A DNA stretch of 53,991 bases, from contig CAZCXI010000003.1 in assembly GCA_964502635.1 (NCBI GenBank), positions 1-53,991 on the forward strand, written 5' to 3'. This document shows, in pieces, positions 1-53,991 of this stretch. Below the pieces are notes generated by a model that was not told the DNA's origin, searched no databases, and was given only the letters and a program-made list of their open reading frames with translations. Position 1 is the stretch's first letter, and each line of letters starts with the position of its first letter. A program made the translations under genes and the position numbers. Source of the stretch: an uncultured Desulfobacterales bacterium (lineage in GTDB: Bacteria > Desulfobacterota > Desulfobacteria > Desulfobacterales > C00003060).

Positions 1-1207
1 GCACTTCGATGTCCATCCAATAACGCCGGCCCGGCTGGAATTCGACCTGGGCTTGAAACTTCCTTCGGCCCTTTTGGCCGCCTCGTAACATTTCCCGTAG
101 CCGGGCCTTGTCATTTTCCTTGAAAAAGAACAACTCTTCCCAAGGCTTCCCCAAGACTGCGTGCTCAGTCTTTCTCATGAGCTGCCGGGCCGTCTCGTTC
201 AAGAATGTCACTCGCCCGTCCTGGCCTATCGTCGCGATTCCCAGGCGCAGCATATTCAGAATCGATAAATGATCATCATGGCCCTTCTTGATCTTGTCAA
301 ACATCTCTTCGAGTTTGGCTTCCACGCGCTTACGTTCCACCATTTCCTGGGAAACACTCTCAATCATCTGATTGGTCACGTTCTTTAGGGATTCCAATAG
401 CTCTACTTGCGACCCCCCGGATACCCGTGCTGTTAGGTCGCCTCTCGAGACCCGATGCAAAACATCAAAGTGTTCGGCCAGACCGATAGCAAATTCATGA
501 GACAGATCAACGATTTCTCCGAGGTCTCCGGCGGTCAGGTTCACCATGTGCTTTAATTTGGCAATCAGATCGAGTTTCGACGTTTCGGGGATTCTGACTT
601 CCGGGTCCCCTGAAGATATTTCATTCAACGCCTTGAAAACCTCGGATAAGCCCTGGGCCAACTCTACGTTGATGGTTCGCAATATCTCTTCGCTTTGCCG
701 TAGGGCTCCCTCCATGCGTTTTCGCTCGGTGAGTTCAAGCTTCAATTGTTCGGCGGTCTTGGCCAGCGTGGCGGTGCGCTCTTTAACGCGCTTTTCCAGC
801 TCGCCGTGTGCCTTTCTAAGGGCTTCCTCCGCCCGTTTGCGTTCGCCAAGCCCTTGTTCTTCAATCTGAAAGACATCCCAAAACAGGTGCGCGGCGACAT
901 GGTCCATCAGTCGAACACTTTCCGGCTTGGTTCGGGAAATCTCATTGGCTACGTCCTCGCGACCTGTCAGCTCGATAATCATGTTGAGCCCTTCGAACGC
1001 ATATAAGTCGTGATAGTCCTCCGTGGCATAAACGCCCATTTCCTGAGCGTAGCGGTAACCCGGCGCTTTGGGATTGGTACTGGCTACACCAACAAGCTTC
1101 ATCTGAAGCTGACTGAGCTTTTCGGCAAATATCATGTCCATGATCGCCTTACACCCAGGTCCACCACCCACAATGGCGACATTAAGTTTTCGGGTCTTGT
1201 CCATCAT
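1..1207 (-). CDS. Signal-transduction protein (N-terminal Rossmann-like domain, coiled coil, HAMP-like repeats, PAS); runs off the window edge, output domain not visible
   Basis: Manual translation, absent from the ORF track: MMDKTRKLNVAIVGGGPGCKAIMD... (GxGxxG), ERKRAEEALRKAHGELEKRVKERT, ISSGDPEVRI and VSRGDLTARV (HAMP-like), LGIATIGQDGRVTFLNETARQL (PAS). The frame is open to the window start. Confidence 0.8.
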   Translation of the reverse strand, partial: MMDKTRKLNVAIVGGGPGCKAIMDMIFAEKLSQLQMKLVGVASTNPKAPGYRYAQEMGVYATEDYHDLYAFEGLNMIIELTGREDVANEISRTKPESVRLMDHVAAHLFWDVFQIEEQGLGERKRAEEALRKAHGELEKRVKERTATLAKTAEQLKLELTERKRMEGALRQSEEILRTINVELAQGLSEVFKALNEISSGDPEVRIPETSKLDLIAKLKHMVNLTAGDLGEIVDLSHEFAIGLAEHFDVLHRVSRGDLTARVSGGSQVELLESLKNVTNQMIESVSQEMVERKRVEAKLEEMFDKIKKGHDDHLSILNMLRLGIATIGQDGRVTFLNETARQLMRKTEHAVLGKPWEELFFFKENDKARLREMLRGGQKGRRKFQAQVEFQPGRRYWMDIEV

Positions 1208-1230
1208 CAACCCTTTTCAGCAGGATCAAA

Positions 1231-2121
1231 TCATACAAGATTCAGTGACCAGTCATAATCCATATAGGAAATATGAAGCTCACCGGCGAGTGTCCTTAGA
1301 AAAGCCTTTTCTTCCGGGTCATAGCGATACCGGATGATGAAAGCGAGGAGATCTTCCCTGCTGCCAAAGTCGTCCTTATACCATTTAAATATCCTGGACA
1401 GCTTCAGTGTTCCGGCAGCCTTTTCTATCCTAACCTCGTCACTATTGATAAAACCGGTGGTCACCAGGTCCAGTTGTTCATCAATCTCCTTCTCTTCATA
1501 AACGTCAATGGGTGGGCAGGAATTGGAACCGCAGACCAAGGCAAAGTGTATCCTTGGGTCCACCTTTTCAACAACAAGGCGCCTCCTCGGGTCCCCACTG
1601 CCAAAGGGTTTAAGAGACAGAAGGTGTTTCTTCTGATTGGCCCTGAGTATGCCGTGTTCAATGTCATCCAGGCTAAGGGTATAATCCCCAACATTGTACG
1701 AAGCGGCTTCGAAGAACGATGAAACTTCTTTTACGCTTTTCCTGATGTTCAGCTCCAAAATGCCGTGGACCACAAGCGCATTGTAGATATTGATCCAGAA
1801 TGCCAACTTTGCTTCTCTGGTGGTTAAGATGTCTGGATCAAACGAGGAAAGACCCCTTGTTGCGGCCTTGTAATCTCTAAAAGCCTCAGCGTCTTTCATG
1901 CCATCGTAATCGACACCGCCCTTTTCCAGATCATAGAAGTTCAGCTTAAGATGATCCATTCTGCTCTTTAGCTGTTGCGCAATCTCTTTACTGTTCGGCG
2001 AGATAGCTGTTCCATCAGACCGATTGAGAACAAGGGGTTTCATTTGTCTTCCAGATACAGGGGCGTTCTTGTTCAGACCAAGGAACCCCTCTGTGATCCC
2101 GTAAAGGAGGGCCCTTAGCAA
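1231..2121 (-). CDS. DUF547 domain-containing protein (start may be ATG at 2043)
   Basis: Family motifs LAFWINIYNAL, SLDDIEHGILR, DPRIHFALVCGSNSCPP, LSRIFKWYKDDF and YDWSLN. Confidence 0.85.
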   Translation of the reverse strand: MLRALLYGITEGFLGLNKNAPVSGRQMKPLVLNRSDGTAISPNSKEIAQQLKSRMDHLKLNFYDLEKGGVDYDGMKDAEAFRDYKAATRGLSSFDPDILTTREAKLAFWINIYNALVVHGILELNIRKSVKEVSSFFEAASYNVGDYTLSLDDIEHGILRANQKKHLLSLKPFGSGDPRRRLVVEKVDPRIHFALVCGSNSCPPIDVYEEKEIDEQLDLVTTGFINSDEVRIEKAAGTLKLSRIFKWYKDDFGSREDLLAFIIRYRYDPEEKAFLRTLAGELHISYMDYDWSLNLV

Positions 2122-2145
2122 GACAAGGCGGCGGTTTTCTCGTGG

Positions 2146-2160
2146 CCCATCACCGATGAG
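2146..2160 (-). promoter_or_regulatory. SECIS-like hairpin for the second UGA
   Basis: CUCAUC-GGU-GAUGGG begins 12 nt after the UGA at 2173-2175 and lies in the 3' UTR. Confidence 0.6.
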
Positions 2161-2163
2161 TCG

Positions 2164-2379
2164 TCATACCCCTCACGACCCGCCATAACCAATCTGGACA
2201 TTCTTGTCTTCCACGATGACCGGCACTTTCCGAACGCCGTTGGAAAGTTTCAGCATTTCGTTGAGCTTGTTGCTGTCCTCGAGAACGTCAATGTAGGTGG
2301 CCTTCTCTCCGTAAGCCGACCTGGCTTGGTTGGTGTAGGGTCAACCCAGCTTGCCGTAAATAACGACCTTGTCTCCCAC
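2164..2379 (-). CDS. Glutaredoxin-like selenoprotein with two selenocysteines (UXX-star type), 71 aa
   Basis: Manual translation from GTG 2379 (RBS GGAGGG): MGDKVVIYGKLG-U-PYTNQARSAYGEKATYIDVLEDSNKLNEMLKLSNGVRKVPVIVEDKNVQIGYGGS-U-GV*. In-frame TGA at 2341-2343 (the CPY position of glutaredoxins) and at 2173-2175. Cis-Pro motif KVPVIV is present, and a hairpin follows each UGA. Confidence 0.85.
2313..2327 (-). promoter_or_regulatory. SECIS-like hairpin for the first UGA
   Basis: AAGCC-AGGUC-GGCUU begins 13 nt after the UGA at 2341-2343 and has G in the loop. Confidence 0.6.
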
Positions 2380-2460
2380 GTCATACCCTCCCTGAGGCAG
2401 GGGTTACAGACTTTCTCTTGAACCAGTTGTCACATTTCCATCCTATGCCGAAAGGTGCTG

Positions 2461-2579
2461 TTGAACCGCAAAAGCGAGCGCATTCCCCGCTGCTTGCGGC
2501 GGGGTTAGCGAGCGAATCTGAAAATGAAAAGCTTCCTTACGGTGAAGATTCCCCGCGGTTTCCCGCGGGGAGGCTTCAA
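2461..2579 (+). mobile_element. IS200/IS605-type non-autonomous palindromic element (family A), copy 1, including the TTGAA target
   Basis: TTGAA|CCGCAAAAGCGAGCGCATT-CCCCGCTGCTTGCGGCGGGG...GATT-CCCCGCGGTTTCCCGCGGGG-AGGCTTCAA. Six related copies occur in the window. Confidence 0.85.
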
Positions 2580-2605
2580 ACCAGATTGTGTCAAAGACCG
2601 CTCAC

Positions 2606-2989
2606 TTATCTTCCGACAAACTCACCATCTTTAAACTCACCCACCAACTTCTTGCCGTCAGGAGAGGTTAACGTCCCTTTTCCGCACAACTTATTGTTCT
2701 TGAATTGGCCCACATACTTGACACCGTTGGGACGGAGAAAAATCCCTTGTCCGTTCATCATGTTGTCCCTGAACTCACCGACATATTTTGCCCCGTCAGG
2801 GGACGTCAAAGTGCCCTTTCCCAGCTTCTTGCCGTCCTTAAAGTGACCCACGTATTTCTCGCCGTTGGCATCAACAAAGGTCCCGTGTCCATCTATGCAG
2901 TCTCCTTTTACACAGCCGCAGAAGGCATTCAGAGGGGAAAAACAAATCATCAATACCAAGGCTACCAAGGCTATCCAAAGCGTTTTCAT
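2606..2989 (-). CDS. Secreted MORN-repeat protein
   Basis: Signal peptide MKTLWIALVALV..., GCVKGDC.DGHG, then repeated KYVGEFKD..M.GxGxxxxPDG units; RBS GGAGG before ATG 2989. Confidence 0.9.
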   Translation of the reverse strand: MKTLWIALVALVLMICFSPLNAFCGCVKGDCIDGHGTFVDANGEKYVGHFKDGKKLGKGTLTSPDGAKYVGEFRDNMMNGQGIFLRPNGVKYVGQFKNNKLCGKGTLTSPDGKKLVGEFKDGEFVGR

Positions 2990-3035
2990 CTTTTTGACCT
3001 CCCTGTTCTGTTTTTTCTGATACGCTTGCATTGGA

Positions 3036-3671
3036 CTAGATAGGAATAATGACGATGTTCACCCTTCTATTCATGGCGTTGCTAGAAGATATGGGTTGCG
3101 ATTCACCGAAACCAACCGTCTGCATCCTTCTCGGATCTACCCCTCTCTGCGACAGGGCGCGCTCGACGGCCTCTGCGCGTTTTTCGGACAATTGCTGATT
3201 ATAAGCCTCAGAACCGGTGGAGTCCGTGTGCCCTTCAACTCGGATGGTCGTTTGCGGGTAACTGTTTAGTACGTCAGCGACGCGGCCAATCTCAGCATAT
3301 GCCCCGGGTTTCAGGGTTGAAGAGTCAAAGTCAAAAAACAGATCGCTCTTGAATGTGGCCATAAGAACATTCTGTGTCCTCTGAATACTTGCAGCCTCGC
3401 TTGCACCAATCGCCGCTCTCAGCGCCTGCTCCTGTCTGTCCATGTACGCGCCGATTTGATGACCGGCAAGACCACCAACCACGGCACCAATGCCTGTGCC
3501 GATAAGTGTGGCCTCCGTATCCCTGCCAATGACTTGTCCAAGAATTGCGCCGGTCGCAGCGCCAATCAAGACCCCTGTTTTCGCTCCTCTTTGTTGTTGT
3601 GTCGGTCCTGCACAGGAAAAAAGGCATGTCGCCAGGGCCAGACTTGCAGCAATTGAAATGAGTCTTTTCAT
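3036..3671 (-). CDS. OmpA-family lipoprotein with glycine zipper (YiaD-like)
   Basis: Lipobox LFSC, glycine-zipper segment, FDFDSSTLK, VEGHTDSTGSEAYNQQLSEKRA and NRRV. Confidence 0.92.
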   Translation of the reverse strand: MKRLISIAASLALATCLFSCAGPTQQQRGAKTGVLIGAATGAILGQVIGRDTEATLIGTGIGAVVGGLAGHQIGAYMDRQEQALRAAIGASEAASIQRTQNVLMATFKSDLFFDFDSSTLKPGAYAEIGRVADVLNSYPQTTIRVEGHTDSTGSEAYNQQLSEKRAEAVERALSQRGVDPRRMQTVGFGESQPISSSNAMNRRVNIVIIPI

Positions 3672-4239
3672 CAGGTTGCCTCCTTATTGTTCAGCGGTTT
3701 TTTTGGCCGTGTTATTTGGTACGGCTGACACCTGCCTGTCACGTGCCCCAAAGGGACAGACCTCATGTCATCCTTGGAGCTGGAGCACACTCTATAATAT
3801 CACGACACGGTGCGTCAAGCCGGATGTGTGGGGGCACCTCGTCGAGAGACCTCTTGGTAGGACAGGCGCGGGTTCGCCGCCGAGGGCCATGACTCGATCT
3901 CATGAGGCCACTGTGGTTTCGAAGAAACAGGATAAGATGTGAGAAAGACACTTACCCCGACGTTGCATAAACACCATAGCAACCGACACAAAGTTCACAA
4001 TAACAGTAGGTTGTATCGATACAATGGCTTGTTTATCAATGCGCGGACGCTGAGGTCCACAAAAAGGCCAAAAACTGCCATGTTGTTTCCCCTTGGGGAA
4101 AGCCGATGATACCGCATTTCCTACGTTGTTGAGAGTTCGCAGTAAATGACTACAGCTTCACCCTCAACGCCTTGGATCTGCAGCATCCTCGACTTTTGCA
4201 ACGCCGGGGTTGCCGGATGCATGTTTTTCCTCTTGACCG

Positions 4240-4680
4240 CTACTTTTTCTTGGGATGGCAGCCCTGGCACGCCGTGGGGCCGGCAGGCTTTCCCGCCTTC
4301 TTCAGAGCCTTGTGGCAGCTTTTACAATTTTCATGAATAGCTGAGTAATAATATCTCTTGACCAATTCCTTCTTGGCCAGTTGTTCGCCTTTGGGTGCCT
4401 CAGCCTCGGTGTGGCAGGTATCACACTTTTGGACGTCATCGCCCTCTTTCCAAACGTTCTTGCAGTCTTTGTACACGTGGTGACACTCGGTGCAGGCAAT
4501 CTTGTAGTCCACATGGTGTTTCTTGTGGCTGAAGGTGACCAGGGCCTTCTTGTGCTTCAAAAAGACCTTTGAGTCCATCGTGATGGTCTCTGGCACCGGT
4601 TGGGTCGCGTAAACTCCTGCAACCAGAAATGCCACGCCTAAGGCTACAGCCGTTAATACCAGCAGTGATCGTTTCTTCAT
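4240..4680 (-). CDS. Class III tetraheme cytochrome c3 family protein
   Basis: Signal peptide, VTFSHKKH, and four CxxCH motifs (CTECH, CDTCH, CKSCH, CQGCH). Confidence 0.92.
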   Translation of the reverse strand: MKKRSLLVLTAVALGVAFLVAGVYATQPVPETITMDSKVFLKHKKALVTFSHKKHHVDYKIACTECHHVYKDCKNVWKEGDDVQKCDTCHTEAEAPKGEQLAKKELVKRYYYSAIHENCKSCHKALKKAGKPAGPTACQGCHPKKK

Positions 4681-4744
4681 AAGCCGTTTTCACCTCCTTT
4701 CCGGAAGTCATTTCGCCTTCGTCCGTTTATTCAACTTCTCTCAG

Positions 4745-5116
4745 CTACCAAGGCCGATAGCGGCCTCGATAATAGGGGCTGCATTGTCCATAGGCACGTA
4801 AGCGCGGTGGACTGTAATAAGCGGGCGCTGGACTGTAATAGACAACCGGCGGACTATAGCAGACAGGCGGTGGACCATAGTAGGCCGGCGGGGGACTGTA
4901 ATAGACGGGTGGCGCGCTGTAGTAAACAGGTGCAGGACGAGACGGAGAATAATAAGACGCATTAAAAAGCGCATTTGCCAGAATAGCAGTTCCCATTCCT
5001 ATAGCGACTCCTTCCCATCTATAACGCTGCTTGGGGCCTGCCCAAGCAGAGGTGACTATAAAAAAAATACACAGGATCGTCATGACCATGATCATAGAAA
5101 GTTTTTTGTTTTTCAT
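4745..5116 (-). CDS. Secreted Pro/Tyr-rich low-complexity protein
   Basis: Signal peptide ending SAWA, RWEGVAIGMG, and about six tandem (P)VYYSPPP-like repeats. Confidence 0.75.
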   Translation of the reverse strand: MKNKKLSMIMVMTILCIFFIVTSAWAGPKQRYRWEGVAIGMGTAILANALFNASYYSPSRPAPVYYSAPPVYYSPPPAYYGPPPVCYSPPVVYYSPAPAYYSPPRLRAYGQCSPYYRGRYRPW

Positions 5117-5175
5117 TTTTCTACCCCCCTTCATTCTTGTGTCTCAAGACAATGGACACCGTTGCTTGCAAAAAA

Positions 5176-5293
5176 TTGAACCCTCCCCGCGGCAAGCCAC
5201 GGGGAATCTTCACCGTAAGGATGGTATCATTTCCAGATTCGCTCGCTAACCCCGCCGCAAGCAGCGGGGAAGGCGCTCGCTTTTGCGGTTCAA
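5176..5293 (-). mobile_element. Family A element, copy 2
   Basis: Reverse-complement copy of 2461-2579. Its TTGAA target contains the TGA stop of the gene at 5290-5811. Confidence 0.85.
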
Positions 5294-5811
5294 AGAGCCG
5301 TTTGGTTTTGTTCAGAGCTACCGTCATCACCCACGGCATTTGCATTTTCACTAAACCAGAGAACGGTCTGATGCGACCGCTGTGTTTCTAAAATCATGAC
5401 AGAAGCAACATCCCCCTCAAAAGAGTTAATGATGGCACTGGGGCCAGGTACAGGGGCAGGGCCTCTCACAAGAGCAAAAAAGAGGACGAGCCCTGTTGCC
5501 ATGGCCGTGGCAGAGACATAAAATTTCCTGGACACGAACAGGTTTCCAAGTCTCATCCACCAGGGGGCCCCCTTTCTGTGAATCAGAGCCATGGCCCCTT
5601 CCTCTAATTCTTTAAGGCTGACGTGAGCAAGCGCTCCGTCCACGCCGGCCTTGAGAAGGCTGGAGACAGATTGATTATATCGGAATGCCTTTTGACAAGA
5701 AGGGCAAGATTTCAGATGGTGGATTATCGGGGCATATTCATCCGGCCCGAGTTCCTCATCGAAAAAGCGGTTTAACAAAGTGGGATCGCATGTCGTTTGG
5801 TCCATCTTCAT
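5290..5811 (-). CDS. Zinc-binding (zf-HC2/ZAS) anti-sigma factor
   Basis: HLKSCPSC (Hx3Cx2C), one transmembrane segment, and location in the ECF sigma cluster. Confidence 0.85.
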   Translation of the reverse strand: MKMDQTTCDPTLLNRFFDEELGPDEYAPIIHHLKSCPSCQKAFRYNQSVSSLLKAGVDGALAHVSLKELEEGAMALIHRKGAPWWMRLGNLFVSRKFYVSATAMATGLVLFFALVRGPAPVPGPSAIINSFEGDVASVMILETQRSHQTVLWFSENANAVGDDGSSEQNQTAL

Positions 5812-5825
5812 GAGCCTTCATCCTT

Positions 5826-5861
5826 GATGGACTCGTAAAATCGACTTCTTACGAAACCATC
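5826..5861. mobile_element. Family B MITE, minimal 36-bp form consisting only of terminal repeats
   Basis: GATGGACTCGTAAAA...TTACGAAACCATC flanked by a perfect 6-bp direct repeat ATCCTT (5820-5825 and 5862-5867). Confidence 0.8.
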
Positions 5862-5888
5862 ATCCTTATGAGCTGATCTTTTACCGTG

Positions 5889-5916
5889 TTAGACACCAAT
5901 GATTTGAAAAAACTCA
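5889..5916 (-). promoter_or_regulatory. Putative ECF-sigma promoter upstream of the anti-sigma gene
   Basis: TGAGTT-N16-GTCTAA. The 13-mer TTGGTGTCTAACA is shared with 7226-7238. Confidence 0.55.
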
Positions 5917-5991
5917 ATCGGTTTATTAGGGGGGTGATGAAGAGACGCGGAGCCGGGCTGAAGATGATAAAAAGCGTTAGGGGGGAAAGGC

Positions 5992-6462
5992 TCAAAAGGA
6001 AGTGGAAATATTGAAAAGCAGGTAACCGTCCTTGTATTTGGGTCCTCCCACGATAATATTGCCGTGGTTGAGGAGCTGGATCATGGTCTGAAAAATTTGC
6101 TTCTTCTTTCTTGATATCACGAGTTGAAGCTCTACCCTGTCTCCTGTCACCGTTAGAGGCGTCATCTTCAAAACTCTGCTTCCAGGAAGTGAAACCATGC
6201 CGGTCTTTCCCATGCCCAGGGCCAGACGGTCCCGGCCAAGAAGTCGATACGAGGAATACCGGAAGAGGGATCGCAGTTCCTCTATCAGGCTGGACAGGCG
6301 GGGGTCAAGATATTGGGAGCCCTGAGAGGCCAGGACGGTTTCAACAACGACATGGACAGGACGGTCAGCCCGGGCGGGACCGGTCACCAACCCCAACAGA
6401 ACAATCAACAAAAACAAAAGATTAAATTTCTTGAATTCCTGCATTTTCATAACCCGGGCCAA
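5992..6462 (-). CDS. Exported hypothetical protein of the ECF cluster (start probably ATG near 6450)
   Basis: Signal peptide ending PARA, DPRL..L...L.SLFRYSSYRLL and IVGGPKYKDGYL; co-oriented with the sigma factor. Confidence 0.75.
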   Translation of the reverse strand: MARVMKMQEFKKFNLLFLLIVLLGLVTGPARADRPVHVVVETVLASQGSQYLDPRLSSLIEELRSLFRYSSYRLLGRDRLALGMGKTGMVSLPGSRVLKMTPLTVTGDRVELQLVISRKKKQIFQTMIQLLNHGNIIVGGPKYKDGYLLFNISTSF

Positions 6463-6465
6463 AGG

Positions 6466-6633
6466 TTCATTGAACCAGCGCCATATCAGGGTAGACTCAG
6501 CGGTTTCATACTCATAACAGAGGAGCGTTCCGCTGTAAAAGGGTTTTTAGGGGCACTGAGGCCGAGGGTAAGGGCACGACCCCCTGCAAGGGCAAGAACC
6601 ACAACAAGCGGTGTCTCCATGGCGTTGTTTCAC
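6466..6633 (-). pseudogene. Decayed, internally deleted anti-sigma paralogue
   Basis: GTG start overlaps the sigma stop (GTGA). Across a frameshift it reads VVVLALAGGRALTLGLSAPKNPFTAERSSVMS/YETAESTLIWRWFNE, which aligns with VLFFALVRGPAPVPGPSAIINSFEGDVASVMILETQRSHQTVLWFSE of 5290-5811. Confidence 0.55.
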
Positions 6634-7238
6634 GATTTTTCCCCCTCTTCCAGATAGGGTCTCAAGAACCCTCTTAAAGTCTTTCGCGCATAAAAAAGCC
6701 GGGAACTCACGGTCCCCTTCTTTATCTTCAAGGTCTTGGCGATTTCATCGTACGAAAGACCTTCCACTTCCTTGAGTACAAACACGGCCCTTGCTTCCTC
6801 TGACAACGCCTTTAGCCCTTCCCACAATACCTTTTCAAATTCCTTTCTCTCGGACAGGGCTTCTGCGTAGTCATCATTCGTTGCCAACTCCGGGCGATCA
6901 GTCGCTCCTTCTCGTTGGAGGGGTTGATGATGCCACCTGAACCTTCGCTTCCATCTCCTCTGCCAGTTTAGACACAGATTAACCGTGATACGATGGAGCC
7001 ACGTAGAAAGCCTTGATTCTTCTCTGAAGGTATGAATCTTTTGGAATACCTTCAAAAAGACTTCCTGGACGATGTCCAGGCTTTCTTCTCTGTCTAAGGT
7101 AATACCATAGGCGATACTGAAAAGTTTGTCCTGATATTGCTGGATCAGCACACGAAATGCCCCCTCCTGCCTTTTCTTCAGGCCGGAGACCAATCGCCGT
7201 TCGTCTGAGAAATCGTTATTTACTTTGTTAGACACCAA
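6630..7238 (-). CDS. ECF RNA polymerase sigma factor (RpoE-like); start codon uncertain
   Basis: Region 2 DIVQEVFLKVF...FREESRLSTWLHRITVN and region 4 VFVLKEVEGLSYDEIAKTLKIKKGTVSSRLFYAR. Confidence 0.92.
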   Translation of the reverse strand: MVSNKVNNDFSDERRLVSGLKKRQEGAFRVLIQQYQDKLFSIAYGITLDREESLDIVQEVFLKVFQKIHTFREESRLSTWLHRITVNLCLNWQRRWKRRFRWHHQPLQREGATDRPELATNDDYAEALSERKEFEKVLWEGLKALSEEARAVFVLKEVEGLSYDEIAKTLKIKKGTVSSRLFYARKTLRGFLRPYLEEGEKS

Positions 7239-7256
7239 GAGATATAGAGAAAATCA
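7228..7256 (-). promoter_or_regulatory. Putative autoregulatory ECF-sigma promoter
   Basis: TGATTT-N17-GTCTAA, the same motif as 5889-5916. It overlaps the ORF-track start of the sigma gene. Confidence 0.5.
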
Positions 7257-7297
7257 GTGGAGGTTTTTTTAGTTTGTACATGATTGCACAAGTTTTT

Positions 7298-8071
7298 TCA
7301 TGGGACAACGCCCTCAATGGCGATCAGCTCTGCCGTAAAATGGCCGACAGCAACTTTGCTTTTCGCCTTGACAACGATGCGACGATCGTCTGCCGTCACC
7401 CAGAGTTGGAGCTTGGCACCTTCGCTTTTCTTGAAGATTCCACCAATGTGCCGCAGATCTGGTTCAATCAAAAAAGCATCGAACGTTCCAGCCTCCACTG
7501 TCACTATCTCGGGCTTAATCACAGTAGCCCTACCGACGACGCATTTTTTGCCATCGGTTACAGGCACCTCTACCTCAAGCTTGTCTACCAAAGGATTCAA
7601 GCGGAAGACATAAAACACACCCAGGGGATCGAAGGTGCCTGGCAAGAGGGTGACGGTCTTTTTGTGCTTCCCCTTCCTGTAATAGTGAGCCTTGGATTGA
7701 TCCCAATCGAATGCAACCCTGACATCTCTCTTGTGCCTGCCCTCACGTTGTTTCTTCCTGTAGAGGAGCGAATGGGTCATAGATCGGTCCGTGTAAGATT
7801 CAATGTGATCACGTACCTTATAAACAAGGTCAATCATGGGGTATGATCTGACCGAGACTTGGAAAAGGTAGGCGGGTGATCCTAATGCCGCTGCGCCGTC
7901 TGAAACCTGGAGGTGAGCTTCTCCGACAGGAATGACACTCCACTTGAGGACATAGCTCAGTTTTTCGCCGACTTGAAACGGAATCTTGCCCTTGCCAGTC
8001 GGCGCCTGTCCCGCGTCTACCGTAAAGGCCAAAGCTGACATCTGTATGAAAAGAAAAATCGACAAACGCAC
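7298..8071 (-). CDS. DUF3108 domain-containing exported protein
   Basis: Signal peptide, PFQVGEKLSY.LKW..IPVGEA.L, VTVEAGTFDA and LWVTADDRRIVVK. Confidence 0.8.
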   Translation of the reverse strand: MRLSIFLFIQMSALAFTVDAGQAPTGKGKIPFQVGEKLSYVLKWSVIPVGEAHLQVSDGAAALGSPAYLFQVSVRSYPMIDLVYKVRDHIESYTDRSMTHSLLYRKKQREGRHKRDVRVAFDWDQSKAHYYRKGKHKKTVTLLPGTFDPLGVFYVFRLNPLVDKLEVEVPVTDGKKCVVGRATVIKPEIVTVEAGTFDAFLIEPDLRHIGGIFKKSEGAKLQLWVTADDRRIVVKAKSKVAVGHFTAELIAIEGVVP

Positions 8072-8264
8072 GCCTTCTCACCTCGTTCAAAATCTTCCGG
8101 GGCATTTTCCCGAAGGCTGAGCAACATGGCTGGTTTTCTGGATATCATTCGCAGTCAATTGCACAAGAATACTCAAAAAGACCGCAAAGAAAGGCTATTG
8201 TTGCTCTTTTGACCATTTTCCATGTTGTTTATGCAACCATAGGGTTTACAATGGACACGACATT

Positions 8265-8297
8265 ATAGACTCGCAAAAAGGGTTTTGCGAAACCATC
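8265..8297. mobile_element. Family B MITE, degenerate short copy
   Basis: ATAGACTCGCAAAA-AGGG-TTTTGCGAAACCATC; the target duplication is eroded. Confidence 0.55.
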
Positions 8298-8677
8298 AAC
8301 GTCAACATGGGCTATAAATAATACATAAGGGCTAAAAACACACATGTAAATCATATATTCTCCACAGCCTCATGGGCAAGAGGCCCTCAAAACTACGGTT
8401 TCAAGCCCTGCGCGGCGTGCCCAGGCGATGATGTTACCGGACTTGCTGAACTTGCTCTGACGCTCTAATTTCCCGTGGACGTACCTTTGACGTTGCCGTG
8501 CCCGGGATGGCACCTCGCCTTGACACACCATTGTGTTTCTCATATGTTCACGGCACCAAAAACCAGGCTCAGGTGAGAATAGGTTCACCTTGAGTTCTTG
8601 TCTCAATGGGGGCTAATCGCTCTCCATGGGCTTTTGCAATCCGGCCGGTCATGGCTGGGCCGTGAAAGGAGCAAAAT

Positions 8678-9673
8678 ATGGTGGCTGACGAACAGGAGCT
8701 CGCTTCACTTGCTCTTGTCATACTGATGCCTGTCTATAATGATTGGGATGCGGCCGGCCTGGTGATAGAGCAGATCGACTCTGCACTGGCCGGCTGTCAC
8801 GTTCGTCCCGTCGTCCTTCTGGTCGACGATGGGTCGCCCAATCCCACGCCTGCCAACCTGGTCAAGAAATGGCTTCATCAGGTGGATGCCATTGACGTAC
8901 TGAGACTGAGAAGGAATCTGGGCCATCAGAGGGCGATCGCCATAGGCTTGACGTATATCTTTGAGAAGGTGCCGTGCGACGCTGTTCTGGTGATGGATGC
9001 CGACGGGCAAGATCGTCCGGAAGATGTCCCCCGACTGATCACGGAGTTTTCCGGCACTGGTGGGGAGCGTTTCATTTTTGCCGAGAGAACAAAGAGGTTG
9101 GAAACCCCTCTGTTCAAGTTCTGTTACTGGTGTTATCGGATCTTACACAGAGCGCTGACAGGGTTTGGAATTCGGGTCGGCAACTTCAGCGTGATTCCGT
9201 TCCAGGGCCTCTCTGCACTGGTGGTATCTCCCGAGTTATGGAATCATTATGCAGCCGCGGTCTTCAAGCTCCGCCTGCCGCTTCGCACGGTGGCAACGTC
9301 TCGGGGGGCACGTCTTTCCGGGGAATCAACGATGAACTTTGTATCCCTTGTTATACACGGATTGAGCGCCATATCCGTGTTTGGGGAGGTCGTGGGAACG
9401 CGCACGCTTGTTGCTGCGGGCGGCTTCAGCATTTTGCTGGTCGGGATCCTCTTTGCGGTTGTGGCCATACGTTTTTTTACCAACCTCGCCATCCCGGGTT
9501 GGGCTACATACAGCGGTGGTCTCCTCGTCTTACTCTTTGTGCTGATTCTGGCCACGACATCCAGTTTTCTGTTCTTTGTCCTGAACAATCGAAATACGGC
9601 ATCCTTTATCCCCCTGCGCGACTACTCCCTCTACGTGCAGGATGTTAAGAGGGCATATGGCACCGATGCTTGA
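8678..9673 (+). CDS. Glycosyltransferase family 2 (GtrB/ArnC-like, two C-terminal TM helices)
   Basis: ILMPVYND, VDDGS, RNLGHQRAIAIGL, VMDADGQDRPED and IPGWAT. Confidence 0.9.
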   Translation: MVADEQELASLALVILMPVYNDWDAAGLVIEQIDSALAGCHVRPVVLLVDDGSPNPTPANLVKKWLHQVDAIDVLRLRRNLGHQRAIAIGLTYIFEKVPCDAVLVMDADGQDRPEDVPRLITEFSGTGGERFIFAERTKRLETPLFKFCYWCYRILHRALTGFGIRVGNFSVIPFQGLSALVVSPELWNHYAAAVFKLRLPLRTVATSRGARLSGESTMNFVSLVIHGLSAISVFGEVVGTRTLVAAGGFSILLVGILFAVVAIRFFTNLAIPGWATYSGGLLVLLFVLILATTSSFLFFVLNNRNTASFIPLRDYSLYVQDVKRAYGTDA

Positions 9674-10031
9674 TCTCTCTATCCTGTCCACCCGTCTGGC
9701 CTCCCAAAATGCTCAATGTCGCTCGCAAACAGGCTTTGGACTGCGTCCGAATAATGCAAAGTATTCCTGGGACACGACAATAGCTTGCCCCTGGGGAAGT
9801 TGCTTGTATTGCATACAAGTGGCACTTGTTTTCACAGAGTAGGACCTCATTTACCCAATGTTCTCCGTCTTGTCTCTCCTCAGATTTGGTTTAACTCTAT
9901 AAAAATAAAGGAAAATATGAGAACAGATCAACTTGGCATGATGTTTTCATATAGATCTTGAAGAACTTGAACAGGCTCACCCCTGCTTGTGGCATGGGTT
10001 GAAGAGCAAAGTCTATTCGGGAGGGGAAAAC

Positions 10032-10211
10032 ATGGCGTCAAGACCGCGAGACAACGGAGGCAGGCGTTCTGGAATTGATCGCCGGCAATTCTCATACAGT
10101 AGCCACATTCCCGAAAGGCGAAACACTGTGGAAAGGAGAACCGGAGCAGATCGGAGAGATGGTCTGGATCAGAGAAGCGGACTGGACCGAAGAGCCACCT
10201 TTCATCTTTAA
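10032..10211 (+). CDS. Small protein with tandem (D/E)RRxGx repeats
   Basis: RBS GAGGGG and ATG 10032; MASRPRDNGGRRSGIDRRQFSYSSHIPERRNTVERRTGADRRDGLDQRSGLDRRATFHL. Confidence 0.7.
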   Translation: MASRPRDNGGRRSGIDRRQFSYSSHIPERRNTVERRTGADRRDGLDQRSGLDRRATFHL

Positions 10212-10410
10212 ACTCAAACTACCCATGAACGACACCCCAGCGTAACGATTCTTTCCCCTTAGTCAGCTGAAAAGAGAAACCTTTTTCCAAAATATATCAC
10301 CTCCATTTCCTCAATATAGCACTCTTATTTCTCATCTCTCTCGGCTTTCAAGCCACGTAACAGAATATAACCTTTTGAAGACACACGAAATAAATCACAA
10401 AAGGCGGGCT

Positions 10411-10426
10411 TGGCACCAGAGTTGCT
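10411..10426 (+). promoter_or_regulatory. Sigma-54 (-24/-12) promoter
   Basis: TGGCAC-CAGAG-TTGCT matches the consensus TGGCAC-N5-TTGC, about 75 nt before ORF 10502. Confidence 0.75.
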
Positions 10427-10501
10427 CTTTCTTGTTGCAGGCGATGAAGGGAGACGGGGTTGAAATAGAGCCAATGGGGGAATCATTTAGGGAGTAGGGC
10501 A

Positions 10502-10780
10502 GTGAGATTCTGTTTTGCGTCAGCTCTCATTTTGTGTTTGATCTTTTGGCCCGCGTCAGCGGACCTCAGCGATTTCGAGCCGATTGTCAGTTATGTGTTG
10601 CCTGCGGATATTATGCGGGTTGAGTTCGCTGATGAAACGTGGGTCTATCGATTGTACGAAGATGGAAGGGTTAAGAAGATTATCAGCAAGGATGGATACG
10701 CTTCTGGACAGGATGGCAAACCCCTGGCGCAGACCTGGTCTATGTCAGATCGGAAGCGTATCGGTCTGTTATTTGCATAA
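10502..10780 (+). CDS. Small exported hypothetical protein
   Basis: Signal peptide ending PASA, purine-rich RBS region, downstream of a sigma-54 promoter. Confidence 0.6.
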   Translation: MRFCFASALILCLIFWPASADLSDFEPIVSYVLPADIMRVEFADETWVYRLYEDGRVKKIISKDGYASGQDGKPLAQTWSMSDRKRIGLLFA

Positions 10781-10827
10781 GAGGGCCTTGGCTTGACATC
10801 CCCTCCTTTCAATTGTAGCTTTTCCCT

Positions 10828-11355
10828 GTGCCTGTGAACAAATCTCTCACGAGACCATCCATGATGAGTTTTCTTGGAAAAGCCTGTCGGGTTTGGATTA
10901 TTGCCTGCTTTTTCTTGGCGGCGTGCCATTCATCTGAACCTTCTTTGCCTTTTGGTGCTCATGTCCAGGATCTGGAACTCGTGAAGGTGATCACTGGAGA
11001 CCGAGCCGTAGAAGCCATCAACCAACTTCACGGGATGCCTATCGATATGGTGAGGGGCTTTATAGCCTATTATCAAGGCAATAGCGGCGACAAAGCGACC
11101 CTGTGGGTATCTGAAGCTTCCTCTGAGGAACTTGCCGGGAAGCAGATTGAAGTCATGATTCATAAGATGAAACATAGTGCAAGGTCGCCCTTCAGGCATT
11201 ATCGTGAATTGGACGTCCAGGGCCTCCGGGTCATAGCATTTGATGGCATGGGGCAGGTCCACCGTGTCTTTAGAAAAAAGAGATGGGTCTATTGGATCAG
11301 TGCGGGTGCAGGAGCCATAGATAAGATTGTAGAGCATATTCGCAGCCACGGGTAA
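10828..11355 (+). CDS. Hypothetical lipoprotein (start probably ATG near 10861)
   Basis: Lipobox LAAC, followed by a globular-looking domain (INQLHG, ATLWVSEA, GMGQVH). Confidence 0.7.
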   Translation: MPVNKSLTRPSMMSFLGKACRVWIIACFFLAACHSSEPSLPFGAHVQDLELVKVITGDRAVEAINQLHGMPIDMVRGFIAYYQGNSGDKATLWVSEASSEELAGKQIEVMIHKMKHSARSPFRHYRELDVQGLRVIAFDGMGQVHRVFRKKRWVYWISAGAGAIDKIVEHIRSHG

Positions 11356-11397
11356 ACAACGGCCTGGGTTGCCAAAACAACGAGATAGGAGGAGTTT

Positions 11398-12336
11398 ATG
11401 GGGGCGCTGAGAGTGCTTGTCACCGGAGGAGCAGGATTTCTTGGCAGCCACCTGTGTGACAGATTGGTTGCACAGGGGGCGGAGGTGCTCTGTCTGGACA
11501 ATTTTTTTACCGGATCAAAGAGAAATATCTTGCACCTGATGGATCACAAGAATTTTGAGGTAATCCGTCACGACCTTGTACAGCCCATGTTCCTGGAGGT
11601 TGATCAGATTTATAATTTGGCGTGTCCGGCCTCCCCTGTCCATTATCAGTACAATCCCGTGAAGACGGTCAAGACCAGTGTCATGGGAGCGATCAACATG
11701 TTAGGCCTTGCCAAGCGGGTGAAGGCCCGTATTCTGCAGGCTTCGACCTCGGAAGTTTACGGGAACCCTCAACAACATCCCCAGACGGAGAGTTACTGGG
11801 GGTACGTCAATCCCATCGGACTGCGGAGTTGTTATGACGAGGGGAAGCGGGTGGCTGAGACGCTGATGATGGACTATTATCGCCAAAATCAAGTGGATGT
11901 CAGGATAGTGCGTATTTTCAACACATACGGTCCGAGAATGGCGGTTTCAGACGGGAGGGTGGTGAGCAATTTCATCGTCCAAGCCCTCAGAAACGATCCG
12001 ATTACGATCTATGGCGATGGCAGCCAGACCCGCTCCTTTTGTTATGTTTCAGATATGATTGACGGGTGCATGAAGATGATGCAGCGTGAAGATTTTGTCG
12101 GCCCGGTCAACCTTGGCAACCCACATGAGTTTTCCATCAAGAGTCTTGCCGAGCTTGTGCTCAAGGTCACCGGGTCTCAGTCAGAGATCGTATACAAGCC
12201 GCTTCCAGAAGATGATCCTGTTCAACGACAGCCAGACATTGCTTTGGCAAAGCAAAAACTCAACTGGGAACCGCAGGTCCATCTGACGGAGGGGTTGGAA
12301 AAGACCATCGATTATTTCAGGCAGATTGTGGCATAG
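11398..12336 (+). CDS. uxs: UDP-glucuronate decarboxylase (UDP-xylose synthase), SDR family
   Basis: [47 protein letters not shown] and [10 protein letters not shown]; RBS AGGAG. Confidence 0.93.
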
Positions 12337-12367
12337 TGTCCGTCTGCAAACCCAGCATGGGCAAAAG

Positions 12368-13429
12368 CTAGGTGTAAATGATACTGTACGGAAGAGGGGT
12401 CTTGTCCCATACGCCTGCCTTGGGTAAAATGCTCTGATTGACGACGGTCATCCAGAAATATTCAGAGTTCAATTCTCTTAGCTTGCCATCCTCCGGGAAT
12501 CTGGCGTGGCTGGTCCGTTCGTAAGTCGTCTGAAAGACCACAATGCCTTCGCCTTCTTCTTCCGCGACGACATAGTTTTTCTTCACCGTCCTGGCTTGCA
12601 GGTTGTGCATCTGGGCAATGTTTTGTATGTCGTTGTCCGTCAGTTTCATGAGTATGTATTTTGAAACGCCCCTTTCCGAGATACGGTACAGGCCCCTTGA
12701 CTCGCAACTTGCTACATATATGGTTGATATGCATGGGACGCGTCTTAGAAACTGCGCCCCAACTACGGAGGCGGTACGGCGTCCGCCTGATGCCGCGGGC
12801 AAGCCATAATACTCAAAAAACTTTTTTTGAATCTCCTCTGCGTAAACTTCTCCCTTCTCATATAGCTCCTTGGATATATATCTCAAATCGCGGGCCATGT
12901 CCTCTGCGGCATCGGCAATGGGCCAGTCAATGCGCACACGGAAATGAGACAGGCTGTATCTATTTCTTGCCTTGATCGTGGGGTCCCGTTGGATGAGAAG
13001 GGCATAGTCAACCGGGAGCAAGCCCTTGAGAAAATCTGAGAACCTGGAAGATTCAAAGAGCTTCGTGTTTCTGGAGTATTTCTTCGAAAACCGGACGGTT
13101 CCAGAACGCATCAAGTTCTCTTTGGTCGTCTTATTGTCATCAAAGAATCGTATGTACTTCTTATAGGCACCGGGAATCACATCTTCAAGAAAGATCACAA
13201 GGAATCGGTTGTGACATTCGTACTCCACATCAGGAATGCGTGCCCTTGGCTTCAGCTCCCTTTTTTCCACGAAAGGATAGGGGAGATGTTGGTCCACAAA
13301 GTGGTGATAAGAATCCACCAACCCGTAGTCTATAAGATATTGGTCCAGTTCGTCCCTGAGGCTTTCATAGACCGACCGTCTCAGTTTGTCTTGGCGGCTC
13401 AACTGTTCACGGAAGTTCCAGTAGGTCAC
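12368..13429 (-). CDS. Hypothetical cytoplasmic protein, 353 aa
   Basis: Long ORF with RBS AAGGAG before GTG; no motif recognised. Confidence 0.75.
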   Translation of the reverse strand: MTYWNFREQLSRQDKLRRSVYESLRDELDQYLIDYGLVDSYHHFVDQHLPYPFVEKRELKPRARIPDVEYECHNRFLVIFLEDVIPGAYKKYIRFFDDNKTTKENLMRSGTVRFSKKYSRNTKLFESSRFSDFLKGLLPVDYALLIQRDPTIKARNRYSLSHFRVRIDWPIADAAEDMARDLRYISKELYEKGEVYAEEIQKKFFEYYGLPAASGGRRTASVVGAQFLRRVPCISTIYVASCESRGLYRISERGVSKYILMKLTDNDIQNIAQMHNLQARTVKKNYVVAEEEGEGIVVFQTTYERTSHARFPEDGKLRELNSEYFWMTVVNQSILPKAGVWDKTPLPYSIIYT

Positions 13430-13625
13430 GGCCTGTCTCCTTCACTGTTAGGTGGTAGGCTATTGTAGTTTGTCTACTCATAACGCACTCTTAGGGCTCA
13501 CGCAAGAATAAGTTCGCAGATTTGGCGCTCAGATTTGCTTCAGATTTGGCCGAGCCGACAGAGCAAAATCGGAGGAATAGTGAGCTATTTCGATGGGTTT
13601 GGGAATCAGGCATCGGGTTCGTGCT

Positions 13626-14339
13626 TTATGATTTGGCGTTGTTGGCAGGGTTTACTCGATCAAGCCATGCGTATATCCGGCCTCGCAAACAATAGGCAGG
13701 AATTAGAAAAGCAAGGGAGATAGCCGTCAGGAGGATCAATGTTGGGTAATCTTTATGAAAAACCTGGGCGCCTTGTAGGCTTAACATAAGGGTGCCGGGC
13801 ATGCGACCGACAGCCGCCATGAGTATGAAGACCCTGGCAGAGAGATTCGTCAGTCCAAGGAAAAAACAAAGGTAGTCTTTAGGAAATCCCGGGACAACAA
13901 AAAACAAAAAGAATACAATCACACCCTGACGTTTCGCCAGAGAGTCAAACCTCCTCAGGTAAGGGGCCGGGACCCACTTTTTCACATAGCGTCTTCCCAG
14001 AATCCGGCCCAGGATGAAGTTGATCAGCGAACCTGCCGTCAGCCCGATGGAAGAGTAGACAAACCCGGGCAACGCGCCAAAAACATAGCCCCCCACAAAG
14101 CCACTAGCCTCTCCCGGGAAAGGGGCAAAGATCACCTGCAGAATCTGAATGCCTATGAAGGCCAGTGGCGCTCCTATCGGGCCCCAGCCTCGCAGGAAAG
14201 TCCTGACTTTTTCAGGATCCTTGACCAGGCCGTACCACACGGTGACCCTTTGGGCCAGGGCTGTCCAGTTCAGGAATACGACCAGGATGAAAAACCCTGC
14301 GCCGCCGAGGAATATGGCGATCTTAGCGGGGCGACTCAT
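13626..14339 (-). CDS. TVP38/TMEM64 (DedA/VTT domain) membrane protein
   Basis: FIGIQILQVIFAPFPGE, GYVFG, FVVPGFPKDYLCFFLGLT and GRMPG. Confidence 0.9.
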   Translation of the reverse strand: MSRPAKIAIFLGGAGFFILVVFLNWTALAQRVTVWYGLVKDPEKVRTFLRGWGPIGAPLAFIGIQILQVIFAPFPGEASGFVGGYVFGALPGFVYSSIGLTAGSLINFILGRILGRRYVKKWVPAPYLRRFDSLAKRQGVIVFFLFFVVPGFPKDYLCFFLGLTNLSARVFILMAAVGRMPGTLMLSLQGAQVFHKDYPTLILLTAISLAFLIPAYCLRGRIYAWLDRVNPANNAKS

Positions 14340-15975
14340 ATCGGAGGGCTTCAGGGAGGCCTTGGTGGGGGATGGTCAACTCCAGGCGATACCGTGATTT
14401 CAAGTTATAGTTGAAGGGGATGGCCGATCTCAGATTCTTGTTATAAAAGAGATTCCAGTGAGTATTGAGCTGGAGCATGGGCCAGGCAATACGGTTTCCT
14501 TCCAAGACATGGACAAAGGCCCCCCCTGCGTCGCTCAACCTTGAAAACAACGTGTCTTCGTCAAATTGCAGTTTCTTTGCGATTTCGGCGCTGTCCCCCC
14601 CGGAAGAAATGGTGTAGGCGCCTTTCTGTCGAGCCTTCATGATCGCCTTGAGGATTAAGCGTTCCGGCCCTTCAAAACCAGGCTCTTCGCACTTTCCCAC
14701 CGGTCCTTTCTTATAGATGGTCTTAGCCTTCAAGAGGTACGACACGAAGCGCTTGGTGGTCTTTTCCCCGATACTCCAAACGTGGAACTGATCCTTTTTG
14801 GGGTGGTTGTGAATCTCACTGGCAGTCAGATTCACTATGTCTGAGTCGTACTTTACCAGGAAGTCCACGGGCGCAATCAGCTTTTTTCGTCCCTCCGGAC
14901 GCCTGTAAAGCCCTTCGAAAAACCTGCCAAGGGCCTTGCTCACGTTTTTTTCCAGAAATCTTTCCGTGGTCCTGCCGAAGTTGTACCATTCACCCGGCCG
15001 GATCTCCTTGCTCAGAAAGGCAATGATCCCTGGAGTCCCCCCCAGCAAGACGTAGGGGACCTTCTCAGAAAGAATGGAGTTCTTAATGAGCCCCAGATAG
15101 TCTCCCACTTTTAATCCCCCAAAAACCGGCACAAAGGGGTATTCGATAATATGAAGGACCTGTCTGTTTTCCATCATTTCGATCTCGGTCTTCCGCCCCA
15201 CCAGGTTCAGGACATTCGTAAACCCGATCATGGAGGCATGCTTGCGGTGAGACGTGTTAAAGGCGTCGTTTACATAAAAATCGATCAACGGCTCTAAGAT
15301 GGAAACAAACCGGGCCCCTTCGTTGACCTCGTGGGGCCTCAACCCCGGCTTGTCCCTAATGAAGACCTCCTCTACCAGAAAACGGACATTGTTTAGAACC
15401 AGGATTTCGCCATCCTTCAGTGACCTGATCCGCTTGGCGACAACTTCTTTCTGAGTCAGGTTGCCCAGATACCTGACCGTTTTCTTGGGCTGCCAAGGGC
15501 GGTTTATCAACTTCCTGATCACTCGGGCATGCTGGTCGAGTTCGATAAAATTGCGTTTGCCGGCACGCCCCTGATGACCCATGACAACCACGCGCGCTCC
15601 GTAACCAGAGAGCTCTTCCAGGGTGGGAATAGCGCTACGAATCCTCTCAACGCCGGAGATACGACCGTTGCTGTCGACGGGAACGTCGATCCCGACTCGC
15701 ACAAGTACGGTTTTGCCGCCAAAGGCCTTACGGCCGAAAATTCGCTTGTGGTTGGTGTTATACTCCACGGCCGTTGCATTCCTGAGTCCGCTATTCCACA
15801 TGACGCGATAGATGATATCATCAATGGTCAAGAAGTTCAGATAGGCATTGACGTTGTCGGAGGGAGGCAAGCTCTGATCTGACTTCAGATCTCTATCAGG
15901 GTTGTGATGATGGCGTATGACATCTTCGATGGCCACGAAGGGGCCTCCTTTCGATGCAGCTTGAGGCTGTCTCAA
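14323..15975 (-). CDS. pgk: Divergent phosphoglycerate kinase family protein with N- and C-terminal extensions
   Basis: GKTVLVRV, HQGRAG, GEILVLNNVRF, YVNDAFNTSHRKHASM, GGLKVGD, GPVG..E and GGDS; several catalytic motifs are altered. Confidence 0.75.
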   Translation of the reverse strand: MRQPQAASKGGPFVAIEDVIRHHHNPDRDLKSDQSLPPSDNVNAYLNFLTIDDIIYRVMWNSGLRNATAVEYNTNHKRIFGRKAFGGKTVLVRVGIDVPVDSNGRISGVERIRSAIPTLEELSGYGARVVVMGHQGRAGKRNFIELDQHARVIRKLINRPWQPKKTVRYLGNLTQKEVVAKRIRSLKDGEILVLNNVRFLVEEVFIRDKPGLRPHEVNEGARFVSILEPLIDFYVNDAFNTSHRKHASMIGFTNVLNLVGRKTEIEMMENRQVLHIIEYPFVPVFGGLKVGDYLGLIKNSILSEKVPYVLLGGTPGIIAFLSKEIRPGEWYNFGRTTERFLEKNVSKALGRFFEGLYRRPEGRKKLIAPVDFLVKYDSDIVNLTASEIHNHPKKDQFHVWSIGEKTTKRFVSYLLKAKTIYKKGPVGKCEEPGFEGPERLILKAIMKARQKGAYTISSGGDSAEIAKKLQFDEDTLFSRLSDAGGAFVHVLEGNRIAWPMLQLNTHWNLFYNKNLRSAIPFNYNLKSRYRLELTIPHQGLPEALRYESPR

Positions 15976-16035
15976 TTTGCAAAGCAGCCTCGACTCCGGT
16001 CAGCGAGCACGGATAACGCTCTTGTCCATTTATTT

Positions 16036-17430
16036 CTATGATGAGCCTTGCGTCCAGGTGGCATCCGGATGTACCTCGCCTTCTGCGGCTGGAAGCTCAT
16101 ATTTCCTGAGTTTGGTCCTGAGTGTTTTGCGATCAATCCCGAGCAATTGAGCAGCTCGGGATTTGTTTCCATTTTCGCTGGCCAGCACCTTCATAATATG
16201 CTGTCGTTCCATTTCCTCCAGGCGGATCGGTTCTGTGGTCACCATTGGGGAACAGACGGTATTGGAGTAAACGAGATCCTGGGAGGTAATGGTTTTGTCC
16301 CGGGCAAATACGATCAACCGTTCTATGGTATTTTCCAGTTCACGAACATTTCCAGGCCAGCTGTATTGTGTGAGTGTTTCCATCGCATTAGGAGAAAAAC
16401 CCCGCACGGCCTTTCCTTGTTTGTGGCTGAACAGTTTCAAAAAGTGATTCACCAGCAGCGGGATATCCTCCTTGCGGTTTCTCAAAGGGGGCAAGTGGAT
16501 GGAGATCACATTAAGCCGGAAAAAGAGATCCTCCCGAAAGTGTCCCTTGGCCATGGCCTCTTGAGGGTCCCGGTTTGTGGCCGATATGAGACGAACATCG
16601 ACTTTGACTACTTTGTGATCCCCTACCTTGGAGATGCTCTTGTCCTCCACTGCCTTGAGGAGCTTCGCTTGAATTTCCAGGTCAATGTTGGATATTTCAT
16701 CGAAGAACAAGGTGCCTCCGTGGGCCATCTCGAACTTGCCGTGCCGGGTTGCATTTGCGCCTGTAAAGGCCCCTCTAACATGGCCGAAAAGCTCACTTTC
16801 AAAAAGCGTTTTCACCAAGGAGCCGCAATCGATGGAGATGAAGGGATGTTCGCGCCGCTTGCTCGTCTCATGGATTTTCCGGGCTACAAGACCCTTGCCC
16901 GTCCCACTTTCACCCTGTAGCAATACGGTGCTGTCTGTGGGGGCTACCATGGCGACCATCTCCTTGACCTTTGCCATGGCAGGGCCTTCACCGATCATTT
17001 CCGTGTGCCTGGGTTGCTGCTGGAGATCTTGCTTGAGACACAAATTCTCGATGGTGAGACGACGGTTCCTGAGCACCCGGTTGACCATTTTAAGCAGCTC
17101 ATCCGGTGTGAAGGGTTTGGCAATAAAGTCAAAGGCCCCGAGCTTGATGGCCTGAACAGCCGTCTCAATGGAGCCGTATCCTGAGATCATCACGACGATC
17201 GCCTCTGGATCGAGGTCCTGGATCTTGGCCAGGACAAAGAGCCCGTCTTCGCCTGGCATCTTCAAATCGAGCAGGATAAGATCAAATGACCAGTCTTCCA
17301 GCAGGGCGAGCCCCTCGCGACCACTTTTTGCCATGGTAACGCTGTGCCCATGTTTGGTAAGCGCCTGGTGGCAGGCGTCCCTCATAAAAGCGTCGTCGTC
17401 AATCACCAGGATGTTGTAACTGGCCTCCAT
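16036..17430 (-). CDS. NtrC-family sigma-54 response regulator
   Basis: Receiver domain (VIDDD, LLDLKMP, FIAKPF), GESGTGKG, GAFTGA, WPGNVRELEN and a Fis-type HTH. Confidence 0.95.
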   Translation of the reverse strand: MEASYNILVIDDDAFMRDACHQALTKHGHSVTMAKSGREGLALLEDWSFDLILLDLKMPGEDGLFVLAKIQDLDPEAIVVMISGYGSIETAVQAIKLGAFDFIAKPFTPDELLKMVNRVLRNRRLTIENLCLKQDLQQQPRHTEMIGEGPAMAKVKEMVAMVAPTDSTVLLQGESGTGKGLVARKIHETSKRREHPFISIDCGSLVKTLFESELFGHVRGAFTGANATRHGKFEMAHGGTLFFDEISNIDLEIQAKLLKAVEDKSISKVGDHKVVKVDVRLISATNRDPQEAMAKGHFREDLFFRLNVISIHLPPLRNRKEDIPLLVNHFLKLFSHKQGKAVRGFSPNAMETLTQYSWPGNVRELENTIERLIVFARDKTITSQDLVYSNTVCSPMVTTEPIRLEEMERQHIMKVLASENGNKSRAAQLLGIDRKTLRTKLRKYELPAAEGEVHPDATWTQGSS

Positions 17431-17519
17431 CAGTTTGAGATGCTCCGGTTAGAAGTATTCGGGATGTAAGACTTTTCTTGCTTTCAGATCATGCCTCTGT
17501 GCCACACCTTGCGCGAGGC

Positions 17520-18347
17520 CTAAAGGGTCACAGCCTGCTCAGCCCGCGGGGCCAAATCCATCTCGGCCGCAGGCAAACGGATTGTGAACGTGGACCCTTG
17601 TCCCTTTGAACTTTCCACCGTCATGGTTCCCCCGTGTCGCTGAACAATACCGTGGCAGATGGAAAGGCCCAGGCCTGTTCCCTTGTCCTTTTTCTTGGTG
17701 GTGAAAAAGGGTTCGAAGATCCTTCCTAAGTGCTCATCGGTTATACCGCAACCCGTGTCCAAACATTCAATCCGAACCTGGTTCACGTCAGAAGCAAGCT
17801 CGGTGCGCAACGTCAGAGTGCCCCTTCCGTCCATGGATTGTGCTGCGTTGATGATGAGATTCACAAAGACCTGTTCGAGTTGGTTTTCATCCCCTGCAAC
17901 CACAGGCAGGGCCGGGTCAAGATCAGTCTGAATGGTGATGTTTCTCAGAAGGACATGATCCTCCAAAAAACCTATTACATTCCGCAATATCCGGTTGATC
18001 TGGACCGACTTCGGGTGAGGGGTTTCTTCATGGGCAAAATCGAGCAGGCCTTGCACAATGATTTTGCACCGATGCGCCAACTTATTGATCTTGACAATTT
18101 TTTCCCGATGCTGATCATCCTCAGCCAGATCCTCTAAGAGGAGATGACTGTACATCAGGATGCCGCCAAGGGGGGTATTCAGTTCGTGGGCAATCTCGCT
18201 GGCTACCCTGACCGTAGCCTTCAGGCGTTCAGCAGAAAGCAGACTGTCCTGTCTTTTTGAAGGTGCCGGCCCCTGGCCGGCAAGGTTTCTTGATCTTTTC
18301 TTGGACACCATAATGTACGACAGCCGGTCTGCCCGAAAGGTGCTCAC
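17520..18347 (-). CDS. Histidine kinase (HisKA + HATPase) with no sensor domain; start may be ATG 18311
   Basis: H-box IAHELNTPL, N-box QVFVNLIINAAQ, DTGCGI, IFEPFFTTK and GTGLGL. Confidence 0.9.
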   Translation of the reverse strand: MSTFRADRLSYIMVSKKRSRNLAGQGPAPSKRQDSLLSAERLKATVRVASEIAHELNTPLGGILMYSHLLLEDLAEDDQHREKIVKINKLAHRCKIIVQGLLDFAHEETPHPKSVQINRILRNVIGFLEDHVLLRNITIQTDLDPALPVVAGDENQLEQVFVNLIINAAQSMDGRGTLTLRTELASDVNQVRIECLDTGCGITDEHLGRIFEPFFTTKKKDKGTGLGLSICHGIVQRHGGTMTVESSKGQGSTFTIRLPAAEMDLAPRAEQAVTL

Positions 18348-18380
18348 GGTTCAGACGGTGGCAACAATCTTCTTATTATT

Positions 18381-18591
18381 GATGGTTTCGTAAAAAGTCT
18401 CTTGTGAGCGAAATTGAGCATTTTGGGGATAAAGCGCTTGAGGTGTTCAGCGTTAAGAAATGCTAACTGTTTGAGGGTGTTAGCCCGAGTTGAGCGCAGA
18501 GCTTCACCGCGTGTTAGCATTTTAGCTGAGCACCTCAGGGGCACCCAAAATGTTCACGGAGCGAGCACAATCGACTTTTTACGAAACCATC
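18381..18591. mobile_element. Family B MITE, long form (211 bp)
   Basis: Perfect 19-bp TIR GATGGTTTCGTAAAAAGTC/GACTTTTTACGAAACCATC, 6-bp TSD ATTATT, and nested internal inverted repeats. Confidence 0.9.
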
Positions 18592-19120
18592 ATTATTGAT
18601 GATTCTTGCGGTCTTGTGAAGACGCTTTTTTTCACTTCCCGACCACAATTAGTATCTTTTAAACGACTTTGCATCATTTTTCAAGAGGAAGGGAGTGGAG
18701 AAAAATGTCGTTCGAAAAACACTTCTTACGAGTGTCTTGAAACGTATGTCTCAAATCCCCAAGCTCCTATTGCCGCCTTGACCGGCCTGCTTCCCGCGAG
18801 CCCCGACCTTTGGTCAGGGAGCTTCACATTGCACCCATGATCCGCAATCCGTTTGGTAATGCCGTCGCTGCGACCGCGACCACCGGCTGTTGACTTTCCG
18901 ACTGCAGAAGGGGCCGCTGCAGGCTGCGAGCCACGTCACCACCGCTGATCATCAAGGTGTCAACGGTCAGCAAAAAGGCCCTTGGCGGGTGTCACACCTG
19001 CCAGCAGTCTTCCTTTTTTTCCGTTTGTGTGCTACGCACCACGCAACAGGGAGGCGGGAATGAAAATGAAATGGTTTTGTAGTTCATTTTCGGAGTTTCT
19101 GCTTCTGGTGCAAAAAAGCG

Positions 19121-19423
19121 ATGGCTGATGACCGCACAGATCGGCGACCCGAGTGCTTCGGTCGATTGGATATTGTATTTCCTGTGGGCGAAGAAGGCAT
19201 ACGGACCACACCGCCTGAATGTTTGAAGTGCGCTTTGGCGAAATCCTGTATCCAGGCGGCCATGCGTACCACTGGAGGACTGAAACTGGAGGAAGAGCGC
19301 GTTGATCGGGCCTATGAATATGGCCTCATCGGAAGGCTGGCGTGCTGGTCCGAAAAGAAGTTCATCCACCAAAAGATAGAAGCCCTGACCTCCGTGGCCA
19401 AGTCAAAACGGAAAAAAAGATGA
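19121..19423 (+). CDS. Small Cys-containing hypothetical protein
   Basis: PECFGRLDIVFP.GEEGIR.TP.ECLKC..AKSC pattern suggests metal binding. Confidence 0.7.
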   Translation: MADDRTDRRPECFGRLDIVFPVGEEGIRTTPPECLKCALAKSCIQAAMRTTGGLKLEEERVDRAYEYGLIGRLACWSEKKFIHQKIEALTSVAKSKRKKR

Positions 19424-19478
19424 GGTGCAAACAGCCGCGCGAAGTTCTTTGTGAACAACGTCGGTGAGTTGGCCTGCT

Positions 19479-19973
19479 TTACGAAGCCCTTTCGAGACGA
19501 TATTTGTACGGGTCCATTTCCGTCCAAATAATGGCGTCCCCGGCTGTAATCCCTTCCCCTTGATAGAATTCTTTGATCATCTTTTTCTCCCTGAGCCTGT
19601 TTTCACTTCGAAGTTCATCGGTCTGGAAAACTTGGCCCAGCGATGTTTGGACTTCAAACGGGGTTCCGTCAAGTGGAATAAGCCCGGCCTTTTTCAGCTT
19701 CAGAGTGGACAAGACACTCTGAGCGATGTCACCCGTAGTGACTTTCCATGAGACGCATTTTCCAGATTCAGTCACGTGCGGGGAGATGCCCAGTTTCTCA
19801 AGTTTGTCTTCGAGCCCGTTCATGGCATCTTCAATTTTTCTGGCATCTTCCTTTATTTGTTCAATATCTTGGGCGATGGCAGTAAGCACTTTTATCTTTT
19901 TTGCGTCTCTGTTTTTTGTGGCCATGGCCATATGTCCCCAGACCCTCTCCTCAAAAGCTTTCACCTCTTTCAT
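19479..19973 (-). CDS. Hypothetical protein (N-terminal coiled coil)
   Basis: 164-aa ORF with strong RBS AAGGAGG. Confidence 0.7.
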   Translation of the reverse strand: MKEVKAFEERVWGHMAMATKNRDAKKIKVLTAIAQDIEQIKEDARKIEDAMNGLEDKLEKLGISPHVTESGKCVSWKVTTGDIAQSVLSTLKLKKAGLIPLDGTPFEVQTSLGQVFQTDELRSENRLREKKMIKEFYQGEGITAGDAIIWTEMDPYKYRLERAS

Positions 19974-20273
19974 AACAAGAACCTCCTTTGTCTATGTATG
20001 TCTGTCATTGCTGAGCCGGACAGGCCGGAACCAAAAAAGGAAGTATGACATAACCTAATATTCGGTTAGGTTTCACAGAATCTTTACAAATATTTATGGG
20101 GCTTTTCTTTTTGCCGCGGCTGTGCTACGTCACAAGCCTGTTGTCAAATAGAGGCTTGAGCTCGGGAAGAAAGTGCAAAGGCAACTGTTTCCGGATTGGG
20201 AGATGTTTGTCATTTGAAAAAGACGTTGATAACGGGACTGCAGCCACAGGATCTTATGTGAGGAGAGGTGACG

Positions 20274-20498
20274 ATGGCAGTGGAAGTTCTTGACACCCTG
20301 GGTCAGAAATGCCCTCAGCCGGTCTTGAAGATCGCGGTAAAGGCTCCTGATATGAAACATGGTGATATCTTGGAGGTATTGGGAGACTGCCCGACGTTTG
20401 AGAAAGATGTGCGCACCTGGTGTGAGCGGCTGGGCAAGGTCTTCCTTTCCCTAAAGGAGGAAGGGGCAAACAAAAAAAGGATCCAGATTCAGTTTTAA
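20274..20498 (+). CDS. tusA: TusA/SirA-family sulfur carrier protein
   Basis: LDTLGQKCPQPVLK (CPxP), GDILEVLGDCP.F..DV..WC. Confidence 0.9.
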   Translation: MAVEVLDTLGQKCPQPVLKIAVKAPDMKHGDILEVLGDCPTFEKDVRTWCERLGKVFLSLKEEGANKKRIQIQF

Positions 20499-20606
20499 GC
20501 AGCTCATCCTTGCAAAGTGCCCGAAAGGATGGCAGCAGTTGTCAAATTCGGCGTTTCCGGCGAGTTGAAAGCCACGGGACGAGCCATAGACACTTGAGGC
20601 AGGTCC

Positions 20607-20954
20607 CTATATCTTAGCCAGCTCCCTTTCTATCTCGTCGAAAATATCCTCCACCTTGTACAAGAACTGATCGGCCTGAGCCAGATGCCAGTCGGCAATC
20701 TGCGCTTCTATGTCCTCGTACAGCTTGTGCAGTGAACCTCTATGCTGCAGAAGGATTTCTCTGAAAGGTGGGTCTCCTTCCAACTGGTAAAGAAGTTTGT
20801 CCAGCCTTTTTATAATCTCAAACAGAGAAGGTCCTTCTTGCACCCATTCTTCGTCCAGGTAACCGAGGCGATGGGCAATTCCGGGGTAGGCCTTTTCAAA
20901 ACCTTTCTTGTAGTAAGGCCGAATACGCACCGTCAACTGCATATACTTGCTCAT
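20607..20954 (-). CDS. Hypothetical helical protein, 115 aa
   Basis: Starts 3 nt after the radical SAM stop codon, with RBS GGAGG. Confidence 0.75.
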   Translation of the reverse strand: MSKYMQLTVRIRPYYKKGFEKAYPGIAHRLGYLDEEWVQEGPSLFEIIKRLDKLLYQLEGDPPFREILLQHRGSLHKLYEDIEAQIADWHLAQADQFLYKVEDIFDEIERELAKI

Positions 20955-20957
20955 CAG

Positions 20958-22835
20958 TTATCCTCCCTGCTTTTCTGCCGTTACCGGCACGGCCAGGCTG
21001 AGATATCTGCCATGTTCCTCGAACATCAGTCTCTTGTCCACCATCATCTTCAGAAAAGGCACGATTCTGTCCTCCCCGACCCTGGGGAAGCGGGTGACGA
21101 TACGCTTGAGGGATCGCTGCCTCTGACAAAAGCGGTAGATGGCCCTCGAGTTTCCCACAAGGCGGTGCGTCAACGGTTGTGCGCCCAGGCGCTTCTGCCG
21201 GATGATCAAAAAATCACGTCCATCTCGAAAGCTAAGGATGGGGGAACAGGAAGGGCCGCTATGGAGTTCAGCGTAGGCCGTTTTCCACGCCCTAACCTTT
21301 TTTTTGATCGGCTGCCATAGTTTCCTCTGCTGTCGCAGGTCACCCCTGTATGACTGGATCATAAAACGCATGGCCCGGCAGACGTCCGGCGGGAATAGGG
21401 CCGCGTAGTTGAGATGGTTGAACACCCCTGTCAGATCAAAGGCCCGGGGATCTTGCCACACAGGACTGCCCAGGCCAAGCCAGAAATGGACAAGCCGGAG
21501 GGGTCGAAATGGGAGGGTGAATTCGAGGGCGCGAAGGGTCTCATCCACGTCATCCGCATCGCTTCCCGGAAAATGGACGATGAGATTGGAGACGTTGGAT
21601 ATGCCGAGTGCTTCGCAGTCCTTCATGATTTCCATGTTCCGGATGGCTGTTGTTCCCTTGCGAAGTTTCTTAAGGAGCCTGGTACTCAACGCCTCGATTC
21701 CGACCTGGACCTCGTGCATGCCTGCAGAACGCATGACCTGGAGAACCCCATGAGACGTGGTGGCCCTGATTTCTGCGAAGAGGCGAAAGTCTTTTTGGAG
21801 CCTGGCCAGTTGTAAAAAGATCTCTCTGGACGTGCGCAGGGGGAGCAGATTATCCATGAAGGCGACAGAGAGGGTCTTATGCTTTGTGGTCAGGTGATCG
21901 ACCTCTGAGACCACCTGCGACACCCCCTTGGACCGGTATCCATCCCACTGAAGATTCAGGTTGCAAAAAGCACACCCCGTTCGGCCTGACGAACCCTTAC
22001 GGCCCTGCCACCAACATCCTCTGGACACCTCCGCAGGCAGGGTTGGGAAAAATGTTTTCTCCGAATCCAATGTGTTGAGGAGATGAAAGTAATCATCGTA
22101 GTCCGGAGGCGGTAAGCTGCTCAGGTCCTGGAGTTGATGAAAGCTGGCGGAGGCCCGGGTGTTCGCCCGGTTCCTTGCAACAACACCAGGGATAGGGGGA
22201 CAAGCATCAGCCCCCTGTAAAGCTTCCGTTTGGCGGACTAATCGACTCAGCGGCCGTTCCCCTTCGCCACTAACGACAAAGTCCACCTCGGGAAACGTCT
22301 CCAGCAAGGCGTCAGTCCCGTCGCCTGAGAACATAGAACCACCCACAACCACAGGCAGATAGGGAAAACCTTTCTTGATCCGTTTGATGAAATAAAGCGA
22401 TGAGGTGAGTTGACAAAGACAAATAGAAAAACCCGCAAGCCCATATCGCCCCCAGTCCACGCTTTTCATGAGGGCGTCGGATACTTCTTTTACCTGCATG
22501 ACCAGGGACTCGAAATCAACCCTGCGAAGATCGGGCTTACCCCTGACCTCGCGGTCAAAGATCTTTTCAATCTTGTTCTTACGTTCAGGAAACAAGAGGG
22601 CACCGTACACGGATTCTGCCAGCCAGGTCCTCTCCGATATGGCGTGATAGCGTTTGTAACCGATCCTTTCCGCCACCTTAAGATAAAGATGCAAAGCCTC
22701 AACCTTCAAATCAGGAAACCGGGTCTTCAAATAGGCTTTAAGAGCACCAAGCTGAATAGAAGGACGATTGTAAAGGGGCCAAGGGGTGGAAACCAAGACC
22801 ACACGTTCCAGGTGTGCGGTTCCAGAGCCTTTCAT
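20958..22835 (-). CDS. B12-binding radical SAM enzyme, RiPP-maturation C-methyltransferase-like family
   Basis: VVLVSTPW....RPSIQLGALKA, VVVGG, VVSGEGE, PDYDDYF, EVSRGCWW...CAFCNLN, FMDN and VQVGIEALS. Confidence 0.88.
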   Translation of the reverse strand: MKGSGTAHLERVVLVSTPWPLYNRPSIQLGALKAYLKTRFPDLKVEALHLYLKVAERIGYKRYHAISERTWLAESVYGALLFPERKNKIEKIFDREVRGKPDLRRVDFESLVMQVKEVSDALMKSVDWGRYGLAGFSICLCQLTSSLYFIKRIKKGFPYLPVVVGGSMFSGDGTDALLETFPEVDFVVSGEGERPLSRLVRQTEALQGADACPPIPGVVARNRANTRASASFHQLQDLSSLPPPDYDDYFHLLNTLDSEKTFFPTLPAEVSRGCWWQGRKGSSGRTGCAFCNLNLQWDGYRSKGVSQVVSEVDHLTTKHKTLSVAFMDNLLPLRTSREIFLQLARLQKDFRLFAEIRATTSHGVLQVMRSAGMHEVQVGIEALSTRLLKKLRKGTTAIRNMEIMKDCEALGISNVSNLIVHFPGSDADDVDETLRALEFTLPFRPLRLVHFWLGLGSPVWQDPRAFDLTGVFNHLNYAALFPPDVCRAMRFMIQSYRGDLRQQRKLWQPIKKKVRAWKTAYAELHSGPSCSPILSFRDGRDFLIIRQKRLGAQPLTHRLVGNSRAIYRFCQRQRSLKRIVTRFPRVGEDRIVPFLKMMVDKRLMFEEHGRYLSLAVPVTAEKQGG

Positions 22836-23003
22836 CTTGCGATCCTTGCGGGGTGGTGTCTCATCTGTCGGTCTTTATATCGCATCCAGGCTCGGGCATC
22901 AAACGCTATGATGCGTCCAGGGCATTTCCGGCAAAGCTTGTCAGGACACAGAGGCGCTCATCCCTCAAAGGGGCGAAAAACTCCCGTCGGGCTCAAAGGA
23001 TGA

Positions 23004-23204
23004 GAGACCTTTGAATAACTCATTTGAACGACTATTATGAGCTTTTTGGGGCACCCATCTCGGCGAAGCGAACGGCCCACGTTAGTGGGCAAATCCTAAA
23101 CTGTTTGAGGCCGTTAGGCCGAGTTTTTAGGGTTTAGTGAGCAAGCCCTTAGATGGGTCAAAAAGCTCATACAAATAAGTGAGAAGGAGTTCTTCAAAGG
23201 TCTC
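23004..23204. mobile_element. Family C MITE (201 bp), ends resembling the IS5-family element IS1106
   Basis: TIR GAGACCTTTGAATAACTC/GAGTTCTTCAAAGGTCTC, perfect 5-bp TSD GATGA (22999-23003 and 23205-23209), and internal hairpins. Confidence 0.85.
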
Positions 23205-23369
23205 GATGATGGTCCGACAGAGCATCAGGACGTTGAAATAGCGATCCTTAACATGTTCCGACTTGGCCAAATTGACACGCAACGAGATGTTCGTTATATT
23301 CCATCACGCGTGTGCCGGGCCATATTGCAAGACATCTTTGGCCACTGCCGACAAGCGAATACTTGGTCC

Positions 23370-24725
23370 ATGAAGCCGATAACTCTCGAAAATATCCTGG
23401 CCGACAAGAAAAATCTGGAGCGCATTCTCGACAATCTCATGGAGGGAATCATCGCCCACGATAAGGGCAGACATATCCTCTTCTTCAACAGGGCCGCCGA
23501 GGAGATAACCGGCTACCGCAAGGCAGAGATCCTTGGAAAGGACTGCCACGAGGCCTTTGGAGGCCCCTTTTGCGGCGGGCGGTGCGCCTTTTCCGGCGAA
23601 GCCCAGGATTCCTGGACCCACACAGACTATCCCCTCAATATTGTTACCAAACAGGGCGACGTGCGGCGGCTTGAGATGTCGGTCACAGGAATGACGGATG
23701 AAGCGGGATGTTTCATGGGTGTCCTTGCCGCCTTTCGAGATGTCACAGATCTAATCGGCTTGCAAATACAGCAGGGCAAACTCCACAGCTTCGCTGGCAT
23801 TATCGGGCAGGATCCCAAGATGCTCCGAGTTTTCGAGCAGATACGGGAGCTGGCCGCCAACGACTATCCCGTCCATATTGCCGGCGAGACCGGCACGGGA
23901 AAAGAACTGGTGGCAACGGCGATTCACAACGAGAGCAGACGGGGCGGAGGCCCCTTTGTGCCCGTCAACTGCGCGGCGCTTCCAGAAGGCACCCTTGAGA
24001 GTGAGCTCTTCGGACACGTGAAAGGCGCTTTTACCGGAGCCATGCGGGACAAAAAGGGCCGGTTTGAACTGGCCCACGGCGGCACCCTGTTGCTGGACGA
24101 AGTGGGAGATCTGCCCAGACTTGTGCAGGCGAAACTGTTGCGGGTCCTTCAGGACGGGGTATTTGAGCGCGTGGGCGCCGAGAAAACCCTCTCTGTGGAT
24201 GTGCGCCTCATCAGCGCCACCCATCGGGATCTGAAACGTGAGGTGGAAAGGGGGAATTTTCGCGAGGACCTCTACTACCGCATCAATGTGGTCCCCCTCT
24301 ACCTGCCGCCGCTCAGAAAGCGGAAAAATGACATCCCTCTTCTGGCAGAGCACTTGCTTGGTAAGGCCTCGGAAAAAGGGCGTGCAGTCCCTGGTCTTTC
24401 CAAAGAGGCCTTGGCTATCATGATGGACTATCCTTGGCCCGGAAACGTGCGCGAGTTCCAGAGTGCCATTCGGTTTGCGCTTGTCAAGTCGAAGGGACGC
24501 CTCATTCAACCGGGCCACCTCCCTCTCGAACTGAAACAATGGCAAGACAATCGCCCGTCCCGCGGTCCCTCCCGAAAACTGGATCCCGAAAGTGTTCGGA
24601 TTGCTTTGGCGCGGACTGGCGGGAACAAGGCCAAGGCGGCCAGGATCCTGGGTGTGGGTCGAGCCACACTTTATCGGTTTTTTGCCGACTTTCCGGATGT
24701 CCCACAAGACACTTATGTCTCATAG
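23370..24725 (+). CDS. PAS-domain sigma-54 enhancer-binding protein
   Basis: PAS (ILDNLMEGII..FNRAAEEITGY, with Cys residues C..C...C), GETGTGKE, GAFTGA, WPGNVRE and a Fis HTH. Confidence 0.93.
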   Translation: MKPITLENILADKKNLERILDNLMEGIIAHDKGRHILFFNRAAEEITGYRKAEILGKDCHEAFGGPFCGGRCAFSGEAQDSWTHTDYPLNIVTKQGDVRRLEMSVTGMTDEAGCFMGVLAAFRDVTDLIGLQIQQGKLHSFAGIIGQDPKMLRVFEQIRELAANDYPVHIAGETGTGKELVATAIHNESRRGGGPFVPVNCAALPEGTLESELFGHVKGAFTGAMRDKKGRFELAHGGTLLLDEVGDLPRLVQAKLLRVLQDGVFERVGAEKTLSVDVRLISATHRDLKREVERGNFREDLYYRINVVPLYLPPLRKRKNDIPLLAEHLLGKASEKGRAVPGLSKEALAIMMDYPWPGNVREFQSAIRFALVKSKGRLIQPGHLPLELKQWQDNRPSRGPSRKLDPESVRIALARTGGNKAKAARILGVGRATLYRFFADFPDVPQDTYVS

Positions 24726-25097
24726 TCTAATATGAGACATCTGGGCCGGCCAGCGGATGCCTCACCTCCACGGTGGATTCAGGACCCCGTTTGCTCCAGC
24801 ATGCCTGTAACTCACGTTGATCAATACGGATTTAGACACTTGGTGTGGGGCGTTCTGTTGTTCGGTCCGCCAGGTCGTGAGTTGTCCCCAACCAGGCCAT
24901 TCAGGTCATCGCTTCTATGTGGTGGGAAAATATACTGGAAGTGCGGGATGTTATCTTGATTGGTTTCTCTCAAGGCGCACACTGTCCCAACAGTGTCCCA
25001 GGTTGTGGTGTCGAGGCAAGGGATGCCCCCGTCCGTAGAGGTATCAACTATTTGGTATCAAAGCAGTTTTATCCTATCATCGAGGGCCGTTTGAGCC

Positions 25098-25112
25098 TGG
25101 CACAGATCTTGA
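25098..25112 (+). promoter_or_regulatory. Possible sigma-54 promoter for the rubredoxin/rubrerythrin cluster
   Basis: TGGCAC-AGATC-TTGA (one mismatch at -12), downstream of the enhancer-binding protein gene. Confidence 0.45.
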
Positions 25113-25154
25113 TATTTCAGGTGACAAGTGGTTTCAAGCCATAATTGATCCTGG

Positions 25155-25473
25155 GTAAACCCCCGGCTATGCCGGGGGACTCCCAGAGTTTGACAATTCC
25201 GGGAGTATGCTTTTCCCCCTCCCCCAACCCCTCCCACTAGGGGAGGGGAGATGTTGGTGATGCTGATTCCCACCAGAGGGGGATGGTTGATCCGCCATTT
25301 GTTCCTCCCCCTTGATGGGGGAGGTTAGGTGGGGGTGAAAATCCCAATTGACGGAGACGAATTGCTATTGTCGTGTGGCAGTCAGTCTCTTCAACGAAAA
25401 GCAGTTTGTTTTTTCAGCCCCCTTGAGGGGCTCCAGGGCTCTCAAGCCTCCGGCTCTGCCGGAGGTACATGAC
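25155..25473 (+). mobile_element. IS200-like element remnant without tnpA, containing an inverted REP-like pair
   Basis: Terminal hairpins CCCCCGGC-TAT-GCCGGGGG and CCTCCGGC-TCT-GCCGGAGG. The CAAG guide and TGAC end fit the IS200/IS605 pairing rule. Internal C/G-rich palindromes lie at 25215-25250 and 25304-25338. Confidence 0.65.
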
Positions 25474-25478
25474 TCCTT

Positions 25479-25597
25479 TTGAACCGCCCAAGCGAGCGCA
25501 TTCCCCGCTGCTTGCGGCGGGGTTAGCGAGCGAATCTGAAAATGAAAAACTTCTTTACGGTGAAGATTCCCCGTGGCTTGCCGCGGGGAGGCTTCAA
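25479..25597 (+). mobile_element. Family A element, copy 3
   Basis: Near-identical to 2461-2579, TTGAA...TTCAA. Confidence 0.85.
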
Positions 25598-25609
25598 TGG
25601 ACGAAGATT

Positions 25610-25813
25610 ATGAGGCCTTGTGATGAAGGCATCAAGAAGACGTTGAGATTGACACAAGACATGTTTGAGCTTGCCGATCAAGGCGATGCGCTGCGTGAGG
25701 ACACGGGTTGCGGTGTGCTCTACGGGGTTATCAGGGATTCGGCTTATAAGATCAAGAAACTGGCAGAAGCGGAAAAGGAGGCCCACATGAAAAAGGGTTG
25801 GTGGAAAGACTAA
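25610..25813 (+). CDS. Small conserved-looking hypothetical protein (67 aa)
   Basis: [67 protein letters not shown]. The ORF-track N-terminal extension is element sequence. Confidence 0.75.
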
Positions 25814-25827
25814 GAAAGGAGAAAACG

Positions 25828-26034
25828 ATGGCGAGACCGGAAGACATGTACCAGTGCCAGACAACCTGTGGCTATATCTATGACCCTGACAGGGGCGACC
25901 GAAAGGGGAAGATTCCCAAAGGGACGCCTTTCGAGGACCTGTCGGATGACTGGAAATGCCCGGTGTGTGGGGCAACCAAGAAGTCCTTCCGGCCCCTGAC
26001 TGGACCTGGTTCCGTAAAGGAGGCGGCCTCCTGA
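25828..26034 (+). CDS. Rubredoxin (atypical Cx3C first motif)
   Basis: [15 protein letters not shown]....[21 protein letters not shown]; RBS AAGGAG. Confidence 0.92.
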
Positions 26035-26109
26035 CCGAGAAGGATTCATGATGTGAGGACTCAGATGAGAACCGCTTTTCGCGAATAACTACTACCAAGG
26101 AGGATTCTT

Positions 26110-26604
26110 ATGAGCAAGACGGAGGAGAACCTGAAGGACGCTTTTGCTGGGGAGTCCCAAGCCAACCGGAGGTACCTGGCCTTTGCCAAGCGGGCCGACA
26201 AAGAAGGCTATCCCCAGGCGGCCAAACTCTTTAGGGCGGCAGCCGAGGCCGAAACGGTGCATGCCCACGCTCACCTGCGCGCCTTAGGCGGCATTGGCAC
26301 GACCGAGGCGAATCTCAAGGAGGCGATCTCGGGCGAAACCCATGAGTTCAACACCATGTACCCTGCGATGATAGAAGCAGCCAAAGCAGAGGGCAATAAG
26401 GCAGCGGAGAGAAGCTTTTCCTATGCCAATGAAGTGGAGAAAATCCACGCTGCTCTGTACCAGAAGGCCTCGGACAACCTGGACAGCCTGGAGGCTGTGG
26501 ACTACTATGTTTGCTCCGTGTGCGGTTACACCTGTGAAAAAGAGCCCCCGGAAAAATGCCCGGTTTGTGGTGCCGAGGCCAAGGCCTTTTTCGAGGTGGC
26601 GTAG
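26110..26604 (+). CDS. rbr: Rubrerythrin
   Basis: NLKDAFAGESQANRRY, EAETVHA, GETHE, EKIH and C-terminal CSVCGY...CPVCG. Confidence 0.93.
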   Translation: MSKTEENLKDAFAGESQANRRYLAFAKRADKEGYPQAAKLFRAAAEAETVHAHAHLRALGGIGTTEANLKEAISGETHEFNTMYPAMIEAAKAEGNKAAERSFSYANEVEKIHAALYQKASDNLDSLEAVDYYVCSVCGYTCEKEPPEKCPVCGAEAKAFFEVA

Positions 26605-26645
26605 GGGAAGAAAAACGGTCAATATGGTGCAAAAGGAGGAGGAAG

Positions 26646-27098
26646 ATGAGCAAAAAAAGCTTTCAGGTCTTGGTTGTATTATTAACGACCTTTTTCGCCG
26701 TGTCCTATGCGGTCGCGCATTGTGAGATTCCCTGCGGAATCTATGATGATGAGATGAGAGTGAAGATGATCGCTGAGCATATTACGACCATTGAAAAGGC
26801 GATGAAGGAGATCGTACGGTTGGAGGGAGACAAACCCACCAATTACAATCAGCTGATCCGCTGGGTTGCGAACAAGGACCGCCATGCCAATGAACTCCAG
26901 CATATTGTCACGCAGTATTTTATGACCCAGCGAATCAAGCTGGACGCTAAGCAATATCCTCAGAAATTGACATTACTGCATAAGATGCTTGTTTACGCCA
27001 TGAAGTGCAAGCAAACGACCGATCTTGCCCACACTGCCATGCTGAGGTCTCTTCTAAAGGAATTCCAACAGGTGTATTTTGGTGATCGTCACAACTGA
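26646..27098 (+). CDS. sodN: Nickel superoxide dismutase with signal peptide
   Basis: Nickel-hook HCEIPCGIYD directly after the signal-peptide cleavage site AVA; NQLIRWV..K..HA and YFMTQRIK. Confidence 0.9.
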   Translation: MSKKSFQVLVVLLTTFFAVSYAVAHCEIPCGIYDDEMRVKMIAEHITTIEKAMKEIVRLEGDKPTNYNQLIRWVANKDRHANELQHIVTQYFMTQRIKLDAKQYPQKLTLLHKMLVYAMKCKQTTDLAHTAMLRSLLKEFQQVYFGDRHN

Positions 27099-27120
27099 GA
27101 TATATTGATAAGAAGTGAGG

Positions 27121-27148
27121 GCTCCCCGCCCTGAAGGGCCGGGCTTTC
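27121..27148. repeat. Isolated IS200/IS605-end-like palindrome
   Basis: GCTCCCCGCCCTGAAGGGCCGGGCTTTC hairpin after sodN; could also act as a terminator or mRNA stabiliser. Confidence 0.4.
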
Positions 27149-27172
27149 AGAAACGGATGAGGTCAAGGGTCC

Positions 27173-27394
27173 ATGGCAACAGACAACGTCGTGATGTTTC
27201 GGCCATACCCGTTTCGTGTGGGGCAGAAAATACACATTGAGGGGGGACCTCGTGGGGGGGACTGGGAGGTCATTGAAACCAGGCGGCGCAAGGTCACCCT
27301 GCGATGCCCTGTCTCCCAGCGCCGGTTTGAGTGGAACAGGTTCTGCTATTTCGTTGAGGAGCGCGAAGGCGTCGAGTGGCCCCAAGAAAAATAA
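27173..27394 (+). CDS. Small hypothetical protein (predicted beta-rich)
   Basis: FRPYPFRVGQKIHIEGGPRGGDWEV...TLRCPVS..EW.RFCYFVEE; co-oriented in the stress cluster. Confidence 0.7.
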   Translation: MATDNVVMFRPYPFRVGQKIHIEGGPRGGDWEVIETRRRKVTLRCPVSQRRFEWNRFCYFVEEREGVEWPQEK

Positions 27395-27550
27395 TTGGCA
27401 AGCCTCAGGGCATTCCGAGGCAACAGGCAGGGCCACGGCCATACTCCTCTACAAGGGCCGAATCCTGTCTGCTTGGCCTGATACCTGTTTTCTGACGAGT
27501 GTATCGGCAATCGTTGTTACATCACCTTCGCTCAGGATAGGAGGAAAGAC

Positions 27551-27994
27551 ATGGGAAAGGTACTCATTGCATACGACAGCAGAACCGGCAACACGAAACA
27601 GATGGCGGCATTCATCGCTGAAGGCGTTCGTATGAGTGGACACGAAGCTGAGCTGGAAAAGATCACTGCGATCAAGAACGAGAAGGCATTGCAGGGCTAT
27701 GATGGCTATGTATTCGGTTGTCCCACCTACCACAGGGACATGACCAATGGCATGAAGACCTTCCTTTTTCTGGTCCAGAAGGCGGAACTGAAAGGGAAGG
27801 TGGGCGGGGCCTTCGGGTCGTATACCCACAGCGGTGATGCCCCCAAACTGATTTTTGACACCATGGAATATGTGTTCAAGATGGACATGGTTGATTTAGG
27901 TTCTTTCAGGCTGAAAGAAGATATGGTGGCAACAGGAGAGGGAATGCGTGCCTGCCAGGATTATGGAAGAGCCCTTGCTGAAAAGGTTCCCTAA
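27551..27994 (+). CDS. Flavodoxin-domain protein
   Basis: YDSRTGNTKQMA, FGCPTY and GGAFGSYTHSGDA; RBS GGAGG. Confidence 0.9.
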   Translation: MGKVLIAYDSRTGNTKQMAAFIAEGVRMSGHEAELEKITAIKNEKALQGYDGYVFGCPTYHRDMTNGMKTFLFLVQKAELKGKVGGAFGSYTHSGDAPKLIFDTMEYVFKMDMVDLGSFRLKEDMVATGEGMRACQDYGRALAEKVP

Positions 27995-29349
27995 TGATGT
28001 TTTGTCGGCAAAGGGGGGAGGTCGCGATGAGCCCTCATACCGTTGTTGCTGAGCACCAACTTTCGAATCACTTCAGCATGTTTCTGAGCGGCACCCTGGT
28101 TCTTTATGACAGCTTGCCGGGCCCTGGCCCCATAGCTTCTCAAGGCATCTGGATGACGCAGAAACCAAACCGCCCTATCGGCTAAAGTCACAGCGTTCGA
28201 AACGGATATGCCTGCTCCCGCCTTTTCCAGCAGCGTCTTTGCGTCCAGAAAATTCTCCATGGAAGGGCCGTAAAAAACCGGTTTTTCCCAAACGGCTGCC
28301 TCAAGCGGATTCTGCCCCCCGAGCGGAACCAGACTTGCCCCGCAAAACACGATGGTTCCCACGCTGTAGAGATTAAAGAGCTCTCCGTAGGTGTCGATGA
28401 TCACGACAGGGGCGCTGCGCTTGACCTCGCGTCGGACAAGTTTGCGCCAAAGCTGATGCCTAAAGCCGTGCCTCTCAACCAGGGATCCGATCACGGGTGT
28501 TCGCCCAATGTGCCTGGGGGCAAGGATCAGGATGGTGTCGGGAAACTCCCTCAGGATTCGTTCATAGGCATCCAGAACGATGGCCTCCTCACCTTCCCGG
28601 GTGCTTCCTGCAATAAAGACCCGGTGACGGTTCTCGAGATTCAAGACCTGTCGCATGTCGACCTCCATAGCAGGGTCCGCAAGGCTCGCCAGGAAGTCGT
28701 ATTTAGCGTTACCATTCGCCTCGATTTTTGCGGGATCGGCTCCCATGGCCCGGATCCGAGCCGCGTCGCCCTCCATTATCATACTGAAGGCGTCAACGTT
28801 GCTTAGAACCTCACGAAAGAATGGGCGGAATTTGAGATAACCCTTCACGGATCTGGCAGAGATTCGGCCATTGATCAGGGCGGTTTTGATGCCCATGCGG
28901 CGGGCTTCAGCAAGCCAGGCGGGCCAGATTTCAGTTTCCAGGAAGACTAGTATGTCCGGACGGACGCGGGAAAGGGCCTTGCGTACGGAAGCAACAAAAT
29001 CGATCGGCGCGTAGACGACGGGGACATCGTCTCCCAAGATCTGTCCGGCAAGTGAGCGGCCGTGTTCGGTGGTCGTTGAGACAAGGACGGAACAAGCCGG
29101 GAGGACCTGCCTGAGCGCCTTGATGATAGGCGCTGCCACCTTGACTTCTCCCAGGGACACCGCATGAATCCAGATGCGAGGCGAACCTCGAAACTCCTTG
29201 GAAAGGGCGGCAGGCAGATAGCCCAGGCGTTCTTTCAGATTTTCGCGATAGCGGCCACTGAGGCGGGTATAGATCAAAAAAGGGGGAAGACAGGACATGA
29301 ACAGGCCACCGGTGAGGAGGGTATATGCTCCGTGAAGAAAGCGCTTCAT
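27991..29349 (-). CDS. waaA: 3-deoxy-D-manno-octulosonic acid transferase
   Basis: IWIHAVSLGE, ETEIWP, NGRIS, GNAKYD, AGSTREGEE, ILAPRH and GGQNPLEA. Confidence 0.95.
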   Translation of the reverse strand: MKRFLHGAYTLLTGGLFMSCLPPFLIYTRLSGRYRENLKERLGYLPAALSKEFRGSPRIWIHAVSLGEVKVAAPIIKALRQVLPACSVLVSTTTEHGRSLAGQILGDDVPVVYAPIDFVASVRKALSRVRPDILVFLETEIWPAWLAEARRMGIKTALINGRISARSVKGYLKFRPFFREVLSNVDAFSMIMEGDAARIRAMGADPAKIEANGNAKYDFLASLADPAMEVDMRQVLNLENRHRVFIAGSTREGEEAIVLDAYERILREFPDTILILAPRHIGRTPVIGSLVERHGFRHQLWRKLVRREVKRSAPVVIIDTYGELFNLYSVGTIVFCGASLVPLGGQNPLEAAVWEKPVFYGPSMENFLDAKTLLEKAGAGISVSNAVTLADRAVWFLRHPDALRSYGARARQAVIKNQGAAQKHAEVIRKLVLSNNGMRAHRDLPPLPTKHH

Positions 29350-31448
29350 GGCCTTATCTGGACAAAACGGCCTCCCTCAACCTTAAGGAGATAGAGGTCT
29401 TTTTCCACATCCCCTGTATTATCAAAGGAGGTCAAACCCGTCACACCAGGAAAGTCTTTGATTCCCATGATGGCCTCTTTCAATGTCCGCCTGGACCGGA
29501 CGCCGGGTTCGTTTGCTGCTTGAAAGACAATCCAGGCCGCATCGTAGGCTTGAGCCTCCTGGAATGCCGGAAGACTTCCGAAGACTTTTTCATAGTCTTC
29601 AACGAAATCCCTGACCCTGGGTGATGGGCTGTCTGCGAAAAAACCATCCGGTACAATAGCGCCTTGGACGTAACCTCGAGCCATCTGGATAAGTTTGTCC
29701 GAATGCCACAAGTTGGTTCCCAGCAGGAGGACATTCGCCACATCATGAAACAACAACTGGGGTGCGATGAGTCCCACCTTTTCGAAACTATCCGGTATGA
29801 AAATCGCGTCAAAATCAATAATCGGCTCGGGTTCCACTTTCTCTTCCGGCGATGCGCCCTGGTCCTCTTGGGACGACTCCTCCTGGTCTGGGGCTGTATC
29901 CTCAGCGGCTTCAGGGACGACTTTCCTGTCCAGCCAAGCGGTTTTTTCCCCTTCAGGTTCCAAGGATTGGTCCCACACCTCTTCGTGCAGCGCTTCTTCT
30001 TCCGGAGGCTCTTCCGGCCTGGAGTAATAAAGTCCCACCAGTTTCTTGATAGCATCGCTGAAGTCGGTTTGTTTTGTTCCATACGACTCGACGCCCACAA
30101 CTTCAGCACCATGGCTTATCAATTCATCCCAAAAGCGGTTCATAAACGAAATGCCGTAGCGTTCCTCAGGGTACAAGATGGCGAATTTCTTGAGTCCGAG
30201 GTCTTCGACGGCATAATTAACAACGGCCTTTACCTGTAACGACAGGGTTAGAAAGTCTCGAAAGACGTAGTCACCCGTTACAGTAATATTGGGCTTCTGG
30301 GTGAGGGTCATGATGGGAACCTTGAGGGCTTGGGCCTTGATAGCAGCCGACTCTGAAGTGATCATCGGGCCGATGATGGCTCCTACGCCATGGGTGAGGG
30401 CCAGGGTCTCAAGAACCGTGGCCGCTTCATCGGGATCTCCTTTTGAATCCCTGATGAGCAGTTGAACGGGGTTCACATACGGTTGTGCATTGAATTGCTG
30501 AAGCGCAAGCTCTATGCCTGTGAGGGCGCATTTTCCAAAGGCTCCGTAAGGCCCTGACAGGGGAAGGACGCAACCGATCAACAAGGGATCGACCCGAGCT
30601 CTTGACTCTAAGTCCACCATGAGGGCCCTGGCCGTTTCGAGCTCGTCGTGTTCGGGGAACAGATGGATCATATCCGAAAGAACTTTCATGGCCATGTCAA
30701 CGAGATCTTCCGACGCATATTCTCTTGCCAATTGAAGACGCAGATAGCCTCCCGGGATCGTGTCTCCATAGATCTCAAGAAGGGATCTTAATTCCTGTTC
30801 CTTCAGGTAAGTGATGACCTCCTTCACCTTACTCAGAATCTCCATTCGCTCTTGGCCTGAGGTGAGTTGATAAGCTTTCATGAAACTCTCGACGGCCTCT
30901 TTGAATTGCATGCTTGCCGTGTAAGTGTAGCCCAGGAGCTTGTGTATGCGAAAGGCTTGAGGACGGGTCTTTGCAAGTCTCAAGGCGGGTTTTGCATACT
31001 CCACAACTGAGCTGTAGTCCCCTTCTCTTTCATAGGAAAGCATGACGTTGAACCGGGCGTCTTCTGCGAAGGGACTGTTCAGATAGTGAGAAAGCAAAGA
31101 CTCAAAAGCCTCTCTGGCTCGCGGAAAGTCTCCGATGGCCATGTGAAGCAGGCCGATCTTCATCAGGGCCGTGTCCACCAGAGGTCCCTTTGGAAACTCT
31201 CTCAGATAATCCTTATAGATATCGAGTGCCTCTGCGTAGGCTTGTTCTTGAAAAAGGTGTTCGGCCTTTTCAAAGCGCATAAGGGCCAGGGTGTTCTCCG
31301 GAGACAGCGGCACGCCCTGTCTCGTGGAGACACGAGACGGGGCGCAGCCCGAAGGAAGATAAAGGATCAAGATGAGAAGGCATGGCCAAGCCCCTATCTT
31401 GACGAGCTTCAAGTTGTCCAGTATGAAACGCAATGGCGATTCCTCCAC
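29346..31448 (-). CDS. Penicillin-binding-protein activator (LpoA/LppC-like) lipoprotein with TPR region
   Basis: Lipobox-like PSGC, TPR-like helices, IGCVLPLSGPY, acidic insert, IDFDAIFIPD, LLGTNLW and GVTGLTSFD. Confidence 0.85.
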   Translation of the reverse strand: MEESPLRFILDNLKLVKIGAWPCLLILILYLPSGCAPSRVSTRQGVPLSPENTLALMRFEKAEHLFQEQAYAEALDIYKDYLREFPKGPLVDTALMKIGLLHMAIGDFPRAREAFESLLSHYLNSPFAEDARFNVMLSYEREGDYSSVVEYAKPALRLAKTRPQAFRIHKLLGYTYTASMQFKEAVESFMKAYQLTSGQERMEILSKVKEVITYLKEQELRSLLEIYGDTIPGGYLRLQLAREYASEDLVDMAMKVLSDMIHLFPEHDELETARALMVDLESRARVDPLLIGCVLPLSGPYGAFGKCALTGIELALQQFNAQPYVNPVQLLIRDSKGDPDEAATVLETLALTHGVGAIIGPMITSESAAIKAQALKVPIMTLTQKPNITVTGDYVFRDFLTLSLQVKAVVNYAVEDLGLKKFAILYPEERYGISFMNRFWDELISHGAEVVGVESYGTKQTDFSDAIKKLVGLYYSRPEEPPEEEALHEEVWDQSLEPEGEKTAWLDRKVVPEAAEDTAPDQEESSQEDQGASPEEKVEPEPIIDFDAIFIPDSFEKVGLIAPQLLFHDVANVLLLGTNLWHSDKLIQMARGYVQGAIVPDGFFADSPSPRVRDFVEDYEKVFGSLPAFQEAQAYDAAWIVFQAANEPGVRSRRTLKEAIMGIKDFPGVTGLTSFDNTGDVEKDLYLLKVEGGRFVQIRP

Positions 31449-31459
31449 AAAACCGCAAG

Positions 31460-31578
31460 TTGAGCCGTGAAAGCGAGCGCATTCCCCGCTGCTTGCGGCG
31501 GGGTTGGCGAGCGAATCTGAAAATGAAAAACTTCCTTACGGTGAAAATCCCCCGTGGCTTGCCGCGGGGAGGCTTCGA
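31460..31578 (+). mobile_element. Family A element, copy 4 (ends mutated to TTGAG/TTCGA)
   Basis: Near-identical interior to the other copies. Confidence 0.85.
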
Positions 31579-31665
31579 TGAAGTCTTCTACCAAAACAAG
31601 GTTGTTTTGTAAAACCGATACGTGTATATGACAAACATCAGCAACCTGCCTCCAGGAGATGTAAC

Positions 31666-31920
31666 ATGGAAGAAGAAAAGGTGGGAAGGGTAGAAAAGTT
31701 TTTTGCCAAGCCGAGTGTGGCGGCTATCGAGGTCACGGCCGGTACCCTCAAGATCGGGGACAGACTCCACTTCAAGGGTCACACGACCGATTTTGAAGAG
31801 ACCATCAGCAGCATGCAGGTGGAAAACCAGCCCATCGAGGAGGCAAAACCAGGAGACCTTGTTGGCATTGAGGTCAAAGAGCGGGTCCGTGAAAACGATA
31901 CGGTTTTCAGGGTTGTCTGA
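31666..31920 (+). CDS. Translation elongation factor-like beta-barrel protein
   Basis: VGRVEKFFAKPSVAAI, LKIGD.LHFKGHTTDF, SMQVE and GDLVGIEVKERVREND.V. Confidence 0.85.
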   Translation: MEEEKVGRVEKFFAKPSVAAIEVTAGTLKIGDRLHFKGHTTDFEETISSMQVENQPIEEAKPGDLVGIEVKERVRENDTVFRVV

Positions 31921-32001
31921 ATAGCAATTTTCTGACCTAGGGGGATTTCCCCCCGCCATATGGTGGGGGAGCCTGATGGTTGCAGGGTCCCCATTTTGCC
32001 C

Positions 32002-32030
32002 TTGACAGAGGATTACCCCTTTGTTATGGA
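32002..32030 (+). promoter_or_regulatory. Putative sigma-70 promoter of the trpB2 leader
   Basis: TTGACA-N17-TATGGA with an extended -10 TG. Confidence 0.5.
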
Positions 32031-32057
32031 GCGTTTTAGTTTTTGTGGGTATTCGTA

Positions 32058-32120
32058 ATGCTTTTGATTCCCGGCGCAGAACATTCAGGCCCCTGTTGGC
32101 GGTGGCAGGGAAGGTGGTGA
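32058..32120 (+). CDS. Tryptophan attenuator leader peptide (20 aa)
   Basis: MLLIPGAEHSGPCWRWQGRW* with three TGG codons, upstream of alternative hairpins and trpB2. Confidence 0.75.
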   Translation: MLLIPGAEHSGPCWRWQGRW

Positions 32121-32210
32121 ACCTGCCCATAGGCAGTCCATTCTAAGAGGGATGAAAGATGAGCCGTGGGCATGGAGCATCTTCCCATGGCTCCTGGGGA
32201 TGAGAAAAAT

Positions 32211-32240
32211 GCCATGGGTCTTTTCCATGGCTTTTTTTTT
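32211..32240 (+). terminator. Attenuator intrinsic terminator
   Basis: GCCATGG-GTCTTTT-CCATGGC followed by T9. Confidence 0.85.
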
Positions 32241-32270
32241 GAAATTGTTAAAAGGTATCAGTTTAGCCTA

Positions 32271-32389
32271 TTGAAGCTCCCTGTAGCAAGCTACAGGGAA
32301 TCTTCGACCGTAAGGAACGCTGACCTTTATAGATACGCTCGCTAACCCCGCAGCAAGCTACGGGGAATGCGCTCGCTTTTTCGGTTCAA
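32271..32389 (-). mobile_element. Family A element, copy 5 (divergent subfamily)
   Basis: Same ends and architecture, with compensatory hairpin CCCTGTAGC-TT-GCTACAGGG. Confidence 0.85.
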
Positions 32390-32419
32390 AAAACGTGTAT
32401 AACAAAAGGAGGAAAGGTG

Positions 32420-33781
32420 ATGAAACCAGTGAAGGTATTTTTGGACGAGAGTGAGATTCCCAAGCAATGGTACAATATATTGGCTGATATGCCCACGCCC
32501 ATGAGCCCACCTCTCCATCCAGGTACAGGACAACCGGTTGGCCCCGACGATTTGGCACCGGTTTTTCCCATGAACCTGATTGAACAGGAGGTGAGCACGG
32601 AGCGCTGGATCGATATCCCTGAGGAGGTCCTGGAGAAATACCTCCTGTGGCGTCCCACCCCCTTGTACCGGGCACGGAACTTTGAAAAATTGCTCGATGC
32701 TCCTGTTCGGATTTATTATAAAAACGAGGGCGTGAGCCCACCGGGGTCCCACAAGCCCAACACGGCCATTGCCCAGGCCTATTACAATAAGGCCTTCGGC
32801 ATCAAGCGGCTTTCCACAGAAACCGGCGCGGGCCAGTGGGGCAGCGCTTTGAGCATGGCGTGTCAGATGTTTGGCCTTGAGTGCAGGGTATTCATGGTCA
32901 GGGTGAGTTACGACCAGAAGCCTTTCAGGGGGATGATGATGAATGTATGGGGTGCTAATTGCTTCCCGAGCCCGAGCGACAAGACCGAGGCGGGCAGAAA
33001 GATCCTGGCTGAGCACCCTGATTCCCCCGGCAGCCTCGGCATCGCCATCAGCGAGGCGATTGAAGACGCTGTTGGCGACGAGAACGCCCGTTATTCTTTG
33101 GGCAGTGTTCTGAATCATGTCCTGTTGCATCAGACGATCAATGGATTAGAGACTCAAAAACAGCTGAAAAAAATCGGCGTCTATCCTGATGTGGTCATAG
33201 GCTGCACGGGCGGGGGGAGCAACTTCGCCGGGCTTTGCCTTCCGTTTGTGAGGGACAAAATCCACGGAAAGGAGATTTCCATCGTGGCTGCCGAGCCCAC
33301 ATCATGCCCCACCATGACACGGGGCCCTTTTGCCTACGATTTTGGAGACACGGCCCAAACCACACCACTGCTGGCCATGCATACCCTCGGCCACGATTTT
33401 GTGCCCGCCCCGATCCATGCAGGCGGCCTCAGATACCACGGCATGGCACCCATTGTCAGCCACCTGGTCAAAGAGCAGATCATGGAAGCCAGGGCGTATG
33501 ATCAGATCCAGACCTTTAAGGCGGGTGTCCAATGGGCCCGTACGGAAGGCTTCATCTCCGCACCGGAAACCAACCACGCCATTGCTGCGGTTGTTCAAGA
33601 GGCCGAGCGTGCCAAAGAGGAGGGAAAAGAGAAGGTGATCCTCTTCAATTGGAGCGGCCACGGGCTGGTGGATCTTGCGGCCTATGATGCGTATCTTTCG
33701 GGCAAGCTTCATCAGTACGAAATGCCGGAAGAAGAGATTGCCAGGGCCCTCCAAGCCATTGATGGGCTGCCGAAGCCGTAA
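32420..33781 (+). CDS. trpB2: TrpB2-type tryptophan synthase beta / PLP-dependent enzyme
   Basis: [28 protein letters not shown] (PLP Lys), [27 protein letters not shown] and SGHG. Confidence 0.95.
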
Positions 33782-33827
33782 TGAGAGAGTGGCACAAAAA
33801 GACGGTTTTCTAGGAGCTACAGCAGAC

Positions 33828-34118
33828 ATGACAGCCGAAATGTCCACTGACCCGAAAAGGTATGATCATTTAGAGATTAGATGTCCCAGGCTGGGGGGAG
33901 AGGTTCGTTTTTCATACTGTCAAGAGGAGGGAGGCGATCTCCCCTGCCCGCGGGTCATTGTCTGCTGGCAGCCCCATTTTCCTGTGGAAGCCTATCTTAA
34001 GGAAAAACTTACCCCGGCCCAATGGGATCGCTTATTCAATCAAGCCCCTAAACATAAAGTGACCAGCCTCGTTGAGCTTATAGAGGCAGCCAAGAAACGG
34101 AGAGGCCTTTCGGACTGA
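33828..34118 (+). CDS. Small Cys-containing hypothetical protein
   Basis: RCPRLGGEV.F.YC..EGGDLPCPR.I.CW; the ORF-track N-terminus overlaps trpB2 and is rejected. Confidence 0.7.
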   Translation: MTAEMSTDPKRYDHLEIRCPRLGGEVRFSYCQEEGGDLPCPRVIVCWQPHFPVEAYLKEKLTPAQWDRLFNQAPKHKVTSLVELIEAAKKRRGLSD

Positions 34119-34190
34119 CGGCTTTTTCCTCCCTTGCTCCGCATTGCTTGCCCTTCCAGCGGAATTCAGATATTCTGAGAACCTAAATCT

Positions 34191-34379
34191 GATGAACTCG
34201 TAAAAAGTCTTTTGTGAGCGAAATTGAGCATTTTGGGGAGAAAGCACTTGATGTGTTCAGCGTTAAGAAATGCTAACTGTTTGAGGGTCTTAGCCCGAGT
34301 TTTAGCATTTTAGCTGAGCACCTCAAGTGCGCCCAAAATGTTCACGGAGCGAGCAAAAGCGACTTTTTACGAGACCATC
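34191..34379. mobile_element. Family B MITE (189 bp)
   Basis: TIR GATGAACTCGTAAAAAGTC/GACTTTTTACGAGACCATC; TSD AAATCT/AAACCT (5 of 6). Confidence 0.88.
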
Positions 34380-34480
34380 AAACCTCCGATGGCTAAAAAC
34401 TGAAAATAGAAAGCCTCGTTGCCACGCTTTCGGCTCACGGCTTTGAGCGTGCTGGCAACTTGCAGCCGACCACGGATACC

Positions 34481-35797
34481 ATGAAGCCGATCGTTGCCAT
34501 CGTGGGCCGACCCAACGTGGGCAAGTCCACGCTGTTTAACAGAATGACGCGCTCCCGCAACGCCCTTGTGGATGATTTTCCTGGTGTCACCAGAGACCGG
34601 ATCTACGGAGATGCCCAGTGGGACGAAGTTCCCTTTACCGTGGTGGACACGGGCGGCTTTTCCGAGTTTCATTCAGAGCAATTCGTATCTCTTGTCCAAC
34701 ACCAGGTGATGCAGGCCATAGAGGAAGCGGACGCCATGATCATGCTTTTTGATGGGCGTGAAGGGGTCACCCCGGTGGACACAGACCTCGTTCAACGGCT
34801 TCGTCAATCGGACAAACCGGTCTTTTACGGTGTCAACAAGATTGATGGGCCGAGGCATGAATCCCTTCTCGCTGACTTTTCCGTCCTGGGCGTGGACCCC
34901 CTCTATCCCCTCTCTGCCGAACACCGATATGGCCTGGGCGATTTGATGGACGCCTTGATCGCCGTCTTGCCCCAAACGACGCCCGAGACAACCGCTGATC
35001 GAGTCAGGCTGGCGGTGATCGGCAGACCCAATGTGGGCAAATCCTCCTTCATCAACCGTCTCCTTGGAGACGAGCGGCTTGTGGTGAGTGACCTGCCGGG
35101 CACCACACGCGATGCTGTTGACACGATTTGCAACGTGGATGGCAGGGAATACATTCTGATTGATACAGCCGGCATCCGAAGAAAGAAACGCGTGCGAGAG
35201 AAGCTGGAAAAGTTCTCGGTGATAAAAGCCCTCAAGAGCCTGAATCGATGCCACATCGCGTTGGTGATGATGGATGCCGTTCAAGGGGTGACCGATCAGG
35301 ATGTGCGCATTGCGGGATATGCCTGGGAAAGGGGGCGGGCTTGCATCATTGTCTTGAACAAATGGGATTTGGTGGAAAAGGATGCTACAACGGCCCAGCG
35401 ACATGTGAACGCCGTAAGAGAGCGGCTCAAATTCCTGAGCTTTGCCCCTGTGTGGACCATTTCAGCGTTGACAGGCCAGCGGACATTCAAGATTTTTGAC
35501 TCGGTCAAGACCGTGTACGAGCAATATACCACGCGGGTCAGCACGGGGCGGCTCAACAGGATCTTTGAAAGCATTATTGGTCGACACGAACCGGCCATGC
35601 ACCGAGGCAGGCGCGTAAAATTTTACTACAGCACCCAGACGTCCGTGGCTCCCCCTACGTTTGTTTGCTTTGTCAATTATCCTGAGGGTATTCATTTTTC
35701 TTATGAACGATACATGGTCAACCAGCTTCGACAGGCGCTGGTCCTGGACCAGACGCCGCTGCGCGTCCTGTTTCGAAAACGAGACAAGAAAAGATGA
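34481..35797 (+). CDS. der: Ribosome biogenesis GTPase Der (EngA)
   Basis: Two G domains (GRPNVGKS twice, DTGG/DTAG, NKID/NKWD) and KH-like PPTFVCFVN. Confidence 0.97.
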   Translation: MKPIVAIVGRPNVGKSTLFNRMTRSRNALVDDFPGVTRDRIYGDAQWDEVPFTVVDTGGFSEFHSEQFVSLVQHQVMQAIEEADAMIMLFDGREGVTPVDTDLVQRLRQSDKPVFYGVNKIDGPRHESLLADFSVLGVDPLYPLSAEHRYGLGDLMDALIAVLPQTTPETTADRVRLAVIGRPNVGKSSFINRLLGDERLVVSDLPGTTRDAVDTICNVDGREYILIDTAGIRRKKRVREKLEKFSVIKALKSLNRCHIALVMMDAVQGVTDQDVRIAGYAWERGRACIIVLNKWDLVEKDATTAQRHVNAVRERLKFLSFAPVWTISALTGQRTFKIFDSVKTVYEQYTTRVSTGRLNRIFESIIGRHEPAMHRGRRVKFYYSTQTSVAPPTFVCFVNYPEGIHFSYERYMVNQLRQALVLDQTPLRVLFRKRDKKR

Positions 35798-35839
35798 TAG
35801 GAAAGATGATGCCAGCCAAAAGGTACCAGAGACAGAATT

Positions 35840-36028
35840 GATGGACTCGCAAAAAGTCGATTTTACTCACTCCGTGAACATTTTGGGGGCCCTTAAGATG
35901 TTCAGCTAAAATGCTAAGACTCGGGCTAACGCCCTCAAACAGTTAGCATTTTTTAACGCTAAACACCTGAAGTGCCTTTCTCCCAAAATGCTCAATATCG
36001 TTCGCAAAATACTTTTTACGAATCTTTC
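35840..36028. mobile_element. Family B MITE, opposite orientation (189 bp)
   Basis: Reverse complement of 34191-34379 with a perfect 6-bp TSD AGAATT. Confidence 0.88.
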
Positions 36029-36083
36029 AGAATTGACTCTTGTCAGGGATGCGGCCCCGGGCGTCGGATGCTAGTTCTTAACC

Positions 36084-37436
36084 ATGGACCTCTTTGATCA
36101 AGTCGAACAAAAAATGGCAAAGACGGCACGTCCCCTGGCAGAGAGGATGCGGCCCCAAACCCTTGAGACCTTTGTAGGGCAAAGCCATCTCTTTGGCAAA
36201 GACAGCCTGCTGCGTCAGGCCATCAAGGAAGATCAACTGTTTTCCGTCATTTTCTGGGGTCCTCCCGGGTCCGGAAAGACCACCCTTGCCCGGATCATGG
36301 CCCAAGAGACAAAGTCAAACTTCGAAGCCTTCTCGGCCGTACTTTCCGGCGTGAAAGAGATCCGCCAGGTCATTGACAGGGCGACCATAGCCCAGCGGCA
36401 TCATCAAAAGAGAACCGTCCTCTTTGTGGATGAGATCCATCGATTTAACAAGGCCCAGCAGGATGGCTTTCTGCCGCATGTGGAAAGCGGATTGATTACA
36501 CTGATCGGGGCCACCACGGAAAACCCGTCTTTTGAGGTAATTGCGCCACTGCTGTCCAGGGTCCGGGTCATGGTGCTGAAACCGTTGTCACGAGAGGCGT
36601 TATTAACTATTTTGAACCGGGCCCTCGATGACAAGGATAATGGTCTGGGTGGATTGTCGTTCAAGGCTGAACCCGAGGCCCTTGAACACGTTGTCTGGGC
36701 AGCCGATGGCGACGCTCGTGCAGCCCTGAACAATCTGGAGGCGGCGGCCGCTCTTGTCCGGAACAAGAGTGTGCGAGAAAGAAAGATGACCCGGGCCGTG
36801 GTGGAAGCCGCTCTTCAGAAGAAGGCCCTGCGCTACGACAAGACCGGCGAGGAGCATTACAATCTCATATCTGCTTTTCATAAGAGTCTGCGTGGAAGTG
36901 ACCCGGACGCCGCCCTCTACTGGTTGGGTCGCATGCTTGTTGCGGGTGAGGACCCGCTTTATGTGGCTCGCCGCATGGTCAGGTTCGCCTCTGAAGACGT
37001 GGGCAATGCCGATCCAGGGGCCTTGTCTGTGGCGGTCTCTGCCATGCAGGCCTTTCAATTTGTGGGACTTCCGGAAGGAAACCTGGCCCTGGCCCAGGCC
37101 GCTGTCTATCTGGCCACGGCCCCAAAGAGCAATGCCCTTTATGCGGGTTACGGCAAAGTGACGCGAGCGATTCACGAGACAGGGTCACTTGCGGTGCCGC
37201 TGCCCATACGCAACGCACCCACAAAGATGATGAAGGATCTTGGCTACGGCAAGGGTTACAAGTATGCCCACGATTTTCAAGACGCCTATGTGCCCCAGGC
37301 GTATCTACCGGAAGCACTCAGGGGACAGGTCTTCTATGTGCCCACGGAAAGGGGATACGAGAAGACCATCAAGGAAAGGCTTGAGAAGTGGCGTAGGCTT
37401 CGAGAATCGATGCGGTCGAAAGATAAGAAAAGATAG
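36084..37436 (+). CDS. rarA: Replication-associated recombination protein A (MgsA/RarA)
   Basis: PLAERMRP, WGPPGSGKT, DEIHRFNKAQQD, GATTENPSF, SAFHKSLRGSDPD and GYKYAHD. Confidence 0.97.
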   Translation: MDLFDQVEQKMAKTARPLAERMRPQTLETFVGQSHLFGKDSLLRQAIKEDQLFSVIFWGPPGSGKTTLARIMAQETKSNFEAFSAVLSGVKEIRQVIDRATIAQRHHQKRTVLFVDEIHRFNKAQQDGFLPHVESGLITLIGATTENPSFEVIAPLLSRVRVMVLKPLSREALLTILNRALDDKDNGLGGLSFKAEPEALEHVVWAADGDARAALNNLEAAAALVRNKSVRERKMTRAVVEAALQKKALRYDKTGEEHYNLISAFHKSLRGSDPDAALYWLGRMLVAGEDPLYVARRMVRFASEDVGNADPGALSVAVSAMQAFQFVGLPEGNLALAQAAVYLATAPKSNALYAGYGKVTRAIHETGSLAVPLPIRNAPTKMMKDLGYGKGYKYAHDFQDAYVPQAYLPEALRGQVFYVPTERGYEKTIKERLEKWRRLRESMRSKDKKR

Positions 37437-37568
37437 GTTGCTATCCATAGACTGAAGCAGGAACGCCGCACCACAGGGCATGGAAACCAGGGGCTTGACG
37501 AGCTGGTTGGTCTGCATAGGCTGCAAAATGGACTGTCGTTGTCTCTGTGGGCAGGGGAGGTTTAGGAA

Positions 37569-38717
37569 ATGCTGGATTATCTGAGGCGTGCTTATCAACA
37601 ATTCGGTGCTGGTATCCTCTCCGATTGGCGGGCCTTCTACCCGGTTCTCATCAAAGCGGTTCTTGTGGTGTTAGCCGCAGTCGTGGTTTGGGTTTTTTTT
37701 AAACGGGTCATGAAAAGGGTTCGAAAAAGAGCCTGGAAGTATGAATTTGTCCGTGCGCACGATGAGATCTTCAGCTTGATCCAAAAGGCCGTTTCCTACG
37801 CACTGGTCTTTGTCAGCGGCATCTATATGGTCAATCTGTTCAAGATACCCATTTTGGAAAAGGTCTTTTATGCCGCCCTCATCATCCTTTTGGCCTTGCC
37901 GGTAAAGGATTTTACGTTGCTCGTCCTCGGATATGCCGAGGACAACCTGGTCAAGAAGACCCAAAGCAAGGTGGACGACGTCGTCTTTGACCTTCTGAAC
38001 AAATTTTCGGGCATTATCATCTTTGCCGTTGCCATCTTGCTTGCCCTCGACGTGCTGGGCATTAATGTGGTCCCCTTTGTTGCCGGGGCCGGCGTGGTCG
38101 GTATTGCCGTGGGCTTTGCAGCCAAGGACACCTTGTCGAATCTCATAGCGGGCGTCCTGCTTATCATGGACCGGCCCTTTGAAGTAGGAGACCGGATCGA
38201 GGTATGGTCTGCTCCGAAGAATTCAGCGACCTGGGGGGACGTGATCGATATCGGCCTGCGGGCCACGAAAATCAAGACCACAGACAACATTGTCATTATC
38301 ATTCCCAACAATGAGATTATGATGCGCGATATCGTCAACTATACGACGATCTCAGAGGATATCCGTGTCCGAATTGCCATCGGTGTGTCTTATGATACGG
38401 ACATCAGCAAGGCCAAGGCTGTTATACTGGAGGTTGCCAAGACCCCGGAGTGGGTGGTAAAAGATCCACCGCCCGTCATAGTGGTCAAGGCATTCGGGGA
38501 GTCCTCAGTGGATCTCGAGCTGAGGGTGTGGATCAAGAACGCCAGACGGCGGATACACACCATATCCTACGTCACGGACAAGGTCAAAGAGGCCTTTGAC
38601 AGGGAGGGGATCGAAATCCCATATCCTAAACGGGACATCACCATAACGCACACGGACCAAGAGGAGGTCACCGAGAAAGGGCGGAAAAGGAGGTATCGTG
38701 AGTCAGTCCCCAACTGA
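37569..38717 (+). CDS. MscS-family mechanosensitive channel
   Basis: TM helices, AGAGVVGIAVGFAAKDTLSNLIAG, DRPFEVGDRI and GIEIPYP. Confidence 0.93.
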   Translation: MLDYLRRAYQQFGAGILSDWRAFYPVLIKAVLVVLAAVVVWVFFKRVMKRVRKRAWKYEFVRAHDEIFSLIQKAVSYALVFVSGIYMVNLFKIPILEKVFYAALIILLALPVKDFTLLVLGYAEDNLVKKTQSKVDDVVFDLLNKFSGIIIFAVAILLALDVLGINVVPFVAGAGVVGIAVGFAAKDTLSNLIAGVLLIMDRPFEVGDRIEVWSAPKNSATWGDVIDIGLRATKIKTTDNIVIIIPNNEIMMRDIVNYTTISEDIRVRIAIGVSYDTDISKAKAVILEVAKTPEWVVKDPPPVIVVKAFGESSVDLELRVWIKNARRRIHTISYVTDKVKEAFDREGIEIPYPKRDITITHTDQEEVTEKGRKRRYRESVPN

Positions 38718-39624
38718 TAAGAATGGAGAGGATGACATTTCTTTGGACAGGGATATCCAGATCAACGGAGAACATCCTGATTCCTTGTATGAAGACGAAG
38801 TGCGGGATTTGCGGCGGGATTCGGACATTCACAGATTGAGTCGTCGAGTCACGATCCTGTTCGTATTGATTCCGTGCCTGCTATGCGCCATTTTTGTATT
38901 TGGCTATCTGCAAGTTCGGAAAAGGTTGAGCCAGCTGCAGACTGCGGGATCTAGGGAGGTGCAAACGCTGTCTAAAGATATTCTCAATAAGGCGGCGTCT
39001 CTATCAGACCAGTATGTGAAGCTTGAAAAGACGTCGGCTGCGATCCAGGATCGCGTGGAAAAGGTGGAAGGGAACGTCAAGAAGTTAAACACATCAAAAG
39101 CAGATAAGAAGGCCTCAGAAATGGCCGACAAGAAACGTTCTGCAGAGGTTGCCAAGACTTTTGCAGCGTTGCAAGAAGATGTGGCTCAGCAGAAGGCCTC
39201 TCTTGATGCGTTAGTAAAAGATCTGAACCAAAGACTGGATGATACGCTCACGGCTCTGCGCACCGATCTCAAAGCGCAGAAAAAGGAAATAGCCAAGGCT
39301 GTTCAAGTCACCAAGAATATACAGAATAAAGCCCAAGAGCAAGAATCAGCGATCAGGCGTCTGTCAGAGGGCAAGGTGGACAAAGAAGCATTGCAGAGTT
39401 TCCTTGAGAACGACCGGGTGAGAATGGCCCTATTAGAGAAGAGAATAAAGACTCTTGTGGAAGAGGTCTTGTGGTTGGAAAATCGACTTAAAATGACTGG
39501 GAAAATGGGTGAAACTCTTGAAACCCCAAGCCCCAAACCGGACGAACCACCTGTGGCAGGAACCACGGGCACCTCGCCCCCTCCGGAAGCCGGCAAGATC
39601 ATAGAACAGGAGATCAGCAAATAG
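38698..39624 (+). CDS. Membrane-anchored coiled-coil hypothetical protein
   Basis: Single TM segment followed by a long heptad-rich region and a Pro-rich tail. Confidence 0.75.
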   Translation: MSQSPTDKNGEDDISLDRDIQINGEHPDSLYEDEVRDLRRDSDIHRLSRRVTILFVLIPCLLCAIFVFGYLQVRKRLSQLQTAGSREVQTLSKDILNKAASLSDQYVKLEKTSAAIQDRVEKVEGNVKKLNTSKADKKASEMADKKRSAEVAKTFAALQEDVAQQKASLDALVKDLNQRLDDTLTALRTDLKAQKKEIAKAVQVTKNIQNKAQEQESAIRRLSEGKVDKEALQSFLENDRVRMALLEKRIKTLVEEVLWLENRLKMTGKMGETLETPSPKPDEPPVAGTTGTSPPPEAGKIIEQEISK

Positions 39625-39898
39625 AAGATGGTCGAGACGACTGCCCTCCAGACGAGCCCTTTGCATAACCTCGTCTCGCTCTTTGGCCTTTGAAATCCCT
39701 TCTTACTTATTCCTGTGAACCCCTTAACCCATCTACGAACCAATGGGTTTGAGGGGCATCATGAAGCTGAGGGCAAGAATCCCTTCTAGAAATGATGCAC
39801 CCACCGCAGATTCAACCGGTACCCTTCCGGTCGATTCTCAGCTTAATGCGTACGCTCAATTTCTCGCTCAATTAAGGCGGAAGTTATCTATCTTTAGC

Positions 39899-39927
39899 AG
39901 TCCCCCGGCAGAGGTGGTGGTTTACCC
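39899..39927 (-). repeat. Solitary IS200-like end, homologous to 25153-25181
   Basis: AGTCCCCCGGCAGAGGTGGTGGTTTACCC versus AGTCCCCCGGCATAGCCGGGGGTTTACCC (reverse complement of 25153-25181). Confidence 0.55.
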
Positions 39928-39980
39928 GTGATTATTAGCATCAAAGGGAGACGGCAGCAGTGAGTTTACCCTCAAACGAA

Positions 39981-40895
39981 TCAGAAGATCTTTGTGAGAA
40001 TTAGCCATGTTCTGTTCCCTTCTGGGCGACCTAGCGGGAGCGGTGTAACGCCTCCGCCTTCAGTCGAGAACTCAAACTCGGACCTGAGAGAAACAAAAAG
40101 CTTCATAGGTGGAATAAACACGGATACTTCTGGCCCAATTGCGTAACCGCGGTCTTTATCAGAACTCGATCCGCTTCCACTGTCTTCAGTGACCTGCCAT
40201 TGGCAATACCCGACCACACCAACATCCCAAACCTGTGCAAGTGTCTTGGCGACTCCCCACTCAAAATGGAAGTCGTCACCAGGCTCTATATTCGTATCAT
40301 CATAGTCACTGTGGTGAATTTCATACCGGCCAAGTATTGATGCCGACCATGTTTTTGCTTCATCAAAATAATAGGTTCCGCCCAAAGTGAACATCGTCGT
40401 GTACATATTTTCACCGGGATCAGCAGGCTCGTCATCATCGCCCGTCGGCAGAAAAAGGGCAACGGCTGTTGATGCGTCATAACGTGAGCCGTGCCAGGCC
40501 AAAACAAAGGGCTCGACTATAATATCTCCAAGATTCCACTGGCTATCGTCATAATTTAATGCTCCTACTTTAATGTCTTTATACCAAATCGGAATAAAAA
40601 GGTCGGCACCATAATTGGCCCCAAACAATTTGATGTCCTTAGATATCCAAAGGAATCTATGCGCGTTTACGAACATCTTGGCATCAAAATCAACGGGTAC
40701 TTCATCTCCGTCCGGGTCCATGACTTCATCGGCGGTAACATAAGCATTATACATCTTGTAATAAAAACCGGGTGGTGGCAAAGTTGCACATTTAAGTCCT
40801 TCAGCACCATTCGGATAGGATTCACCAAAAGCAACCCCAAACACGACTCCCACCAGACCTAAACTGATGAATGCTACGCTGATAAACTTTTTCAT
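39981..40895 (-). CDS. Outer-membrane beta-barrel of the SphA / phenol meta-pathway ('transporter') family
   Basis: Signal peptide, YPNGAEG, LPPPGFY, LGDIIVEP, FLPTG, PGDDFHFEWG and a C-terminal Phe. Confidence 0.82.
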   Translation of the reverse strand: MKKFISVAFISLGLVGVVFGVAFGESYPNGAEGLKCATLPPPGFYYKMYNAYVTADEVMDPDGDEVPVDFDAKMFVNAHRFLWISKDIKLFGANYGADLFIPIWYKDIKVGALNYDDSQWNLGDIIVEPFVLAWHGSRYDASTAVALFLPTGDDDEPADPGENMYTTMFTLGGTYYFDEAKTWSASILGRYEIHHSDYDDTNIEPGDDFHFEWGVAKTLAQVWDVGVVGYCQWQVTEDSGSGSSSDKDRGYAIGPEVSVFIPPMKLFVSLRSEFEFSTEGGGVTPLPLGRPEGNRTWLILTKIF

Positions 40896-41285
40896 ACAAT
40901 CCCCTCCTCTTAGTTAAATGATAAGTCAAATATTTTAGCTCATAGCAGCGCGCTATAAGCTATTATGAGCTCAGAGCTATCAGGGCTGACCCTCCCTGTT
41001 TAGATTGAGCTGTGACCCATCCTTTACACCCTTGTAGACGAACGCACTCCCTGCTTCTGCGGCGCAAGATCGAACCAAAAGTTTGGCTGGACGAAACCGC
41101 TGGTTGCAGAAAATACAGGAAATGTTTGGGGGCCTTTAACACCATCAGCCGGGTTCTGTCAAGACACGATATGAAATTTTGACGGGAAGACAAATAGTTG
41201 ATGGGGGGCACCGCTCTTGAGACCGGATGGACGCCATGCTCGGCATGACAGACGGACCGTCGATGCGTTTGTCCACGCCAGGAAA

Positions 41286-41774
41286 TCACAGGAACAAGGC
41301 TATCAGACTCAGGGCTATACCAGACCAAAAAATGCCGTCTTTCCAGGCCAGGAATTTGCTGGTCAGATAGGCTTTTTCGATCTTTGACTTCAACCCGAAG
41401 AACTTCGCGCTCAGGGGGGGCTCATTGGACAAAGACACCTCTAACTCAAGATATGGATCCCACTGCGCACCTTCGGGCGTCTCTACCACGTCCACTCCCT
41501 GACTCAAGGTCTTGATGCCTGTGATTTCGCGACTTATCGTCGCCTCAAAGTACCCCTTGAGTATCTCGGAAATCTCCCGGAACCCGTCATCCTTTTGTTT
41601 TAGAACAGCGTTTTTTTCCTGTATGCGTTTGAGTGCGGACACTGCCGTTGCGTACTTTGGGGCAACAATCCGGTAAACCCATGGATGACGATCCGCATTG
41701 CCGAGCACCCATCCGACGATGATCAGACATACCCCCAGTACCCCAACGTAATGCTTGACCTTGAATCGTATCAT
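41286..41774 (-). CDS. Hypothetical membrane protein (N- and C-terminal TM)
   Basis: 162-aa ORF with RBS AGGAG. Confidence 0.7.
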   Translation of the reverse strand: MIRFKVKHYVGVLGVCLIIVGWVLGNADRHPWVYRIVAPKYATAVSALKRIQEKNAVLKQKDDGFREISEILKGYFEATISREITGIKTLSQGVDVVETPEGAQWDPYLELEVSLSNEPPLSAKFFGLKSKIEKAYLTSKFLAWKDGIFWSGIALSLIALFL

Positions 41775-41814
41775 TCTGATCTCCTATGCAGACGGCTTTT
41801 TAGGATCAGGACTC

Positions 41815-42735
41815 TTAATCATTGTCGCCGTTGATGAGGGCGCCGAGGCCGCCCAGGATAGACCCTTCGCCCTTCCGCCCGCCACCGGCTGAAGGGGCAT
41901 GTTGCAGAATACGGTCTGCCATGCGAGAAAACGGAAGGCTCTGAAGAAGCACGGTCCCGGTGCCACGCAAGGTTGCAAGAAACAGTCCCTCCCCGCCGAA
42001 AAACATGGACTTGAGACTGCCCGCGCGTTCAATGTCGTAATCGATGCCCGGTGTGAAGGCTACGATGCAACCCGTGTCGACGCGAAAGAATTCGTTGTTG
42101 AGCTCTTTTTTAATAACCGTACCACCCGCATGGACAAAAGCCATGCCATCGCCTCGGAGACGCTGGAGGATGAATCCCTCTCCACCGAAGAAACCCGTGC
42201 CCAGGCGTTTTGTAAAGGCAATACCTACTTCCGTGCCGTAAGCCGCGCACAGGAAGGCATCTTTCTGGCAAAGGAGTTCTCCCGTGACCTTGGACATGTC
42301 GATGGGGATGATCTTTCCCGGATAGGGTGCTGCGAATGCGACATGCTTCTTTCCATGTCCCCTGTTTGTAAAGTGGGTCATGAAGATAGATTCCCCTGTG
42401 AGGACTCGCTTACCCACACTCATGAGCTTGCCGAAGACTCCCTCGTCTGGTTTGGAGCCATCGCCCATTTTGGCCTCGAAGGTGATACCATCGTCCATGT
42501 AATTCATGGCGCCGGCCTCGGCAATGACCGTCTCACCGGGGTCGAGCTCTATTTCCACGATTTGAATATCATCCCCGATGACCTTGTAATCAACTTCATG
42601 GCATTGCATGGTCTGTCGCCTGCCTGTTTTCTCCTCAACTGAATCGTACTTGGCAAAGACGATGCCACATCTCACACACTCGTGAGATGACACATCCCTG
42701 GGCTGTCCGCATTTGGGGCACTTCGTTTCATCCAT
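41815..42735 (-). CDS. TIGR00266/AIM24-family protein with N-terminal zinc ribbon
   Basis: CPKCG...ECVRCGIVF, then [44 protein letters not shown] and QSLPFSR. Confidence 0.9.
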
Positions 42736-42898
42736 GTGTTGTCCACCCTCTTTGTTACCACTCATGGGCCATTACTCCTTTCTGAATCGTTGTTCCTAAC
42801 GCAAATCCCATCGAGCTTTGCTGAAAACCTGGTTCTTGATTCCCATGTTGCATCAATGTGGACTGGCTTCCACAAAAAATCGTTCATAGCACGGTCGC

Positions 42899-43660
42899 TC
42901 AGAATGTCATTAGACGCTTTTCATAGATGACAACTCCGTCATACTCAAAGAGGGCATTCAAGTGGTGGAATAAGGCATGGCCCCCCTCCTCCTGCCAGGA
43001 CGCTTGAAGAGATGTGTTGACTTGTTGATAAAAGGCCTCGATATCCCGAACGGATGAAGGCTTCGTCCCTTTAGACATATCCCCGGCAATCTCGTTGATT
43101 AGATTAAGCCACATTTGACTGGCACCCATCATAAAATAGGGCCACGATTTTCGGATCGGCGATGACCAGTTGAGGTCACTCGTGTCCCCAATATCTGGCT
43201 GTCTGATCCGAGTTGTGTCATCGTAAGAATCCCTGATGATCAAACCAGCCCTTTTCATGGCTTCCAAGCGTGTATCTGACTGGATAGCATGATAGATTTC
43301 GCGTGCCGTCTCCGGAGAAGCATAGAAAATGAAACTGAATTGATGCCCTGTTTCGTCTCGCACGGCCCTTCGGTGAAATCGCCACAGGCGAATATTATCT
43401 TTGTGTTGAGACAACACAGGCGACACAATCTCGCGGGCAATAAACAACCCCATGTGCCAGGACGGCTCCTTATCTTCCGGCCATTTTATGCTAAAGCGGG
43501 CGTGCCACCAACCATTTTCAGAACTCTCCACTTTCTCCTTTAAAGGCTTGGGGTGTGGCAAAGCCATGGGCCCGACGGACGCGCAACCGGCCATCGCTAT
43601 CATCAATGACGCCATAAGGGCCAACGAATACTCACGGACTTTCAAGTAAAACATGTGCAC
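42899..43660 (-). CDS. Hypothetical lipoprotein
   Basis: Lipobox MAGC; Trp-rich domain (GWWHARF, LWRFHRRA, GHQFSFIFY, HALFHHLNA). Confidence 0.75.
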   Translation of the reverse strand: MHMFYLKVREYSLALMASLMIAMAGCASVGPMALPHPKPLKEKVESSENGWWHARFSIKWPEDKEPSWHMGLFIAREIVSPVLSQHKDNIRLWRFHRRAVRDETGHQFSFIFYASPETAREIYHAIQSDTRLEAMKRAGLIIRDSYDDTTRIRQPDIGDTSDLNWSSPIRKSWPYFMMGASQMWLNLINEIAGDMSKGTKPSSVRDIEAFYQQVNTSLQASWQEEGGHALFHHLNALFEYDGVVIYEKRLMTF

Positions 43661-43729
43661 CCTCTCCCGACTAGAAAATAGAATGAGCTTGTTGAGTCAA
43701 ACGATTGGTAACGTTTAAACATCAAACGA

Positions 43730-43864
43730 TACCCCATGCCGTACGAATTTTCCAGGTGGTGTCCAAATTGGCTGGTTACGCAGGCAGCCCAACGGAGAGT
43801 CCGGCGGCTGGAGGACGCGTTGCCTTCGGTTCAGCCAGTGTCAGGACTCCCGGCTGAGGGAAGT
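43730..43864 (-). promoter_or_regulatory. Candidate structured 5' leader RNA
   Basis: GC-rich island: TCAGCCGG/CTGGCTGA stem whose loop GAGTCC is complementary to downstream GGACTC. A sigma-70-like TTGCCT...TATACT lies immediately upstream. Confidence 0.4.
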
Positions 43865-43978
43865 ATATATCGCACGCAGAGGCAAAGGCAAGGTTGGGTT
43901 TCATTTCCAACGGGGTGATGAGTGCCATTATAGAGAAAATATTTTCGGTTCTTCTCTAAAAGAGTTGGTGGGATTATC

Positions 43979-44018
43979 AGGATTCAAGGATTCAAGGATT
44001 CGAGGGTTCAAGGGTTCG
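43979..44018 (+). repeat. Tandem 8-bp repeat AGGRTTCR x5; inverted counterpart x4 at 44178-44209
   Basis: AGGATTCA AGGATTCA AGGATTCG AGGGTTCA AGGGTTCG versus CGACCCCT TGAATCCT TGACCCCT CGAACCCT. Confidence 0.9.
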
Positions 44019-44024
44019 AGTAAA

Positions 44025-44177
44025 CTGCTTAACAATTATAAACAATTGGTAAAGGTTTGAGAAAGGTCCTATCACCTATATTTAGAAATTTACAGAATAA
44101 CAAGACGATCCCGTAATGAAAGACGCGGGCCAAGATCACAAATAGGGAGGTGTGAAATCGTTAGAAAGAAAAGCACT
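44025..44177 (+). pseudogene. Decayed four-helix-bundle (23S rRNA IVS-protein family) gene
   Basis: LLNNYKQLVKV*ERSYHLYLEIYRITRRSRNERRGPRSQIGR resembles the family N-terminus (Y.DL.VWQKS..L..EIY..T..FP.EE.YGL.SQIRR), then jumps to a C-terminal-like KSLERK. Confidence 0.65.
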
Positions 44178-44297
44178 CGACCCCTTGAATCCTTGACCCC
44201 TCGAACCCTTTGCATCAATTAATCGGGAGAAGAACCATATTTTCAAAGGCCTCAATGTTACGTAGAAAGGAACTACGAGCCGACACGGCTGGATTGT

Positions 44298-44313
44298 TGG
44301 CACAATAGTTGCT
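44298..44313 (+). promoter_or_regulatory. Sigma-54 (-24/-12) promoter of the formate dehydrogenase gene
   Basis: TGGCAC-AATAG-TTGCT, consensus match about 55 nt before the start codon. Confidence 0.78.
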
Positions 44314-44367
44314 CCAACTGCTCGTTGCGCGGCTCAGTCAGGAGCCGGCAAGCGGGGGAAAATCGCA

Positions 44368-47300
44368 GTGTCAAACAAGATACAACTGAAAATCGATCAT
44401 CAAATCACCCAGGTTGAACCGGGTACGAGTCTGCTCGATGCGTCGTCGCGCGCGGGCATCCCTATTCCGAGTCTGTGTCAGCATGGTGAACATCCCTGCC
44501 GGATGTGCGTGGTTGAGATTGCCGACAGAAAGGATCTGCTGCGGGCCTGTGCCACACCGGCAGAAGAGGGCATGGTGGTGTCCACCCAGAGTGATCGTGT
44601 TCGGGCACACCGCAGACACATCCTGGAACTCCAGCTTTCCCGTCACTATGGAGACTGCATCTCGCCGTGTTCATTGACCTGTCCGGCCCATATCAATGTC
44701 CAGGGATACGTCGGTCTCATCGCCCGGGGCAGGTATCTTGAGGCGCTCAGGCTCATCAAGGAGAAGAACCCCCTGCCGTTGTCCGTGGGAAGGGTCTGCC
44801 CGCATCCTTGTGAGGCCATGTGCCGGCGGATTCTGGTTGAAGAGCGGGTGCCTATCAACCACCTGAAGCGATTTGTTGCAGATCATTTTCTGGAGGCTCA
44901 AGAAACCGACATCTGCGAGCCTTGTCCAGACACGGGGCGTCACGTGGCGGTCATCGGTGGGGGACCCGCAGGGCTGTCAGCGGCCTACTATCTGGCCAGA
45001 AAGGGTCATGGAATAACCATTTTTGAGGGAATGCCGGAATTGGGCGGCATGCTGCGCTATGCCATCCCTGAGTATCGACTGCCGAAAAAGATCCTGGATC
45101 AGGAGATAAGAAACATCGTGGAAACGGGCAGTGGCATACAGGTCAGAACCGGCCGGCGACTGGGCAGGGATTTTACCGTGGAAGACTTGACCAAAGAAGG
45201 CTTTGAGGCCTTTTTTATCGCCACCGGTGCCTGGCAGACCAAGGACATCGGGATAGAAGGGGAAAATCTGGAAGGGGTCCTTCATGGACTGGAATTCCTA
45301 AAGCATGTACGCACCGCCACAGAGGTTCATCTGGGTAAAAGGGTGGCTGTGATCGGAGGGGGAAACTCGGCCCTGGATGTGGCCCGGACCTGTCTCAGGC
45401 TGGGGGCCGAAGACGTGACGATTGTTTATCGGCGCAGTCGTCTGGAGATGCCGGCCAGGGAGCAGGAGGTTCGGGAAACAGAGGCCGAGGGGGTGAAACT
45501 GTTTCTTGTCGCCGTTCCTTCCAGGATCACGAAAAAGGCCGGGCACCTGAAGCTTGAGGTGCTTCGAACCTGGCTGGGCGAACCGGACGAGAGTGGACGA
45601 CGGCGTCCTATCCCCCTTCCAGGCACTGAATTCGTGATTGAAGTCGACAATGTCATTGCAGCCATCGGCCAGGGCCCGGACCTGTCATTTATGTCTTCAG
45701 GAAGCAGGATCCGTGAACTGGCTGTATCCAGGAACACCCTGGTCGTTGACCCGGACACCTTTGAAACGAACACAACGGGTATTTTTGCCGCCGGCGATGC
45801 CGTGAGCGGCCCAAAGACGGTCATTCAGGCCATTGCGGCCGGCCGGAAGGCGGCTGATTCCATTCACGCTTACCTTTCAGGAAAACCGGTCACGCCCCGA
45901 AAAAAGGAGGTCCATGTCATCAAAGGGAAGAATCTTCATGACGTGGCCCTCAAGAATTTCGACGACATTCAGATCCAGCCAGCCGAGGAGATTCCGGAAC
46001 GTCCGCCTGACAGGCGGGTAAGAGACTTTTGCGAATATACCCTGGACTTTTCAGAAGATATGACCCGTCAAGAGGCACGACGATGTCTGGGCTGCGGCTG
46101 TAAGGCCTTGTCCAAGTGCGAACTCCGCAGGCTTGCCGCCGCCTATGATGTGGATCTTTCTGTCTTAGAAACGCCCAAAGCCCCCCGATATGAGACAGAC
46201 AACAGCCATCCCTTGATCATGATCGATTCGAACAAATGCATCTTTTGTCTGCGTTGCAAGACCCATTGTGAATACCAGGCCATGGAGGTCCGTGCCATGG
46301 AATTCGATGAGAACGATCTGCCTCTGGACCTGGAGATCAGGATAAACGAAAGATGCACCTCGTGCGGAAAGTGCGTAGACAGTTGCCCGACGGGCGCCCT
46401 GGTAAAAAAGTACGTGACGCTGCCCGTTGGTTCGGATGAGCTGAGACAGGTGCGCACCGTATGCGCCTATTGCGGCTGTGGGTGCAACCTGACATTCAAC
46501 GTAAAGGACAGGTCCCTGGTGGAGGTGACGTCTGATCCGAGGCATCCCCCGAATTTTGGCGACACCTGCGTCAAGGGCCGTTTCGGGTACGATTTTGTCC
46601 ATCATCCAAGGCGCCTCCGGACGCCCCTTGTGCGAAAAGGCGAGTATTTCGTTGAAACCGGGTGGGACGAGGCCCTTTCCCTGGTTTCACGGAAGTTTTT
46701 GGAATTCAAGGAGAGATATGGTCCCCAGGCTCTGGCCGGCTTGAGTTCCGCCAAATGTACCAATGAGGAAAACTATGTCTTTCAAAAATTCATGCGGGCG
46801 GTGATCGGAACCCATAACGTGGACCACTGTGCACGGCTTTGTCACGCCTCGACTGTGGCTGGGCTGGCCGCGGCGTTTGGCAGCGGGGCCATGACCAATT
46901 CTATGGACGATATAGAAAAGGCCCACGTGATCCTGCTGACCGGCAGCAACCCAACGGACAACCATCCGATCGTGGATCTCCATATCAGGCGGGCCGTAAC
47001 CCGCCGGGGGGCGAAACTCATCGTGGCAGACCCCCGGAACCTGGAAGTGGTGAAATACGCCGACGTGTGGGTTTGTCCCCGGCCGGGTACGGATGTGGCC
47101 TGGCTCAACGGTCTCATGCACGTGATCATCAAGGACGGGTTGTGGGACAAGTCTTATGTAAAAGAGAGAACAGAAGGGTTTGGCGCCCTGCGGGAAACCG
47201 TGGCAAAATACGACCCCGAATCCGTGGAAAGGATCACCGGCGTCCCGGCCAAGGATCTTGAGAAGGCTGCCCGCCTGTACGCAGGAGCCGAGGCGGCCAC

Positions 47301-48498
47301 CATTGTTTATGCCATGGGAATTACACAGCATGTGGCCGGCACCGATAACGTCAGGGCCATTGCGAACCTTGCCATGCTGTGCGGAAATGTGGGCATTGAA
47401 GGGGGCGGGGTCAATCCGCTGCGTGGCCAGAATAATGTCCAGGGCGCCTGCGATATGGGGGCCCTTCCGGATGTGCTTCCCGGCTATCAAAGGCTTTCCG
47501 ACCCGCAGATCATGGAAAAGTTTGAACGGGCCTGGAAAGTCAAGATGGCACCCGAGCCCGGCCTGACCGTCACGGAGATCTGGCCTGCCGCACTCAGGGG
47601 GAAGGTAAAAGGCGTTTACATTGTCGGCGAAAATCCGGTGGCCAGTGATCCGAATGCCAGCGAGGTGACGGCTGCATTGAAGGGATTGGATTTTTTGGTG
47701 GTGCAAGACATATTCATGACCGAGACGGGAAAACTGGCCGACGTCGTTCTTCCGGCGGCGAGCTCTGTGGAAAAGGAAGGCACCTTCACGAACACGGAAA
47801 GGCGCGTTCAGCGGGTCAGACAGGCATTTCCTCCAGTAGGACGGGCCAGGCCCGATTGGCAGATCTTCTGCGAGCTCGCCGAAAAGATGGGTTATCGAAT
47901 GGACTACGGGTCTCCCGAAGAGATCATGGAAGAAGTCGCCCGTCTCACGCCCATTTATGGCGGTATCCACTACGACCGTCTGGAAGAACAAGGCATTCAA
48001 TGGCCCTGCCCGACCCGGGAGCATCCCGGGACACCGTATCTTCACAAGGGCCGGTTTACCCGGGGCAAAGGGCTGTTTCATCCCGTGGAATTCATGCCGC
48101 CGCGTGAACTGCCGGACGAGACCTACCCCTTCATTTTTTCCACAGGGCGTGTGCGATCCCACTTCAACAGCGGTACGATGACCCGCAAGGTTCGGGACCT
48201 GAGGTTACTTTATTCGGAGCCGTTATTGGACATTCATCCAGAAGATGCCGAGGAGCTCGCCATTGGGGAAGGCTCGATGGTGAAGGTTTCGTCGCGTCGC
48301 GGCGAACTGGTAGCCCAGGCGCACCGTACGAGGAAATGTCCCAGACGGGTTGTCTTCATCCCTTTCCACTTCCCAGGGGCCGCCGCCAATCTGCTGACCG
48401 TTGATGACGTGGATCCGGTATCGAAGATACCCGAGTACAAGGTTTGCGCAGTCAAGGTGGAACCGGTGCCCGGAGCCTCCAAGGATTTGTCAGGATAG
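44368..48498 (+). CDS. fdhF: Fused formate dehydrogenase: 2Fe-2S + GltD-like FAD/NAD(P) oxidoreductase + 2[4Fe-4S] + Mo/W-bisPGD catalytic domain (Cys form)
   Basis: IPSLC..CRMCVVE..RAC; PCSLTCPAH, GRVCPHPCE, GGGPAG and GGGNSALD; CIFCLRC and CTSCGKC...CP; CAYCGCGC, DHCARLCHAST, PLRGQNNVQG and EKEGTFTNTERR. Confidence 0.93.
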   Translation: MSNKIQLKIDHQITQVEPGTSLLDASSRAGIPIPSLCQHGEHPCRMCVVEIADRKDLLRACATPAEEGMVVSTQSDRVRAHRRHILELQLSRHYGDCISPCSLTCPAHINVQGYVGLIARGRYLEALRLIKEKNPLPLSVGRVCPHPCEAMCRRILVEERVPINHLKRFVADHFLEAQETDICEPCPDTGRHVAVIGGGPAGLSAAYYLARKGHGITIFEGMPELGGMLRYAIPEYRLPKKILDQEIRNIVETGSGIQVRTGRRLGRDFTVEDLTKEGFEAFFIATGAWQTKDIGIEGENLEGVLHGLEFLKHVRTATEVHLGKRVAVIGGGNSALDVARTCLRLGAEDVTIVYRRSRLEMPAREQEVRETEAEGVKLFLVAVPSRITKKAGHLKLEVLRTWLGEPDESGRRRPIPLPGTEFVIEVDNVIAAIGQGPDLSFMSSGSRIRELAVSRNTLVVDPDTFETNTTGIFAAGDAVSGPKTVIQAIAAGRKAADSIHAYLSGKPVTPRKKEVHVIKGKNLHDVALKNFDDIQIQPAEEIPERPPDRRVRDFCEYTLDFSEDMTRQEARRCLGCGCKALSKCELRRLAAAYDVDLSVLETPKAPRYETDNSHPLIMIDSNKCIFCLRCKTHCEYQAMEVRAMEFDENDLPLDLEIRINERCTSCGKCVDSCPTGALVKKYVTLPVGSDELRQVRTVCAYCGCGCNLTFNVKDRSLVEVTSDPRHPPNFGDTCVKGRFGYDFVHHPRRLRTPLVRKGEYFVETGWDEALSLVSRKFLEFKERYGPQALAGLSSAKCTNEENYVFQKFMRAVIGTHNVDHCARLCHASTVAGLAAAFGSGAMTNSMDDIEKAHVILLTGSNPTDNHPIVDLHIRRAVTRRGAKLIVADPRNLEVVKYADVWVCPRPGTDVAWLNGLMHVIIKDGLWDKSYVKERTEGFGALRETVAKYDPESVERITGVPAKDLEKAARLYAGAEAATIVYAMGITQHVAGTDNVRAIANLAMLCGNVGIEGGGVNPLRGQNNVQGACDMGALPDVLPGYQRLSDPQIMEKFERAWKVKMAPEPGLTVTEIWPAALRGKVKGVYIVGENPVASDPNASEVTAALKGLDFLVVQDIFMTETGKLADVVLPAASSVEKEGTFTNTERRVQRVRQAFPPVGRARPDWQIFCELAEKMGYRMDYGSPEEIMEEVARLTPIYGGIHYDRLEEQGIQWPCPTREHPGTPYLHKGRFTRGKGLFHPVEFMPPRELPDETYPFIFSTGRVRSHFNSGTMTRKVRDLRLLYSEPLLDIHPEDAEELAIGEGSMVKVSSRRGELVAQAHRTRKCPRRVVFIPFHFPGAAANLLTVDDVDPVSKIPEYKVCAVKVEPVPGASKDLSG

Positions 48499-48514
48499 CA
48501 TAGGGGGATGGCGG

Positions 48515-49291
48515 CTATGGCCGAGAGGCCACCTCAGTGTAAGCATACGCGCTGTGGTTATGGATGCTTTCAAAGTTCTCGGCCTCCACACTGAACCACG
48601 TAAATCTCGCATCTTTCGTCAGCTTTTCGGTGACCTCTCTCACGACGTCTTCTACAAACATCGGGCGATTGTAAGCCTGTTCCGTGATATACTTTTCATC
48701 TTCCCTTTTCAATAAGGCGTAAACATCACTACTGGCCGAGCTCTCAACGATCTCTATAACTTCTTCAATCCAGAAGAATTCCTTGAAGAACAGTGTCACC
48801 GAGACAAGGCCCCGCTGATTATGGGCCCCCAGGCTGCTTATCTCTTTGGAGCAAGGACACAGGGTACACACAGGCACCTTGACGCAGACAAAGAGCTTAT
48901 GTTCATCGCCGTTCATCTCTCCGATGTAGTCGCAGGTGTATTCCATCAGGCTGGCCACGCCTGATACCGGCGCTTTCTTGCTGATAAAATAGGGAAAGCT
49001 TATCTCAATGTTGGCACTGCGGGCATGAAGCGTCGTCTTCACGGCCTCGAGCATTTCAAAGAAGGCCCTCAGGTTCAAGTTGCCGCAATATTCATTCAGG
49101 ACCTCTACAAACCTGCTCATGTGGGTGCCTTTAAACTTGTGGGGCAGATGCACGTACATGTTCACCGAGGCCACGGTGGCTTGAACCTTGTTGGTCCTAT
49201 CCAACACGTTGACGGGATACTTGATCCCCTTGATTCCCACCTTGTTGATATCGATCTTTCTGTGATCCGGCTGGCTTTGAACGTCCTTCAT
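48515..49291 (-). CDS. folE2: GTP cyclohydrolase IB
   Basis: DVQS, KGTHMSRF, TLCPCSKEIS..GAHNQRG, LLKREDEK, FVEDVVR and ESIHNHSA. Confidence 0.96.
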   Translation of the reverse strand: MKDVQSQPDHRKIDINKVGIKGIKYPVNVLDRTNKVQATVASVNMYVHLPHKFKGTHMSRFVEVLNEYCGNLNLRAFFEMLEAVKTTLHARSANIEISFPYFISKKAPVSGVASLMEYTCDYIGEMNGDEHKLFVCVKVPVCTLCPCSKEISSLGAHNQRGLVSVTLFFKEFFWIEEVIEIVESSASSDVYALLKREDEKYITEQAYNRPMFVEDVVREVTEKLTKDARFTWFSVEAENFESIHNHSAYAYTEVASRP

Positions 49292-49488
49292 CTCTTGTGT
49301 CCGTTCCTATGTCCGTGGGGCCGTTTTCACACCCTGGGCCGAAGTCTTAACGAAATCGTCAAGTATGTCAAATCAAATCCGAAAACATCTTGACGGTGCA
49401 ACAAATCTTGTGGGAGGATCAGCGGGCCTGTGCGAGGTCGTGGTGCGAATTCGAGATATTGTACGCTGAAAAGCGCAAGGAGGGGATC

Positions 49489-50175
49489 ATGGCACTGAAC
49501 ATTGTTGAAAAGATCGATGGATTCGTTAAGGTGAAGCATGTCCTCGTGAGTGTGTCCGACAAAGGCGGCCTGGAAAGTCTGATACCATCGCTCGTGGAAA
49601 TCAATCCGGACATCCAAATTTACTCCACAGGCGGCACCTACGCCAGGATTCAACAGATCCTGGGCGATCGGGCCGCGTCTTGTCTGACGCCTGTCAGTGA
49701 ATACACGGGCCAACCGGAAACCCAAGGAGGCCTCGTCAAGACCCTTGATTTCAAGATCTATCTTGGCCTGCTCACAGAGACTTACAACGACGCCCACCAG
49801 CAAGACCTCAAAAGGACCGGCGCCGTTCCCATAGACATGGTTGTGGTCAACCTTTATCCCTTCAAGGAAACCATATCCAGACAAGGGGTCACCGTGGAAG
49901 AGGCCAGGGGGAACATCGATATCGGGGGGCCGTGCATGATCAGGGCCTCGGCCAAGAATTTCATCCGAGTGGCCGCCGTTGTAAATCCTGAGGACTACGC
50001 AAAGATCATTTCGGAGATGCAAGTAAACCACGGCAAGCTGTCTTTGGGCCTTCGATACGAGTTGGCCCAAAAGGCCTTTGATCACACCGCCGCGTATGAC
50101 CGCCACATTGCGGACTTTCTGGCAGGCAGACCCTTTGAGGATGTCCGCTCCTGTTATCAAATGATGGAGGGTTAG
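49489..50175 (+). CDS. IMP cyclohydrolase domain (N-terminal half of a split PurH)
   Basis: LVSVSDKGGL, STGGT, VSEYTG.PE..GGLVKTL, IDMVVVNLYPF, NIDIGGP.MIRASAKN and AF.HTAAYD. Confidence 0.9.
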   Translation: MALNIVEKIDGFVKVKHVLVSVSDKGGLESLIPSLVEINPDIQIYSTGGTYARIQQILGDRAASCLTPVSEYTGQPETQGGLVKTLDFKIYLGLLTETYNDAHQQDLKRTGAVPIDMVVVNLYPFKETISRQGVTVEEARGNIDIGGPCMIRASAKNFIRVAAVVNPEDYAKIISEMQVNHGKLSLGLRYELAQKAFDHTAAYDRHIADFLAGRPFEDVRSCYQMMEG

Positions 50176-50179
50176 TATC

Positions 50180-51430
50180 ATGGTTGAAGATCTCAAGAAA
50201 ATGTACCGGACCGTCATGGATGACCACTTTTCCCCCCACATGGAAATCGCCTTTGTGGATAGCGATAAGCGTCAGACGCTTTTCTACGAAAAGGTGGCCT
50301 GGGTGGTCGATGATGTGCAAAAGGGCCTCAGGTACGGGGAAAACCCCGGGCAGGAGGCTGCCTTGTACAGGCTGGTGAATGGGAACCTGATCCTGGGGGA
50401 TACCCAGATGATTCAGCCCGGCAGATATCTCGCCTCGGATATCGAACTCCTTCAATCAGGCAAACACCCGGGCAAGACCAACCTCACGGACGCGGACAAT
50501 TCCCTGAACATCCTGAGATACTTTACGGGCAGGCCGACGGTGGTGATCGTAAAGCACAACAATCCTTGCGGGGTCGCGCGGGCCGAGTCCCTGGAGGAGG
50601 CCTACATCAAGGCGAACATGGCAGACCGCGTGGCCGCCTTTGGCGGCTGCATTTGCCTGAACCAGCCGGTGGACAAGGCCACGGCAGAGGCCATCAGCCA
50701 ACAATACGCCGAGGTGGTGGTGGCCCCGGATTTTGAGGCGGGCGTCATGGATATCTTTGCCAAAAAAAGGAATCTCCGCGTCATCAGGATTGCTAATATC
50801 AGTCGTCTGCAAACCTTTGTGGGCGAGCGGGTCGTCGAATTCAAGGCCCTCGTTGACGGCGGCTTGATTGCCCAATGGTCTTTTGTCCCGCAAGCAAGGA
50901 CCAAGAAGGATCTAAAACTGGCAGAATGCGAATACAATGGGAAAACCTACCGTATCGAGAGGGAGCCAACGGAACAGGAGTATCAGGATCTGCTCTTTGG
51001 TTGGCTGGTGGAATCCGGGGTTACATCCAATTCGGTCATATATGTTAAGAATGAGGTTACCGTGGGGATCGGAACCGGTGAGCAGGATCGGGTTGGCGTG
51101 GCTGAGATTGCCAGGGACAAGGCCTACCGCAAGCTTGCAGACCGGTATTGTTTTGAAAGACTAGGGATGGCTTACAATGAACTTGCCGACGAGGCGAAAA
51201 AAAGAGAGATCGATGACCGGGTAGCCGAGGAAAAGGGTGGCCTTATCGGCGCTGCCATGGTCAGTGATGCCTTTTTTCCCTTCCGGGACGGGGTGGATGT
51301 GGGGCTCCGGGAAGGGGTCTCTGCCGTCATCCACCCCGGTGGCTCGCTGAACGACTACCAGTCCATTGAGGCTTGCAACGAGGCCGGCGCCACCATGGTG
51401 TGTACCGGCCAGAGAAGCTTCAAACATTAG
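50180..51430 (+). CDS. AICAR formyltransferase domain (C-terminal half of a split PurH)
   Basis: [51 protein letters not shown] and R.FKH. Confidence 0.88.
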
Positions 51431-51477
51431 CCCTTCCGTTTACTCCAACGTTCCAACATGGGGGTTTACTCGTCTCC

Positions 51478-52761
51478 ATGATCTCTTCTGTTGACGCACA
51501 CCTGTCTGCCCTTTATCGGCTGAGACGTTTCGGCATTCAGCTCGGGCTTGCCACCATCTCCCGCCTCATGAGGGGCCTGGGGAATCCCCAGGATCAATAT
51601 CGCTGCATTCATGTGGCAGGCACCAACGGTAAGGGATCGATTGCCGCCTTCCTGTCGTCAGTCCTTGCCCATGGCGGATACAAGGTGGGCCTTTATACCT
51701 CGCCCCATCTTGTCCGGTTCAATGAACGCATCCAGATCAACGGCCGCCCCATCTCCGATGAAGATGTGGCGGAGGCTGCCGAAGCCGTCCAGCGGATCTA
51801 TACCCAAGGTGAGCCGCCCACCTTCTTTGAATGCGCCACGGCCATGGCCCTCCACCATTTTGCCCGGGCAGGAGTGGACTGGGCGGTCCTTGAGACCGGG
51901 ATGGGCGGTCGCTATGACGCCACGAACGTGGTTCATCCCGCGGTTTCAATCATTTCCAACATCAGCATTGAGCACACGGAATATCTGGGAAAGACCCTCG
52001 CCGAGATCGCTGCTGAAAAGGCGGGCATCATCAAGACCGGTGCCGGCGTGGTCACGGGCACGCGGCAGAAAAATGCGCTTCGGGTCATTGAACAGGCCGC
52101 CTCGGGAAATGGCGTGCCACTGCTCAGGCTTGGCAAGGAGATCAAGATCCGAAAGGAGCGAGATGGGTCTTTTTCCTACCTGGGGGAAAACCGACGATGG
52201 CCCAGGCTGAAAGTTGGGCTCCTGGGAGATCATCAGATAACCAATGCCGCCCTTGCCCTTGGAGCCCTGGAACTCCTCATGGACAAGGATCTGAACCTGT
52301 CGGATGAAGCCGTCTATACAGGCCTTGCCGCAGCGCGCTGGCCCGGGCGTCTTGAGGTGGTGTCAAAGGAGCCCTTGATTCTTTTAGACGGCGCCCATAA
52401 CCCGTCCGCGGTGAGGAGCCTCAAGACATTCTTGGAAAATGGCATGGCACCCCGTCGAATCATCCTGGTGCTCGGCATCCTCAAAGACAAGGCATGGAAG
52501 CCCATGCTGCGAGATCTCGCCGGCATCGCCGACCTCATGATCCTCACTAAACCGGAGTATGAACGAGCTGCCGACCCGGAGGAGCTGGGGACTTTTGTAC
52601 GACCCATCACACAGGACCTTCGTGTCATATCCCATCTGCCGGACGCCGTATCCCTTGCCCTGGACGAGGCCCGTGATGGCGACTTGGTGTGCATTACCGG
52701 CTCTCTTTATACCGTGGGTGAAGCCAGGGCTTGTCTCGAGACTCGTCATGCTGCTCGCTGA
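51478..52761 (+). CDS. folC: Folylpolyglutamate/dihydrofolate synthase
   Basis: IHVAGTNGKGS, GLYTSPHLVRFNERI, TFFE, ETGMGGRYDATN, EKAGIIK, WPGRLE, LDGAHNP and GSLYTVG. Confidence 0.96.
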   Translation: MISSVDAHLSALYRLRRFGIQLGLATISRLMRGLGNPQDQYRCIHVAGTNGKGSIAAFLSSVLAHGGYKVGLYTSPHLVRFNERIQINGRPISDEDVAEAAEAVQRIYTQGEPPTFFECATAMALHHFARAGVDWAVLETGMGGRYDATNVVHPAVSIISNISIEHTEYLGKTLAEIAAEKAGIIKTGAGVVTGTRQKNALRVIEQAASGNGVPLLRLGKEIKIRKERDGSFSYLGENRRWPRLKVGLLGDHQITNAALALGALELLMDKDLNLSDEAVYTGLAAARWPGRLEVVSKEPLILLDGAHNPSAVRSLKTFLENGMAPRRIILVLGILKDKAWKPMLRDLAGIADLMILTKPEYERAADPEELGTFVRPITQDLRVISHLPDAVSLALDEARDGDLVCITGSLYTVGEARACLETRHAAR

Positions 52762-53374
52762 TGCTTATCTGGACCGAATCGATTTTTTGAAATACCTCCC
52801 TCAAACCGACTGTGAGGCGTGCGGGGCAAAGACCTGTGAGGAATTTGTTCAGGGTTTGAAGCGCGGCGAAAAACGGCCTTCCGATTGTCCTGATATGGCC
52901 CAAAATCTTTACTATCCCTTTAAGATCGCCTTGGATGCCGATCATATCCTGCCGAAATTTGATTGTGTGACGAATCCCCGGCCCGGACCGATCGGGCTGG
53001 TGGAAATCAATCATCCCGGCGAGCAAAGTCCTCTGCTGGTCTCAGGAAACCATGTGCACACGCAAGATGTCCTCATGTCCGTTCTGAGTACGACGAGCAG
53101 CCCTTTTTGTCTCCTTTTCTCCGACACCAAGGGAAATACGGTCGATATGGCCCTCATTTTCAAGACCTTGACAGCCAAACAGATCAAACAAGACGTTCGG
53201 GCTTCAGGCGTCCTGGAAAGGATCTCCCACAGAAAGATCATCATCCCCGGACTGGCTGCCGCTGTGGGCCATGAGCTGGAAGAACTCACCGACTGGAACG
53301 TCATCGTCGGCCCCGTGTGCGCTGCAGAGCTGCCCCTTTTCTTGGCCCACAACTGGCTTCCGGCCGGCAGGTGA
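52748..53374 (+). CDS. [4Fe-4S] domain fused to an AcsC/HgcA-type corrinoid-binding-fold domain (208 aa)
   Basis: LPQTDCEACGAKTC-x16-CP (AcsC N-terminal cluster motif); GLVEINHPGEQSPLLVSGN, DTKG, HRKIIIPGLAA and W.VIVGPVCAAELP. Confidence 0.85.
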   Translation: MLLADAYLDRIDFLKYLPQTDCEACGAKTCEEFVQGLKRGEKRPSDCPDMAQNLYYPFKIALDADHILPKFDCVTNPRPGPIGLVEINHPGEQSPLLVSGNHVHTQDVLMSVLSTTSSPFCLLFSDTKGNTVDMALIFKTLTAKQIKQDVRASGVLERISHRKIIIPGLAAAVGHELEELTDWNVIVGPVCAAELPLFLAHNWLPAGR

Positions 53375-53409
53375 TTGAGGCATTGCATCTTGCGTAAGTC
53401 GGCAAAATT

Positions 53410-53432
53410 GATGGTTTCGTGAAAAGGCCATT
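53410..53432. mobile_element. Family B MITE fragment
   Basis: GATGGTTTCGTGAAAAGGCCATT, one recognisable TIR. Confidence 0.5.
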
Positions 53433-53434
53433 AA

Positions 53435-53671
53435 ATGTCCATACAGCCGAAGAAGTCATTTGCTCTTGTTGAATACACAATATGTGATCCAACCAAATGC
53501 AATCCCGATGTAGGTCTTTGTGCAGCAGTGTCGGCATGCTCGCATACGGTTATCAAACAGCTAGACGGCGTTTTTGAACCGCCGATTGTTTTTCAAGATA
53601 TGTGCCTGGGATGCTTGGACTGTGTTGAAGCCTGTCAATTAGATGCTGTTCATATGAAGCACATTGCTTAG
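53435..53671 (+). CDS. Small 2[4Fe-4S] ferredoxin-like protein
   Basis: CDPTKC......C...SAC and CLGCLDCVEAC (Cx2Cx2Cx3C). Confidence 0.8.
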   Translation: MSIQPKKSFALVEYTICDPTKCNPDVGLCAAVSACSHTVIKQLDGVFEPPIVFQDMCLGCLDCVEACQLDAVHMKHIA

Positions 53672-53936
53672 GAGTAATAGGTGCGTATTCCGGAGCATGG
53701 CGGTGGACCCTCTTAGTTGCCGCCTGCGAGTCTTGGTGGTCAGTTACAGTTTTCGTGAGGATAGTAGGGGAATCAGGATCATTTCCGCAAGGAAAGCCAC
53801 GAAAAATGAACAAAGAGCCTATTCTGGAGAAAGACGATGAAAAAAGAATACGATTTTTCACAGATGAAAGGGCGCAAGAATCCTTATGCAAAGAGGCTGA
53901 AGAAACAGGTAACCATTCGTATGGGCATCGATATCA

Positions 53937-53991
53937 TTGAACCGCGAAAGCGAGCGCATTCCCCGCAGCTTGCTGCGGGGTTAGCGAGCGT
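53937..53991 (+). mobile_element. Family A element, copy 6 (truncated by the window end)
   Basis: TTGAA|CCGCGAAAGCGAGCGCATTCCCCGCAGCTTGCTGCGGGGTTAGCGAGCG. Confidence 0.85.

Follow-up and report, generated by a model that had tools for sequence, protein, structure and literature searches.

UXX-star selenoprotein family 1 (NCBIfam NF041114) is listed in Table 1 of a 2026 review (PMC13188914) as 'Distant Grx-like protein 1', a predicted family with a UxxT motif and two selenocysteine (Sec) residues. This name was not found in the main text of PMC2398784, the 2008 paper credited by the review, and the UXX-star family is not named in the available portions of PMC13326102 and bioRxiv 10.1101/2022.07.06.499078. 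No biochemical study of family 1 was found in the literature searched. A 2025 article in mSystems by Haft and Tolstoy, cited by the same review for the UXX-star families, may already treat their chemistry.

The nearest functional parallels are yeast Grx5 and Chlamydomonas Grx3, glutaredoxins with no second active-site thiol and with a C-terminal residue past a GG kink that is able to pair. According to the available text of PMC3866529, both form a disulfide between the active-site and the C-terminal Cys that glutathione reduces poorly; the corresponding Cys of poplar GrxS12, by contrast, lies 9.6 Å away and forms no such bond. The likeness to the UXX-star protein is a works-like analogy and not membership, as Grx5 and Grx3 use the Cys of IGGCD and continue into a helix, whereas in the UXX-star protein the Sec comes about three residues later and the tail ends the protein. 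A second parallel is selenoprotein L, which has a thioredoxin-type fold with a UxxU motif, and in which a natural diselenide within this redox motif was reportedly described by Shchedrina in 2007. The two Sec of selenoprotein L belong to one short motif, whereas those of the UXX-star gene are 56 residues apart and their diselenide is hypothetical.

The window, i.e. the whole stretch of 53,991 nucleotides that was analyzed, carries a UXX-star gene on its minus strand with the following features.

2164..2379, minus strand: UXX-star selenoprotein family 1 gene, 71 codons and a TGA stop (frame, NCBIfam, Pfam and predicted fold)
2387..2391, minus strand: Shine-Dalgarno-like GGAGG, 7 nt before the GTG start (sequence; retained in the two closest relatives)
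2341..2343, minus strand: TGA codon 13, probable Sec of the UPYT motif, at the site of the glutaredoxin attacking Cys (codon census and alignment)
2173..2175, minus strand: TGA codon 69, probable Sec of the U-G-V-stop tail (TGA in 157/157)
2164..2166, minus strand: terminal TGA, probable true stop (the stop varies and is without hairpin enrichment downstream)
2313..2327, minus strand: SECIS-like hairpin 1, within the coding region, 5 bp, loop AGGTC (pairing in relatives)
2146..2160, minus strand: SECIS-like hairpin 2, in the 3' untranslated spacer, 6 bp, loop GGT (covariation in relatives)

With TGA read as Sec, the frame 2379-2167 encodes 71 residues, among them U13 (context YGKLG-U-PYT) and U69 (context GYGGS-U-GV), and zero Cys. 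A first-pass annotation had described here, with no strand given, a Cys-free 71-codon frame with a ribosome-binding site, ending in GYGGS-U-GV* and missed by ORF calling. All these elements were recovered on the minus strand, where U69 at 2175-2173 is followed by the stop at 2166-2164, and no ORF of at least 50 aa is called at the locus under table 11. The same coordinates read on the plus strand also give an open frame; this reading was rejected, as the described motifs sit on the minus strand. An out-of-frame ATG (window 2383-2385, minus strand), also present in the two closest relatives, overlaps the interval that separates the ribosome-binding site from the GTG start. The Rfam search returned 0 matches at E 1 or better, and the promoter and terminator scan found none. 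In the RNA run X1, 0.21 of the words were present; the X1 contig over the gene is that of a relative and may be DNA, shows 27 differences over 199 nt with the first TGA intact, and was not taken as evidence.

The gene is one more member of the catalogued UXX-star selenoprotein family 1, for which two Sec are already listed. It matches NF041114 with 108.1 bits against a cut-off of 72 (E 2e-31) over model positions 1-70 of 70, and NF041212 with 79.2 bits against a cut-off of 66. The earlier proposal that glutaredoxin homology continues through the TGA at 2341-2343 is borne out by the NCBIfam match and by Pfam Glutaredoxin (PF00462), which scores above its cut-off with E 4.5e-8 and spans this codon. 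The full-model score, the UxxT motif near the N-terminus (UPYT), the two Sec and the U-x-x-stop tail (U-G-V-TGA) are common to the gene and the family, and there is no substantive difference between them. UXX-star families 2 and 3 and the HUGP/GUXX-star fusion (NF041211, NF047338, NF045501) have the same fold and tail type and give significant matches, but the gene stays below their cut-offs (46/100, 50/97 and 52/325 bits); in the part of the source available, the entry for family 2 gives one Sec, and the model of the fusion has 236 positions. The gene is not a class I dithiol glutaredoxin, as it scores 29.5 bits against a cut-off of 90 for TIGR02181 and has UPYT in place of CxxC.

Members of family 1 scoring above the cut-off were found in 29 of 41 relatives and in 98 of 401 sampled genomes of the phylum (the genome under study included). 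Judged by their record titles, close homologues belong mostly to Desulfobacterales, other Deltaproteobacteria and Nitrospirota, which suggests an anaerobic member of the Desulfobacterota as host. A second family 1 gene is present in the same genome on contig C31 (about 7995-8222, plus strand; locus L007), with two TGAs, 97.2 bits, a UPFT motif and the tail U-R-V-TAA. Across the genus, copies of this type mostly adjoin an acyl-CoA dehydratase activase gene (13 loci).

The machinery for Sec insertion, the presence of which had been named as a check on the first proposal, was found in the genome. The selA (620 bits, contig C30), selB (382 bits, C24) and selD (387 bits, C1) genes all score above their cut-offs, and ARAGORN identified a tRNA-Sec with anticodon TCA on contig C93. 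The selD gene carries its own in-frame TGA followed by a hairpin loop at 20 nt.

For a census of the codons in question we examined 172 loci, of which five were dropped (L043, L072, L133 and L136 as incomplete, L073 as a tail-less type); the remaining 167 collapsed to 157 distinct proteins. Codon 69 was defined as the first Sec, Cys or stop codon past the conserved Gly. Codon 13 is TGA in 145 homologues, TGC in 10 and TGT in 2, and never TAA or TAG, counts that come from loci related to each other and taken from the best matches and do not represent independent events. Codon 69 is TGA in all 157 homologues, whereas the codon three places further is TGA in 78, TAA in 52 and TAG in 27. The two conserved codons after codon 69 read GV in 117 of 158 sequences (window included). 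Because of this census, codons 13 and 69 are considered to act as sense codons and the third TGA as a stop.

An extra sample comprised 20 loci chosen for weaker scores or fewer TGAs. Two of them are tail-less CPYC glutaredoxins; the other 18 all have the tail TGA, and at position 13 they show U (7 loci), C (9 loci), Tyr (one locus) or Gly (one locus). The codon of the Gly13 locus is GGA, a single base from TGA. The loci with Tyr or Gly at position 13 and a tail TGA (L204:100-340, minus strand; L205:90-305, plus strand) may be decayed copies, assembly errors or tail-only forms. In seven loci (L203, L212, L214-L217, L222), which possibly constitute a distinct subgroup, the tail runs for 10-14 additional residues up to the TGA, and no stop occurs three codons past it; UPFC or CPFC is seen in some of them. 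Since several extra loci, mostly longer-tailed, have no stop three codons later, the tail TGA may be a plain stop there.

At the protein level, 92 of 136 database proteins have Trp at both sites, presumably TGA translated under another code. Another 36 have Cys13 and end just before position 69; the same end is seen in 6 others, whose N-terminus is broken or missing. One protein diverges ahead of the tail, and 1 fragment (P0028) has, as read from the protein, a Cys in the tail. Cys at both positions was found in 0 of the 136. Homologues with Cys, the search for which had been named as a check, thus occur at codon 13 (12/157) and hardly at codon 69 (0/157 genes, 1/136 proteins). Residues other than Cys or Sec, named beforehand as a refuting observation, occur in none of the 157 homologues and only in 2 of the 18 distant loci with a tail, which have Tyr or Gly at position 13 and come from the sample selected for low scores or few TGAs.

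Each in-frame TGA was said to be followed at 12-13 nt by a short hairpin with a G-containing loop, and this description proved accurate: hairpin 1 starts 13 nt past the first TGA and hairpin 2 12 nt past the second, and both loops begin at 18 nt. The SECIS criteria in section 5 of PMC13188914 are a stem of 4-16 bp, a loop of 3-9 nt with G in the first two loop positions, a loop 16-37 nt past the UGA, and a minimum free energy of -7.5 kcal/mol or lower. Both hairpins lie within the limits for stem, loop size, loop G and distance (three of the four criteria, energy being the fourth). The hairpins alone reach -5.0 and -3.8 kcal/mol, weaker than the energy limit. The 45-nt segments fold at -8.4 and -8.1 kcal/mol, which at z 0.11 and 0.37 is no gain in stability over shuffles; the minimum-energy fold of the first segment lacks hairpin 1. 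As the window hairpins alone are not above shuffles, the case for SECIS elements rests on conservation and covariation in relatives.

Our own hairpin test called for a stem of at least 4 bp, a loop of 3-9 nt with a G, starting 13-29 nt past the codon, and an energy of -3 kcal/mol or better. Of 156 genes, 148 have such a hairpin downstream of U69. Downstream of U13 it is present in 89 of 145 genes, in 66 of them with a loop exactly 18 nt away, and 56 genes failed; for Cys13 the count is 4 of 12. The background is 688/5024 at other in-gene positions and 14-18% in shuffles (399/2900 and 559/3120). After the terminal codon the test was positive in 14 of 77 genes when this codon is TGA and in 24 of 79 when it is TAA or TAG. 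Hairpin 2 was aligned across the window and the 60 distinct loci nearest to it, 61 sequences in all. Its five core pairs are 86.8% paired, 5/5 with two-sided changes, and the two outer pairs 57.9%. For hairpin 1, 96.6% of cells are paired among 53 distinct sequences; for both hairpins the structure was derived from the same sequences as were scored, and kinship inflates these pairing counts. Covariation in both hairpins exceeded 500 of 500 shuffles and every slid control. In hairpin 1, the synonymous third positions match each other in 71 of the 72 Ala-x-Ser forms (C-G in 50, T-A in 21), and the Arg of the loop is encoded by AGG in 71 of 71 against 20% AGG genome-wide.

Together, codon conservation, TGA/Cys exchange at codon 13, covarying hairpins, the full set of Sec genes and scores above the NF041114 and NF041212 cut-offs uphold the earlier assignment to the UXX-star glutaredoxin-like proteins with two Sec, and judged from the sequences, the in-frame TGAs at codons 13 and 69 very likely encode Sec.

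The fold of the protein is predicted to be glutaredoxin-like. An AlphaFold model built from 18 sequences with U replaced by C (pLDDT 86) has the glutaredoxin topology without the final helix and ends in a strand and an unstructured tail, where confidence is lowest (pLDDT 70 in the last block); a single-sequence model with pLDDT 51 was discarded. The top Foldseek matches of the model are glutaredoxins, with a TM of about 0.7 and a best E of 9.6e-4, the sole match below 0.001. In a PDB sequence profile search, 9 glutaredoxins were aligned with position 13 on the first active-site Cys (the C of CPY). The residue at +3 is Thr in 157 of 158 sequences and no other Cys occurs in 156 of 158 (window included), which leaves the tail Sec69 as the only internal candidate for a resolving residue.

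We propose, with a probability of roughly 55% and by analogy with known glutaredoxins, that the protein is a glutaredoxin-like redox enzyme that works independently of glutathione and cycles through a Sec13-Sec69 bond. During its synthesis, SelB would read each UGA by means of its own hairpin, and the third UGA would terminate, since it is 9 nt from the loop of hairpin 2 and thus outside the 16-37 nt range. The attack on a disulfide or another oxidized sulfur or selenium group would come from Sec13, which opens the first helix. The Gly-rich tail, taking the place of the last glutaredoxin helix, would then fold back, and Sec69 would resolve Sec13 by forming an Se-Se bond, or an Se-S bond in the Cys13 forms. 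The Sec13-Sec69 bond could be re-reduced by a thioredoxin-reductase-like or ferredoxin-linked enzyme.

This cycle is proposed because Sec69 is the sole internal partner, because Grx5 and Grx3 provide a precedent, and because no glutathione synthesis gene scores above its cut-off. In the 97% complete genome, gshA and GCS2 have no match and the best gshB match reaches 31 bits against a cut-off of 299; glutathione uptake or genes on missing contigs are possible. By our reading, U69 lies about three residues beyond the position of the IGGC cysteine, which counts against the mechanism, as do the unpaired C-terminal Cys of poplar GrxS12 and the low confidence of the modelled tail. An Se-Se bond is not obligatory, since 12 of the 157 homologues have Cys13.

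Contig C59 of the same genome (about 12800-13290, minus strand; loci L006 and L009) carries a UPHC glutaredoxin gene with one in-frame TGA. It is directly followed by a 408-codon frame in which a CPFC glutaredoxin domain precedes a GAGPAG flavin-binding motif. This frame probably encodes a fusion of glutaredoxin with thioredoxin reductase, which makes its product a candidate reductant.

Position 13 tolerates Cys and, in two distant loci, Tyr or Gly, while codon 69 is invariant in the census, which suggests that the tail Sec may matter more than Sec13. It could be the main reactive group, a swinging arm passing electrons between position 13 and a partner protein, as in the C-terminal Sec arm of mammalian thioredoxin reductase described in the available part of PMC10779653. 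The asymmetric conservation keeps this role in play, as does the lack of Cys at both positions among the 136 database proteins, given that gene callers would easily catch such a form. Nevertheless, we consider it unlikely: position 13 retains the glutaredoxin attacking site and the P of the motif, the database fragment P0028 has a Cys in the tail (protein-level reading), and the word '(seleno)protein' in the NCBIfam names given to families 2 and 3 suggests members without Sec.

A role in binding or handing on a soft metal or metalloid (Hg, As, Cu), with the two Sec as ligands and no redox-pair cycling, would fit the statement in the available part of PMC13188914 that UXX-star Sec may be metal-binding ligands or meet unknown substrates. 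The gene neighborhoods speak on both sides. Among the 98 nearest ORFs of close relatives there are two ArsR genes (L104, L109) and one LMWPc gene (L109), whereas no metal-resistance gene adjoins the present copy, and no arsenic- or mercury-resistance family was detected among 104 further neighbors at E 1e-25, a strict threshold that left many without a match. On balance, metal binding appears a shade less probable still than the reactive tail arm. The recurring families among these 104 neighbors are acyl-CoA dehydratase activase (13), nucleoside-diphosphate kinase (7) and TIGR00730 (5). As the synteny is lineage-level only and the nearest ORFs of relatives vary, the neighborhood was rejected as a functional clue.

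It is very improbable that Sec occurs at codon 13 only and that the TGA at codon 69 ends a protein of 68 residues. Many database forms of 67-68 aa do end just before position 69 (among them the 36 Cys13 forms), and Cys exchange at position 69, the usual proof, occurs in just 1 of 136 proteins and 0 of 157 genes. However, a plain stop would drift to TAA or TAG like the next stop (79/157), which codon 69 never does; in addition, two conserved codons and a second stop follow it, and a covarying hairpin lies at the SECIS distance.

The local surroundings of the Sec13-Sec69 gene in the window include the following features; upstream are a copy of the dispersed repeat and a MORN-repeat gene, and downstream is a DUF547 gene.

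1231-2043, minus strand: DUF547 gene, sharing its frame with the selenoprotein gene through an open spacer (frame and Pfam)
2461-2579, 5176-5293, 25476-25597, 31459-31576 and 32271-32389, in the window: palindromic dispersed repeat of about 120 bp
4240-4680, minus strand, in the window: class III cytochrome c gene (Pfam PF02085)

Read-through of the third TGA as well, giving a 382-residue glutaredoxin-DUF547 fusion with three Sec, is the least probable reading and was rejected: the frame is open from the selenoprotein gene across the spacer into the DUF547 ORF, and in the closest relative the spacer persists together with a DUF547 remnant of about 25 codons, likewise in frame, but the stop is TAA or TAG in 79 of 157 homologues, a hairpin is no commoner after a terminal TGA than after TAA or TAG, the close DUF547 homologues are about 270 aa long, which fits the ATG at 2043 (longer forms being outside the search), and none of 18 DUF547 loci from other genomes has a glutaredoxin gene within the fetched flanks. 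Among all loci retrieved, the two genes occur together only in the genome under study.

No DUF547 gene occurs among the 98 nearest ORFs of close relatives. In some relatives, a DUF547 paralogue is part of frames about 726 codons long, where it apparently forms the rear of a fusion with another domain. The dispersed repeat has 153 matches in the genome, 72 of them at least 100 bp long, and resembles a REP- or MITE-type element. Class III cytochrome c is typical of sulfate reducers.

Since the neighborhoods of the Sec13-Sec69 protein are scattered, with no conserved neighbor pointing to a substrate, they suggest a role in general redox upkeep in anaerobes. More tentatively, and somewhat short of even odds, the protein would be a natural long-range Sec13-Sec69 diselenide enzyme serving as a very low-potential, glutathione-independent carrier in anaerobes, encoded by a minimal mRNA in which, within 180 nt, two UGAs are recoded and a third terminates.

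Because the family is already catalogued, the result for this locus is an annotation fix. Standard gene calling misses the gene, and in public databases its relatives appear either fragmentary or with Trp in place of both TGAs (92/136 proteins). The practical value is thus a corrected annotation, in a family that is common in the phylum and appears uncharacterized. A proof of the diselenide would concern this known family, on which the present locus gives no special handle; if true, the Sec13-Sec69 diselenide would be an additional rare natural case of Se-Se catalysis.
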